From positions 17,236,001-17,300,000 of the forward strand of contig NC_043002.1 of NCBI RefSeq assembly GCF_006345805.1: a stretch of DNA of 64,000 bases, read 5' to 3'. The notes under the pieces were generated by a model, which was not told the origin of the DNA, ran no database searches, and saw only the letters and a program-made list of their open reading frames with translations. This DNA comes from Octopus sinensis. Lineage: Eukaryota. Both the position numbers and the translations under genes were made by a program. Every line of letters starts with the position of its first letter. Position 1 is the stretch's first letter. Below are positions 1 through 64,000 of this stretch, one piece after another.

Positions 1-519
1 TTCTTTTTTGTTCCTTATCTAAACAACGCGCATTCGGTTACACATTTCTCTTCACGTATGTCTCTTTCTCTCTCTTTGTGTATTATACTCACAGTCATAC
101 ACAGACATAAATACACACATATGCATATGGAATATATATAATTGCATCAACACACACGCGCATGCGGGTTTGTAGGATCATATGCGCTTGTGTTTTATTG
201 CAATATGCGCAACCACGAGTGGACGCTTATAAACACGGACACACTTATACACAACACACATACATATGCATATATTATTGAATCCATATACTTTATAAAC
301 TCCGAGAATACAATCTATTTAAACAAAAGAGTCTCGTCATATTTTTAATGACCAGCTTGAGTTCTGCAAAGGAGGGCATATATCAAAAAGAAACGCTCCT
401 GCGCACACACACAGACACACACACATACTTAGATAGATGGAGAGAGAGAAGAAGAAGAGAGAGAAATTGGAAGAGAGAGAGGAGAGAGAGGAAAAGAGAG
501 ATGCTTTTCGGACAAAGAT

Positions 520-1770
520 TGGCCTAAGCCTTGATTAATTTGAGGTGATCTCCTGATAAGATCTGTTAAACCATATTTAAGTCGTTTTGTTTCGCCAACA
601 ACCATTCATACCAGGTACTATTTCCACGTATGTGGCCTCTCTGGTGTTCTTGAAGAAATTAGTCTTCTTTCGTCTTTGATTTGTCTTCGGATAATGAAAA
701 GCACAACATACCCTTTTGAGGTAAAGGAGGCGTGTTGCAGTGAATTTACGTGGTGTAAGCCTGGATGATATAAGGGGTATATGGCATGTGGCCCCAGCCC
801 TGTATGAATTCTAAATGTGATGTTAACGTCATTTGGGCAATGCTGGTGGTACTTTCGCCACATTGTGCACATGCTGTAGCCCTCGTAGCAGCCGCTGGAG
901 AGAATAAAGCTTTAATATTTTAAGTCTATTGCATAATGAAGATGAGCCATGCCTTTTATTCTTTAGTGACTGCTCTCTGAGGTGACTCAATTTTCGTCAT
1001 GTTTGATTAGTATGGAGGACCACGAGGAGAAGTAGTATTCTGGGTGTGACAATACAAAGGTGGAGAAATGAGAATGAAGACAACTTATTCGTCGTCTTTG
1101 GACCAGAAAGTTGTGAAGATCCAGAGCTCGCTCAGTGAGCCGTTTCGACCTTAAGAAGAGAATATGTTTATTTGAAAGCATTCTTTTTTCAAAATTCATG
1201 AGTTCAAGGTTTCCGTAATTTAACAACAAATGGGTTTTTGATCGCCCACTCGTTTACAATTATATAGGAGCTTAGTTCGGTATTCTTTTCCGTTAAAAAA
1301 ATCTCTGGAGCATAGAGCCATCTGCGAAAAAATGTTCTTTATGAGCACGAATAGATAGTCTATAAAGCGAAGAGGGTCAGAAACAGATCCACAGGGTACA
1401 CCACTGGTAGACTAACTGGACTTGCGTTGACGCCACAGATCGCAACATTTTATGTTCTATTCACCAGGATATAGTTAAACCAGTGTAGCAGTTTACCATG
1501 TATTCCCTTATTGAACAATTTTAATAGGAGGATATATTTGTAGACTCTCTTGAAGGGTTTGTTGAAGTCATGATATCGGAGTTTACATTTAATCCCAAAG
1601 CTTTAAGGACATCATCGATGAGATGTCGTGTTAGACAGTCCCTGACGTAGCAGAAGACATGCTTGTTCAAATTTAGAAGATAGTGGTTCTTCTGGACGTC
1701 CGTTTCCTTGGTTCTTGATGACCACATTTTCAAACATGTTGACGATATATGTGGGTAGTGAGAGTGGGTG
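520..1770 (-). mobile_element. Degenerate CR1/L2-group non-LTR retrotransposon, RT and C-terminal region
   Basis: Frameshifted minus-strand peptides in the expected order: LLNLNKHVFCYVRDCLTRHLIDDVLKAL (QHGF..SCLTQL), KLFNKGIHGKLLHW..SGVPCGSVSDPL (SGVPQGSVLGPLLF), STFVLSHPEYYFSSWS (VRPHLEY..WSP), ESPQRAVTK, LKLYSLQR, MCTMWRKYHQHCPND. Confidence 0.8.
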
Positions 1771-1771
1771 G

Positions 1772-1826
<55 letters not shown>

Positions 1827-1962
1827 GTTTTTAAAATGCATCATCTCATTCCATGCAGAATAATTTTGAAAATATTGAATTGGTGACAATTGTTTTCTGT
1901 GTCATAACATTTAATTCAATGTCGTTTACGTATATTTTGAATGCCACCTAGAATCACAATAA

Positions 1963-2037
<75 letters not shown>

Positions 2038-2530
2038 TGAAACCTGTTAAAATTCCACAGTATCAAACATTAATTTTCTTTTCCTTAAATATTTCTTGAA
2101 ATACTTTTCATACACTCACAAACACACGCACTCGTGCTATATTCTATTCATTTGATTCTGTTTCTAATTTACTTTTACTTTCACTAATATCGGTTCCCAC
2201 AATAGCTCAATCTTTCACAGTATCGTTTGTTTTGCCTTCTGTTATCCGGGTTTCATATCAGTTATATGTTTGATCAATTAGACACGAAAGAACAACAAAG
2301 CGTTATACAGTCTTCGCGCTGTTCCGTCTTTAATTAGTAACCAATGTTCAAATACAATCAGACAAAAGTATTAAATGAAATCATATTGATGCGATATATG
2401 TAAACATTGTAATCATTGTGGCTAGCGTACAAACAGTTAGCAAGTTAACAATATACGTACGTGATGGACTTCATCCCGATATATCAGGAACTAAATATAC
2501 AACGCGGGAATAAACTCATATATATATATA

Positions 2531-2581
<51 letters not shown>

Positions 2582-3289
2582 TGTGTGTGTGGTGTGTGTG
2601 TGTGTGTGTGTGTGCGTGTCACAAAACGCCCGAACACAGACAATATACACCCACACACGCAGCGCGCATAATAAAGACATACAAATTTCTCACCGAAACA
2701 TGCACAATACGCATTCTCACCATAGGGTTACACACGCATATACACACTTGCACACACCAATCTCTATACTAATATACCTCACACCACCCGAACAGGCACA
2801 CATCCGCTGCTAAACGGAAACACGGATGCATAGACACACACACACACGATAGCATCATACATATATACAGGTCGATATCTACACACATACACACATACAC
2901 ACACAGATACACGAAACGCATATCATAGCCCACAACACACTAAATTACTTGTACACACACACTCATGCTCCTATACACACGCAGGTCCATGTTTTGCACA
3001 TACACACGATAACCCCTTCATACACACACACACGTATACATGTCTATATGCACATATACATACACACCAATACATGAAACGCACAACACTCCATAATATG
3101 TACGCACACATAAGCTACTCACACGCATACAAATTCGCCCACACATAGATATTCACTCTCTCCATTCACACATACAAACCACTGTCACATATATTCACGC
3201 GCTATTATCGCCCATTCACGCTTTAGTATTTCCCTTTCATGCAGCATTTTTCTTCCAGCCATTTCATCATTTTGAACTGTTAAGCCCAA

Positions 3290-3814
<525 letters not shown>

Positions 3815-3899
3815 TTATGCATATATATATACATGCGCACACACACACAATACTCAGCCATAAGCACATGTAGGAAAATAGTGAACTTTACTTAAGACA

Positions 3900-4700
3900 T
3901 AATTTGTATGTCTCATTCCAGTAGTATTAGAATAGAATTGATGGGGGAACTTCACCTGTTATCCATAGATGCTCATATAAAGAGTGAGGTATATTAGTAT
4001 AGAGATTGGTGACATCAAAACCTGTAAGTATAGTACCTTCTGCGAAATTGGTAGTGATGTGTTTGATAAAATCTTTGCCATCCCGTACATAACTGGGTAT
4101 TAAAGGACACAAATCTTTTAGGGGTGTAACTAAAGAGATGACTTAGATGTTGTGTTGGTGCTTGAGGTCCAGGAACTATTAGTCTTACTTCGAGGTCAGC
4201 AGGTCTTAGTATTTTTACGTACAGGTTCTTCTGCTTATTTATGGCTCTTTGCATTTCGGAGCTTTTGTGGATTTGGGGTAATCCATAGAAATTGCTCTCT
4301 TTGATTAAAGAGTTGCATATATATTTCTCCTTGTCTGTAAAGGAATCTTGGAATTCATTGATTAGTCTTCTGATTCAATTCATTATTGTTTTTTCTGAGT
4401 GTCTTGGTTGCAGTTGGTTTGGATTGTTAACATTTCCAATATTTTATCTTTATAATAGCCCTTGTCCATGATTACCATCGCCCCTCCCTTATCGGCTTCT
4501 TTTAAGATGATTGAGTTGTCATTCTTCAATGTTTGTAAGACTTCGCGAAGGTTTTGTTTGCATCTGTGGATATGTAGGGGGAACTTTGAAATGGTGTCTA
4601 TATACGCATCTAAATATTTGTCCTTTCCCGTGTAGGGGTGAAGTGGAATTTACTTCTAACCATTGATTCATTATTTAAATCCTTACTGCTGAAGGATTCT
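3900..4700 (-). mobile_element. Penelope-like element reverse transcriptase fragment
   Basis: IILKEADKGGAMVIMDKGYYKDKI, FYGLPQIHKS, RLIVPGPQAPTQHLS, LIPSYVRDGKDFI, ILTGFDVTNLYTNIPHSL are PLE RT motifs; frameshifted. Confidence 0.85.
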
Positions 4701-4808
4701 ATGAGTCGGATTACTCAATACTCCTAAGTAGAGTACACATTATAATCTTAGGAAGACACTAACTACATTTTCTTTATTGGTTATGTATGTCTACACACAC
4801 GCACACGC

Positions 4809-4840
<32 letters not shown>

Positions 4841-5992
4841 GCATATGTTCATGTATATAAGGATGCACGCCCATAAACATATTATTATTTGTGCCCCCCC
4901 CCCATTATTCGAGCTATTTACACACCACAGATGTTTTATGTGCCGATGATCCAGAACAGTCCCTTCAGTTAAGCCAATACTGATTTAAACCCTTGCTATT
5001 GTTATTGAAGTAAAACTTTGTCTTTGGGATCATACATACATATTTCACTTCCTTAACCACAGCAGAAATGTGGCCTATCATTTCGGTATTAAATTTCCTA
5101 TATATTCTGGCTCAATTTGACCCTAACAAAGGAAATTGTCACCAATTAGGCCAACCATCTGCGTATGCTAATATTTGTGTACATTATTGAAATGCTATCT
5201 TTAATGAAATTTGAGAAAATTTCTGAAATCATCACCACACAACCTTTATATATCGATAGCGGCATAGCTGCTGTCAATGGTGGCATATTACTTACGTATA
5301 GTCAATGATATCGGAAGTGGGTAACACATCTTAACTTCTGCAACGACAAGTACAAACTCCAAACTAAACAAGATGTTTTCTTCTACCTACAAAGTTATTC
5401 TCTCACTCATGCATGTATGAATATAAATCAAAATTTGAAAACATTGACAAGGCCTTCGTTTCAGAATTGCAGCAATATTTTAGCAGAATCATGCTAAATT
5501 ATATGCGCTGAGATACATGTTGCAATTGTATTACCATTGATTTAAGCTGATTGGTAATTTCATTTTCATCAACTCACACTATGATGCCTGCTAATATAAC
5601 TAAGGAAATGTTACCGAAGTTTATGAATTCATTAGTGTTCGTTATGATTGATTAGCGTAAGAATATTTCCATACCACGTCGGTCACTAAACACAGTATTA
5701 AACGTATGAACTTTAACAGCGCATTTACAATTACGTAACTGCTCAAGGAGCCAAGAGGCAAATTGATTATCAATCAATGATATTAAAGTGGCCAAATTGA
5801 ATTTTTCCATTTAAAAGCTCCTGGAACAATCCACAAAATAGTGTGTAGTCTCAAATATTGTGGGATACAATGCTTTGCGTTATGATCCCAAGTCTCTGCA
5901 TCATCAGGTAACAGTTCATATTTCGCTTTTCATAATTTCGCCATGGATTAAAAAAAAGTATCAGCCAATTGCTAGCGTTGATTTGTCTAATA

Positions 5993-6213
5993 TATTTCTT
6001 TATCAACCCCAAGTGGATAAACATAGAGGGGACAAACAAGGACAAACAAGGGGATTACATCGACCCCAGTGCGTAACTGGTACTTATTTAATCGACCCCG
6101 AAATGATGAAAGGCAAAGTCGACCTCGGCGGAATTTGAACCCAGAACATAACGGCAGACGAAATACCGCTAGGCATGTCGCCCGGCGTGCTAACGTTTCT
6201 CTCAGGTCGCCCC
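5993..6213 (-). mobile_element. tRNA-derived SINE, family A
   Basis: Reverse complement of the family A sequence GGCGGCGAGCTGGCAGAA..GAGTTCAAATTCCGCCGAGGTCGACTTTGCCTTTCATCC..; several copies in the window. Confidence 0.9.
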
Positions 6214-8744
6214 CTCATATTTTTCTAATACAGGCTAAGAACAGAGAGAATCACTACAGCATTTGAGTACATGCCATACATTATTTGCTCTGTCTAATTA
6301 CGTTCTGAGTTCAAATCACGACAAGTACAGTGCTGACTCTCATCTTTCTACTTTTATTTATGTAATATTATTTCATATGCATATGTTAGAAATTATTTTT
6401 CAGACTTTTGCCATTTACTAACAAGTAGGGACCATCTAATGATATCATCGTAAGCTAACATCTTTTACAGACACCATGAATATCATAACTTTAACCTGTT
6501 TCACTTTTCTTCTCAGTTAAATCAGTTAGTAGTTCCTCTCTTCTAGTGTTTAAACAATACAGGTTTGGAGATTATTTCATAAGATTGCAACCCTTATAAT
6601 ATCAAGAGTAATAGCTCTGAAAACTTTCAGAAATTTTACATAATTTTACATAATTTTTTTAAAAATAATACTATGAAGAACTTGCAGTTAGATTAAATTT
6701 CCTTCATAGCCGTGCAGCCTAATGTTTGAACAAAATCCTTATCATTGTCCATTGAAAATATAATTCATTAATAAATAATTTACTTATTGCATATGTCATG
6801 GCAATGAATTTTCCTTAATATTTTTTGTATTTTATGAGGATTGTTGCCTGTCAATTCCCGAATCTCATCCCTTTGCATCTAAAAATATTTCCTTATAACT
6901 CTCTCTTCAACAGAGTGCTCTACTGAGGACTAGAAATATTAGTTTTCTGTGACTTCGATTGTGACATGGGTGGAATAATCAAGTGGAGATCAAACTTTGT
7001 CACTTAAAAATTTACTATTTTTATTACGTTCTTACTCATAAAAGATTTTAGCTGATTCTTATGCTTAGGTAGACTTTATTACATCAAATTCCATGTGTAC
7101 ATAACATATCCATGTAGGGAAGGTATGTTAATTATTCGAATATTATAAAATATCTTCCGAACTGAAATCATTAAGAGATCATTGCTATCATTCTGTTCAT
7201 ATACAAGCAGGAAATCCACCACTTGATATATATAAGTTTATTTTTTTTAAATATTAGTTAACTAAATAGAATAAAAAATTTAATGTGCAAGAAATCTGAA
7301 TAACAAAGAATGAGTAAAGTGAACGCCATGCTCTGTATACTCCCGCTCATACGCGCTCGGTTAAAAGTAAAACATGTTTATATTTTTCTCACCAACTTGC
7401 AGACAGCTAAAATATTAATCATAAACTAATATCCTTTTTTTTTTGTAATTTACTTCCGATTTATGTATACATGAGCTTTTTGATCTTTTTTGCAAATATA
7501 TTTGAAAATATATCTATCTAATTATCATATGGACAGAGTTCTAGACAAATTTAATACATCAGTATCACTCTGTCTATACACTCATGCATATACAATTCAG
7601 TACTTAATAGGTTTACTTAGCTAAATATCAGCTAATTACTTCTCCTAGTAATATTACATTCACTTTTACCTGCTTTTTTTATATATAAATATACAAGATA
7701 TATTTTAATGTAATATAAATATTATATTTCTTTTTATGTTGAATAAACATCCTCCTATACAGTTAAGACTGGAACATTACAGATAAAACTCAAAGTAGAT
7801 TTAAAGCATACCGTTTTATAATGTATGTAAATGATACAACTTTGAATATGCTAATAATGCACGACATTACTAACAGAATTTTATTAATAGTGTTCTAAGA
7901 TAAAAGTTTTTCATGTCCAATAGACTAGAATTCCAATTTTCTGAACTATCCGTAACTGTTGTTAGTTATATACATGTAGCATTTCGAAACAGAGCTTATA
8001 TTGACTCAGTAATGAAGTCTGCCACATAACTCTTAATGTATCCCAGTACAAAAGCAATTCACATATATTTATGAGAAGTGTAACCATATCACTTGTTACC
8101 TGTAGTGTAAGGATCTCTTCTAAAATTTTAAAGTAATTTGGTGGTAATTTTAAAGTTCTTTGGTAGACATAGAAGTGATATCCACTATATCATAGATTTC
8201 CAGGCAATCGAAAATCGTTTTGATTTCTAGTCATGTTTCAATATTTTTCCGTTGTTTAAGGTATACAATAAATTCGATTATGTGAAGATATTTTTAATAG
8301 ATTGAACTGTAGGAGCGGACTGTCAAGGCCGAAAAAGTCTTATGCATCGGAGTTGTGAGGGGAGAGATGAACAAAGCACGAAGAAGCTGAAAAATTGAGG
8401 GGAGTAGGAAGAATGAGCCGAAGATTCAATGCGTAATGAAAAGTTGATAAGATTATATAACCAGGATGAATTAGGGATGGGAGAGATACGCAGTTCTTCT
8501 AGCCATCTTTATACAGAAGGGATTTTATTCTTGTATGGCTAATGAAGCTATCACAAACCAAGATCAGACGTCTCGTTTTTAACGTCAGTGTCTGCTCCTC
8601 GGAAAAGCAAATCATGCGACAACACATTTCATGACGTGTTCTCAGCATCAACTAAACACTATTCTTTCTACTCTATGAAAAACAATATTCTATATTACAA
8701 AGATTTTAGGTTTACTGTTGTATATAAATTTAATTAATTTTTAT

Positions 8745-9052
8745 TTATTTATGCGCCCTTTTCAAGCCTAGCCAGGTTCATGGGCCCGGTTTCCCGGTTT
8801 CTATGGCGTATGTGTTCCCCCCACTGGAAGGGACGCCAGTCCACCGCAGCGTTATACACAAGAAACAAGAAGAGTGATAGAACGTTGTGACGACAGAGTA
8901 CATTAGGTGTCGCAACCACCCCCTGCCGGAGCCTCGTAGACCTTTAGGTGTTTTAGCTCAATAAACACATTCACCCCCCCTGTCTGGGAATCGAAACCGC
9001 GATCCTCCGACTGCGAGTCCGCTGCCCAAACCACTGGGGCATTGTGCCTCCA
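8745..9052 (-). mobile_element. tRNA-derived SINE, family C
   Basis: Head TGGAGGCACAATGCCCCAGTGG..GGTTTCGATTCCC (A and B boxes); tail shared with 48915-49198. Confidence 0.8.
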
Positions 9053-10457
9053 CTTGTATATGAATACAAAGAAAATTTTGGGCGTACAGTGTTTTCTGGT
9101 GATGCTTTTGTTCAGTATATGTTTTGTATGCATTTATATGTGTGAATGTATAAATAGCTGTATATATGTATGTATAAGTGTACTACAAGAATTCATTGTT
9201 CGTTAGCATGCCGAAGTTATTGTGTCCTTATACATTGCAATACCTCTGGGTATTGTATGATTGATGTACTTAATGTTTGGCTTCAACAGTTGAATATAAA
9301 ACCAGATGGCAAAAATATATAGTTCGGAAATAACAGAGGAATAAATATTTGATGGGAAAGAACTTGCACTTGTTACTGTGAGTCCTCGAAATTGATGCGA
9401 TATAAATAATAAAACGAAGATAGATACGTAGTAGAAAGTGCAGATATCCAGCTAACTCTTAAATATTGAAGCATTTCTGACAAAGAAATCTAGGAGAGAG
9501 AATGCATGCGTGCATGTAAGTGACAGTAATTGTCAATCGGTCGAGTGGCCTTGTTGACTGTATATGTCAACTATGATTATTAGAGGTTTAACAGATTCTG
9601 CGTAAATATAAAGTGATGTGTATGTATTTGTTACAAACAAATTTTGTATTTGCTGCCACTAACTATTTCTTGAAATTGTGTGTCGTTTCTTAGATAACTA
9701 TTGTACATCTATTTGGCATCTATTTCGAAAATGGCAATTATTTCATGGGCTAGGAGTTGTGCGATGGAATATAGCTTAAATTATATCATGTATATACCGA
9801 TGTTTTGGAGATCAGTACATTATGAATTTTCATGTTTATTTTGTTCTATTTCTCTTTATATTTTCGTCATATATGTCAGCCAATTGTCCGGTACATTCAT
9901 TCAAGAGAGGTATAAATTCCAACTCCCCAAATTGGGTATGGTTCACGTTTATTTGTTAAGGACTAGGATATCAAGATTCTTGGATGCATCTGTGTCAGAT
10001 TAAAAGCAAATTGAGCAAGTTTGTTCTCCATTTATAAAAGCATTTCTCGGTTCACGAATGGCTTCTACATGATTTTACATGGATTCGTATAATGACAATA
10101 TTACAACATTCCAACACATTTTCAAAATCATATCATTGATATATTCAGAAAAAAACATGATAGTGATATGCAATGAGTTTCGCACTATGCATATATTCAT
10201 ACATACACACGTATATATATATGTACATAATACATACATATGTATTATATTATATATATATATATATTATATATATATATATTATATATATATTATAATA
10301 TATATATATATATATATATATTATGCATGTATGTTTGCTAGCGGAAGCACATATTTGTGGAATAAGTTGGAAAACAGTCGAATACAGGAGATTGAATATT
10401 ATGCATTACTAATAAGCTGCAATTTTTTCGTGTGATATTTTTGCAGTTGTATTGATA

Positions 10458-10507
<50 letters not shown>

Positions 10508-10534
10508 ACACACAAACATACAACCGTACGTATT

Positions 10535-10569
<35 letters not shown>

Positions 10570-10860
10570 CTTCAAGGTTCATCCAGACTGGGAACACGGG
10601 CCATACGTCCCCTGCCCAATTCAAGATCACAGCATACATGTACACTGCAACATAATTTCTTTTCCTCAACAGGCCATGCCCTATTTAACATTGTCCCGAA
10701 AGAGATCAAAGAGGAAAAGGATCCCATCAACTTTAAACGGAGTCTGGATAGATTCCTTCGAGGAATACCAGATAAGCCACCCATAATTGGATACAACTCA
10801 CCCAACAAAAAATCACTACTTGAATGGACCATAAACATTACGTTTGCAGACCTGGCATAC
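10570..10860 (+). mobile_element. 3' end of CR1/L2-group LINE ORF2, related to the 520-1770 element
   Basis: FKVHP..RAIRP..NSRSQHTCTLQHNFFSSTGHALFNIVPKEIKEEKDPINFKRSLDRFL..IPDKP aligns with FRIHTGLGPHAIYP..SLQHASFTSKG of the minus-strand copy. Confidence 0.7.
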
Positions 10861-10939
10861 TTTGCATTGAAAGGTGTGGACAGACATACAGAATATTTGG
10901 TGGACGTTCGTTTTCCAGGGATCCGCAAATGCGATTTGA

Positions 10940-11066
10940 GAAGAGGAGGAGGAGGAGGACGAGGAGGAGGAAGAGGAGGAGGAAGAAGAAGAAGAAGAAG
11001 AAGAAGAAGAGAAAAGAAGAAGAAGAAGAAGAAAAAAAGAAGAAGAAGAAGAAGAAAAAAAAAGAA

Positions 11067-11110
<44 letters not shown>

Positions 11111-11255
11111 GGAGGTAGAAGAAGAAAAAGAAGAAAAAGAAGAAGAAGAAGAAGAAAAAGAAGAACAAGAACAAGAACAAGAACAAGAAAAGGAAGAAGA
11201 AGAAGAAGAAGAAGAAGAAGAAGAAGAAAGAAGAAGAAGAAGAAGAAGAAGAAGA
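10940..11255 (+). repeat. (GGA)n/(GAA)n polypurine microsatellite
   Basis: ~315 bp of almost pure purine trinucleotide repeat. Confidence 0.95.
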
Positions 11256-11600
11256 CAAATGTCTGGAATGAAAAGAGGTGAATGTCAATGATGTATGTTA
11301 CGGGGCGACCTAATTAATGATTTTAGAGCGTTTGGGTTACAGGGAAAGGGATACAAGTAGGAACAGTAAAAGACGTAGAGATTTTAGAGGATAGGAAACC
11401 TTGAAAGGGGACAGTAGCGTCTTAACCGGTGTTGAAAATAATTATAGGTTTCTTCAAGTAAATAGTGGTGACGAAGATTTAAAACTATATATGTTTCTAA
11501 ATTCTATATGTTATGCATGTTAGACATGTAAAACTTAAAAATTAAAGAATGATATAAATGTGATGAGATGTATGTGCTGAGTGATAGTTGTTGGTGAATG

Positions 11601-11639
<39 letters not shown>

Positions 11640-11835
11640 CAATTAAATATGTTTTTATTATTTTTTTGCAATTTACTTAATCATCGGTATTTTATTGTTT
11701 TTTAATTTTAATATTTCTATTATATGTGTAATTTTCTAGATTGTGTAATTTAATTTTTCATTTTGGATTGATAAAAGGTGTTTTTTTCTAATTTTATATA
11801 TATATATAATATATATATATATATATTATATATTA

Positions 11836-11883
<48 letters not shown>

Positions 11884-11994
11884 TGTGTGAAATTTGATTA
11901 AGTATTTCAAAATTGAATTTTTTTCCCTGTAAGTTAGGATTAATATTCCCTCAAATAATTATTATATATAGATATATACATATATGTATATAAA

Positions 11995-12223
11995 GGCGGC
12001 GAGCTGGCAGAAACTTTAGCACACCGGGCGAAATGCTTAGCGGTATTGCGTCTGTCGTTGCGTTCTGAGTTCAAATTCCGCCGAGGTCGACTTTGCCTTT
12101 CATCCTTTCGGGGTCGATAAATTAAGTACCAGTTACGCACTGGGGTCGATGTAATCGACTTAATCCGTTTGTCTGTCCTTGTTTGTCCCCTCTATGTTTA
12201 GCCCCTTGTGGGCAATAAAGAAA
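11995..12223 (+). mobile_element. tRNA-derived SINE, family A, full length
   Basis: Runs from GGCGGCGAGCTGGCAGAA to AATAAAGAAA; B box GAGTTCAAATTCC. Confidence 0.92.
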
Positions 12224-12986
12224 CATATATACATATATGTGGGTATACATATACATACAAACACATCTACGTACGCATACATACGCAAGAATGTGTTACA
12301 CATAGATAATCATGGAAACGCACACATACACACACACGCACACATATACACACTCACTCGCGCACACCATTACTTCACACACACACACATAATCATGCAA
12401 TATCTATATGCGTGTGCGTGTACATGCATACACACATATATGTAGATCCATGCATGCACACACACAGACACACGATCGTATAGGTATATACAGGCACAGA
12501 TATACGTAAAGACATATATACAAACAAACATACATATATAATCACATACATGGATATGTTTATATATACGTACACACATGTATACATATATATGTTTCAT
12601 TTACTAATATGAGTTACTAAATTATACACATAGGCGGAACATGTAAGATAACTCATAATGGAAATTCCTCAGACAGTGAATGAAATTATTTGATATCATT
12701 TGATATATAATATCAAATGATATTATTTGATATATAATTTCTCTGAAGGAAGTATCTACTCGAATTTTCCACACACATGCTTACCTCACAGAAATGTAAT
12801 GTCTATTTACGGATTTGGAATGCTGCAATAAGAAAATCTGCTTTCAGAGACACAGGTTGTATTTTGACCCCACCTTCACAACATATATATGTGTGTGTGT
12901 GTCTGTGTGTGTGTATTTAAATACATACACACACAAGCACACGCACTCACACTCTCTCACACACACACATACATATACACATACAT

Positions 12987-13029
<43 letters not shown>

Positions 13030-13030
<1 letters not shown>

Positions 13031-13205
13031 GCGCGTGACTTACTGGCAAGGGCATTCGGCTCACGATCGTAAAGTCGTGGGTTCCATTCCCGGCAAGAAC
13101 ACGTGTATGTGGAGTACTCAGCCACTTGCACGTTAATTTCACGAGCAAGTCGTTCCGTTAATCAGATCAACTGGGACCTTTGTCTCCGTCAGCGATGGAA
13201 TCCCG
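13030..13205 (+). mobile_element. Internally deleted family C-type SINE
   Basis: tRNA-like head (GGGTTCCATTCCC) plus tail GGAGTACTCAGCCACTTGCACGTTAAT shared with 28440-28712. Confidence 0.65.
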
Positions 13206-13828
13206 GATATATGTGTATATATATATATATGTGTGTGTGTGTGTGGTGTGTGTGTGTGTGTGTGTGAGTGTATGTATATATATATGTACATTTATATGTG
13301 TGTATGTATATATATGTATCGGTATATCTATCAATCTGTGTGTGTGTGGTTCCTGGGTTCGTTTTTCAGTTCTACTGAGTGGCACCTTGGCAAGTATGTG
13401 GCTTCTACTATATCAACAAGCCGACCAGATTCTTTTGAGTGTAATCACTAGACGGAAACTGAAGGAAGCCCATCATATGTATATGTATGCATATATGTCT
13501 AAGTGTTGGTGTCTGTAAGTATGTGTATGTAAGAGTTTTTTCAAAATGAAAACATGTATCTACATAAATACTATTCCAGTGACCAACAGACATTTACCAC
13601 TCCCTTCTTGAAAGAAATTTGATTTTCTAATAACTTATTATATAGACCGACATAGAGTACATAGATAGCATCCATATGTATTCTAGACGAAATGGCGCCT
13701 GAATGCACAAGGTGGGGGGGTATAACTGACTTTTTGACTTCTCTGTGTCCAATCACGCGTCCTCTTTATTTGGGAGCTCTAAATAACAAGGTCATGGCTG
13801 AAACAATATTATTCGGAACACTAACGTA

Positions 13829-14260
13829 GGGAGCTGGCAGAAACTTTAGCTCGTTGGGCGAAATGCTTAGCCGGTATTTCGCCTGCCGCTACGTTCTGAG
13901 TTCAAATTCCGCCGAGGTCAACTTTGCTTTTCACCCTTTTGGGGTCGATTAAATAAGTACCAGTTACGCACTGGAGGTCGATATAATCGACATAATACTC
14001 TTGTTTGTCCATGTTTGTCCCCTCTGCGTCTAAGCGCCTTGTGGAAAGTAAAGAAATAAGAAACGTTAGCACGCCGGGCGAAGTGATAGGCAGTATTTCG
14101 TCTGTCTTTAAGTTATGATTTCAAATTCCACCGAGTTTGACTTTGCCTTTCATCATTTCGGGAGCGATGAATTAATTACCAGTTGAGTTCAAGAGTCGAT
14201 CTAATCGACTGGCCCCTTCCTCCAAAATTTCGGGCCTTGTGCCTCGATTAGACATGAATA
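13829..14260 (+). mobile_element. Dimeric family A SINE
   Basis: Two tandem family A units; the second restarts at AGAAACGTTAGCACGCCGGGCG. Confidence 0.88.
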
Positions 14261-15787
14261 TTATTTGGAACATTGTAGAGAGATTTCATTCATACTGATG
14301 TTGATTACGTATTTCCCAAAGCTACCACTAACACTGTATTAAACTGCATTATTGTCTTTAAAATCGCAACACAGATGCGAAGCTCATTGGATTTGTGTAA
14401 TGTACATTACTAACTACAGCTTGAATATTTAGCTAGCACTTTTATTCAACATGTGCTGCTGTTTCCAATTAGAATCACATAGGAGTTGCTTCTTTTATAT
14501 CCTAGTAATGTAGTTTCGCATTAATAGCACTTCCATGTCCCAAAATCAGTTGTCTGCAGCAATTATGGTGACATGAACTGTTTCATATCATGGGGGCCAA
14601 ATTTACTAATGACAAATGAAGTCCTGCCTTTTAAACTGAATAGGGTTAAGGCTTCTTCATTTATAGCAAATATTTGATTAGTTAGACACGTCCTGATTAA
14701 GCTTATACTACGCACCTACAAAAAAGAACATCTAAGTAACGTATTGTTTGCGTTCTTTTCTTTACATATATATATAAATATGTGTGTGTAAGTGTATTCT
14801 TCTTTACCTTACATATAATATGTGTGTGTGTATGCATTTATGTGCCAACGATATTCGTTTAAATTTACAGTACTAAACTTACATAGCAACTATTTACGAA
14901 TAAGATGAAAGCTTCTCGTAGTGATAGTCTCTCCCTTATTCTCTTCAATGTGGGAGGAGCGGTAGCAAATGTACTCTATTACTGTTTGGTTCAAGACACT
15001 TGAACCTTGGCGGGGAGCAAACAATTGTCCAGTAACAAGTAAATGAAAGATACAAAGTAAGGTTGTCGGTGGCGACTGAGACAGAAAGAGAATGGCATGA
15101 TTATATTTTAAATAAAACAAAATGAATCTTAATGTGATATACAAAGCATAGAGAAAAAGCAATAACTTAAGAATATAACATCACAAGAAGGTGGATAAAT
15201 ATTCTGGTGACTGAGTGGGCAAAATAATGTTCTAAAAGTTAATGCCACAAGAGCAAACATCCCCATTCTCAAAAGTTATCGATCGCAACCCAATATTATT
15301 CAGCTTCTATAAATTTGTACAATTATTGCATCTGATAGCTATTAACCTTAAAGGGTCATCGACTGACCTAGGGTTATTGCCGATAGATATTTATTTTATA
15401 AATATTCCCCAGGAGCCGTGATATAATTACGATTTTACAAAACATTATTATAGCTGCCAGCTTTGCATTAGCATTTCAAGACGGCTATTAACTTAACAGA
15501 ACGTTTCACATTTATTTCATCTTTCTTACAAAACAACACAAACGTGTGCCTACAAATACGCACATATATGTACGCATATATATATGTGTATGTGTGTGAG
15601 TACATACATAAAAGGAAAACATAGATATATACATACATAGATATGGATACATATATATATATATACAGAGAGAGAGAGAAAGAGAGAGAGAGATGTGTAC
15701 ATATATATATATGTATGTGTGTATATATATATATATAAATATACATATATATATATAAATATATGGATATATATATTATATATATAT

Positions 15788-15864
<77 letters not shown>

Positions 15865-15869
15865 GGATA

Positions 15870-16060
15870 ATTCACGAAAAAAACAAACAAAAGACGAAGG
15901 CAGGTGGTGTAGAAGACAAACAGATGTATTAGTATAACGCTCGGGAATTGAAAAACTATTAACGTTTCGAGCCTACGTTCTTCTACAGAAAGGAACACAT
16001 GAAAGAAACAAGGAGAGAAAAAATAATGTGTGTAGTGGTTAACGATTTATCATGACGAAT
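15870..16060 (-). mobile_element. Short PLE-terminus-like repeat with a hammerhead-like motif (CTGTAGA core)
   Basis: Reverse-complement homolog of 26770-26965; minus strand reads CCTTT-CTGTAGA-A-GAAC gtag GCTC-GAAACGTT. Confidence 0.6.
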
Positions 16061-16136
16061 ATATATATATATATCAAACAGTAAAAAATAAAACAGTAAA
16101 AAACATAAACGAATACATAGAAATAAAATTAATTAA

Positions 16137-16182
<46 letters not shown>

Positions 16183-16552
16183 TATATACGTTTTGGGGGT
16201 ATGTGTGTGACACTGCGTGTGATAATGCTATAAAAAGTAACATGTAAATTTTGGTTAGAAAAGTCATTTTAGATAAAGGATTTCGAAGGTCGTTCCTGGG
16301 ACTCGAAACCACAAATTCTGTAGAAATGAGAGGTTCTCTACGACTTTCTCAAAGTAATCATTTGAAATTCTGTATCCATTTTAGAATCTTTAATCATGCA
16401 GGTGCGAATTGTATATTGTTGAAGTCATAAGCCATGACTTTCGAGAGAACGTGAAATAATTACTTCACACAGTAAATGAACAAGCACACATAAAGTTATG
16501 AATAAAATAACACACAGATACACACACACACACACATACATGTACATATGTG

Positions 16553-16637
16553 AAAAGAGTGCTCGAGTGGTCTAAGGCGCCAGACTCAAGTTCTGGACCT
16601 ATAAATGTGGGCGTTGGTTCGCATTCCACTTCCGACA
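16553..16637 (+). pseudogene. tRNA-Leu(CAA) pseudogene, intronless
   Basis: GAGTGGTCTAAGGCG-CCAGA-CTCAAGT-TCTGG (perfect anticodon stem, CAA anticodon), long variable arm, 3' CCACTTCCGACA. The 5' acceptor strand is lost, the T-loop reads TTCGCAT and the T-stem has a mismatch. Confidence 0.8.
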
Positions 16638-16650
16638 ATTATTCTTTATA

Positions 16651-16868
16651 GGCACAAGTGTGGCTGTGCGGTAAGAAGCTTGCTTCCCAACCTCATGGTT
16701 CCATGTTTAGTTCGACAGCGCGACACCTTCGGCAAGTGTCTTCTTCGATAGACTAGAGCCGACCAAAGTCTTGTGAGTAGATTTGGTAGACAGACACAGA
16801 AAAAGCCCGCCGTATATAAGTTTGCGTGTCTGTGTGCATGTTTGTGTGTGTGTGTGTGTGTGTGCGTG

Positions 16869-16899
<31 letters not shown>

Positions 16900-17080
16900 A
16901 AGAGTGCGTGTGTGTGTTTTTGTGACTGTGTTTGTTCCTCTATCACTGCTTAAGAAAAGTGACCAACAGAAAAAGTATTATGCTTAAAAATAAGTCCTGG
17001 AGTTGATTTGTTCGACTAAAACCCTTCAAGGCGGTGCTCTAGCATGGCCGCAGTAAAATTACTAAAACAAGTAAAAGAAT
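16651..17080 (+). mobile_element. tRNA-derived SINE, family B (internal microsatellite)
   Basis: GTGGCTGTGCGGTAAGAAGCTTGC..CAAGTGTCTTC..(TG)n..AGCATGGCCGCAGT..AAACAAGTAAAAGA. Confidence 0.85.
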
Positions 17081-17886
17081 ATATACATCCATACACAACT
17101 TTGTCCCTGTATATGTGAGTCTTATATGTAAGTATAATGAGTAAAGTCATCATTAACCGGCATTAATCGCCAAAACTTAACGTGCGGACATCTTTCGTAG
17201 AACCTAGGAATATTTACTTATATCAGTAGGAGCTGTTCCTTAAGTGATAAAACTTACGTTTGCAGTTGGAAGGAAGTGAACTAAAAAGTAAAATGGGAAA
17301 ACTAAAAAATGATGTGAGTTATTTTATCCAGACAGCTTGTGGAAATTTAGAGAATTTCAGAAAATGTTTTAAGGTTGCACAAGGCATTTTACAGTCGCAT
17401 ATAACACATCAACATAAATTTCCAAACTGCTATATATTAACATATAACCCCATTTGCATGATGTTATCAGCACATACGCTTTCATATAGATCTATGAATC
17501 CATACGTGTGTGTGTGTGTGTGTGTGCGTGTGTGTGTTTATGGCTCTGTGTGAGAGTCAGTGTGTGTGTATTGTGTGAATGGATGCCTGTATGTGTCTGT
17601 GTCTGTGTGTATATCAATCTTTGTATTTATATGTTTCTGTATAGAAAGGGAAGAGATATATGTAAGGAAACATCCATATACATGCATTATATATATATAT
17701 ATATATCTGTATATCCGTATTACATTGCGAAATATTTATTTTAAGCTTCTACTTATTACAATATGTCGAATGAGTCATATGCAGAGAACATCATATTTGC
17801 ACATGCTGTTGGTAACGATGATTAGTTAAAACATTGGGAGACCAATGCTAATAACAGGGAATAATCAATATGGACATTAAGAATAA

Positions 17887-18445
17887 GGCGGCCAGCTGGT
17901 AGAAACATTAGCATTCCAGGCGAAATGCATAGCCGTATTTCGTCTGCCGTTACGTTCTGAGTTCAAATTCCGCCGAATTGACTTTGCCTTTCATCCCTTC
18001 GGGGTCGATTAAATATGTACCAGTTACGCACTGGGGTAGATATAATCGACTTAATACCTTTGTCTGTCCTTGTTTGTCCTCTCTGTATTTGGCCCCTTGT
18101 GGGTAGTAAAGAAATAGAAATAGGTATTTCGTCTGCCGCTACGTTCTGGGTTCAAATTCCGCCATGGTCGACTTCGCCTTTCATGCTTTTGGGGTCGATT
18201 AAATAAGTACGAGTTACGCACTGGTGTCGATATAATCGACTTAATCCGTTTGTCTGTCCCTGTTTGCCCTCTCTGTGTTTAGCCCCTTGTGTGTAGTAAA
18301 TAAATAGGTATTTCGTCTGTCTTAATGTTCTGAGTTCACCCCTTTCGAGGTCGATTAATTATGAACCAGCTGCGTACTGGGTCGATCTAATCGACTAGCC
18401 ACTCCGCTAAAATTTTGGGCTGTGTGGCTAGAGTAAAGAAGAATA
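17887..18445 (+). mobile_element. Trimeric family A SINE
   Basis: One full unit followed by two 5'-truncated units, each starting at TAGGTATTTCGTCTG. Confidence 0.88.
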
Positions 18446-18748
18446 TGGATATTCAAAATATTGACTTGTTGAAAGTATTCTCCTCATTTGCCTTTCATTA
18501 TAAGTTATGTTCATTTATCATTATTTCTATATGGTCGAGTACATTCTTCTTTATCTGCGTGTATGCCCGCGCGTATGTGTCTGTGTTCAATGCTCGAAAT
18601 GAGTAGACAGCAAAGAACTGAAGAAGGGCTGGGCTTTGTGTTACTTGTCCTGTTATCGCTTTGTTTCTCTCGTTGTTTGCGTACTGGACTCATTTGTTTT
18701 CGTATTTCATGTAGTTTACTGTTGGTGACGTCCGGTATCAATATATGC

Positions 18749-18801
<53 letters not shown>

Positions 18802-19457
18802 ATATATTATATATATATATATATATATACACACATTATTTATATTATTATTTGTTTTAACGCCACTCATCCATTTCAAAACTAGTTTATTTTAATCTTT
18901 CTGGATGCGACTCTAATCTATACTGTTTTCTTCCTCATCTTTTTCTCCCATGGACCGTTTTCTATCTGTCTCCTCCCTTATTTTCTCTCTGTCTCTTTCA
19001 TTGCTCATACGTGACCAACGTCCGTCTTTCTTTTCCACACGTGATCATCTTCCTTTTCCTTCAGGACTGTCCTAAGGTCTGGACGTATTATATATCTCGC
19101 TTCTATCTTTAGTCTTTTCAAAGAAAATATTTCACCACCGTTCGCTACTTTATCTTCATTCTGTCTAACGTTTCTTTTCGTTCGGTTTCCTTCTATCTCT
19201 CCACCGTGCTGATTTTGTTCCCAGCTTTACTCTCTGTGAATCCAAAATATAATTTCGGTACTTATGCGAGCAACAGTCTTCAAAGGCTCATCTTGTTGTT
19301 CAACGCTCGAAATGAGGAGTGGATAGAGTGCTGACGACTGATGAAGGGTTGCTCTTTGTCTTACTTGTTTTGTTTTCCATATCTTGCCTCGTTGTTTGCG
19401 TATTGCCACTCATTTCTCTTCGTATTTCATCTTGTTTCTTGTTACTGACGTGCTGTA

Positions 19458-19505
<48 letters not shown>

Positions 19506-19912
19506 GCCGCAGGAATGGCTGTGTGGTAAGTAGCTTGCTTACCAACCACATGGTTCCGGGTTCAGTCCCACTGCGTGGCACCTTGGGCAAGTGTCTTCTT
19601 CTATAGCCTCGGGCCGACCAATGCCTTGTGAATGGATTTGGTAGATGGAAACTGAAAGAAGCCTGTCGTATATATGTATATATATATATGCGTGTGTGTG
19701 TTTGTGTTTCTATGTTTGTCCCCCAAGCATTGCTTGACAAACAGTGCCGGTGTGTTTACGTCCCCGTTACTTAGCGGTTCGGCAAAAACGACCGATAGAA
19801 TAAGTGCTGGGCTTACAAAAGAATAAGTCGAGGGGTCGAGTTGCTCGATTAAAGGCGGTGCTCCAGCATGGCCGCAGTAAAAATGACTGAAACAAGTAAA
19901 AGAGTAAAAGAG
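19506..19912 (+). mobile_element. Family B SINE, full length
   Basis: Runs from GCAGGAATGGCTGTGTGGTAAG through GGGTTCAGTCCC to the (GTAAAAGA)2 tail. Confidence 0.92.
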
Positions 19913-19914
19913 TA

Positions 19915-19948
<34 letters not shown>

Positions 19949-20303
19949 CTCAAAATGTAACAATCTGCGAATCGATAGCGATATTCTTCCTCCTTGTGTG
20001 TTGTTTGCGTGGAGGTACATGTGCGTTTTTGTGTGTGTGAGAGTAAGTGCGCGTGCGCGTATGTGTGCATGTGTGAGAGGAGAGATTGATAAGGTGCGAT
20101 ATGAGTGCAGTATGTGTTGCCCAGCGTTAGTGTAGCCTAGGGTGTGAGTCATACAAAGCTTACTTCCCATGCATATGGTTCTGGTTTCAGTCCCACTAAG
20201 CAGGTCCTGCAGCATGTGTGATGTACTATACCCTCGGAGCGACTAGTGCCTGTGAGTGGATTTGGTAATTGACTTAGAAACAGAAAGGAGCCGTAGTATA
20301 TTG

Positions 20304-20398
<95 letters not shown>

Positions 20399-20631
20399 TT
20401 ATATATGAGGATAATATCGATATTTAAGTATCCAAATTATCAAGTGGCCAGCATGAAAGAAATACCGTACAAAGGTAAAAAAATTTTAACAATTAAATAT
20501 GAGGATGTCTAAAAGACACCAACATGCCGAAATAGCAGTCGAAATTCTGACTATAAAACCACGTTAAGTGTTCATATCGCACCATGAGGTAAAGCGGAGG
20601 GACAAAACAAACAAGCAAAAATTATTGAATA

Positions 20632-20691
20632 ATTCAAGATCCAAGGATTTCTGGTTCTGCTTTAAATAAGCTTTACCGTCATCAATTGAAT
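20632..20691 (-). ncRNA. Type I hammerhead ribozyme motif (left arm copy)
   Basis: Mirror copy of the motif at 20934-20993. Confidence 0.65.
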
Positions 20692-20933
20692 ATATCAAGG
20701 GTACATAAATACAGATATATATATATGCACAGCAAACGATATACTTACATGTTATATGTTATTATATTCACTGCGGTGCTTATTTTAACCATATCGTATT
20801 TATGCGGTGCTTTGGCGGGCAATTCAACTGGCTGTGTCCATACGTGCATATGTATGTATGTATGGCGCTCGTATATGTAAGTATATCGTTTGCTGTGCAT
20901 ATATATATATCTGTATTTATGTACCCTTGATAT

Positions 20934-20993
20934 ATTCAATTGATGACGGTAAAGCTTATTTAAAGCAGAACCAGAAATCCTTGGATCTTGAAT
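20934..20993 (+). ncRNA. Type I hammerhead ribozyme motif (right arm copy)
   Basis: ATTCAA-TTGATGA-CGGT..ACCA-GAAA-TCC tt GGA-TC-TTGAAT: perfect 6-bp stem I, stem III, AUC cleavage triplet; U3.G8 core and a C.A mismatch at the base of stem II. Confidence 0.65.
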
Positions 20994-21137
20994 TATTCAA
21001 TAATTTTTGCTTGTTTGTTTTGTCCCTCCGCTTTACCTCATGGTGCGATATGAACACTTAACGTGGTTTTATAGTCAGAATTTCGACTGCTATTGCGGCA
21101 TGTTGGTGTCTTTTAGACATCCTCATTTTTAATTGTT

Positions 21138-21191
<54 letters not shown>

Positions 21192-21333
21192 CTACATCAC
21201 ATATAAATATATATGTGTGTACATATGTACATATATATATTGTATATGTGTGTGTGCATGTATGTTTGTATGTATGTTTGTATGTATGTTTGAGTGGATT
21301 TGGTAATTGACAGAAAGGAGCACGTAGTATATG

Positions 21334-21381
<48 letters not shown>

Positions 21382-22052
21382 CATACATAAATATATATTG
21401 TGTGTACATATGTACATATATATATGTATATGTGTGTATGCATGTATGTATGTATGTTTGTATATATATATTTTTTCTGGCTGTGAATTCGGGTGTTGAA
21501 ATAAATCTTGTATCTTGGAAGGATCATAACGCCAATAATTGCTTGAAGAGGAGTTTAAGAGTGGGAAATCATCTTACATTGCCTAGACTAAATGAGCAAT
21601 GCCGGGCATATAATTTACTGGAACAATCATCTATACGCTATTAGCATGACATAGAACAACGGTGAGTGAATCTGGACAGAATTAGCATCGATATCGTATC
21701 TACATATCCGACTTCACTATTGCTACGACAGATACGCGTGTCTGCTCCAGGTATCACCCATGCTTTATACATAGACGTAGCTGGACATGTATGTAGTGCT
21801 TGAAGCAGATGTGTGGCAGCAGGATGCATGGAAATCCATGCAAATAAATGCGTTAAAAAAAGTACAAATCCAATACAGAACTATACATTTCCACGCACAC
21901 ACCTGCAAGTATGCACACGAGTGCACATGCACACATGCATTTGGAGGAGAATACAGGTAGTGTACGATTACAATGAAGGCAAGATGCAAATGAACAAGAG
22001 TAATTATGAACAATTCCAATATATAACTATACATATTTTTGAGCATTATATA

Positions 22053-22084
<32 letters not shown>

Positions 22085-22104
22085 GATATATATATAATAT
22101 ATAT

Positions 22105-22154
<50 letters not shown>

Positions 22155-22744
22155 TACATACATATATATACACACACACACATACACACACACGGCATAT
22201 ATATATATATATATATACAGACACACACACACGGAAGGCAAGAGAGGGAGGGAGAGAGAGAGAGAGAGGAATTAGGAGATTCCATTGAATTTTGAATTGC
22301 AACGTGCAATATTTCTGTGTTTAAGATTAGTAAAAGTCGTATAAGACATAATTTTACTTCCACAGCTTAAATTTATAATATTCCTCACTAAGATACATTA
22401 TGTAATTCTCTAAAAATGGAAATATAATATGTACACAGAAATATATTTATGTAAGTACGTTTATGTAAGCATTTTTATGTAACCATTTTCTTCTCGTTCG
22501 CTAAGAATCATTCAATAACTAAACGTACACATGTAGTTTATAAGTGTGTTCATCTATGTAATTTTGTGCGTGCATCATGTATGAATGAAAATACAAAATG
22601 CAACAACATAAAAAGAAGAAAACTAAAAATCACAATCCACATTTTACAGATTGACAAAACAATATCTCAATACCATTAATGTGAAATGTCCAGTTTCATT
22701 TATTTATTTTAAAAAGTAAAATCCCTTTTTAATTGATATACATT

Positions 22745-23083
22745 ACTCTTTTCTCTCTTTTACTCTTTTACTTGTTTCAGTCATTTGACGGTGGCCATGC
22801 TGGAGCACTGCCTTTATTTTAGCAAATCGACCCACAGGACATATTCTTTGTAAGCCTTGTACTTATTCTATCGAACCGCTAAATTACAGGGACGTAAACA
22901 CACCAGCATCGATTGTCAAGCAACGGACTTCTTTCAGTTTCTGTCCACCAAATCCACTCACAAGGCTTTGGTCCGCCCGAGGCTATAGTGGAAGTCACTC
23001 GCCCAAGGTGCCACGCAGTGGGACTGAACCCGGAACCATGTGGTTGGTAAGAAAGCTACTTACCATATAGCCACTCCTACGCC
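22745..23083 (-). mobile_element. Family B SINE lacking the central microsatellite
   Basis: Reverse complement of family B with the 5' and 3' halves joined directly near 22925. Confidence 0.88.
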
Positions 23084-24050
23084 CACATTTGAAGTCGATG
23101 TCTGAAGTTCGCACTCTCTGAAGTCTTCCAGATAATTTTATCTTTAGCGCTAAAATTATTACACTTAAATTTTCATTCCGAATTTAGATGGCTTTTCAAT
23201 GTGGAGGAGCATTATTTCGACTTGCTCTAAAATGGACGGAAAAGATCCATGCATTGCAATCACACATGTATGATCCTTAAATTTCCAGCGGAAATGCTGA
23301 CCCAAATATTGCCAGTAAATACATCAATAGATAAAAACAATTAGCTATATATACACCCAGCACCACGCAAATCACTTAGGAGTGAAAATTATGATTTCTC
23401 GATTTTTTGTGCATCGAAGTTGCTAAAACCTTTCCTAGCTGTGCTGCACACCATAGCAACACCAATGTTATGTTTTCATTTTTCAATGTAACGTCCTTTC
23501 TTTTTCTGTTTCAGATTCTTCAGTTTGTGGATAACTTGCTAGCGGGTACCTTTTTCATTCTATAGAACCATTTATATAGATCCACTATATAGAACCATTT
23601 CCTTAAAAAATGACTATACACAAAAATTCCAATTCTTCCTACTTGATCTACTTAATTCTCCTCCCTGCTTTTTTATGTTAGTATGTATGAATATATGTAA
23701 ATAAATACACGTATATGGGGTTTTGTGGTTTTATCTCCGTGTGTACATGTCTAAAAACCTATATTTCCGTGTGTGTGCGTTTGTGTATTTCTGTATACGT
23801 GTGTGTGTTCGTCTGTATATATTTGTTATACATATGGGTATATGTAATGTATGCGTGTGTCTGTGCGTGTGTGCGTGCGTGAGCACGTAAGTTTGTGTGT
23901 GTGTAAGTCTGTGTGTTGGTGTATGTTTGTAATTAAACACTCCCTATTCAAACACTGAATAACAAATCCTGAAGCAATTTTAAAAACCTTTTTCAAGCAG
24001 GAAACCCCTATTTCAGTAAACTTCTCTCTTTCTCTCTCTGTATATATATG

Positions 24051-24095
<45 letters not shown>

Positions 24096-24104
24096 TGTGT
24101 GTGT

Positions 24105-24137
<33 letters not shown>

Positions 24138-24248
24138 GGAGAATTCATAAAAAACAAAAGACAAAGACTGACGTCTCTGTTCGAAGGCTTATATTTACCT
24201 AGTTTCAGTGGAATACATCCACTTGTTTACAATAATAGAAATATTAAA

Positions 24249-24505
24249 ATAAGCCTTCGAACACAGACGTCAGTGGCACCTCCTGCGGGTCTGACTGCGC
24301 TACATTGACAAGGGGCAATACCCCGAAACGCGTCTGTAGCTGTCGGACTGGCAGTGTGAAGCGGCTGACCTCCCTTGTTCGAAGGTTATAATGGATACAG
24401 ATCGTGTATCAATAGCTATCTTGATGGCGGTGGCCTCATGGAGCTGACCATGGCAGCGATTATTCTTATATCTATAAGAATGCCATATTAATATGGCGAT
24501 AACAA

Positions 24506-24510
<5 letters not shown>
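24249..24510 (+). mobile_element. Short non-coding hammerhead-bearing element (retrozyme or PLE-terminus-like)
   Basis: Downstream GCTGACCTCCC..GAAGGTTATAATGGA..TGGAGCT..TGGCGATAAA/C matches the reverse complement of 30170-30330; ends in (TA)n. Confidence 0.7.
24283..24354 (+). ncRNA. Type I hammerhead ribozyme with U3-A8 core and extended, bulged stem I
   Basis: CTGC g GGTCTGAC tgc GCTACA-TTGACAA-GGGG caata CCCC-GAAA-CGCG-TC-TGTAGC t GTCGGACT g GCAG. Confidence 0.8.
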
Positions 24511-24588
<78 letters not shown>

Positions 24589-24641
24589 GTATATATATAT
24601 ATATATATATATCTATATATATATATATGCATATATATATC

Positions 24642-24710
<69 letters not shown>

Positions 24711-24767
24711 GTATATATATACGTATATATGTATATATATATATATATGTATATATATATAGATATA

Positions 24768-24836
<69 letters not shown>

Positions 24837-24952
24837 AATTTAAAGTGAGGGTAAGAAATTAGATATTAATTTAATTAACATCGATTTCACACCAGTGGTC
24901 TCGCATATTATAAAAAAATGAAGGCTCAGTAAAATTTTATTATATACATATA

Positions 24953-25168
24953 AGAGGTGGAAAACACTTTGTGGACACCCTTATGCTAGAAATAGATCCG
25001 CTATGGTCTTACCACTAAGAAATGTTCTCAAGAATAATTTAGCAAAACAAACAAAATTAATTACGTTTTGGTTGTTTTGCAAGATTTTTCTGGAGAACAT
25101 CTCTTAGTGGTAAGACCATAGCGGATCTATTTCTAGCATAAGAGTGTCCAGAGAGTGGTTTTCCTCTA
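24953..25168. repeat. ~100-bp-arm imperfect palindrome
   Basis: CTTATGCTAGAAATAGATCCGCTATGGTCTTACCACTAAGA is mirrored by TCTTAGTGGTAAGACCATAGCGGATCTATTTCTAGCATAAG, with further pairing toward the centre near 25058. Confidence 0.9.
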
Positions 25169-25739
25169 ATATATGTGTGTATATATATATATACATATAC
25201 ATACACGCATACCACTATATGCGCATGTGAGCGTGTGCGTGCGCACACGCGTGTTTATGTGTATTAAATTCGGAGGCGATCTACACGTGTATTGATTTCA
25301 TCAGAGATATTACGATTGCGCTTAAGCAATGATATTCTGGGAGAACTATTTTAAGATTACACAAAACCTGCTATATTCAATTTTCTTTTAATATTTTGAT
25401 GTGTCAAATATCTGTTGCAATTTTGCGAGTAAGTCACTAGGGCACGTTCATTATATATGTTGAATATTTGTTACTGATAATTTATATACTTCTCACAGGT
25501 TTCTATTTTTTTCTTCTTCTATGTTACAATTTAGTTTGTTCTTCTAAATGTCTATACTCTTATTAAATTGCTCAAGCTTTTTAAGAATTCACTGTTTTCA
25601 TGTCTAATCACAACGCGCATTCACACTCAGACACAAGAACTCTCTCTGTCTCTCTCTCTCACTCTCTCTCTCTCACTCTCCCTCTCTCTCACACTCTCTC
25701 TCTCTCTCTCTCTCTCACTCTCACACACACACACGCGCA

Positions 25740-26290
25740 TAGATTACTTCCTCCCTTTTGTCCAATATTTCCATCCTGCACTCGAATCCTTCGGCACAAT
25801 TTTCCACACTTCCATCACCTTTCCCGATATTCTGGCCAACAGACATCACTCCACTCTCTCCACCTCTCCACCCTGCCTCTCGAACGCACCATTCTCCGAG
25901 CCTTCCAGCCTACCTCTCCCCTCCTTCAAACGAGATCACAATCTACATGACCAGCTGGTTCACAATTTCTTCCCTAACCCCACCTCCCAACACGGCTCGT
26001 TCCCCTGCTCCAGCAAACGCTGCCGCACTTGGCGCTATCAAACACCACCATCCTCACAGGTACCCATCATCGTCCCTATCATATCACTAACTCCGTCACC
26101 TGCACTTCTAGCAACGTCATTTACTACATCCCCTGCTCTTTCTACCCTTCTCAGTACATCGATCAAACGGGACGCCACTTGGCTAATCGATTCGTGGACA
26201 CACGCTTTCACCGTGAACAGAAATTAATCTTCTCTCTTCGCTCCTTTGAGCCAGATGGACTCAACTCCCCTCCCCTCTTCATCTGACTCC
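25740..26290 (+). mobile_element. Penelope-like element 3' region (linker and GIY-YIG endonuclease), degenerate
   Basis: PSFKRDHNLHDQLVH..GSFPCSSKRCRT, TCTSSNVIYYIPCSFYPSQYIDQTGRHLANRF (VIY..YIG-like), ends LRSFEPDGLNS. Confidence 0.85.
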
Positions 26291-26384
26291 TCTCCACTCT
26301 TCCTTTCCCCCAACACTCCTCTCCTCTCTTTACTTCCACCCTCTCAATATAATGTCGTACCCTCCATCCACACCCACCCATTTA

Positions 26385-26745
26385 GTGGCATTTTGGCCAA
26401 GCCTTCTTCAATTATAGACTTGGACCGACCATAACCTTGTGAATCGATCTGGTAGACGAAAACTGAAAGCAGACCGTCGTATATATATGTATGTATATAT
26501 ATATATATATATATATTATTATATATATATATATATAAATGTATGTATTTGTGCGTCTGTGTTTGTCCCCCAACCATCGCTTGACAACAGATGTTGGTGT
26601 TTACGTCCCCATAACTTAGCGGCTCGGCCATAAGTGCCCGATAGAATATGTACTAGGCTTACAAAGAATACAGCCTGGGCCGATTTGTTCGACTAAAGAC
26701 AATGCTGCAGCAAGCCGCAGTCAAATCACTGAAACAAGTAATAGA
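26385..26745 (+). mobile_element. 5'-truncated family B SINE
   Basis: GTGGCATTTTGGCCAAG..GGTAGACGAAAACTGAAAG..CTGAAACAAGTAA. Confidence 0.8.
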
Positions 26746-26769
26746 AATATATATATATATATATATATA

Positions 26770-26965
26770 GTCGACATGATAGATCGTTAGCCACTACACA
26801 CATTTTTTCTCTCCTTTTTTCTCTCCTTTTTTTCTCTCCTTGTTTCTCTCCTTGTTTTTTCTGTGTTCCTTTCTGTAGAAGAGCGTAGGCTCGAAACGTA
26901 AAGGATTTTTTTCTTGTTTTGTACACCACCTGTCTTCATCTTTTGTATTTTTCGTAAACTCTCCC
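26770..26965 (+). mobile_element. Short PLE-terminus-like repeat with a hammerhead-like motif
   Basis: CCTTT-CTGTAGA-A-GAGC gtag GCTC-GAAA-CG-TA-AAGG at 26868-26904; flanked by (TA)n. Confidence 0.6.
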
Positions 26966-26987
26966 TATATATATATACATATATATA

Positions 26988-27073
<86 letters not shown>

Positions 27074-28056
27074 TATATATATTATATATATATATATTAT
27101 ATATATATATATATATTTGCGTGTATATGTATGACTGACAGTGTACGTATGTGCATTTTTATAATATATACGTACTTAAGATGTTTGTGTATATGATAAT
27201 ATGTTTTCGTTGGTTCTAGGTGTTCCAATACAGTTGTAATCTCTTTATCCTTGGAGCAGACTCTCCTTTTCACACTTCAGGACGATCTTCATACGGAATA
27301 TTATATTCCTCTTCCTATATTAGGTTTCTTGGTTTCTGACACACGTCTTATGATTAGTTTTTCGCATTTAAAAGGAAATAAGGGCAAGTGAAAATAATTC
27401 AGTATATAGAACGAGAGGAAAGAAACAAAGGAACTTGTTCGAAATACGGCTTACGCGTGACCTTGTGATGAGGTCAGATAGAAGCTACATTTACAAAGGT
27501 GTAATAACAGCAGAAGTGAATAGAAACATGAAGACGTTTCATTGCTTATAACACAAATTGAACACGTTAGTTTTCGTTTTGGTTATTTTTCTTTGGTTGT
27601 TGTTTTTTTCTTTCTTGCAGGTCCAGCAGAGGTCGATGGAAATATTGTCCACACATAAGCTGAAAGCTACTGGAAAATATTTTTCTGTCACATGAGATGG
27701 CCAAGGTGTCGTTTTTTCTGATGTATTGATAACCTGCACTTACTCTCTCGTACGCATCCTATAGGGAGACATACAGACAGACAGGCAGACAGGCAGACAG
27801 GCAAAGAGAGAGAAACTTTTTAATTTTACTTTCATCCTTTTCAATGATGTGCTGAGACTATAATGTCGCAAACCCTGAAGACACTAGTCGAACAAATTGC
27901 TCATGTCATTTATTTTATCATTCCAGGTACTTTCTATCGCTAAACTACAGGAACTTAAACGAAACTACATTGGTTCTGAAACGGTAGTGGAGAAACCCAT
28001 AAACTAAAAGACATACACACACACGCAGCTGAACAACCAAACACAAACACATGCAT

Positions 28057-28091
<35 letters not shown>

Positions 28092-28092
28092 C

Positions 28093-28150
<58 letters not shown>

Positions 28151-28231
28151 AAAACGTATATATATGTATATACATATAAATACATACATATATAAACATA
28201 TATATACATATATATATATACATATATATAC

Positions 28232-28262
<31 letters not shown>

Positions 28263-28378
28263 CATATATATATATACATACATATATATATATTATATAT
28301 ATATATATATATGTATATATATGTATATATATATATGTATATATATGTATGTATATATATATGTATATATATATATGT

Positions 28379-28411
<33 letters not shown>

Positions 28412-28439
28412 GTATATATACATATATGTATGTATAAAT

Positions 28440-28712
28440 GGCACTCGGTTGCATACGACGACGAGGGTTCCGGTTGTTCCCATCAACAGAACAGCTTGCT
28501 TATGTTATTAACGTGCAATTGGCTGAGCACTCAACAGATACGCCTACCCCTTCATATACTTCTCACGGAGATTCCTCGTGACACGGAGTGTGACGAAGCT
28601 GGCCCCTTCAAATAAACTGTCTTGTACAAAGACACAACACCTCGCCAGGAATCGACATCGCGACCCTACGATCGCAAGCCGAATAACTTAACCCCTAAGC
28701 TAAGTGCCTTCA
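28440..28712 (-). mobile_element. Family C-type SINE
   Basis: Minus-strand tRNA-like head AGGCACTTAGCTTAGGGGTTAAG..TCGATTCCTGG; tail shared with 13030-13205. Confidence 0.7.
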
Positions 28713-28759
28713 CATGCATACACACACACCACACACACACACACATATATATATTTATA

Positions 28760-28930
28760 TACATATATACGACGGGCTTCTTTCAGTTTCTGTCTACCAA
28801 ATCCACTCACAAGGTTTGGTCGGCCCGAAGCTATAGTAGAAGACATCTTCCCAAGGTGCTATGCAGTGGGACTGAACATGGTACGATGTAGTTGGTAAGC
28901 ACGCTACTTACCACACAACCACTCATCCAT
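28760..28930 (-). mobile_element. Family B SINE, 5' half
   Basis: Reverse complement of the family B head through GAAAGAAGCCCGTCG. Confidence 0.8.
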
Positions 28931-29809
28931 GTATATGTAGAGAGAAAGAAACAGACTTTTCCACTTTTAATTGTTGTAAAGACTGGACTGCGTCCATATT
29001 GCAACCCCTTGAAATGTTTAACTGTTCTTATTTTATTATAACTGGTACTTTGTTCTGTCACTAATTTAGGGATCGTCTATGTAAAAACTACAATGACAGA
29101 CAGACAAATAGATAATGGGATTATAAGCATGGGTTATTGTTTCTTATTCACCACCACGGTTTACCCGTTACCCATACACGAACATATTGCTTCAATACAA
29201 ACTAATTGGAGATAACTTACAAGTGATTGTATCTCGTTGCTAATACAAAATGTAGAACAGAGTATTGATTTATAAAACTTTAATATATTTGGTCGTATAT
29301 TATGTTCGGAAAACAATACATGCTTTCCTAACAGCAATTGCAATGTGAAACAATGTGAATATTCTTGTATATTTTAATTGTCAGGAATCTGTTTAATATG
29401 CAAATTGATTGAACCAATAGCTTCACACTGCGAACGCCTGTGAGTAGTGAAGAAGGCACCTGGTGAGGTCACACATGCACCACACCATGTGCTTCCTCCA
29501 TGTTTGTAAATGTAGCAACCTATTGAAATTTCTCACTCAACCAGCCATGAATGGCTAGCTCAGAGTTTTGCGACGCTGAAGTCACTCCAGTGTTTCAAAT
29601 AGCGAAGCTCAATAGAAAAATTATGATGGTTGATGCGAAAATAAAGTTAAAAAAACATGCCGATATATTTCTTCTCCGACAGCCATATCCGGGACCTGAA
29701 TGCCAACAAAACACTTCACATCTTAGAGTAGAATATCATGGAATGATGCTCATCTTAGATTAATGGCCTGTATCAAGGAAATGCAAGACTGGTATAACTT
29801 TTATATATA

Positions 29810-30142
29810 AAGGGTAAAGACCCCCTTCGGTCATGAATGACCATGGGATTGCACCTAGAATGTTACCCTCCTAGACACAAGTCCGGGCAAGGTTGTTTAT
29901 GGAAGGCCAGCAGTCGCCCATGCATACCAGCCTCCCCTCTCCGCACCACCAGTGTTACCCAAGGAAAAGGCAACGGCAGATACAGCTTGGCACCTGTGAC
30001 GTCGCAACTCATTTCTACAGCTGAGTGAACTGGAGCAACGTGAAATAAAGTGCCTTGCTCGAGAACACAACACGCAGCCCGGTCCGGGATTCGAGCTCAC
30101 AACCTCACGATCGTAAGCTCGACGCTCTAACCACTGAGCCAT
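29810..30142 (-). mobile_element. tRNA-derived SINE with an RTE-like 3' tail
   Basis: Head TGGCTCAGTGGTTAGAGC..GAGCTCGAATCCC; tail GCAATCCCATGGTCATTCATGACCGAAGG resembles RTE 3' ends (inference). Confidence 0.8.
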
Positions 30143-30169
30143 CTTTTATATATAACTTATATATATATA

Positions 30170-30405
30170 TATCAATAGTTATCGCCAAGCTAATTTGGCT
30201 GTCCAGAAATATAGGATGGATGCTGCCGTTGATTAGCTCCAAGCGGCTATCGCCTCTAGCTAGCTATGTGACACACGAACCTGTGTCCATTATAACCTTC
30301 CAACAGGGGAGGTCAGCTGCTTCCCCCTGCGGGTCAGGCATCTGCAGACTAGTTTCAGGGTATTTGCCCCTTATCAATGCAGAGCAGCCGAACCCAGCAG
30401 GCGTT
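30170..30405 (-). mobile_element. Short non-coding hammerhead-bearing element, relative of 24249-24510
   Basis: Colinear homology with the 24.3-24.5 kb element; bounded by TA-rich tracts. Confidence 0.7.
30326..30401 (-). ncRNA. Type I hammerhead ribozyme with U3-A8 core and extended, bulged stem I
   Basis: Minus strand: CCTGC t GGGTT c GGC tgc TCTGCA-TTGATAA-GGGG caaata CCCT-GAAA-CTAG-TC-TGCAGA t GCC t GACCC GCAGG. Confidence 0.8.
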
Positions 30406-30994
30406 TATATATATCCTTTTTAGATCTAAGGATTCTACCGACCCACTGAATTCTGTATCCGAAATGGTGTATTAAATCTAACCATCTGGGGAAGTTTCCA
30501 TTACTGAACTTGATAACAGAACCCGCTCTGGATTAAGCATTAAGTCTTTCGCCAATGAATAAAACACACCAACCATTTCAATTACTATTTCAATGGGCTA
30601 AAGACATGCACTGCTTTCCTTTTCTCTGTATGTTTATTTTTCATTTTTCTCACATCACTAATTTCGTCTAATTCTTTCACATTGTACTTTCTTGCTTGTT
30701 CTCAACGGCAAAACATATTGAGTCGAATATTGTGGACAGAAAACAATATATGCGTACCTACCAGCAATAGAAATGTGCAAGAATGTGAATATTCTTCGAT
30801 ATTTTAATTGTCAGGAATGTGTTTAATATGCAAATCGGTCGACCACAAAAATAATTGTTCAACTCCTGTATCTTCACACTCACGCGACGAATAGTACAGT
30901 CATTTTAATCTTCTTTTTGTTAAGCACCATTACGTCTCACTGGATGGAGTATATTTTATCGATCGTGATGTATACACACATACATACACACACA

Positions 30995-31053
<59 letters not shown>

Positions 31054-31081
31054 TACAGTATATATATGTATATACATAAAA

Positions 31082-32182
31082 CTAGCAGTATCACCCGGTG
31101 CAGCTTGGGTTTGTTTCGACCCTTTAGAATTGGAATTTTTGAAAAGTAAAAATTTTGCATTATGCAACTTGTTATTCTTTTTAAGTGAACATTTTTCCAG
31201 TTGAAATACATCGAAAAATGGTGGCACAGCAGTCAAAAATCGTAAAAATTAGAGATTTTCATAGAAAAAAAGCACCTTTTTGATGTAAAAACTTTTTGGT
31301 GTTAACATGGTCTGATTTGAATTTTCTCTTCTACAGAATGAAGAACAAGCTTTTGTCTATCATATTCTCAATTTTGGTCAACTTGCGCTGCAGGGTCTCG
31401 AAGGAGATAGTGTTAGTTGAAGGCTACCAAACTTGTCATACACAGACAACTTCAGCTTTATATATATAGATTTGCTACACACTACTTTCCATCCTTAATA
31501 ATGAAACTTGGTAGATCCAAAAGTTAAACACGCAGACACACACACAGACACACAAGTTGGGTTTTATATATATAGATTTCTCAACGGGGATTTCAGGGGA
31601 GAGTTTCAGGGAGTCGCTGGCGATGTAACCTGATGATCAAAAATCCGGCCTGCTAAAATTTGGTTAAAGTGATTCAAACTGCAGTCTCAACGCAAAATGG
31701 TCACATTTAATTCAAAGCGTTAAAAATGTTATGAAAAACGATTGGTATGTGTTCACAAAGTCCAAACGATTAATACGAAAAAAACTCTCCAGGCTACATC
31801 CCGAAAATTCTTTTCTTTGCCGAATTTCTACAATGTTTACGGCGATTCGTTTTTATATCTTGATTTTTATATTTTTCATGCAATTTACACATGCCTGCAC
31901 GCGTGGTGAACGCAGTTCACGTCAAACAGCTGACTGAGTAAACTCCACTATTCAATGCATGGGATAAGGCCTAAACAACCACATAATCGATTTTTGCACT
32001 TGCAAGATGAATTTCGGAACAGAAATAGCGCAGTTCAATTTTCATTCGCCTAAACTTTAAGTGACCTATTTTTGATGGTTCTACGATTTGTTGGCTAGCA
32101 GGAGATGTGCCGGGAAGTTAAACACACAGACACACACACAGATTCACACACAGACACACAAGTTGAGTTTTATATATATAGA
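31082..32182 (-). mobile_element. Composite non-autonomous Helitron
   Basis: On the minus strand, 5' A|TCTATATATATAAA starts at 32182, 31576 and 31470; a single 3' end ACCCAAG..CCGGGT-GATACTG-CTAG|T at 31082. Confidence 0.7.
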
Positions 32183-32714
32183 TTATAAATTAGGGTATCT
32201 CGTAGATACTGTAATTTATAATTTTAATAATTATTACATTTGAATGTTATTTTTTCCATGCTGACCACTTGATAAAATCGTTACTTTATTTTAAATTAAC
32301 GATCTTATCTTCATATATATATATATATATATTTTCTCTCAAGTTTCAGCTCAGAGCTGCGGCCATGCTGATGCACCGCTTTTTTGTACTACACTGTTAT
32401 TGCGAAGAACCTCGTCTAATATGTGACACTTGGTGAAGAACGGAGTTTGATATAGCTACATATATATATCATATATGTAACAAACTAATGACAGAAATTC
32501 CTTCAAAGGGGTGTGTAATTAATCCAATTATAAAATTCGTGAGTTGAATCCCACTGATTACAAACAATAAATAAAATAATGTCATTATTTTATCTGTTCT
32601 AATTTTCTTTTTAACTATACTTTTATAGTAGATATTCCAGTCAATTCTTTTTTTAATCTAGCCGTTCTTTCAGGCGGAATTTCCTGTCTTTTGAACCGAA
32701 ATGCTGAAGAGACT

Positions 32715-32871
32715 TATGTACAAAAGGCGTAGTGTTTAAGATACGTGCTATAACCCCAAAATTCCGAGTTCGATTCCAAGCAGTGACCTGAACAACAACA
32801 ACGACAACAACAGCAACAATAATGATAATAATAATAATAATAATAACAACAACAACAACAACAACAACAAC

Positions 32872-32906
<35 letters not shown>

Positions 32907-33050
32907 CATCGAAGAATACCTTAGGAATGAGGACCCAGGTTCGAAATTTCCCCAAGACACCTGAAGAAGACTGCAGGGTACATCAGCCGAAACTTTGTGT
33001 TAACAACAAGCAAGATGGGGACAAATAATATCCGTCGAATGTTAATAATG
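32715..33050 (+). mobile_element. SINE-like element: tRNA-like Pol III head, (AAC/AAT)n spacer, hammerhead motif
   Basis: A-box-like GGCGTAGTGTTTAAG, B box GAGTTCGATTCC, microsatellite, then GACAC-CTGAAGA-A-GACTG..CAGCC-GAAAC..TGTGTT. Confidence 0.65.
32956..33001 (+). ncRNA. Type I hammerhead ribozyme motif (CTGAAGA core), slightly decayed
   Basis: Stem I GACAC/GTGTT, canonical core, stem II G(A)CTG/CAGCC with one mismatch, GAAAC; stem III is imperfect. Confidence 0.6.
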
Positions 33051-33284
33051 AAATTTAGGGATAAGAATTGCCTAGAAATTAAATAATATATATATAAGTC
33101 GAAATAAATGACAGTTTTTCTTTTGTTTTTTTTAATAACTTTTTATGTCATCTTATATATGATATACATAGCATATTTTTTTATATTACAATGCAAATAT
33201 ACTGTTAGGATACCAATTAATATCACTATTTAATTTATTGTTTATATATATAATAATAAAATAATAATAATAATAATAATAATA

Positions 33285-33327
<43 letters not shown>

Positions 33328-33365
33328 TAATAATAATATAATATATATATATATATTATATATAT

Positions 33366-33407
<42 letters not shown>

Positions 33408-33713
33408 AAATGGCTGACGGTTAGTAAGGAGAGACACAAATAAGAAAGAAGAAAACAAAGGACTACTGATGCGGTCACAGGAGTGTGACGAAAGAACTCT
33501 GACCGAAATAAGACTAAGATTAACGTAAAAAATAAATAACACTGAAGCAAAATAACGCCAAATATATAGTGCGTGTGTTTGTATTGGTTAAACTGGCAAA
33601 ATGACCATTCCGAATATATAACAATATCTGTTTCAACACACGAATTCACGTAAAAAAATCTTGCACCACAATATATATATACCTGCATAAATATGTATAT
33701 ATGTGTATATATA

Positions 33714-33791
<78 letters not shown>

Positions 33792-35061
33792 CGAGGAGCG
33801 TTCAATAAGTAATGCCCCTGATCCACTTGCAGTTGTTTGATCTAGCTTAAATTTTGCATGTGCATTTATTTATACCTCTATGGATTAAGTAGCGAATTAC
33901 AGCTCTCAACTAATTGTGGTTTCTGATTTACAGGTGTTTGAACTGAGTCAAGTGTGAAATGGAGCCTGTTGAGTGTCGAGCAGTGGTCTGGTTTTTGTAT
34001 TTGAAAGGACGCACACCACGGGAGACTTTTGATGAAATGAAAGTAACTTATGGTGATGATGCCCCATCATATGACCTTGTAAAACGCTGGCATTGTGAAT
34101 TCAAACATAGTCGGAACTCTGTGGAAACAGCTCCCAGATCTGGTCGCCCCCTTCTGCCGTTGATGAGACGTCTGTCCGTCAAGTTGAGGCTGCCATTTTG
34201 GGAGGTCAACGCATAACTATTCGCCAAATAGCCCATAAGGTCAAGATTAGTACCGGGTCTGTGGAAACTATCATTCACGACCATTTGCATATGCAAAAGG
34301 TGTCTGCCAGATGGATTTCCAGGTTGCTCGCAACTTTCCAGAAGCAAGAACGCGTTGAGTGCTCGAGGATGAATTTGCAGATGTGCCAAGAAGATGAGTC
34401 AAATTTTTTCAAAAGACTGATCACACAGGATAAAACATGGGTCCATCACTATGATCCATAGACCAAAGCCCAGTCAATGCAGTGAAAGCACCGTGACTCA
34501 CCTCCTCCAAAGAAGGCAAGGATGCAGCCCTCCGCTGACAAGGTTATGCTCATAGTCTTCTGGGTCCAGGACGGAGTAGTGATGACAGATTTCTTGGCAA
34601 AGGGTACCACAATTGCAGGAGCCTATTATGCTTCACTTTTTAGGAAATTAAGAGAAGCTATCAAAATCAAGAGGCGGGGCAAGATCAGCAAAGGCATCAT
34701 CATCCTGCAGGACAACGCTCCGGTCCACAACTCGCGTGTCGCCAGATCAGAAGCACAGGCGTGCAGCTATGAACTCCTCCCCTTGCACCCTCTGATTTTC
34801 ACCTCTTCCCAGGCATGAAGTTGATTTTGAAAGGAAAGCGTTTCCCAGATGATGCAGCCTTGATTTCTGAAGTCACGTCGTGGTTGGAGGACCAAGCTGG
34901 GGTCGTCTACAAAAACGGTCTCCAGAGCTGTATCAAACGATGGGAGAAATGCATAACTCTGGGTAGTGCCTACGTAGGTAAAGACTAATAACTGTGCCAA
35001 GTGTCGTTGCTCTACTGCTATGGGAAGTGGCTCAGGGGCATTACTTATTGAACGCCCCTCG
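33792..35061 (+). mobile_element. Near-full-length mariner (DD34D) transposon with transposase pseudogene
   Basis: TA-flanked TIRs CGAGGAGCGTTCAATAAGTAATGCCCCTGA / TCAGGGGCATTACTTATTGAACGCCCCTCG; ATG at 33959; WISRLL, ITQDKTWVHHYDP, LQDNAPVH, PSDFHLF; frameshifts and stops. Confidence 0.95.
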
Positions 35062-35278
35062 TATATATATATATATAATCCAACGAAAGGAAACAACCTC
35101 CTCTTATAGTTTCACGGGTTCAACAGGTTCAATAGAGAATATAGTAGAATAAATGGGTATATATACAACATACAAAACAATAAAAGGAAAATAAAGACCT
35201 CAAATTGACATATGTTAATTTACAAACATAATATTAATAATCCCTACAATTTCGATACTAACACACAACCCCTGATAA

Positions 35279-35410
35279 GGAGTTTTTGTGTGGTAAGTAG
35301 CTTGTTAACCAACGACATGGTTCCGGGTTCAGTACCACTACGTGGCACCTTGGGCATGTGTCTTTTACTATAGACTAGACGGAAACTGAAAGAAGCCCAT
35401 CGTATATATG

Positions 35411-35453
<43 letters not shown>

Positions 35454-35676
35454 ATGTGTGTGTGTGTGTTTGTGTGTGTGTTTATCGCACAAACATCGCT
35501 TGACAATCGCTGCTGGTGTGTTAACCTCCCGTAACTTAGTGGTTCGGCAAAAGAGACTGATAGAATAAGTACTTAGCTTACAAAGAATGCGTCCTGGCTT
35601 CGATTTGCTCGACTAAAGGCGGTGTTCCAGCATGGCCGCAATCAGTTGATTGAAACAATTAAAATAGTAAAAGAGT
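35279..35676 (+). mobile_element. Family B SINE
   Basis: Head, (TG)n core and tail match the other family B copies. Confidence 0.88.
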
Positions 35677-35962
35677 ATACGTATATTTCTGCGCGTTATT
35701 ATTTTAAAGCAGAAGCAATTCGTGAAGAATCTATAATGAAACAGTAAACATTTACTTACACTCCTATACGGTTAAGGAAAACTTTTCTCACACAAATATC
35801 TTTCCAGAAAAATATTCTTTATCCTCAATACGCCTAAGTTAGACAATATTATAAATTACTCTATAATTATTATTTAATAGTTTGTTTACTTAAGTGTACG
35901 TAAAAAATTAATCAATCAAAAGCTAATGTTAATTTATATGTTTATGTGTGTGTGTGTGTGGT

Positions 35963-36009
<47 letters not shown>

Positions 36010-36063
36010 TGTGTGTGTGTGTGTGTGTTTGTATCAGTACGTTGTAATTTTTTTGTCCTAGCT

Positions 36064-36157
36064 TACTCTGATGAGATTCTTACTCAAAATGTTTCCGAAA
36101 TCTGAATTTTTAAAATTTGTTATTGGTTTTGAATTTGAATCGAAACAATTATAGATG
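36064..36157 (+). ncRNA. Hammerhead-like motif with a long AT-rich stem II, decayed
   Basis: CTGATGA-GATTC..CAAAA....TTTTG..GAATC-GAAA-CAATTA-TA; perfect basal stem II, weak stem I. Confidence 0.45.
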
Positions 36158-36226
36158 TTATTAATATTATGTTAATAAATTTACACATGCCAGTTGGAAC
36201 TCTTTATTTTCTTTTCATTATTTATT

Positions 36227-36268
<42 letters not shown>

Positions 36269-36272
<4 letters not shown>

Positions 36273-36942
36273 GTTGGCAAGTAAACTCCCACCGTTTTTT
36301 TTTTAATTTTTAAAACTATTTCCTTTGAGAATTCTATTTTTAAATCATTTTGGAATCTTTTTTTTTCTAGTTAATTGTACTTAATTTTTGTTTATTTTCA
36401 GATTAATATGGAACGTCAAGTTAAGAAAAACAAGCGTTTCAGCACCTCTGCTTTTTGCTTTTAATCAAGGTTCGAAGGCCGCAAAAATTGCTCGAGACAT
36501 TTGTGCTATGTATGGAAAGGTTGCCGTAGCTGAAAGAACCGCCTATTATTGGTATGCCAAGCTCAAAAATGGCAATTTTGACCTCAAAGACGTACCTCGC
36601 TCTGTCCGTCCAGTTGAGTTCGATGAAGAGAGATTAAACCAACTTTTGCATGAAAATTCTCGTCGTACACTCCAGATTGGGGATCAACGGATTTCCACCT
36701 CTTTCTATCTCTATCAAATACTATGCGTCGAGTTTCCTTCAATACTAATGCAGAATTGAAAGCTTGCTTGGATCAATTTTTCGAGTCGGAATCGGGCGTT
36801 TCTACCAATGAGTTATTGAAAATCTTGTTGAACGGTTGAAAGAATTTGTAAACAACAAAAGTGAATATATTATTGATTAATTAGTTGTTATTTTATATTA
36901 AGCTCTTTAAAAAATTTAAATTTGAAATACGGCGGGAACCAA
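36269..36942 (+). mobile_element. Internally deleted mariner transposon
   Basis: TIR TTGGGTTGGCAAG..CCACCGTTTTT; N-terminal HTH FAFNQGSKAAKIARDICAMYG..WYAKLKNGNFDLKDVPRSVRP fused to C-terminal TDFHLFLSLSN..VNNKSEYIID; partial right TIR. Confidence 0.85.
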
Positions 36943-36994
36943 TATATAGAGGCAGAGAGGGAGGGAGGAAGGGAGAGAGAGACAGACAGACACA

Positions 36995-37005
36995 GAGATA
37001 GATAT

Positions 37006-37091
<86 letters not shown>
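36995..37091 (+). repeat. (TAGA)n tetranucleotide microsatellite
   Basis: Direct reading of the sequence. Confidence 0.95.
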
Positions 37092-37094
<3 letters not shown>

Positions 37095-37665
37095 GAAGTA
37101 AATTGTTTACACCTGGACGCTTACTGGTAAGACACGATCACATTTAGAATGTCCTTTAGGCATTTGTTTATTGGACGGAAGATGAAAGATACGAGAATTA
37201 GATTTACAGCTCTTCTTTACACTAACAGAGAAGAGACATTGTGGAACTGTTATTTTAACGAGTTACATCTGTTTACCACACGAAGAGACACACCTGCACT
37301 GTAGGATGCTCCTCAACAGGTTGTTAAATATCCTAATCTGATGGATCGATGCCAGATGGGTCAAAACAATTGTAGTGAGCAGTAAAAATCCTCGTATCTT
37401 CCATCTTCCGTCTCTCATTGACTCAATGACCAACTATATGGTATATAGGTAGTTAGGTAGTTAGGGAGGTAGGTAGGTAGGTAGGCAGCGGTAGATACAC
37501 TGATACATATATGATTACGAAGTTGAGCAGAGTGGCAAGTAAAGAGACGGCCAGACATATAGTTAGAGAGACTAAAATAGAGAAGCATTTGACCAAATGC
37601 TACCAATTGCAGCTTATATATTATGTTCTCAAGCTTCATACAACAATAGTTTGCAGTATACACCA

Positions 37666-37712
<47 letters not shown>

Positions 37713-37768
37713 ATATATATATATATTATATATATATACATATATACATATATATATACATATATGTA

Positions 37769-37804
<36 letters not shown>

Positions 37805-37805
37805 A

Positions 37806-37914
<109 letters not shown>

Positions 37915-38573
37915 CAGTACTACACCACATCCATATTATTAGAATATATTCGAGGACTGTCGCCAAATTAAATGATATAGGACTTCATGAATGCGACATA
38001 GTATATTACGTGATAACATAACTAGGAGCTCCACCAAATTTATGAATATTGCATAGACGTAATTTAGAATAGATTATATAAAATTGCTTTTTCATGCCAG
38101 ATTGAAATAAGATATTTTATTGCGATATGCAACTAACTTACATTATGAGTAGGACTATGACCATCCCATCAACACCGTCATCATCGTTACCGTCATCGTC
38201 ACCATTATTATCTTTTTCATCGGCGTAGTCGTCATCATCATTATCATCATCAGTGATATCTTCATACTCATCATCATCCTATTTCCATGACTGGGTAATT
38301 GTTTATAGTGCCACTGCAGACAACCTGCCAGTCGTTAATTGCCACTAATTGCTTCCTGTGGTTACGTAATAAGTCCTCACAGAGTTGAGATCTTGGTCAA
38401 TGTTTATAGCAAAATATCTATTTCTTCTGATGACTTCTCAATTCTGATTGTCCCTCTATTGCATCCATTCCACAACATTGTCTTCTTCATCACCCTTTAC
38501 TTTACTCAACGAATCGTTATCAATTTTCAGAACAATTCGTTGTTGAAATCGACCATAAATATATATACACATA

Positions 38574-39223
38574 GGCGCAGGAGTGGCTGTGTGAAGGCGG
38601 CGAGCTGGCTGAATCGCTAGCACGCCGGGCGAAATGCTTAGCGGTATTTCGTCTGTCGCACCGTTGGGAGTTCAAATTCCGCCGGGGTCGACTTTGCCTT
38701 TCATCCTTTCGGGGTCGATAAATTAAGTACCAGTTACGCACTGGGGTCGGTGTAATCGACTTAATACCTATATCTGTCCTTGTTTGTCCCCTCTATGTTT
38801 AGCCCCTTGTGGGTAATAAAGAAATAGGTAAGTAGCTTGTTTACCAACCACATGGTTTCGGGCTCAGTCCCAGTACGTGGCACCTTGGTCAAGTGTCTTC
38901 TACTATAGCCTCGAGCCGACCAAAGCCTTGTGAGTGGATTTGGTAGAGGGAAACTGAAAGAAGCCCCCCTATATATGTATATATATGTATATATGTGCGT
39001 GTGTGTGTTTGTATGTCTGTATTTGTCCCCCTAGCATTGCTTGACAACCGATGCTGGTGTGCTTATGTCCCCGTTACTTGGCGGTTCGGCAAAAGAGACC
39101 GATAGAATAAGTACTGGGCTTACTAAAGAATAAGTCCCGGCGTCGAGTTGCTCGATTAAAGGCAGTGCTCCAGCATGGCCGCAGTCAAATGACTGAAACA
39201 AGTAAAAGAGAGTAAGAAAGAGA
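38574..39223 (+). mobile_element. Family B SINE interrupted by a nested family A SINE (38596-38826)
   Basis: GGCGCAGGAGTGGCTGTGTG | full family A unit | GTAAGTAGCTTG.. resumes the family B sequence. Confidence 0.92.
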
Positions 39224-40287
39224 GCATTTCAAATCATTAATGGCGTAATATTTTGTCATTTTAAATTAAAAGTACTTCTTGTATGCAACGAAGTTTTCAC
39301 AGAATGATGAAAGCAGTTATATGCGTGTGATGTGTAAAAAACATGACATTCCGTAAAACAATACAGAAACTTTTAGCAAGGGGTAATGAAAACTGTTGTG
39401 AAGAAGAAAATACCATTCTGATTTTCTGATGTACATACTCAAATGAACACACAATCAAAAACATCGAAGCCACTACAAATACCTTGTGGAAGAAAACAAT
39501 TATCTACTGTCATGGAAGGCATCTGAGAAATGAATAACTGTTGTCATTCACAGAAATTGTTTTACCGTTAGAAAAGTGCTATTGGAGTGTTAAGTGAAAT
39601 TTGGTAAGCGAGGATCAAATCCAACACTATGTCTGCATGAAGCTACTACAAATACCTTGTGGAGTAAAAAAATTATCTACTGTCATGGAAAAAGAGTAAC
39701 TGTAAAAATGCAGAATTATGGGCATTCAAAAAGTATGTATGTAGTTTCCTAAAAAATGTGGTATGAACTGTAAATAAGCAATAAATATATGATTTTTAAC
39801 ATAAGTATGTGATACCGGATGTCCCAACTGAATGTGGTGGGAAAGTTTGGTTTCATTGTTTAAGAATTTTAAGCATTCAAAGTATGGGTTCATTTTATTG
39901 GGACATAGTTCGTGAATACATTCTGGAATTAAAAATGTATGTAATGTCATCGAAAACTTTTAACTGGAAAATGCATAATTATTGGAGATATGGGCATTGA
40001 AAGTGCACATGCATCAAGATAGTGCAATAATTAGGTTCATCAGTTCAAAACATTGAATAGAGAAATGCAGAATCGGGTCCGCTTATCGTGATAATCAAAT
40101 ATTAATCACTAAGCTAAAACCTAACAGCTGTAAGTGCAGGTGCTATGGGTTATTTTCCTTGAGTGTTTAAAAAATATTGTGCAGGTGCTATGGGTTATTT
40201 TACTTGCGTGTTTAAAAAATAGTTATAATAGGTAGATATAAAGACCCCTCTCAGGGGCCGTATTGTTAATGCCGTTTAATGATGTTA

Positions 40288-41547
40288 CGAGGGACGTTCA
40301 ATAAGTTATGCCTCTGACCCACTTGCAGTTGTTTGATCTAGCTGAAATTATGCATGTGCAATCATTTATATCTCTATAGAGTAAGTGGCAAATTACAGCT
40401 CTGAACTAATTGTGGTTTCTGATTTACAGGTGTTTGAACCGAGTCAAGTGTGAAATGGAACCTGTTGTGTGTCGAGCACACCACGGGAGACTTTTGATGA
40501 AATGAAAGTAACTTATGGTGATGATGCCCCATCATATGACCTTGTAAAACGCTGGCATCGTGAATTCAAACATGGTCGGAACTCTGTGGAAACAGCTCCC
40601 AGATCTGGTCGCCCCTTTCTGCCATTGATGAGGCATCTGTCCGTCAAGTTGGGGCTGACATTTTGAAAGATCGACGCATAATTATTCGCCAAATAGCCCA
40701 TGAGGTCAAGATTAGTACCGGGTCTGTGGAAACTATCATTCATGACCATTTGCATATGCAAAAGGTGTCTGCCAGACGGATTCCCAGGTTGCTCACGCCT
40801 TTCCAGAAGCAAGAACGCGTTGAGTGCTCGTGGGTGAATTTGGAGATGTGCCAAGAAGATGACTTGAAATTTTTCAAAAGACTGATTACACAGGAGGAAA
40901 CCTGGGTCCATCACGATGATCCAGAGACCAAATCCCAGTCAATGCAGTGGAAGCACCGTGACTCACCCCCTCCAAAGAAGGCAAGGGTGCAGCCCTCCGC
41001 TGGCAAGGTCATGCTCACAGTCTTCTGGGACCAGGACGGAGTAGTGATAAAAGATTTCCTGGCAAAGGGTACCACAATTGCAGGAGCCTATTATGCTTCA
41101 CTTTTGAGGAAATTCAGAGAAGTTATCAAAATCAAGAGGCGGGGCAAGATCAGCAAAGGCATCCTCCTCCTGCAGGACTACGCTCCGGTCCACAACTCGC
41201 TTGTCGCCAGATCAGAAGCACAGGCGTATGGCTATGAACTCCTCCCCACCCCCCCTACTTTCCTGACCTTGCACCCTCTGATTTTCACCTCTTCCTAATC
41301 ATGAAGTTGTTTTTGAAAGGAAATCGTTTCACAGATGATGCAGCCTTGATTTCTGAAGTCACGTTGAGGTTGGAGGACCAAGGTGGGTTATTCTACAAAA
41401 ATGGTCTCCAGAGCCGCATCAAACGATGGGAGAAATGCGTAACTCCGGGTGGTTCCTATGTAGAAAAAGACTAATATCTGTACCAAGTTACGTTGCTCTA
41501 CTGCTATGGGAAGTGGGTCAGGGGCATTACTTATTGAACGCCCCTCG
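40288..41547 (+). mobile_element. Second near-full-length mariner of the same family as 33792-35061
   Basis: TA-flanked TIRs CGAGGGACGTTCAATAAG / CTTATTGAACGCCCCTCG; 211-aa open segment with ITQEETWVHHDDP and LQDYAPVH. Confidence 0.95.
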
Positions 41548-41549
41548 TA

Positions 41550-42200
41550 CATGCAGTATAAGGAGTTTCCGAATGCTGGCAATGTGGTTACGATATCGAT
41601 TTTTGAAAATACCTGTCATGGATCTCATATATACATAGGGGCCCCCTCTAGCGTTTACAGTGCACCTATATACCACATTTATGGTCATACATTGATTGCC
41701 CAAAGGACATTTCGGTTTGTATCTGCATGGGCATAACTGGCTTTACTTTTTTGTTAGTTTTTGTTCCGCGAGCACTAGGAGAATCGGTCCTGTTCAGTAT
41801 ATTTCTGGTCACTGTTTTCCTTTTATTCTCACTATTTCAAGGTATATTGTTGGTGGTGTGATTCTTTGCATGGTTTTTGTTGTTGATATTGTAGTTGTTT
41901 TCTCTCGGTTTGTTGTTATTATTATCACTGTGATGCATAAATCGTTTGGTATGAGTGTTGTCTCTTGGTCGGTTATGTGAATTGAGGTCAATTTTACGGG
42001 CTTATTTTGAGCGTAGTCGGTTCGGTTCCTCAGTTTACGATTGTTAATCCTATGGACGTGGTGCTCTATATTTAATGAATTAGCATAGGACAGTTTTATA
42101 GAGTCCCGGTTGAATATTTTGCTGTACACTCCATTTTTAGGGAACCAGCGATGAAGTGCGGCCAAAAATTATTTCGCGATCTTGCATGAGATGTTCGAGC
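41550..42200 (-). mobile_element. Penelope-like element linker and GIY-YIG endonuclease fragment
   Basis: FLAALHRWFPKNGVYSKIFNRDSIKLSYANSLNI (PLE KIFNRNTVKVSYS motif) and NQCMTINVVYRCTV..YVYM..FKNRYRNH; abuts the mariner end. Confidence 0.8.
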
Positions 42201-45200
42201 TCCTTTTCTGTTAAGTTTTTTGTTCGGTCGTTTGGAGTGGATGACACCAGATAAAAGCAAATGTTATGTAATGTATTTCATTAGCTTACAACTGTTTTTA
42301 CTATAAGGGTACCCGGATAACATTCTTTAGCCTCATCAGACTATTGAATATGAGGTGCTGGATATTTGGGAAAATTTCATTTTTGGAACATAAGGGGTTA
42401 TATGTGATAAAGTATTTGTTGATACCTATGGAAAAGTCTGAACAAAAGTGGAACAAAGTATGCAAATATACACGTGTTTATACCAGAATGAAAAGACATA
42501 AAAGAAAACTCACACAGACATATAATCACAGAGAGAGAAGAGCTATATGGATACACGCGTATCAATAGTAGTTGTAATTTCTTTGAATTTTTTTTTTATA
42601 TTCCCAACTGGTTTCAATATTTTTTGCTTTCATTTTCAATGCTGATGAAATTAGTTTCAAGAGGGATAGAACTTTCAAGAGGAAATTCAGTAAAGCGTTC
42701 TTAGAAAAGTCAAATGTTCTTACAAATTCCAGTATTGAAAAACTTCCACAGTAAACTAACTTAATGGGATTTCAAATTTGAATTTCTAAGGTTTCAAAGC
42801 ACTATATTATATCAATAATTGCAGACGACTAAATTTGTAACTGAAAAAGGAAAAAAAAAACAGGATTTCTTTACAAGTTCTTCGTCGCTCTTTTTTCTGG
42901 TGAAAGGCTGAACTGTTTTATGCTGAAATTACTTTGTATATAAACGTTCTGATTTGTTATAAACTCAATGACTTCACTCGGCTTTGTTTGTCTGTAGGAA
43001 TAAACCACTTTTCTCTTCTTGAGAATATTTCCTATTTGGCTTAGCAAAATTTGCTTAAGGAAATTTTCTTTCCAAATCGTATGCGGTAGCTACGAATTTT
43101 GCCAGATTGTATAAGTCTTTCTAAGTTTGAAAGATATTCCTCTCATATCCTTCTCTGTAATATGCTTTTCTTTTCTTTACTTAACTTGTTGGAGAAAACT
43201 GGGCCATTTATTTAGATTGATATCATGTTAACTTGGCACAAGCTTTATATGTTTCAGACAAGGGTGCGTTTTTACTCGCTCCGTTATTGTATCGAGTCAC
43301 TGCCTTACATAAATTACGCCTTAATCTTTTAGCCTTGAAAGCTGTTGTGTTGGTCTTATAGTATTTTCCACATGTGTTTGTAAACTAATGATGGAAGACC
43401 ATCTACACTGTTCATGTTTCAAAGTGTTTATACGCGGTCTACCGTATCGTTAATTTGATTACCAAAATATCGAACCGTTGTTTCCCTAAATATTTTGTGA
43501 GATATTCACTATTACGAATATTCGTTCTGTATTGATTCCGTTTTCAAAAGTACGTCTATGTATTATTTCTGCATGCTTCTTTCAGTAGCCTTTAAATCTA
43601 TTTTCGATTTGTGCAACTTTCTCGCCTTTATGTTTATAATTAGCAGCTAGGATATATAACCATCATCCTTCTGTGTAAAATCAAAGCGAAATTACTCGGA
43701 TTGAAAACTGAAATTACAGGCATCATAGTACTTTTATGTATATCAAAACATTTTTTTTTATATTGAATATAAACCAGCGTAGCAAAACATATTTCTTAGC
43801 ACTCATTTCTACATGGAACTAAATAAATATCATCTTCACACCTAGCAACAGAAGATGAGGGATAGGGATCTTCAACTCACGATATGAAATTTCGAATCGC
43901 CTGTGATTATTTGACTCAAATATCCAACTGAATTTGAGGTTATTTTTGTGAGTGGATCAGTATATTTGTACATATGTTTATATACACACACATTAGAAAG
44001 TATATATATATGATAGAGAGACGAATTATATATTGAAATATGTAAATATTATTTCGATACAATGCAATATTTTATACAGTAGAAATATAAAAACGACCTC
44101 TCAACTTCATGATAAAAAAAAACATAAGAATTACTTTTAAAAACACCAAAGAATGTATTAAAATGTGTTTATTGCAGACGAAATTTCCAATTGATTTATA
44201 TACTTTAATCTGATGAGGGAGTTATTCACCATAATTATATTACGTATATTCAATTACTTATCAAATATTTATTCGAACACCTTTTCGTTATTTATGTGCA
44301 ATTCTAAGTGATAATGGAAAGATAGAGATATATGGCGGCGACGAAATATATGTCATTACTATTTACCAAGTAGTCTATAAATTTTATATTGATAAAACAA
44401 AAACTTGTGGTGATAATTCAGATATACCTGACATCACTTTCATCACTGAATAAACACCCTATCAAAACCTTCCAATATTCTATAACACCACTATATTACA
44501 AACCAATAAAATATGTGTCTTTCTTGTCAGTAAATATTCTCAACATTTAATTTGTCCGTTTCTACATATAAAATAAGTCTGCGCACTATCTTTAAAATAT
44601 TTACTTACGTCAATTCTAAATGTTTATACATTATTCAAATCTTACTTACTCTCATGTTTTAAATTGCAATAGATCTGGTATAGTGTCACATTTACCTAAT
44701 ATATCTAACAGTGATCGTTTGGCTATTTTCATTAAACTATCGAATTAGCAACCTCTGAATAACATGAGTATAGGTGTAAGTTAACCATATGGAAACAGTC
44801 ATAAGAATTGCGGCAAGACATTCGGGATATCATATTATGTGCATTCGAAAATATGTTGTTTTTGTCTCAAATCCACATTTCATGAATGAATTTGAATAGG
44901 AAATTCTGAAAAGTGACGTTATATAAAAAAGGAATACTTGGCTTATTCAAAATAAAAGCGAGATTGCATGCGCCAATATTGAACTCCTGAAAATTTGTAT
45001 GAAGCAAGGAAAGGCAATCTATTGTCAAACCAGAGACCTAGACCATACACCTGAAAAGGAATAGGTGCGTATAAATGGAATCAAATATTTGATAACAACA
45101 GGAATCTGAGTGACATTTTATCTCTGCTGTAACACGCAGTGCAACAGTCAATTATTTTTCTTTCAGAAATTATGAAACCTTCTGGTACATTGTAAAATAT

Positions 45201-45659
45201 ATTAGTCTTAGACGCTAGGGAGATGTGTCTTCACGGGATTTTACACGGTTGCAACTCAAATTTTGCAACAAAACTCGCATGTTTATTTAATACCAAGAAG
45301 CACATGGACACTTATGAATTCGAAATTATTGAAGGAAATAGTATTGCAAATACAATAAATCATATTGGAAAATGAATTGACTCGTTAAAAATGGAAGAAT
45401 CCACTTCAGTTAAGTTAAGATATTGACGACTTTTTACAACTCCCAAACAGAAGCAGTGGAATGTAATTTGCTGCAATTATATGAGTTGCTAAAGAAGGTG
45501 AAGCAAAATTAATGCATATCGGCAGTGAATAGAAATTTAATGAGCACCATGTTGGAATCTTTATTTATAGTTTAACTCTAACTAATATGCGAAATAAAGT
45601 AAACCAACACAGTTTATAATTTCAAGAAGATTGTCGTAATATCGCTGTTACAATAAACC

Positions 45660-46150
45660 ATATCGCAGCCCCGATTTGTTCTACGTACTTCTCGATACTT
45701 TTGCTCACTATTCCCAGGGCTCCGACAATTATTGGTACTATTGCTACCTTTTTCATCGACAACAATTGCTTCACTCCCCAAGCTAACCTGTCATCTCTCA
45801 ACTTTTCTTTCTTCTTTATCTCCTTTATCAAAGGTTTTGTTGAATTCCTAGAGTCTTGCATGCGTAGCACGTTTACCAAATGCAGCCTATGGTACCATGC
45901 TATTTGTTCTTTTCAACAGTGTAATACTTTCCTGATTACTTCGGGCGTGCGAAGGAGGTAAACATCTTGTAAAAGTTCTACTGGGCACTGTGTTCCAATT
46001 TCCTTTATATTCCAAGTTCCTTCATATTTGACTCCATGTTTCACCCAGAGACCCCGAGAGCCAACAAGTTAGAGAAGTTGGTGTTATGACTAGGATTCCA
46101 TATATTTTGGTTTTGCACAGAGTATTGTTCTAGAGAATGTCTGCCAAAAT
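45660..46150 (-). mobile_element. Remnants of the 3' end of an R4/Dong-type (restriction-like endonuclease) non-LTR element
   Basis: KKEK..DRLAWGVKQLLSMKKVAIVPIIVGALGIVSKSIEKYVEQIG, plus an upstream LLRTPEVIRKVL* terminal motif suggesting a second tandem remnant. Confidence 0.7.
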
Positions 46151-46436
46151 CATAAATAATTTAGAAGTTCTTCTTTAAAGTAATTTGATTATAAGATGAT
46201 AGTCTGATGTATAGATGAAACAAAAATATATTTGCTGTTATGTACATTTAAATGTCTTTTGGCACTGTTTACGGATTAAAATATTTGGGGGATTACATAC
46301 ACAATATTTTACATAGGATATGGGCATTTCCCAAAGGAACTATTCTTTGAAATATTAACATTGTTAGATTTTCTGGTAGTTAAGCCAGGTAGGAATCAGC
46401 CACTTCTGCTATCATTCCATAAGAGATATTGTTTGA

Positions 46437-46848
46437 GGAGTGGCTGTGTGGTAAGTAGCTTGTTTACCAACCACATGGTTTCGGGTTCAGTCCCACTGCG
46501 TAGCATCTTGGGCAAGTGTCTTCTACTATAGCCTCGGGCCGACCAAAGTCTGGTGATTGGATTTGGTAAACTGAAAGAAGTCCGTCGTATATATGTATAC
46601 ATATATACATATATGTGTGTGTGTATATGTTTGTGTGCCTGTGTTTGACCCCCCAACATCACTTGACAACAGCTGCTGGTGTGTTTACTTCATCGTAACT
46701 TAGCGGTTCGGCAAAAGAGACCGATAGAATAAGTACTAAGCTTACAAAAATAAGTTCCGGGGTCGATTTGCTCAACTAAATGCGATGATCCAGCATGGCC
46801 ACGCTCAAATGGATGAAACCAGTATTAGAGTAAAGAAAAGTAAAGAGT
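46437..46848 (+). mobile_element. Family B SINE
   Basis: Runs from GGAGTGGCTGTGTGGTAAG to the GTAAAGA tail. Confidence 0.9.
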
Positions 46849-47137
46849 AGTCTTGGAGGTCCACATTTTGCCAATTTCTATTTCAAGATCTTTATACTTG
46901 CCCAGGTTATTATTATCATCATCATCATTACTTAAGTGGCGAGCTAGCCAAATTGTTGGCACGCCGTACCAAATTACTTCGGACACTTTTCATCCTGTTT
47001 ATGTTTACAGCTTAAATTTTGCCGCAATTGATATCACCGTTTATGCTGTCGCAGTCGATAAAGGTAAGACACAGACAAGTACTACTAAAACAATATTTGT
47101 ACCATGATTTGTAATAATCATTATTGTTGTTGTTGTT

Positions 47138-47195
<58 letters not shown>

Positions 47196-47223
47196 TAATA
47201 ATAATAATAATACTGTTATTGAA

Positions 47224-47445
47224 GGCGCGGAGCTGGCAGAAACGTTAGCAGGCTAGACGAAATGCTTACCGGTATTTTGGCCGACGCTACGTTCTGAGTT
47301 CAAATTCCATCGAGGTCGACTTTGCACACTTCGCTTTTCATCCTTTCGGTGTCGAGAAATTAAGTACCAGTTGCGTACTGGGGTCGATTTAATCGACTGG
47401 CCCCACTCCCCCCAAATTTCATGCCTTGTGCCTTTAGTAGAAAAG
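47224..47445 (+). mobile_element. Family A SINE (alternative tail)
   Basis: GGCGCGGAGCTGGCAGAAACGTTAGC..GACTGGCCCC..CCTTGTGCC; flanked by (AAT)n and (ATT)n(AGT)n. Confidence 0.85.
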
Positions 47446-47451
47446 ATTATC

Positions 47452-47520
<69 letters not shown>

Positions 47521-48914
47521 TGTTGTAGTTGTAGTGGTGGTTGATGTGGTAAAATCGTATGAGCGTCAGTAAAATGTTTGACGTGTTTCTTCCGGATCAA
47601 TACTCAGAGAATTCTGCCTTTCGTCCTTTGCGGACGGATGAAATGAAGTACCTGTCATGTGAAGGAGTCTATGTAATTGACTTGCTTCCACACCTTAGAA
47701 TTGACAGCCTTGTGTTAAAACTTGTAGCATGGTTATTATTACTATTATCAGACATTTATATATACAGTATAGATATAATACAAAATATTACTTTTCACAT
47801 GAATGCCTACATAAAGACAGAAATATACACACACATCCTTATATACATATATATGTGTGTGTGTGTATGTGTATGTGTGTGTGTGTGTTAGCATTTGCGT
47901 AAGCATGCTTCAGTATATTCATATAGGTATAAATGCATGTAAATAGAATGTATAGTGGAGAAGCCAACTCATTTACGAACTTATTTAAGAGATCTTATGT
48001 TTAAGAGTATATATATGTATATAAGTGTGTGTGTGTGTGTGTGTGTGTCTGTGTGTGTATTAGGTCCTGTCTGTACATGTATGTACACGTATATTCGAAG
48101 GGAAAATGCTATACTTCAATTACAAATATATTTAAACTAATTAACTAGGTGTTTCCAATTATTTATTTCCTAAGTCAGTCAGTGAATGCAGTATCTGATA
48201 ATGATCTAAATTTGCCCATAAAAAGCGATGCCAATGAAGAAATGGCTATTGAAAATAACAAGATATGAAAATTATCTTCAGATATTGATAAATTATATTG
48301 GCTGATATGGATTATTATCAGTGTTATAAAATATGCTTAATTGTTATTCGGTCGAATGCGTTGATTTCGATAGATTTCTCACTTCTATTGAAGCATGATA
48401 TTTTTCAAAAATTAATTACGCTCCACTAGACACGCAGGTGCCAGAGATGTGAACAATTTCTTTATAGCTGCTTCTTATCGTGTGAGTGATCGATCGATTT
48501 GCTTTTAAATATATCATCGTTTGACTCTAATGAACACTTGTTCAATGCTAGATCAGCATTTGACCAATTTACTAAGATGCTTGATGAAAACTTAGCCAAA
48601 CTTAATTAGACAGTGTGAATACATAATGAAACTGAAATTGTTTTCCTGAGAAGTTAGTTTGCATCACCATGTTTTAATGTTATATAGATAATAACATAAC
48701 GTTCAGCGATATTAACTTGATCTTAAATATTTACATTATTTAAATATTTATATTTACACTCCTACTCAATCGGTTTAATCGATGATCGCTTAGAGTTGCC
48801 ATATAAGTTTCACACGTGATAATTTTGTTACCTATTGATTTTTTGAAGATGACGTTGAGCGAACATATGGTTTAAATGTAAGCTTAATTGTTAATATACC
48901 CAGTAAAGATGAGA

Positions 48915-49198
48915 TTGGTTGTTCCTTCTAGAGCCATGCCTGGCTCATAAGGACCGGTTTCCTTGGCGTATAGGTTCCCCACATGTATTGGACGACGGTC
49001 TGTCGCAGGTGAGCTGCAAGATGCAGGAGGAAAGAGTGAGAGACAGTTGTGGCGAAAGAGTCGGTAGACGTTTGTCATTACCTTCTGCCGGAACTGCATG
49101 GAGCTTAGGTGTTTCGCTCATCACCCGGTCTGAGATTCGAACCAGCGATCCCTCGACCGCGAATCCGCTGCTCTAACCACTAGGCCATATGCCTGCAC
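48915..49198 (-). mobile_element. Family C SINE
   Basis: Minus-strand head ATGGCCTAGTGGTTAGAGCAGCGGATTCGCGGTCGAGGGATCGCTGGTTCGAATC. Confidence 0.82.
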
Positions 49199-50778
49199 AA
49201 CTATGAGATTAGTAACCCAGAATACTATAAACTTATGAATGAAATCTTTTTTTCCGAATTGTTAACGTCTTTCCTTAATAGTTACTTCATAAAAAAAGCA
49301 AAGTTTGACGGAAGTGATTACCGATTTAGTCAAACCCTGTGGTACCTCATTTATGAAACCTAGCGAAATTGGAACTCAATTATTTAAATAAATTCCGCTT
49401 TCTCAGGGTAGAAAGGGAATGTAGTTTTTGTGTTCAAAGCCAAAATCTAACGGAAAGTACACTGCAGAAGACAAAACGTTTAAAATACAAGCGGCCATAT
49501 CTCCTAATTTTCTTGTTCAGAAATATTTCATATTTCTTCATAAAAAATGCATATGATTAAATACAAAATTTCACTGATATATCAAATGTGGTATAGATTC
49601 AGTGCGATGATAATCATGATATCCATCAATTTATATTTCTGTTGATGTCTTACAATATCAGAACGTTAGAGCACACAGCGATAAAACGTAAATACGACGA
49701 TAACAATATATTACCTTAATTGTGGAAGTGCGAAATAATGGAACGGCCCTAAATTCTTCTGATATCCTTAATCACTATCACTGTTTCGTAACATGTTGCA
49801 CATGCAAAATGTTGCAATGTACATATTATCATAACCGCAGTGTACATTTCGCTAAATAATTCATACTGCACATACACCAGGCATGCTACTGGTAAATTGG
49901 AGGAGTTCTGAGCGAATATTCGTGTTTAATATGTGAATATAGTCGAGAAAGTATTCTACTTACAGAAGTAACTATAATCAAAATAAAATATACTAGGCTA
50001 AATGTGAACTAGTGTGTTATGAAATTATGAAATTCTATAGTGGACTGTCCTATTTTACGTGAAGAGAGAAGCGACTAAATAAGGCATGATAGACATGCAC
50101 GTACACAAGCGCGTGCGAACACGCACTCACGTAGACATACAGTCACAAATGCACATACAACCCCCCCCACACACACACATATATATATATATATATTATA
50201 TATATATATATATATATATTAGTTTCAGCTCAGAGCTGCACCGCCGTTATATAAAATATGAATTAGCCCATGCTGATGCACCACCGTATATAAAATATGA
50301 ATTAGGGATAAAACCACTATTATGCAACTGAAACAGTGATAGACATAACCAAATACATAAATAACAAATAATATATATATATACATATTAATATATAACT
50401 TTTAACTCGATCTCAAACAGTATAAAATAAATGAAAAATATATCATATAATTAAAAGCACTACATACGTTTCATGGCTACAATCAAACTCGAATTAAAAT
50501 TAAGTTTAAATTCAATTCAAATAAATTCGAATTAAAATTATGGTCGATCTTCAGGTTAATGAAAATAGTTATATAAATAAGCAAAGAGATTCAAACAATA
50601 TTTATCTAAGAAATAAATTAAAAATAATTTTTCTTATAGAAAAAACTCCATTAACTAATTTAGAATCTTAAAACATTAAGATTATTTCCTACAACACATT
50701 TATTATGTTAAATATTTATTTCTAAGGTAAAAAATAGATAGAAATATCTATTTATCGTTGAATAATAATAATAATAAT

Positions 50779-50893
<115 letters not shown>

Positions 50894-50899
50894 TATATA

Positions 50900-50945
<46 letters not shown>

Positions 50946-51018
50946 AAAACGATGTAGGTCAGTTAAACTGTCAAGTGTGTGTGTGTGTGTGTGTATGTAT
51001 ATGTATATATACATATAC

Positions 51019-51071
<53 letters not shown>

Positions 51072-51652
51072 ATGTATATGTATATATACATATACATATA
51101 TATATATATATATATACATATATATATGTGTATATATATGTAGGTACATATATACGTATATATACACACTCATACATTTATGCATGTATGTATGTACATA
51201 TATATATATATATATATCCGTGTGTCCCTTATTTACTGAAGACATTTTTAATGCTATGGACGTTCTCATCGAAATTCTAAAAACTTCAATTCCTTATTAT
51301 TTGGCACAGAACAATTACATATCAGCGAATATATTGTTGCATGGTGGATATAATCCATTCCAAAATATCTAATGGTGTTTTCAGGAAATTTATCCTGCTT
51401 GACCTAAGTCACAGATAAATCTGTCGCTAGTTCGATGAATTGTTTCATGTATATTATAACACTGGTTAGGAGGCGAGATTCTTTAAAATAAAGATGATTT
51501 CATTTTGTACAGATATCCTATTTCACTTCCTCTCTAAATATTCAAAGGGTCTTTCTTTTCTTCTTCCCGAAATAGCATATAACATTTTACTGTACAATAT
51601 AGTGTATGTGAAAAATATAAAATTGAAACTATGTTTTGTCATTACTGGTGTG

Positions 51653-51733
<81 letters not shown>

Positions 51734-51734
<1 letters not shown>

Positions 51735-52970
51735 AGGAATTGGACAAAATAATGGAAACATCTTAAAATTTCAATCAAATTTATATTTAATCTAATACGC
51801 GGGAGGACGGCATTTGCTAGTAATTTTACCTTGCATTCTACGAGGTATCGACTCGTACGAATTTGGAATTGTTTTCAAAGGAAATTTTGTCCTTTCTTCA
51901 AGGAAAAGAGTCTCCAGCACTTGTAATGATGATGTTTTTCGAAAATGCATCATAAATGTTCAATAATATTGAAATTTGGGGATTGTGGTCGCCGGATAAC
52001 ATGTACAACTTCACTAGAATGTTCCTCGTGCCATTCAGTAACAGCTTTAGCTTTGTGAAATGATGCATTATCTTTCTGAAAGTTGGCATTTCGTTCCGGA
52101 AACAGTTCCTCAAACTAGGATGAATTTTACCAGATAAAACGCTTAAGTAGACTTCACTATTAATTCTGGAATGAAGGGAACCGATTGGGCCGGCGGATTT
52201 CTAAGATATAGCCTCTCAGATCATTACAGATCCTCTTCTATATTTAACAGATGGAAGAAGGCAGTCATGGTCAAATGCTTCTCTTGGCTGTCTCCAGACG
52301 TATACTCGGTCGGTAAATAAGTTAAAGGATGACACATCCGAGAGAATAACATTTTCCCACTGCACTAGGGACCAATTTTGTAAGTTTTTTACTCCAATCT
52401 CAAAGATTTGCAACGTTTGATTTTGGAATTAGTGGTTTTCTGATTGCAGCCTTCTCGTTAAATCCGGCTTTACGCTGCTCCTGGTGAACAGTTTTATGGA
52501 AACTGGGGTCTTGAATTTATCATAAAGCTCTGCAGTAATATTGGGAACTGTACTTTTGTGATCCTTTCTAACAATACGGGTAAGAGTCCGACAGTCCCTA
52601 TCTGAAAGTTTTGGTTTTCTTCCGGAGATTGTGTCGGCGAGGAGGTTTTTCCCTCTTTCACAAAAGCTGTCGTTACTTTCGCGGCAGTACTCCTTGATAT
52701 TCCAAACATTTACGCTGCTTTCTTTACGCTACATACTGCAATACGAGCACCAACAATTTGACCACTTTGAAATTTCGATGGATCTTTCATTTGACTGAAT
52801 TTTAATTACCTTTACCTAATAATATCTGCAAAGAAACAGCAATTTTACCTTAGCGAATTAAGCAATTCAAATCCAAAAACACAAAATAAACGAGTTATTA
52901 CTGTTCTACAGATATCTCAAAATTATGATGCTATGATGCTAGGTGTTTCCTTTATTTTGTCCAACCCCTG
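51734..52970 (-). mobile_element. Tc1-like (DD34E) transposon with transposase pseudogene
   Basis: TA-flanked TIRs CAGGAATTGGACAAAATAATGGAAACA / TGTTTCCTTTATTTTGTCCAACCCCTG; FQSGQIVGAR..MFGISRSTAAKV, WENVILSDVSSFNL..VWRQ, GSVMI, QKDNASFH, PQSPNFNIIEHL. Confidence 0.92.
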
Positions 52971-52982
52971 TATATATACGTA

Positions 52983-53018
<36 letters not shown>

Positions 53019-53024
53019 TGTATG

Positions 53025-53065
<41 letters not shown>

Positions 53066-53115
53066 GCATACATACATATTATGTGTTTGTATGTATGTAT
53101 GTGTGTATCTATATA

Positions 53116-53173
<58 letters not shown>

Positions 53174-53190
53174 CATATGATATATGTATA

Positions 53191-53249
<59 letters not shown>

Positions 53250-53480
53250 GCCGTTAAATTTATTATTTGGCCTCAGACAAATAAGTGCCTAATGCCTGAA
53301 GATAAGTTTTGATTAGCAAAGAATATCTTCAAACTGGGAATAAATATAGAAACCCAATATCAATTACCTTGAAGCGTAAATGAAACAAAAAATGAAACGG
53401 AGAATGTTATAATTATTAATATTTCTATTTAAACTTCTCTTTTCTATGCTTTCTTTATTATGTACATGTATGCACGTATT

Positions 53481-53590
<110 letters not shown>

Positions 53591-53797
53591 TGTGTGTAAA
53601 TACACACACAAACACCGCACATGCACACATGATATATATGCACCATATTTATATATTTATACATACCTATATTAAACTCAAACTTTCTCTCACGTGTGTT
53701 TCATCGATATATTGTATATACGCCAGTACCTTCATATCTGTATAAGCAGGCATACATTCACACAAACAGACGGGGATAGATAGAGAGACAGACAAAC

Positions 53798-53849
<52 letters not shown>

Positions 53850-54062
53850 TAGCTAGGTAACGTCCAATAAGTAAGAATGCTTTTTTCGTAGTTTGAGTTT
53901 TGACTGGCCTCCCTATTATGTAAGAAGTCCACATGCTGGACTTCTCCGCGTATTGATTTTTATCCATAATTATATTATGAAAATATTTGTGTCTTTTCAC
54001 ATAGTACGCATGCTAACCAATGGTATAAATTGTTAATTCAATAATTTTCATCATGTAAAAAA

Positions 54063-54119
<57 letters not shown>

Positions 54120-54149
54120 TATACATGTATGTACGTATGTATGTATGTA

Positions 54150-54366
54150 TGTATGTAGTATCTATGTATATATTTGTGTGTCTGTGTTTGCCCCCCCCCC
54201 GCCATCACTTGATAACCATTCTTAGTGTGTTTACGTCCCCGTAAACTAGCTGTTCGGCAAAATAGAGCGATAGAATACGTCCTGAGGTTGATTAGTTCAA
54301 CTGAAGGTATTGCATCAGCATGGCCGCAATCAAATGACAGAAGCAATTAAAAGAATGAAAGAGTAA
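54150..54366 (+). mobile_element. Family B SINE, 3' half, degenerate
   Basis: TGTGTTTACGTCCCCGT..TTCGGCAAAA..CAGCATGGCCGCA. Confidence 0.7.
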
Positions 54367-56279
54367 AACGAATTTTCGATGATTCGATTACTGCGCTACA
54401 GAATGATAAGACTCAAAATTCAGAAAACGGCTTGTCTTACACTTAGATGTGTGTGGCTCCAGCCTTTGATTTAGAGTGTAACAAATTAAACAGGTTAGTA
54501 AAAAGAGCCGGGTGTGTCTTTATATTACAGGATACATCGCAGAATACCTTCAGCATTGCAGGCAAATACCATGAGATTAAATTTAGCATGGTAAACAACA
54601 CTCTTGTACACCTGTAGCATTGTATTTCGCAGTGTTTGGACAGCAATAACTGTTCTCGTATTCAGGTTTAGGACAAGATTATAAATGGGAAATCTTTGAA
54701 ACGTAATGAGTTTCTATGACACGTTTGAACGGTTTATTACATAAAATGCCTTTGCGAAGTCAATAAAGATCGTACAGAATCAATTGCATTTCTCCAGATA
54801 TTTTCCATGCGTCTGATCGAAACGGACCAGCATAGCCATGGTGATTTACGTATCCGATCCTAAAAGAATGAATAAGTATATGTGCTTTGGTATATTAAAC
54901 CTGTATACATGATATAATATCAAACATGTATATTCACGTACTATATATACATACATACGTATCTATGTACATTTAGCACATATATGTGTGTAAATTTATG
55001 TGTGTGTGAATTTATCGAACAGGCTTTTGGGTGCCGATCTTCAAAGCATATCTCTGCTGATGTATACATCATGCGACACTAATACGCTCTATGGATATGG
55101 CGACATTACAAATCTAATCTCTAAAATGTAAAATATTTCCCGTCTGCCATCATGTATCAGCCGCTGGTGTTATATAAACATAATGTCTCTTACATCTTCC
55201 ACACTTCCCCGGAGAACCCGACCTTTTCTCCACATTATTACATGAGTGGACACTGTTCCATTTATAATGCACTTCATCTCCACTTACGAGGTATCTATGA
55301 CAGTTGAAATTTGCATCACACCTCCAACGTTTCTTACAGCCATTGCCTACATTCTCTAAAGCTAAGCAACTTCAATCCATGCGTCGAATAAAAGCCACGA
55401 TGACGTCTCCGCATATTTGGCATATATGTCTACAAGTGCATCATAGACTGTTTACTCTCAAGCTTATGCTGCAAACTGTGTCCCATTAATACCACCATTA
55501 TCATTAAGCAAAACAAAGAACGAAAATTATCTGCATTTACCCAGATTCATAGACTTGTCGTCTCTCTGCTTCATATCTTGACATTTCAACCGAATGGAAT
55601 GTATACAAAATAAATGTCATTCTTCATTGTAGTACTCGAAAGGAATAGCACCAGGCCTCACATACCTAGTTACATAGGTAACTAGGCAGATAAGAATACA
55701 TAGGCAATAAGAGGGAAAATTTGAGTTAGAGTCAGAACGAAAAGAAAAACCATGAGGCATGAGAATGCAAAAGGCTTTGTGCTTCACACGAAAATATATT
55801 GCATACTTAGTATAATGCTCGGATATATGAACTTGAAACAGGTAATCTGATTGGATTGAACTTGATTTATTACCAGTTCAACACAACTAATATCCACAGG
55901 GAATAAATACAGAAAACAAGGTAAGGACTTATCAGTTTGAATCAATTTTGTTTAAATTTTAATATCTAATTAATAGTTCAAACAAATTAAATACGAAACA
56001 ATTCTATGCATCGAAATATATTCCATTATATTCTAATGTCTGATGTGATTTTTGTGCCAGAAACTCATTCCTATATCTACTCTCAAATGGCTGCTATGGT
56101 TAGGTAAGCATTCGATGAACGGGATTTTGCCGTACCGAATAATTTTGGTTTGTTGTATTTTGTGACGAATAATCATACGTTACCGTTATTAATATTGTGG
56201 TATATGAGTGTTTGGTGATGTCATAGTGGAACATTTAGAGAGAAGGGTGGTATAAAATTTCAGTTTATAAATCTATACA

Positions 56280-57345
56280 TAAAGGGGGCGTGAGTTATCT
56301 GAGGACAAATTTGCGTTTTAGAAAACCATACATATAATAACAGAAAACTGTTTTAGGAATCAAAACGTTGTACGTATAAATATGGCCATCTCCTTTATAA
56401 ACTTAATCAATGAATCCACCTTCACCATCAATAACTGCTTCTTTGCGAGGTCTGAATCGTCTACATACCCGAATTAACTGGTCCTGGTTCATATCATACG
56501 TTATTTTGAAAATGGCGTCTTTCAAAGAATTACTGGTGTTATAGAGGTGTTGATTGACCTCTCTCTATAGTAGTCCGCTATAGTAGTCTAAAGGTTTGAG
56601 ATTTGGTCAGATTCAAGGCCAAATTTAAGGGGTTGTGTGGTCATAAAAATTGTCAGTCATCCATTCTTGTGTGACCTTAGAATTATGTGATGACACAGAG
56701 TCCAGCTGAAACACGGACGGCCTTCCAATGCGTACTCAATCAGTCCAGCGCTTGACAATTGTTTCCAAGACTCAGTATAGCTAGCAAAGATAACCCTAAG
56801 GCTTTGTGGAAAGAAGTGAGGAATCATCAACTCCAAATGTCATGACAGTTGCAGGGAATTTTGTGTGCATGACTATTGGAACTTTCGAAGGGTCTGAACA
56901 AAACCATCGGTCATTTTTTCTTTTAACCTCCTGGTCCTGGCCAAAGGCTTTTTCTCATCTGAGAAAAGCCACATCTTGTTACGTTCTCAATTTGCAAGTA
57001 TGTTTAATTGCCCTTTAGATCTGAGCGATCGATTTGCCTTTGTTTTTTGTTTGTGTTTTTTTTTACATCAATTTACGTCTCTTCGTCACATAAGACTAGT
57101 ACTTCATGGACAGCATTTCGGATTGTCCATTCTGACATATGAAGATTTTTTGCAATTGATTTTATAGATTTTCGGGGAATTCCGCTAAAGATCTGCAAAA
57201 CTCGTTGAATAAATTCGGGGCATCTAATGGTATTGGAGCATTAGGAATACATTTTTATATCGATACATGTGAAATATTCCTATGTGAGGCCTCTAATTAC
57301 TTGCGAATATTGTAAACGAAAGATCTATGAGCTATCGTTATCCAC
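56280..57345 (-). mobile_element. Degenerate ITm transposon, probably the maT/DD37D group
   Basis: WLFSDEK, SDPSKVPIVMHTKFPATVMTFG, VFQLDSVSSHNSKVTQEWMTDNF, IWP..PNLKPLDYY (SPDLNPLDY-type third D); ends are approximate. Confidence 0.75.
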
Positions 57346-57448
57346 TAAGTTACATGCTCAACTCTTTAAGGTCTAACAACTGACAAGCATATCTGTGGTG
57401 GTGAGCAGAATATTTGCTGTAGCCCATCTTTTATACCAAGACAAAACC

Positions 57449-57499
<51 letters not shown>

Positions 57500-58579
57500 T
57501 GATAGATAGCTATTTATATGTGTGTGTGTTTATGCACACGTATATACAAAATTATGTTTGAATATATACTACATGTATGCGTGTGTGTATGCATGCCTGT
57601 GCTTGATATTTTGATAATATATTATGTATATAGTTTTAATACACACAAGCACTTATTTTTATAAGCTTTATTTCTTGCACTACAGATGCAGTTCACTAAC
57701 GAAAATACCTGCTTCTTAATATTAGAGGAGAAAAACGTGAGAGAGCAATCGTTTGATACTATGCGCTATTTATATAACTTATGAGAAATTGCAAGAGATG
57801 AAAATTCAAAAGATGAAGCGAATGAAAGGAGTGAAGAATTTTCAATACAATACGATATAAATGATAAACATATGTATTTACTGCAACGAAAGATATTAAA
57901 ATTTCTAAAGTAACCTAAACGTTAGGAATAACCATTGCATTTGGTTTCAGTGTATGCTATAAAATGTCTGTCTCGAGAATTGAATTTCACTTTTGTCACA
58001 AAGTGTATGCAGGTTTTTTATTATTTATTTAGTCTGTCTCATGATAAAACATGACAATGCATACGTCTAAACTCAGCATCCATTAGTTCTTTTTGTAAAA
58101 AAATAGCTTAACAAAATGTATATTAAATTAATCGTATTAAGTTTGAATGATTAACAGGCTAAAGTGTAAAACTTAGTATTAAACAAAGTGAATCCATATT
58201 AGCGTCGAATTTTCCTCAGTTTTAAGTTTTCCAGAACAAACGTGGCTAGAAATCTTTTCTTCTAACTTCGAAATATGTCTTCGGTATAATAACAGCGTTT
58301 ACATTATAGCGTTTATTTCTGCCGATATATTTCGAATGTCGATCTGTAGGAGGCAATTTACGCGAGGTACATACATGTATGCATGCATGCATACATATAA
58401 TCATAGCTATATACACAAACGTACGTACATAACTGCAGAGGAACAAATAATTAATACATGCATATATATGCATACACGTAAACATACATACACACACATA
58501 CACATATATATTTATAAAATATGTATATATATATATATGATATATATTTATTTATAAATAATATATATATATATATATG

Positions 58580-58644
<65 letters not shown>

Positions 58645-59331
58645 ATGTATATGTATGTGCTTTCTTATGTATGTGTATAAATGTGTGTGCGTTCATGTAT
58701 GCGCGCGTGTGTGTGTGTGCGCGCGTGGAGAGACACATTAAAACTGGTATTATTTCAAGATTTGCTAATGTGGCATTTAGAAGGTTACACATTTTTTTCT
58801 TAATTAGCTCTCGCTTCAGGTTAACTAAACAATTAAGGCCTGATTATATCATTTTTTTTTCCTTTGTGTTTTCTATTATGCCTTTTGCTATCTCCGTGAG
58901 ATTGGTGAGCGACAATTACTCCCATTTAGTTATGTACTGTTTTTTTTTTCTACTTTCTATCTGGCTTCTTCTAACATTCATGTTCATAGCCTTCAGCTCC
59001 TAGGGGAAAATGCTGAATCAATGAATCGAAACTAATTAAGATGGTAATGAATGAATGGAATTAGACACAGAATGTAAAAGAAAAGAGAAACATAGAATAA
59101 AAAAATTCTTTGAGTGTAGGGGTTGTATATACGTATACATACGTACCTACATATATGTGTGTGTGTATATGCATATATAATATATTAATATATTATACAT
59201 GTATATAACATATCCTATATATGTATATATGTATATATGTATATGTATATAATTACATTTATGTATAATATATTACATATATATGTGTATAAATATATAT
59301 GTATATATATAGATATATCTATATCTATCCA

Positions 59332-59398
<67 letters not shown>

Positions 59399-59439
59399 TT
59401 ACATACATATATATATACACACACATCTATCTATCTTTC

Positions 59440-59470
<31 letters not shown>

Positions 59471-59494
59471 CTATATATCTATCTATCTATCTAC

Positions 59495-59542
<48 letters not shown>

Positions 59543-60106
59543 CTGTGTCTGTGTGTGTGTCTGTGTGTGTGTCTGTGTCAGTGTACATATTGATATTTTT
59601 AATAAGCTTTTGAATAGGATTAATTGAGTGAAAGTATGACTTATATATTGGAATTTAGAGAATAAAAGGTAAATAGTTCAACGAATCAAAGCGATGCATG
59701 TAGAGATAGATAAACTTTAGTTCTGTAGCAGTATTTTCTGGCCTAATTAATAAGAAGCCAAAGGCTACCGAAAATGTGTTCAATGCTAATGTTACAGGTA
59801 AATATGAGTACGGTACTGAATATATGCGTGTAGCTTCTCCCTTTTTCATGGAATAGATTCGTTTTCACTATGTTTGAGTATGTGTATGTTTAGAGAGAGA
59901 GAGAGAGAGAGAGAGGGTGTGTGTGTGACAGACATATAGACAGACAGAAAAGAACATGAATGAATACAGTTATATATAGATATATATATTCTCTCACAAG
60001 CGTTACACCCATCTTTATGTATGTACAAACACGCACGCACAAACACACAGACACACACATATATATATATATATATACTTTATTTAAAGCAGCATAAAAT
60101 TCAACA

Positions 60107-60151
60107 AAACCTGTTACTCTGAGTTTCACGTTCCCGTTCGTCGGACAGTTT
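60107..60151 (-). ncRNA. Minimal type I hammerhead motif (CCGACGA core)
   Basis: Minus strand AAA-CTGT-CCGACGA-ACG ggaa CGT-GAAA-CTC a GAG-TA-ACAG g TTT. Confidence 0.65.
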
Positions 60152-60158
60152 TTGCTAG

Positions 60159-60203
60159 AAACTATCCGACGAACGGGAACGTGAAACTCAGAGTAACAGG
60201 TTT
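60159..60203 (+). ncRNA. Minimal type I hammerhead motif, plus-strand copy
   Basis: Same motif with one stem I mismatch (CTAT/ACAG). Confidence 0.55.
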
Positions 60204-60472
60204 TGTTGAATTTTCTGCTGTTTTAGATAGCGCATATTACTCTACCACTGTTATTTGAGTACTCTTTTACCCACCTTGTTTCACATTTATGTGTTTATTC
60301 CGGTATATATATATATATATATATTGAAATTATTAATTAGAGTTTCTACGAGATACCACCATGCCGAAAATAGCAGCCATGAACCGACTCTAAAACCACC
60401 TTTAATTGTTCATATATCAACATGGAGAAAAGACAAAAACACTAGATGAAAGTAGTAAAAAATCACTGGATA

Positions 60473-60531
60473 ATTCTAGATCCTGGATTTCTGACTTTGC
60501 ATTTAGAAATACTTTGCTTCGTCAGTAGAAT
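60473..60531 (-). ncRNA. Type I hammerhead motif in a relative of the 20.5-kb element
   Basis: Minus strand ATTCTA-CTGACGA-..-GAAA-TCC a GGA-TC-TAGAAT; canonical core, 6-bp stem I, weak stem II base. Confidence 0.6.
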
Positions 60532-60555
60532 ATACTCAGAGAGAAACATAACTAC

Positions 60556-60609
<54 letters not shown>

Positions 60610-61055
60610 CAACATACGAATACATACGAATGTTTTACTGTCCTCTATTGCGTCGTTGTCCCATTATATATAATTAATGGGACATACATGCATATTTACA
60701 TGCATACATACACACATATATATGTACATATATATACATACATATATATACATGCACGCGCACACACACACACATATATGTATTTACATAAATGTTTTGT
60801 TTTCATGTCCAGCTAAAATAAAGTAAATTGTACATAAAACTGATTCGTTACGCTGTATTTTATTTCGACCATCATATAATTATTGCTCGTTAGCTTGTTA
60901 ATGATGTTTGCAATAAACATTTTAAAATTAACTTGTAAAGCCTATATAATTCTTTCGTAGTCTTTGTAGATGCGATTTGTCTTTGTTTCACCTTCATTCT
61001 ATTAAGTCTATTCGTTTGTGTAGTGTCAAATGTTATATATTATATTTACAAAAAA

Positions 61056-61286
61056 GGCGGCGAGCTGGCAGAATCGTTAGCACGCCGGGCGTAATGCGTA
61101 GCCGTATTTCGTCTGCCGTTACGTTCTGAGTTCAAATTCAGCCGTGGTTGACTTTGCCTTTCATATATTCTGGGTCAATAAATTAAGTACCAGTTCCTCT
61201 TTGGGGTCGATATAATCGACTTAATGCCTTTGTCTGTCTTTGTTTGTCCCCTCTATGTTTAGCCTCTTGTGGGCAATATAGAAATA
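61056..61286 (+). mobile_element. Family A SINE, full length
   Basis: Runs from GGCGGCGAGCTGGCAGAATCGTTAGC to GAAATA. Confidence 0.9.
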
Positions 61287-62199
61287 TGTATATTATGTTT
61301 ACAACAAAACTTATATCATATAAACTTATATCAATATCTTATTTATATACGACATATTTGCTTTCTTATTTTCGTATCAGTATATAATGCACACATATCT
61401 CGTTGGATAGAAATAATCAGTATCCCAAAATGTTATCAGATTAAATATACATAAATGAGAATAAAATATTAATTAAAAGAACACAATTTAGAAATTGAAG
61501 AGAGATTGAGGAATTAGAATATAAAACGTAGACAATCTTCTGACTGTATAATTTTCGAAATTAATTTTCTTTACACAAACTTTTCGTTCACTGCTCTGAC
61601 GCCATCATTTCGTCTCGTCTGCGTGAAAATTTATCATTTTTCCTTTCCACAGGTGAGCTGTATAATGTTTGCGGTAGTCCTTTTGTTAACTTCTTAATTT
61701 AGATTAAACTTACAGATATGCGCTGTCTTGTCTGCCAGAAAAAAGAAAACAGCACAAAATGTTTTTTGACTAATCTTGTCTTGAGATCTCACAGCAGACA
61801 CTAACTGTTTAGCGTCACAACGCTAACAATGATACAGTTCTGCAGTCTTAAGTAATTTCTGGGGAGAGTATAAGAAACCAAATAAAGTTTCTGATAAGCG
61901 AAATTCAAAATAGTCGTTTTAAATTCCCAACATACTTGAATATATAACTAAATTCATGAGTGAAGTGAGACTTATTGGATTTAGTTTCAATTCAGACACC
62001 ATCAAGAAAATATCTAAAATAAATAAATAAACCATAAGAGATGTTTTAAACATACAATAATGGCAAAACTTTTTTTTGTCCATTTATTCTAAAATCAAGT
62101 CACATTCTGGTCGGATTTTTTCTTCATTAGACAAGAATAAATAGGTGTTAAAATAGTAAACAATATTCAAATAAGAACGGTAGGATGACGATTTCAGTG

Positions 62200-62277
<78 letters not shown>

Positions 62278-62669
62278 TGTGTGTGTGTATGTGTGTGCGT
62301 GTGTGTGCGCGCATACATACATACTGGCTCCTCTGAATTTTGACTCTAAGTGTTCATGGTCTCCAGACAGAAGCCTCAACATCTACAGGCAACATTTTAA
62401 CGGAAAGAAATTCATTCGAACAAAATAGAAATTTCGTTAATGTGTAGTATGATACCCCGTGATTTTTCTTCCGACACTCAACAATAAATTCATACAAACA
62501 TACACATATGAATGTGCATATATCAATATATAAATGTTTATCTATGTATGCATTTATGTATGTGTATATGCATGTATATATGTATGCATGTATGTATGCA
62601 TGTTAGTATATACGTATGCATGCATGAACATATGCATGTATGTATGTGTGTATGTAAGTGCTACTGGTA

Positions 62670-63240
62670 ACATGTAACCCAGTACAACCTGCTGCATGGT
62701 CGGGGCGTCGGCGACCAAACCGGCAACCCCACCAGCTTGCTTGGTAAGGAGGGTATTTATTGGACACCCTGCGGAATGAAAAACAAAACCCGTCAAAGGG
62801 CGCAGGAACTCTTGAGAGTCAACGGCCATGCAATAAATCTGTAATTTTTTTTTCTTAAGGCTTAAGGCTGTATCATTCTCGGGGACATAGAAATAATCGG
62901 ACTGAATACCCGATCGGGCGGTTAAACCATTGGGAGTGAAGGACTCCTAGCATTTCTTAGGACATCCTTCTAGAAGAAGGTAACTCAGGTAACTGGGATA
63001 ACTCCGACATGAAACCTGCGGCTCAGTGGTTACCGATGATGTTGAATTGGTCTTCTTTTCGGATTATGGCTGTTGTTGCTTAGTGAGTGGGATTGACTCA
63101 GTGAACAGCCTTTCCTCACTTTAAAAACTCTTCTTGCACAGGCATTGCGCGATAACAAATTGTTCATGATTGTTGACGGTGCTGTGAGTCTCAACTGAAT
63201 GGCTGGCTGTAGCCTTAAAAAGCAAATAAAAGTCACATTC
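62670..63240 (+). mobile_element. Probable 5' region of an RTE-like LINE
   Basis: GC-richer block with CCTTTCCTCACTTT..GCACAGGCATTG and AAAACCCGTCAAAGGG, reminiscent of RTE 5' UTRs; no ORF recognised. Confidence 0.4.
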
Positions 63241-63397
63241 GATCACAGCATCAATAACCGTTAGGCTTCGTGCAATGGCCATAATCGATAACGAAGGGGC
63301 AGCCATCATGTATGTATGTATCATTTGTATCAGGGTCAATCTTAGCGTTTCCATCTGCTAAAATTTGAATATATGTTGGTGGAACATAATTTATTTA

Positions 63398-63728
63398 TTA
63401 GGTTGCCAAGAAGGTTCTTGCGGTTTTTAACACTTAAATTCAGATGCACATATCTCGGCTTAAACAAAACTTCATTAATCGAAATAAACACCATCATAAT
63501 CAACACAATTTTGCCAACGAGAAGCAAGTTTATTTATGCCGGTAACGTAAAAATACTGCCTTCCGGTGGCGATGAAGTCGTTGAAGGCGTGTTTGGTATC
63601 GTCTTGGTGTTTCAAGTATTTTTCACGCAGGAAGTAGTCGAGATGCTTGAAAAAGAGGTAGTTGGTAAGCGAGAGGTCTGGTGAGTGTGGCGGATAAGGC
63701 AGTGTTTCGTAGCCCAATTCGTTCAACT
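63398..63728 (-). mobile_element. Mariner transposase 3' fragment with one TIR
   Basis: LNELGYETLPYPPHSPDLSLTNYLFF..GINKLASRWQNCVDYDGVYFD*; TA-TTAGGTTGCC..TTGCGGTTTTT TIR at 63398. Confidence 0.9.
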
Positions 63729-63729
63729 C

Positions 63730-64000
63730 CTACTGGAGGTTATGGGCTAGATTGAAGGAGGGGAGGGGTCGGTTAGGGAAGTGGTGTGAAGTGGACGGGT
63801 CGGACTGGAGATGCCGGAAAGCTCGAAGAATGGTGCGTTGGAGAGGTAGGGTCGTGGGGTGGTAAGTGAGGGGAAAAGGGAGGCGGGAGACTACAGGGCG
63901 GGTTCGGGGGAGAGAGCAGATGCACGGTCTACGGAACGTGCTCTGGCAAGGGCGGTGTGGATAGTAGTGAGGGGGTATCCACGTAGGATGAAGTGGTGAG
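63730..64000 (-). mobile_element. Penelope-like element RT C-terminal/linker fragment (runs off the window)
   Basis: HHFILRGYP..IHTALARARSVDRASAL..RLPFSLTYHPTTLPLQRTILRAFRHLQSDP; related to 25740-26290. Confidence 0.8.

What the first reader, a model, noticed from the sequence alone, without database searches (positions are those of the whole stretch)
24249..24390. Schistosoma-type hammerhead with a compensatory U3-A8 core at the tip of a ~140-nt rod
Seen: GCTACA-TTGACAA-GGGG caata CCCC-GAAA-CGCG-TC-TGTAGC. Stem I continues past a TGC/T bulge (GGTCTGAC/GTCGGACT, CTGC/GCAG) and further out (GTCAGT/GCTGAC, CCTTCGAACA/TGTTCGAAGG). Established: C3-G8 is a tertiary Watson-Crick pair, so U3-A8 is a compensatory swap. 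A 6-bp stem I with a 3-nt bulge and a CAAAUA-like loop II is the geometry of the S. mansoni hammerhead. Palindromic stem III is typical of dimer-active PLE/retrozyme HHRs. Inference: a potentially active, non-coding retrozyme-like element that a CUGANGA pattern search would miss.
Basis: partly seen in the sequence, partly recalled or inferred. Interest (0 to 1): 0.8.

Follow-up and report, generated by a model that had tools for sequence, protein, structure and literature searches.

The report
Hammerhead retrozyme riding Penelope machinery
This is one broken copy of a 363-base repeat family with over 1,500 hammerhead cores in the genome; its RNA is predicted to cut itself, and it inserts in the same two-armed pattern as a young Penelope-like retrotransposon, whose enzyme likely copies it.

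Summary
The motif is real: a type I hammerhead fold with a U3-A8 core at 24299-24341. It is not a lone element but a truncated copy of a 363-nt, non-coding tandem unit. At least 1,589 core matches occur genome-wide, in subfamilies up to about 24% apart. U3-A8 is fixed while position 7 takes all four bases, and stem III is one of five palindromes, as expected for dimer-active hammerheads. U3-A8 is already published in natural and Penelope-like element (PLE) hammerheads, so it is not the novelty.

The insertions are more informative. 119 of 130 arm ends fall at two fixed sites 62 nt apart, mostly abutting (TA)n. 49 of 81 insertions have two outward-pointing arms. All 39 classifiable ones use one site each, and the two arms share rare variants. 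A young, intact Hydra-clade PLE in the same genome shows the same pattern (14 of 14, 67-nt tail) with no detectable sequence homology. Best reading: a non-LTR retrozyme copied, likely from a circle, by PLE reverse transcriptase. Cleavage, circles and the partner are untested. The window copy has one ribozyme and is probably a dead end.

The parts
24167..24250 (-). Inverted left arm: unit positions q306-363 then q1-26 (q = position in the 363-nt unit, q1 = 24249). Includes q306-345 (24211-24250) of the near-invariant segment. Its 3' end at q26 is non-standard.
24249..24510 (+). Right arm: unit q1-262, about 98% identical to subfamily A; four private substitutions (q16, 30, 31, 33), none in the ribozyme
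24249..24250 (.). Junction of the two arms, 2-nt overlap
24254..24387 (+). Rod extending stem I; five pairs with two-sided changes across subfamilies
24296..24298 (+). 3-nt side of the stem I internal loop (UGC; URC in 151 of 162 cores)
24299..24341 (+). Type I hammerhead: stem I 6 bp, core U3-U4-G5-A6-C7-A8-A9, stem II 4 bp with loop CAAUA, GAAA, C17 at 24334 (predicted cut), unpaired U1.7 at 24341
24328..24333 (+). Palindromic stem III ACGCGU: hairpin +6.0, intermolecular duplex -7.5 kcal/mol
24495..24510 (+). Proximal fixed 3' terminus (q262), inferred reverse-transcription start site
24511..24836 (.). (TA)n tract, inferred target
30171..30404 (-). Second, older copy (subfamily F, 76-77% identical), intact U3-A8 hammerhead at 30341-30383 with loop CAAAUA and stem III ACUAGU, ending at the q262-equivalent site beside a short TA run

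Best explanation
The motif belongs to a 363-nt non-coding tandem repeat family that inserts into (TA)n tracts with two fixed 3' ends, and is likely a non-LTR retrozyme copied by a Penelope-like element's enzyme. Shown: family, tandem unit, fixed U3-A8 core, palindromic stem III, two termini (q262, q324), two-armed insertions using one terminus each, shared variants between arms, and an intact young Hydra-clade PLE with the same footprint. Inferred: (1) multi-unit arrays are transcribed; (2) neighbouring hammerheads pair their stem III palindromes and cut after C17; (3) monomers are ligated to circles, in which the lone hammerhead is mostly idle; (4) a PLE protein dimer binds the near-invariant q296-345 region, nicks both strands of (TA)n and starts one cDNA at q262 and one at q324; (5) the cDNAs run round the template through the ribozyme site and are joined at short overlaps. 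The window copy is one such product with a single ribozyme and cannot itself release a unit-length RNA.
For: Family: 1,379 + 101 + 109 exact matches to three disjoint core patterns, 0 for each reversed control; period 358-363 nt. Core: 72 of 72 in-register cores anchored on stem II only have U3 and A8 (74 rows, 2 out of register). With that stem II, 0 C3-G8 copies and 8 single mutants exist. N7 is A, C, G or U. Stem III is palindromic in 166 of 191 core contexts, five different palindromes (overlapping loci may be counted twice). U1.7 in 153 of 162 and last loop II base A in 162 of 162, the contact described for S. mansoni (PMC11875169). Rod: 92.6% of cells paired against 33-46% for slid controls, 5 of 51 pairs change on both sides. 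Circle fold z -8.3 (A), -6.5 (B). Footprint: 119 of 130 arm ends at q258-265 (57) or q319-328 (62); 102 of 119 abut TA runs; 49 of 81 insertions two-armed; 39 of 39 classifiable are 262/324, none symmetric, 10 have one non-standard end; 25 of 49 junctions overlap by 1-6 nt (one pair of insertions is a local duplicate). Arms of one insertion differ by 0.94% against 2.59% between insertions in B; 12 of 139 rare variants are on both arms against 0.3% expected. q296-345 is 50/50 (A v B) and 49/50 (A v E) identical against 76-85% in most other non-core parts. Partner: 150 of 150 scored hits at 97-100% identity, ORFs to 717 aa, Hydra motifs RWK, DKT, CxCx5C, CxxC, CxH, two ends 67 nt apart at (TA)n, 14 of 14 classifiable two-armed insertions asymmetric. 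A PLE protein starts cDNA at two internal sites that bound the tail, and cuts and extends both strands (PMC11167929).
Against: No cleavage or circle was observed. The circle is inferred: PMC11167929 found unprocessed RNA to be the main template for a PLE in vitro, and uncleaved multimers would also give arms that cross the ribozyme. Arm starts at the cut site are only mildly raised: 8 of 34 junctions in q81-92 map to q87 (3 of these are fold-back ambiguities), and q89 has 7. In subfamily A the arm-sharing contrast is small (1.48% v 1.69%). Long arrays show period-2 and period-4 variants, so part of their length arose by later DNA duplication. No sequence link to the candidate PLE (tail alignment score reached by 93% of shuffles), so the specific partner is unproven; other Hydra families exist. 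In a related study 8 of 9 predicted retrozyme dimers did not cleave (10.64898/2026.07.22.740005). Loci were chosen by similarity or intact core, not at random; unplaced contigs may duplicate placed loci.
Confidence: 0.75

Rival explanations
1. PLE-mobilised non-autonomous element copied from linear, uncut or partly cut multimeric transcripts; no circle is involved and the ribozyme only trims transcripts.
For: HHR cleavage was dispensable for PLE insertion in vitro (PMC11167929). Slight excess of arm starts near q87. Higher-order repeats in long arrays.
Against: Insertion-private variants run through nearly all units and both arms (for example 11 of 12 segments at one site), which suggests a monomer bottleneck. 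Whole-unit circular fold z -8.3. Circles are shown for coral, mussel and axolotl retrozymes (PMC7229834).
Confidence: 0.15
2. The unit is the pseudo-LTR of an autonomous PLE family not yet found, and the copies are its 5'-truncated ends.
For: 24 of 57 Xenopus retrozyme families match known TEs, 21 of those 22 TEs being PLEs (10.64898/2026.07.22.740005). One B array directly follows a PLE endonuclease gene (L043). All footprint features are PLE features.
Against: In L043 the PLE's own 3' sequence is replaced, and none of the 29 other copies of that family has the unit. No unit homology in 20 further PLE loci except one 39-nt family C piece, nor in 9 long loci of the young family apart from a 21-nt motif outside the PLE. 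Arms continue unit-to-unit for up to 3.6 kb, longest Met-ORF 77 aa.
Confidence: 0.06
3. The ribozyme is a dead relic carried passively by a mobile repeat; U3-A8 reflects decay.
For: No activity data; Rfam models do not match.
Against: Core fixed while N7, loops and stems vary; five alternative palindromes; tertiary-contact bases kept across subfamilies 76-90% identical and in a C3-G8 sister family.
Confidence: 0.04

Closest known systems
Metazoan non-LTR retrozymes (Cervera and de la Pena 2020, PMC7229834; mussel 350-390 bp, axolotl 330/350 bp)
   Same: Short non-coding tandem unit, under 50% GC, one canonical type I hammerhead per unit, weak palindromic helix III, self-paired predicted circle, thousands of cores.
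   Different: U3-A8 core fixed across the lineage. Two fixed termini, inverted two-armed insertions and (TA)n targeting are not mentioned in the parts read ('inverted' 0 occurrences in the main text). No cephalopod in the main text; supplement unreadable.
Penelope-like elements, Hydra clade (Craig et al. 2021, PMC8557442) and Poseidon PAc (Frangieh et al. 2024, PMC11167929)
   Same: Tail at one end only, inverted 5'-truncated arm, partial tandems, (TA)n targets, two internal start sites.
   Different: No RT or endonuclease; the whole element is 363 nt; tail 62 nt rather than 30-40; no detectable homology to the two Hydra families tested.
S. mansoni Cercyon PLE minimal hammerheads with U3-A8 (Cervera and de la Pena 2014, PMC4209133); natural U3-A8 cores (Perreault et al. 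2011, PMC3088659)
   Same: Same covariation in the core.
   Different: There about 1,300 heterogeneous, mostly single minimal motifs; here a canonical-geometry, highly conserved motif in a tandem unit.

Membership tests
Type I hammerhead ribozyme | Core YUGANRA / GAAA / NUH around three helices, stem I open | tested here: met
Type I hammerhead ribozyme | Watson-Crick pair between positions 3 and 8 | tested here: met
   U3-A8 in 72 of 72; sister family C3-G8; mixed pairs only as 8 single copies
Type I hammerhead ribozyme | Tertiary-contact bases (unpaired U1.7, last A of loop II) | tested here: met
   153 of 162 and 162 of 162; contact described in PMC11875169
Type I hammerhead ribozyme | Match to an Rfam hammerhead model | tested here: not met
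   a database match, not a mechanistic requirement
Type I hammerhead ribozyme | Self-cleavage after C17 | not testable with these tools
   needs in vitro assay
Non-LTR retrozyme | 150-450 bp tandem unit with a type I hammerhead in each unit | tested here: met
Non-LTR retrozyme | Non-coding, GC under 50% | tested here: met
   GC 0.41-0.42; longest Met-ORF 18-77 aa
Non-LTR retrozyme | Highly self-paired circular fold | tested here: met
   prediction only, z -8.3 and -6.5
Non-LTR retrozyme | Expressed as linear and circular monomer RNA | tested here: inconclusive
   only contigs of runs guessed to be RNA were available
Non-LTR retrozyme | Target-site duplication longer than 4 bp | tested here: inconclusive
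   ends lie in (TA)n, duplication cannot be read
Autonomous PLE | RT plus GIY-YIG ORF | tested here: not met
PLE-mobilised element | Two 3' termini bounding a tail, tail at one end only | tested here: met
   119 of 130 ends; 39 of 39
PLE-mobilised element | Inverted 5'-truncated arm and microsatellite targeting | tested here: met
   49 of 81; 102 of 119
pLTR-derived retrozyme (10.64898/2026.07.22.740005) | Homology to the pLTR of a resident PLE | tested here: not met
   two Hydra families tested; other families not surveyed

The most novel reading that the evidence does not exclude
An independent viroid-like circular RNA lineage, not derived from any resident pLTR, hijacks a Hydra-clade PLE dimer by structural mimicry. 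One RNA is copied from two fixed sites at once, one for each end of a double-strand break in (TA)n. The strict 262/324 asymmetry would be a genomic record of how PLE dimers integrate, and the 363-nt unit a minimal trans cargo for reconstituting it.
Probability: 0.35. Interest if true: 0.75.

Novelty: new variant of a known kind. Interest (0 to 1): 0.5.

Why it matters
Which enzyme mobilises animal retrozymes, and how, is stated as open in PMC7229834 (PLEs a 'strong candidate'). The 2026 preprint argues it from co-occurrence and pLTR homology. Here the insertion footprint itself matches a co-resident, intact, young Hydra-clade PLE end for end, without shared sequence. That gives a defined RNA, two predicted start sites and a candidate protein for a direct test. 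The family also shows that CUGANGA descriptors and Rfam models miss whole retrozyme lineages. The single window copy has no special importance.

Tried and rejected
Rfam: no hammerhead match. pLTR link through L043: rejected as adjacency to an older Hydra-like PLE; my notes call that family Neptune-like, but its CxCx5C, CxxC and CxH motifs fit Hydra. PLE RT pieces next to family C (L116, L118) are antisense and not followed up. Shared tail sequence between retrozyme and young PLE: not above shuffles. A recurring junction that looked like a B/C chimera is explained by eye as a fold-back at a 5-nt microhomology. Truncation peak at the cut site: weak, not used as support. Expression: no RNA holder listed. 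Contigs of runs guessed to be RNA cover the family, and two of them (X1, X3) leave a unique flank uncovered that two other runs cover, but contigs cannot show level, ends or circles. Pfam found nothing in two PLE ORFs at E<=0.01, PDB nothing significant; the Atlas gave HTH_animal/GIY-YIG clusters at 0.96-0.99. Earlier findings: none. Paper searches that found no description of this family, or of a PLE tail footprint on retrozymes; one search found nothing. Not seen and possibly relevant: supplement of PMC7229834, supplements of PMC8557442 and of the bioRxiv preprint (not opened), Repbase and Dfam (not available).

Full report
Observation. The hammerhead spans 24299-24341 with core UUGACAA, so U3 and A8, and the predicted cut after C24334. 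The 142-nt stretch folds as a rod with z -6.4, and stems I and II stay formed whether or not the flanks are included. A scanner accepting C3-G8 or U3-A8 finds two motifs in the window, this one and a relative at 30341-30383, and none in 200 shuffles. Rfam does not detect it.

Family. The stretch has 1,253 first-look candidates in the 2.7-Gb own genome, the best 40 at 96-100%. The fetched loci show a 363-nt head-to-tail unit, 41-42% GC and non-coding. Three disjoint core patterns give 1,379, 101 and 109 exact matches with zero controls. Subfamilies A (this copy), B, D, E, F and G are 76-90% identical. A sister family C, about 55-62% alike with a 359-nt unit, has the canonical C3-G8 core. The host is probably an octopus, judged from recalled features (the SINE at 17935-18307, about 30 large contigs); this was not tested.

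Constraint on the ribozyme. Anchoring on stem II alone, 72 of 72 in-register cores have U3 and A8 (2 of 74 rows out of register). Genome-wide there is no C3-G8 copy with the A/B stem II and only 8 single mutants. Position 7 takes all four bases. Stem III is ACGCGU, ACAUGU, ACUAGU, ACCGGU or ACGU, palindromic in 166 of 191 contexts. As a hairpin it is unstable, as a two-copy duplex stable, the arrangement described for dimer-active metazoan hammerheads (PMC4209133, passages). U1.7 and the last A of loop II are kept (153 and 162 of 162; contact per PMC11875169, passages). On 16 natural copies the rod has 92.6% of cells paired and five pairs changed on both sides; relatedness inflates the shuffle control, and stems I-III themselves show almost no two-sided change. 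U3-A8 in nature is published (PMC3088659, passages; PMC4209133).

Insertion anatomy. I merged A/B segments from 110 loci into 81 insertions with 130 arms. 57 arm ends lie at q258-265, 62 at q319-328 and 11 elsewhere; 102 of the 119 standard ends abut TA runs by a rough test. 49 insertions have two arms pointing outward. 39 have both ends standard and every one pairs q262 with q324 (38 if a local duplicate is dropped); 10 have one non-standard end, the window copy among them (left end q26). 25 of 49 junctions overlap by 1-6 nt. Family C behaves alike: 10 of 10 classifiable insertions, 1 non-standard (counted by hand). Arms of one insertion share haplotype in B (0.94% against 2.59%), weakly in A (1.48% against 1.69%), and share 12 of 139 rare variants against 0.3% expected. 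The segment round the distal end, q296-345, is more conserved than the ribozyme. Arm starts are scattered; at the cut site the excess is small (45 hits, 8 indel variants and 3 repeats of one junction dropped, 8 of 34 at q87, 7 at q89, by hand).

Candidate partner. PLE insertions are known for a tail at one end, an inverted truncated arm and microsatellite bias; Hydra-clade elements target (TA)n (PMC8557442, passages and section 11). A purified PLE protein cuts and extends both strands and starts cDNA at two internal sites that bound the tail (PMC11167929, parts 1-2 of 4). An endonuclease gene beside one copy led to a young family: 150 of 150 scored hits at 97-100%, 0.4% mean nucleotide difference among the top 30 (selected by similarity), ORFs of 717 aa with Hydra motifs. 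Its ends fall at two sites 67 nt apart, at (TA)n, and 14 of 14 classifiable two-armed insertions use one of each; two more were cut by the locus edge. It shares no detectable sequence with the unit. An older Hydra-like family also lacks the unit in its 3' region.

Mechanism. Shown: everything above. Inferred: transcription of arrays, dimer cleavage, circularisation, binding of a PLE dimer near q296-345, one cDNA per DNA end, joining at short overlaps. Circles are demonstrated for other animal retrozymes, and PLE mobilisation is proposed there (PMC7229834, parts 2-3 of 6 and Discussion; 10.64898/2026.07.22.740005, parts 1-3 of 5). A linear uncut template remains possible, and later DNA duplication lengthened some arrays. 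The window copy holds one ribozyme with an intact core and is most likely a dead-end insertion.

Novelty. Retrozymes, U3-A8 cores and PLE tails are each known. I found no description of this family, or of a PLE tail footprint on a retrozyme. 'Tail' has 0 occurrences in the preprint; an octopus repeat annotation has 0 occurrences of 'ribozyme' (PMC13282606, passages). Unread supplements and repeat libraries may hold it. Verdict: new variant of a known kind, interest 0.5.

Noticed in passing
window 30171-30404 (-): Older subfamily F copy with intact U3-A8 hammerhead, CAAAUA loop and ACUAGU palindrome; 109 matches to its core pattern (F and G together) genome-wide.
   Followed up: yes
window 11650-11797; L269:6400-7140; L291-L319: A separate AT-rich short repeat (1,039 first-look candidates, best 90-95% identical) that also forms outward two-armed insertions in (TA)n with an optional tail. 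It shares a 21-nt motif with unit q304-324 but in a different register to its ends. No hammerhead noticed by eye. Likely another PLE-mobilised element; the shared motif is unexplained.
   Followed up: partly
L102, L212, L218 (family C): Sister 359-nt retrozyme family with canonical C3-G8 core, ACCGGU palindrome and two ends near its positions 266 and 309-314.
   Followed up: partly
L245 / L274, 3' region of the young Hydra-clade PLE: Hammerhead-like motif with C at position 4, long stem II and an extra U before GAAA, shortly upstream of the proximal end; not tested.
   Followed up: no
own genome: 318 matches to a canonical minimal-hammerhead pattern against 53 controls, many heterogeneous singletons with palindromic stem III, as described for PLE ends.
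   Followed up: partly
window 41569-42201 (-): Short degenerate remnants of a Hydra-like PLE ORF (tblastn E about 1e-5).
   Followed up: no
L196 / L236: A young PLE sits at the q262 end of a subfamily D copy, and the retrozyme's last ~25 nt reappear after the PLE, like a target duplication.
   Followed up: no
window 17935-18307 and 22755-23085: Very high-copy SINE-like repeats; window 40564-41295 has a mariner-like transposase frame (label recalled).
   Followed up: no
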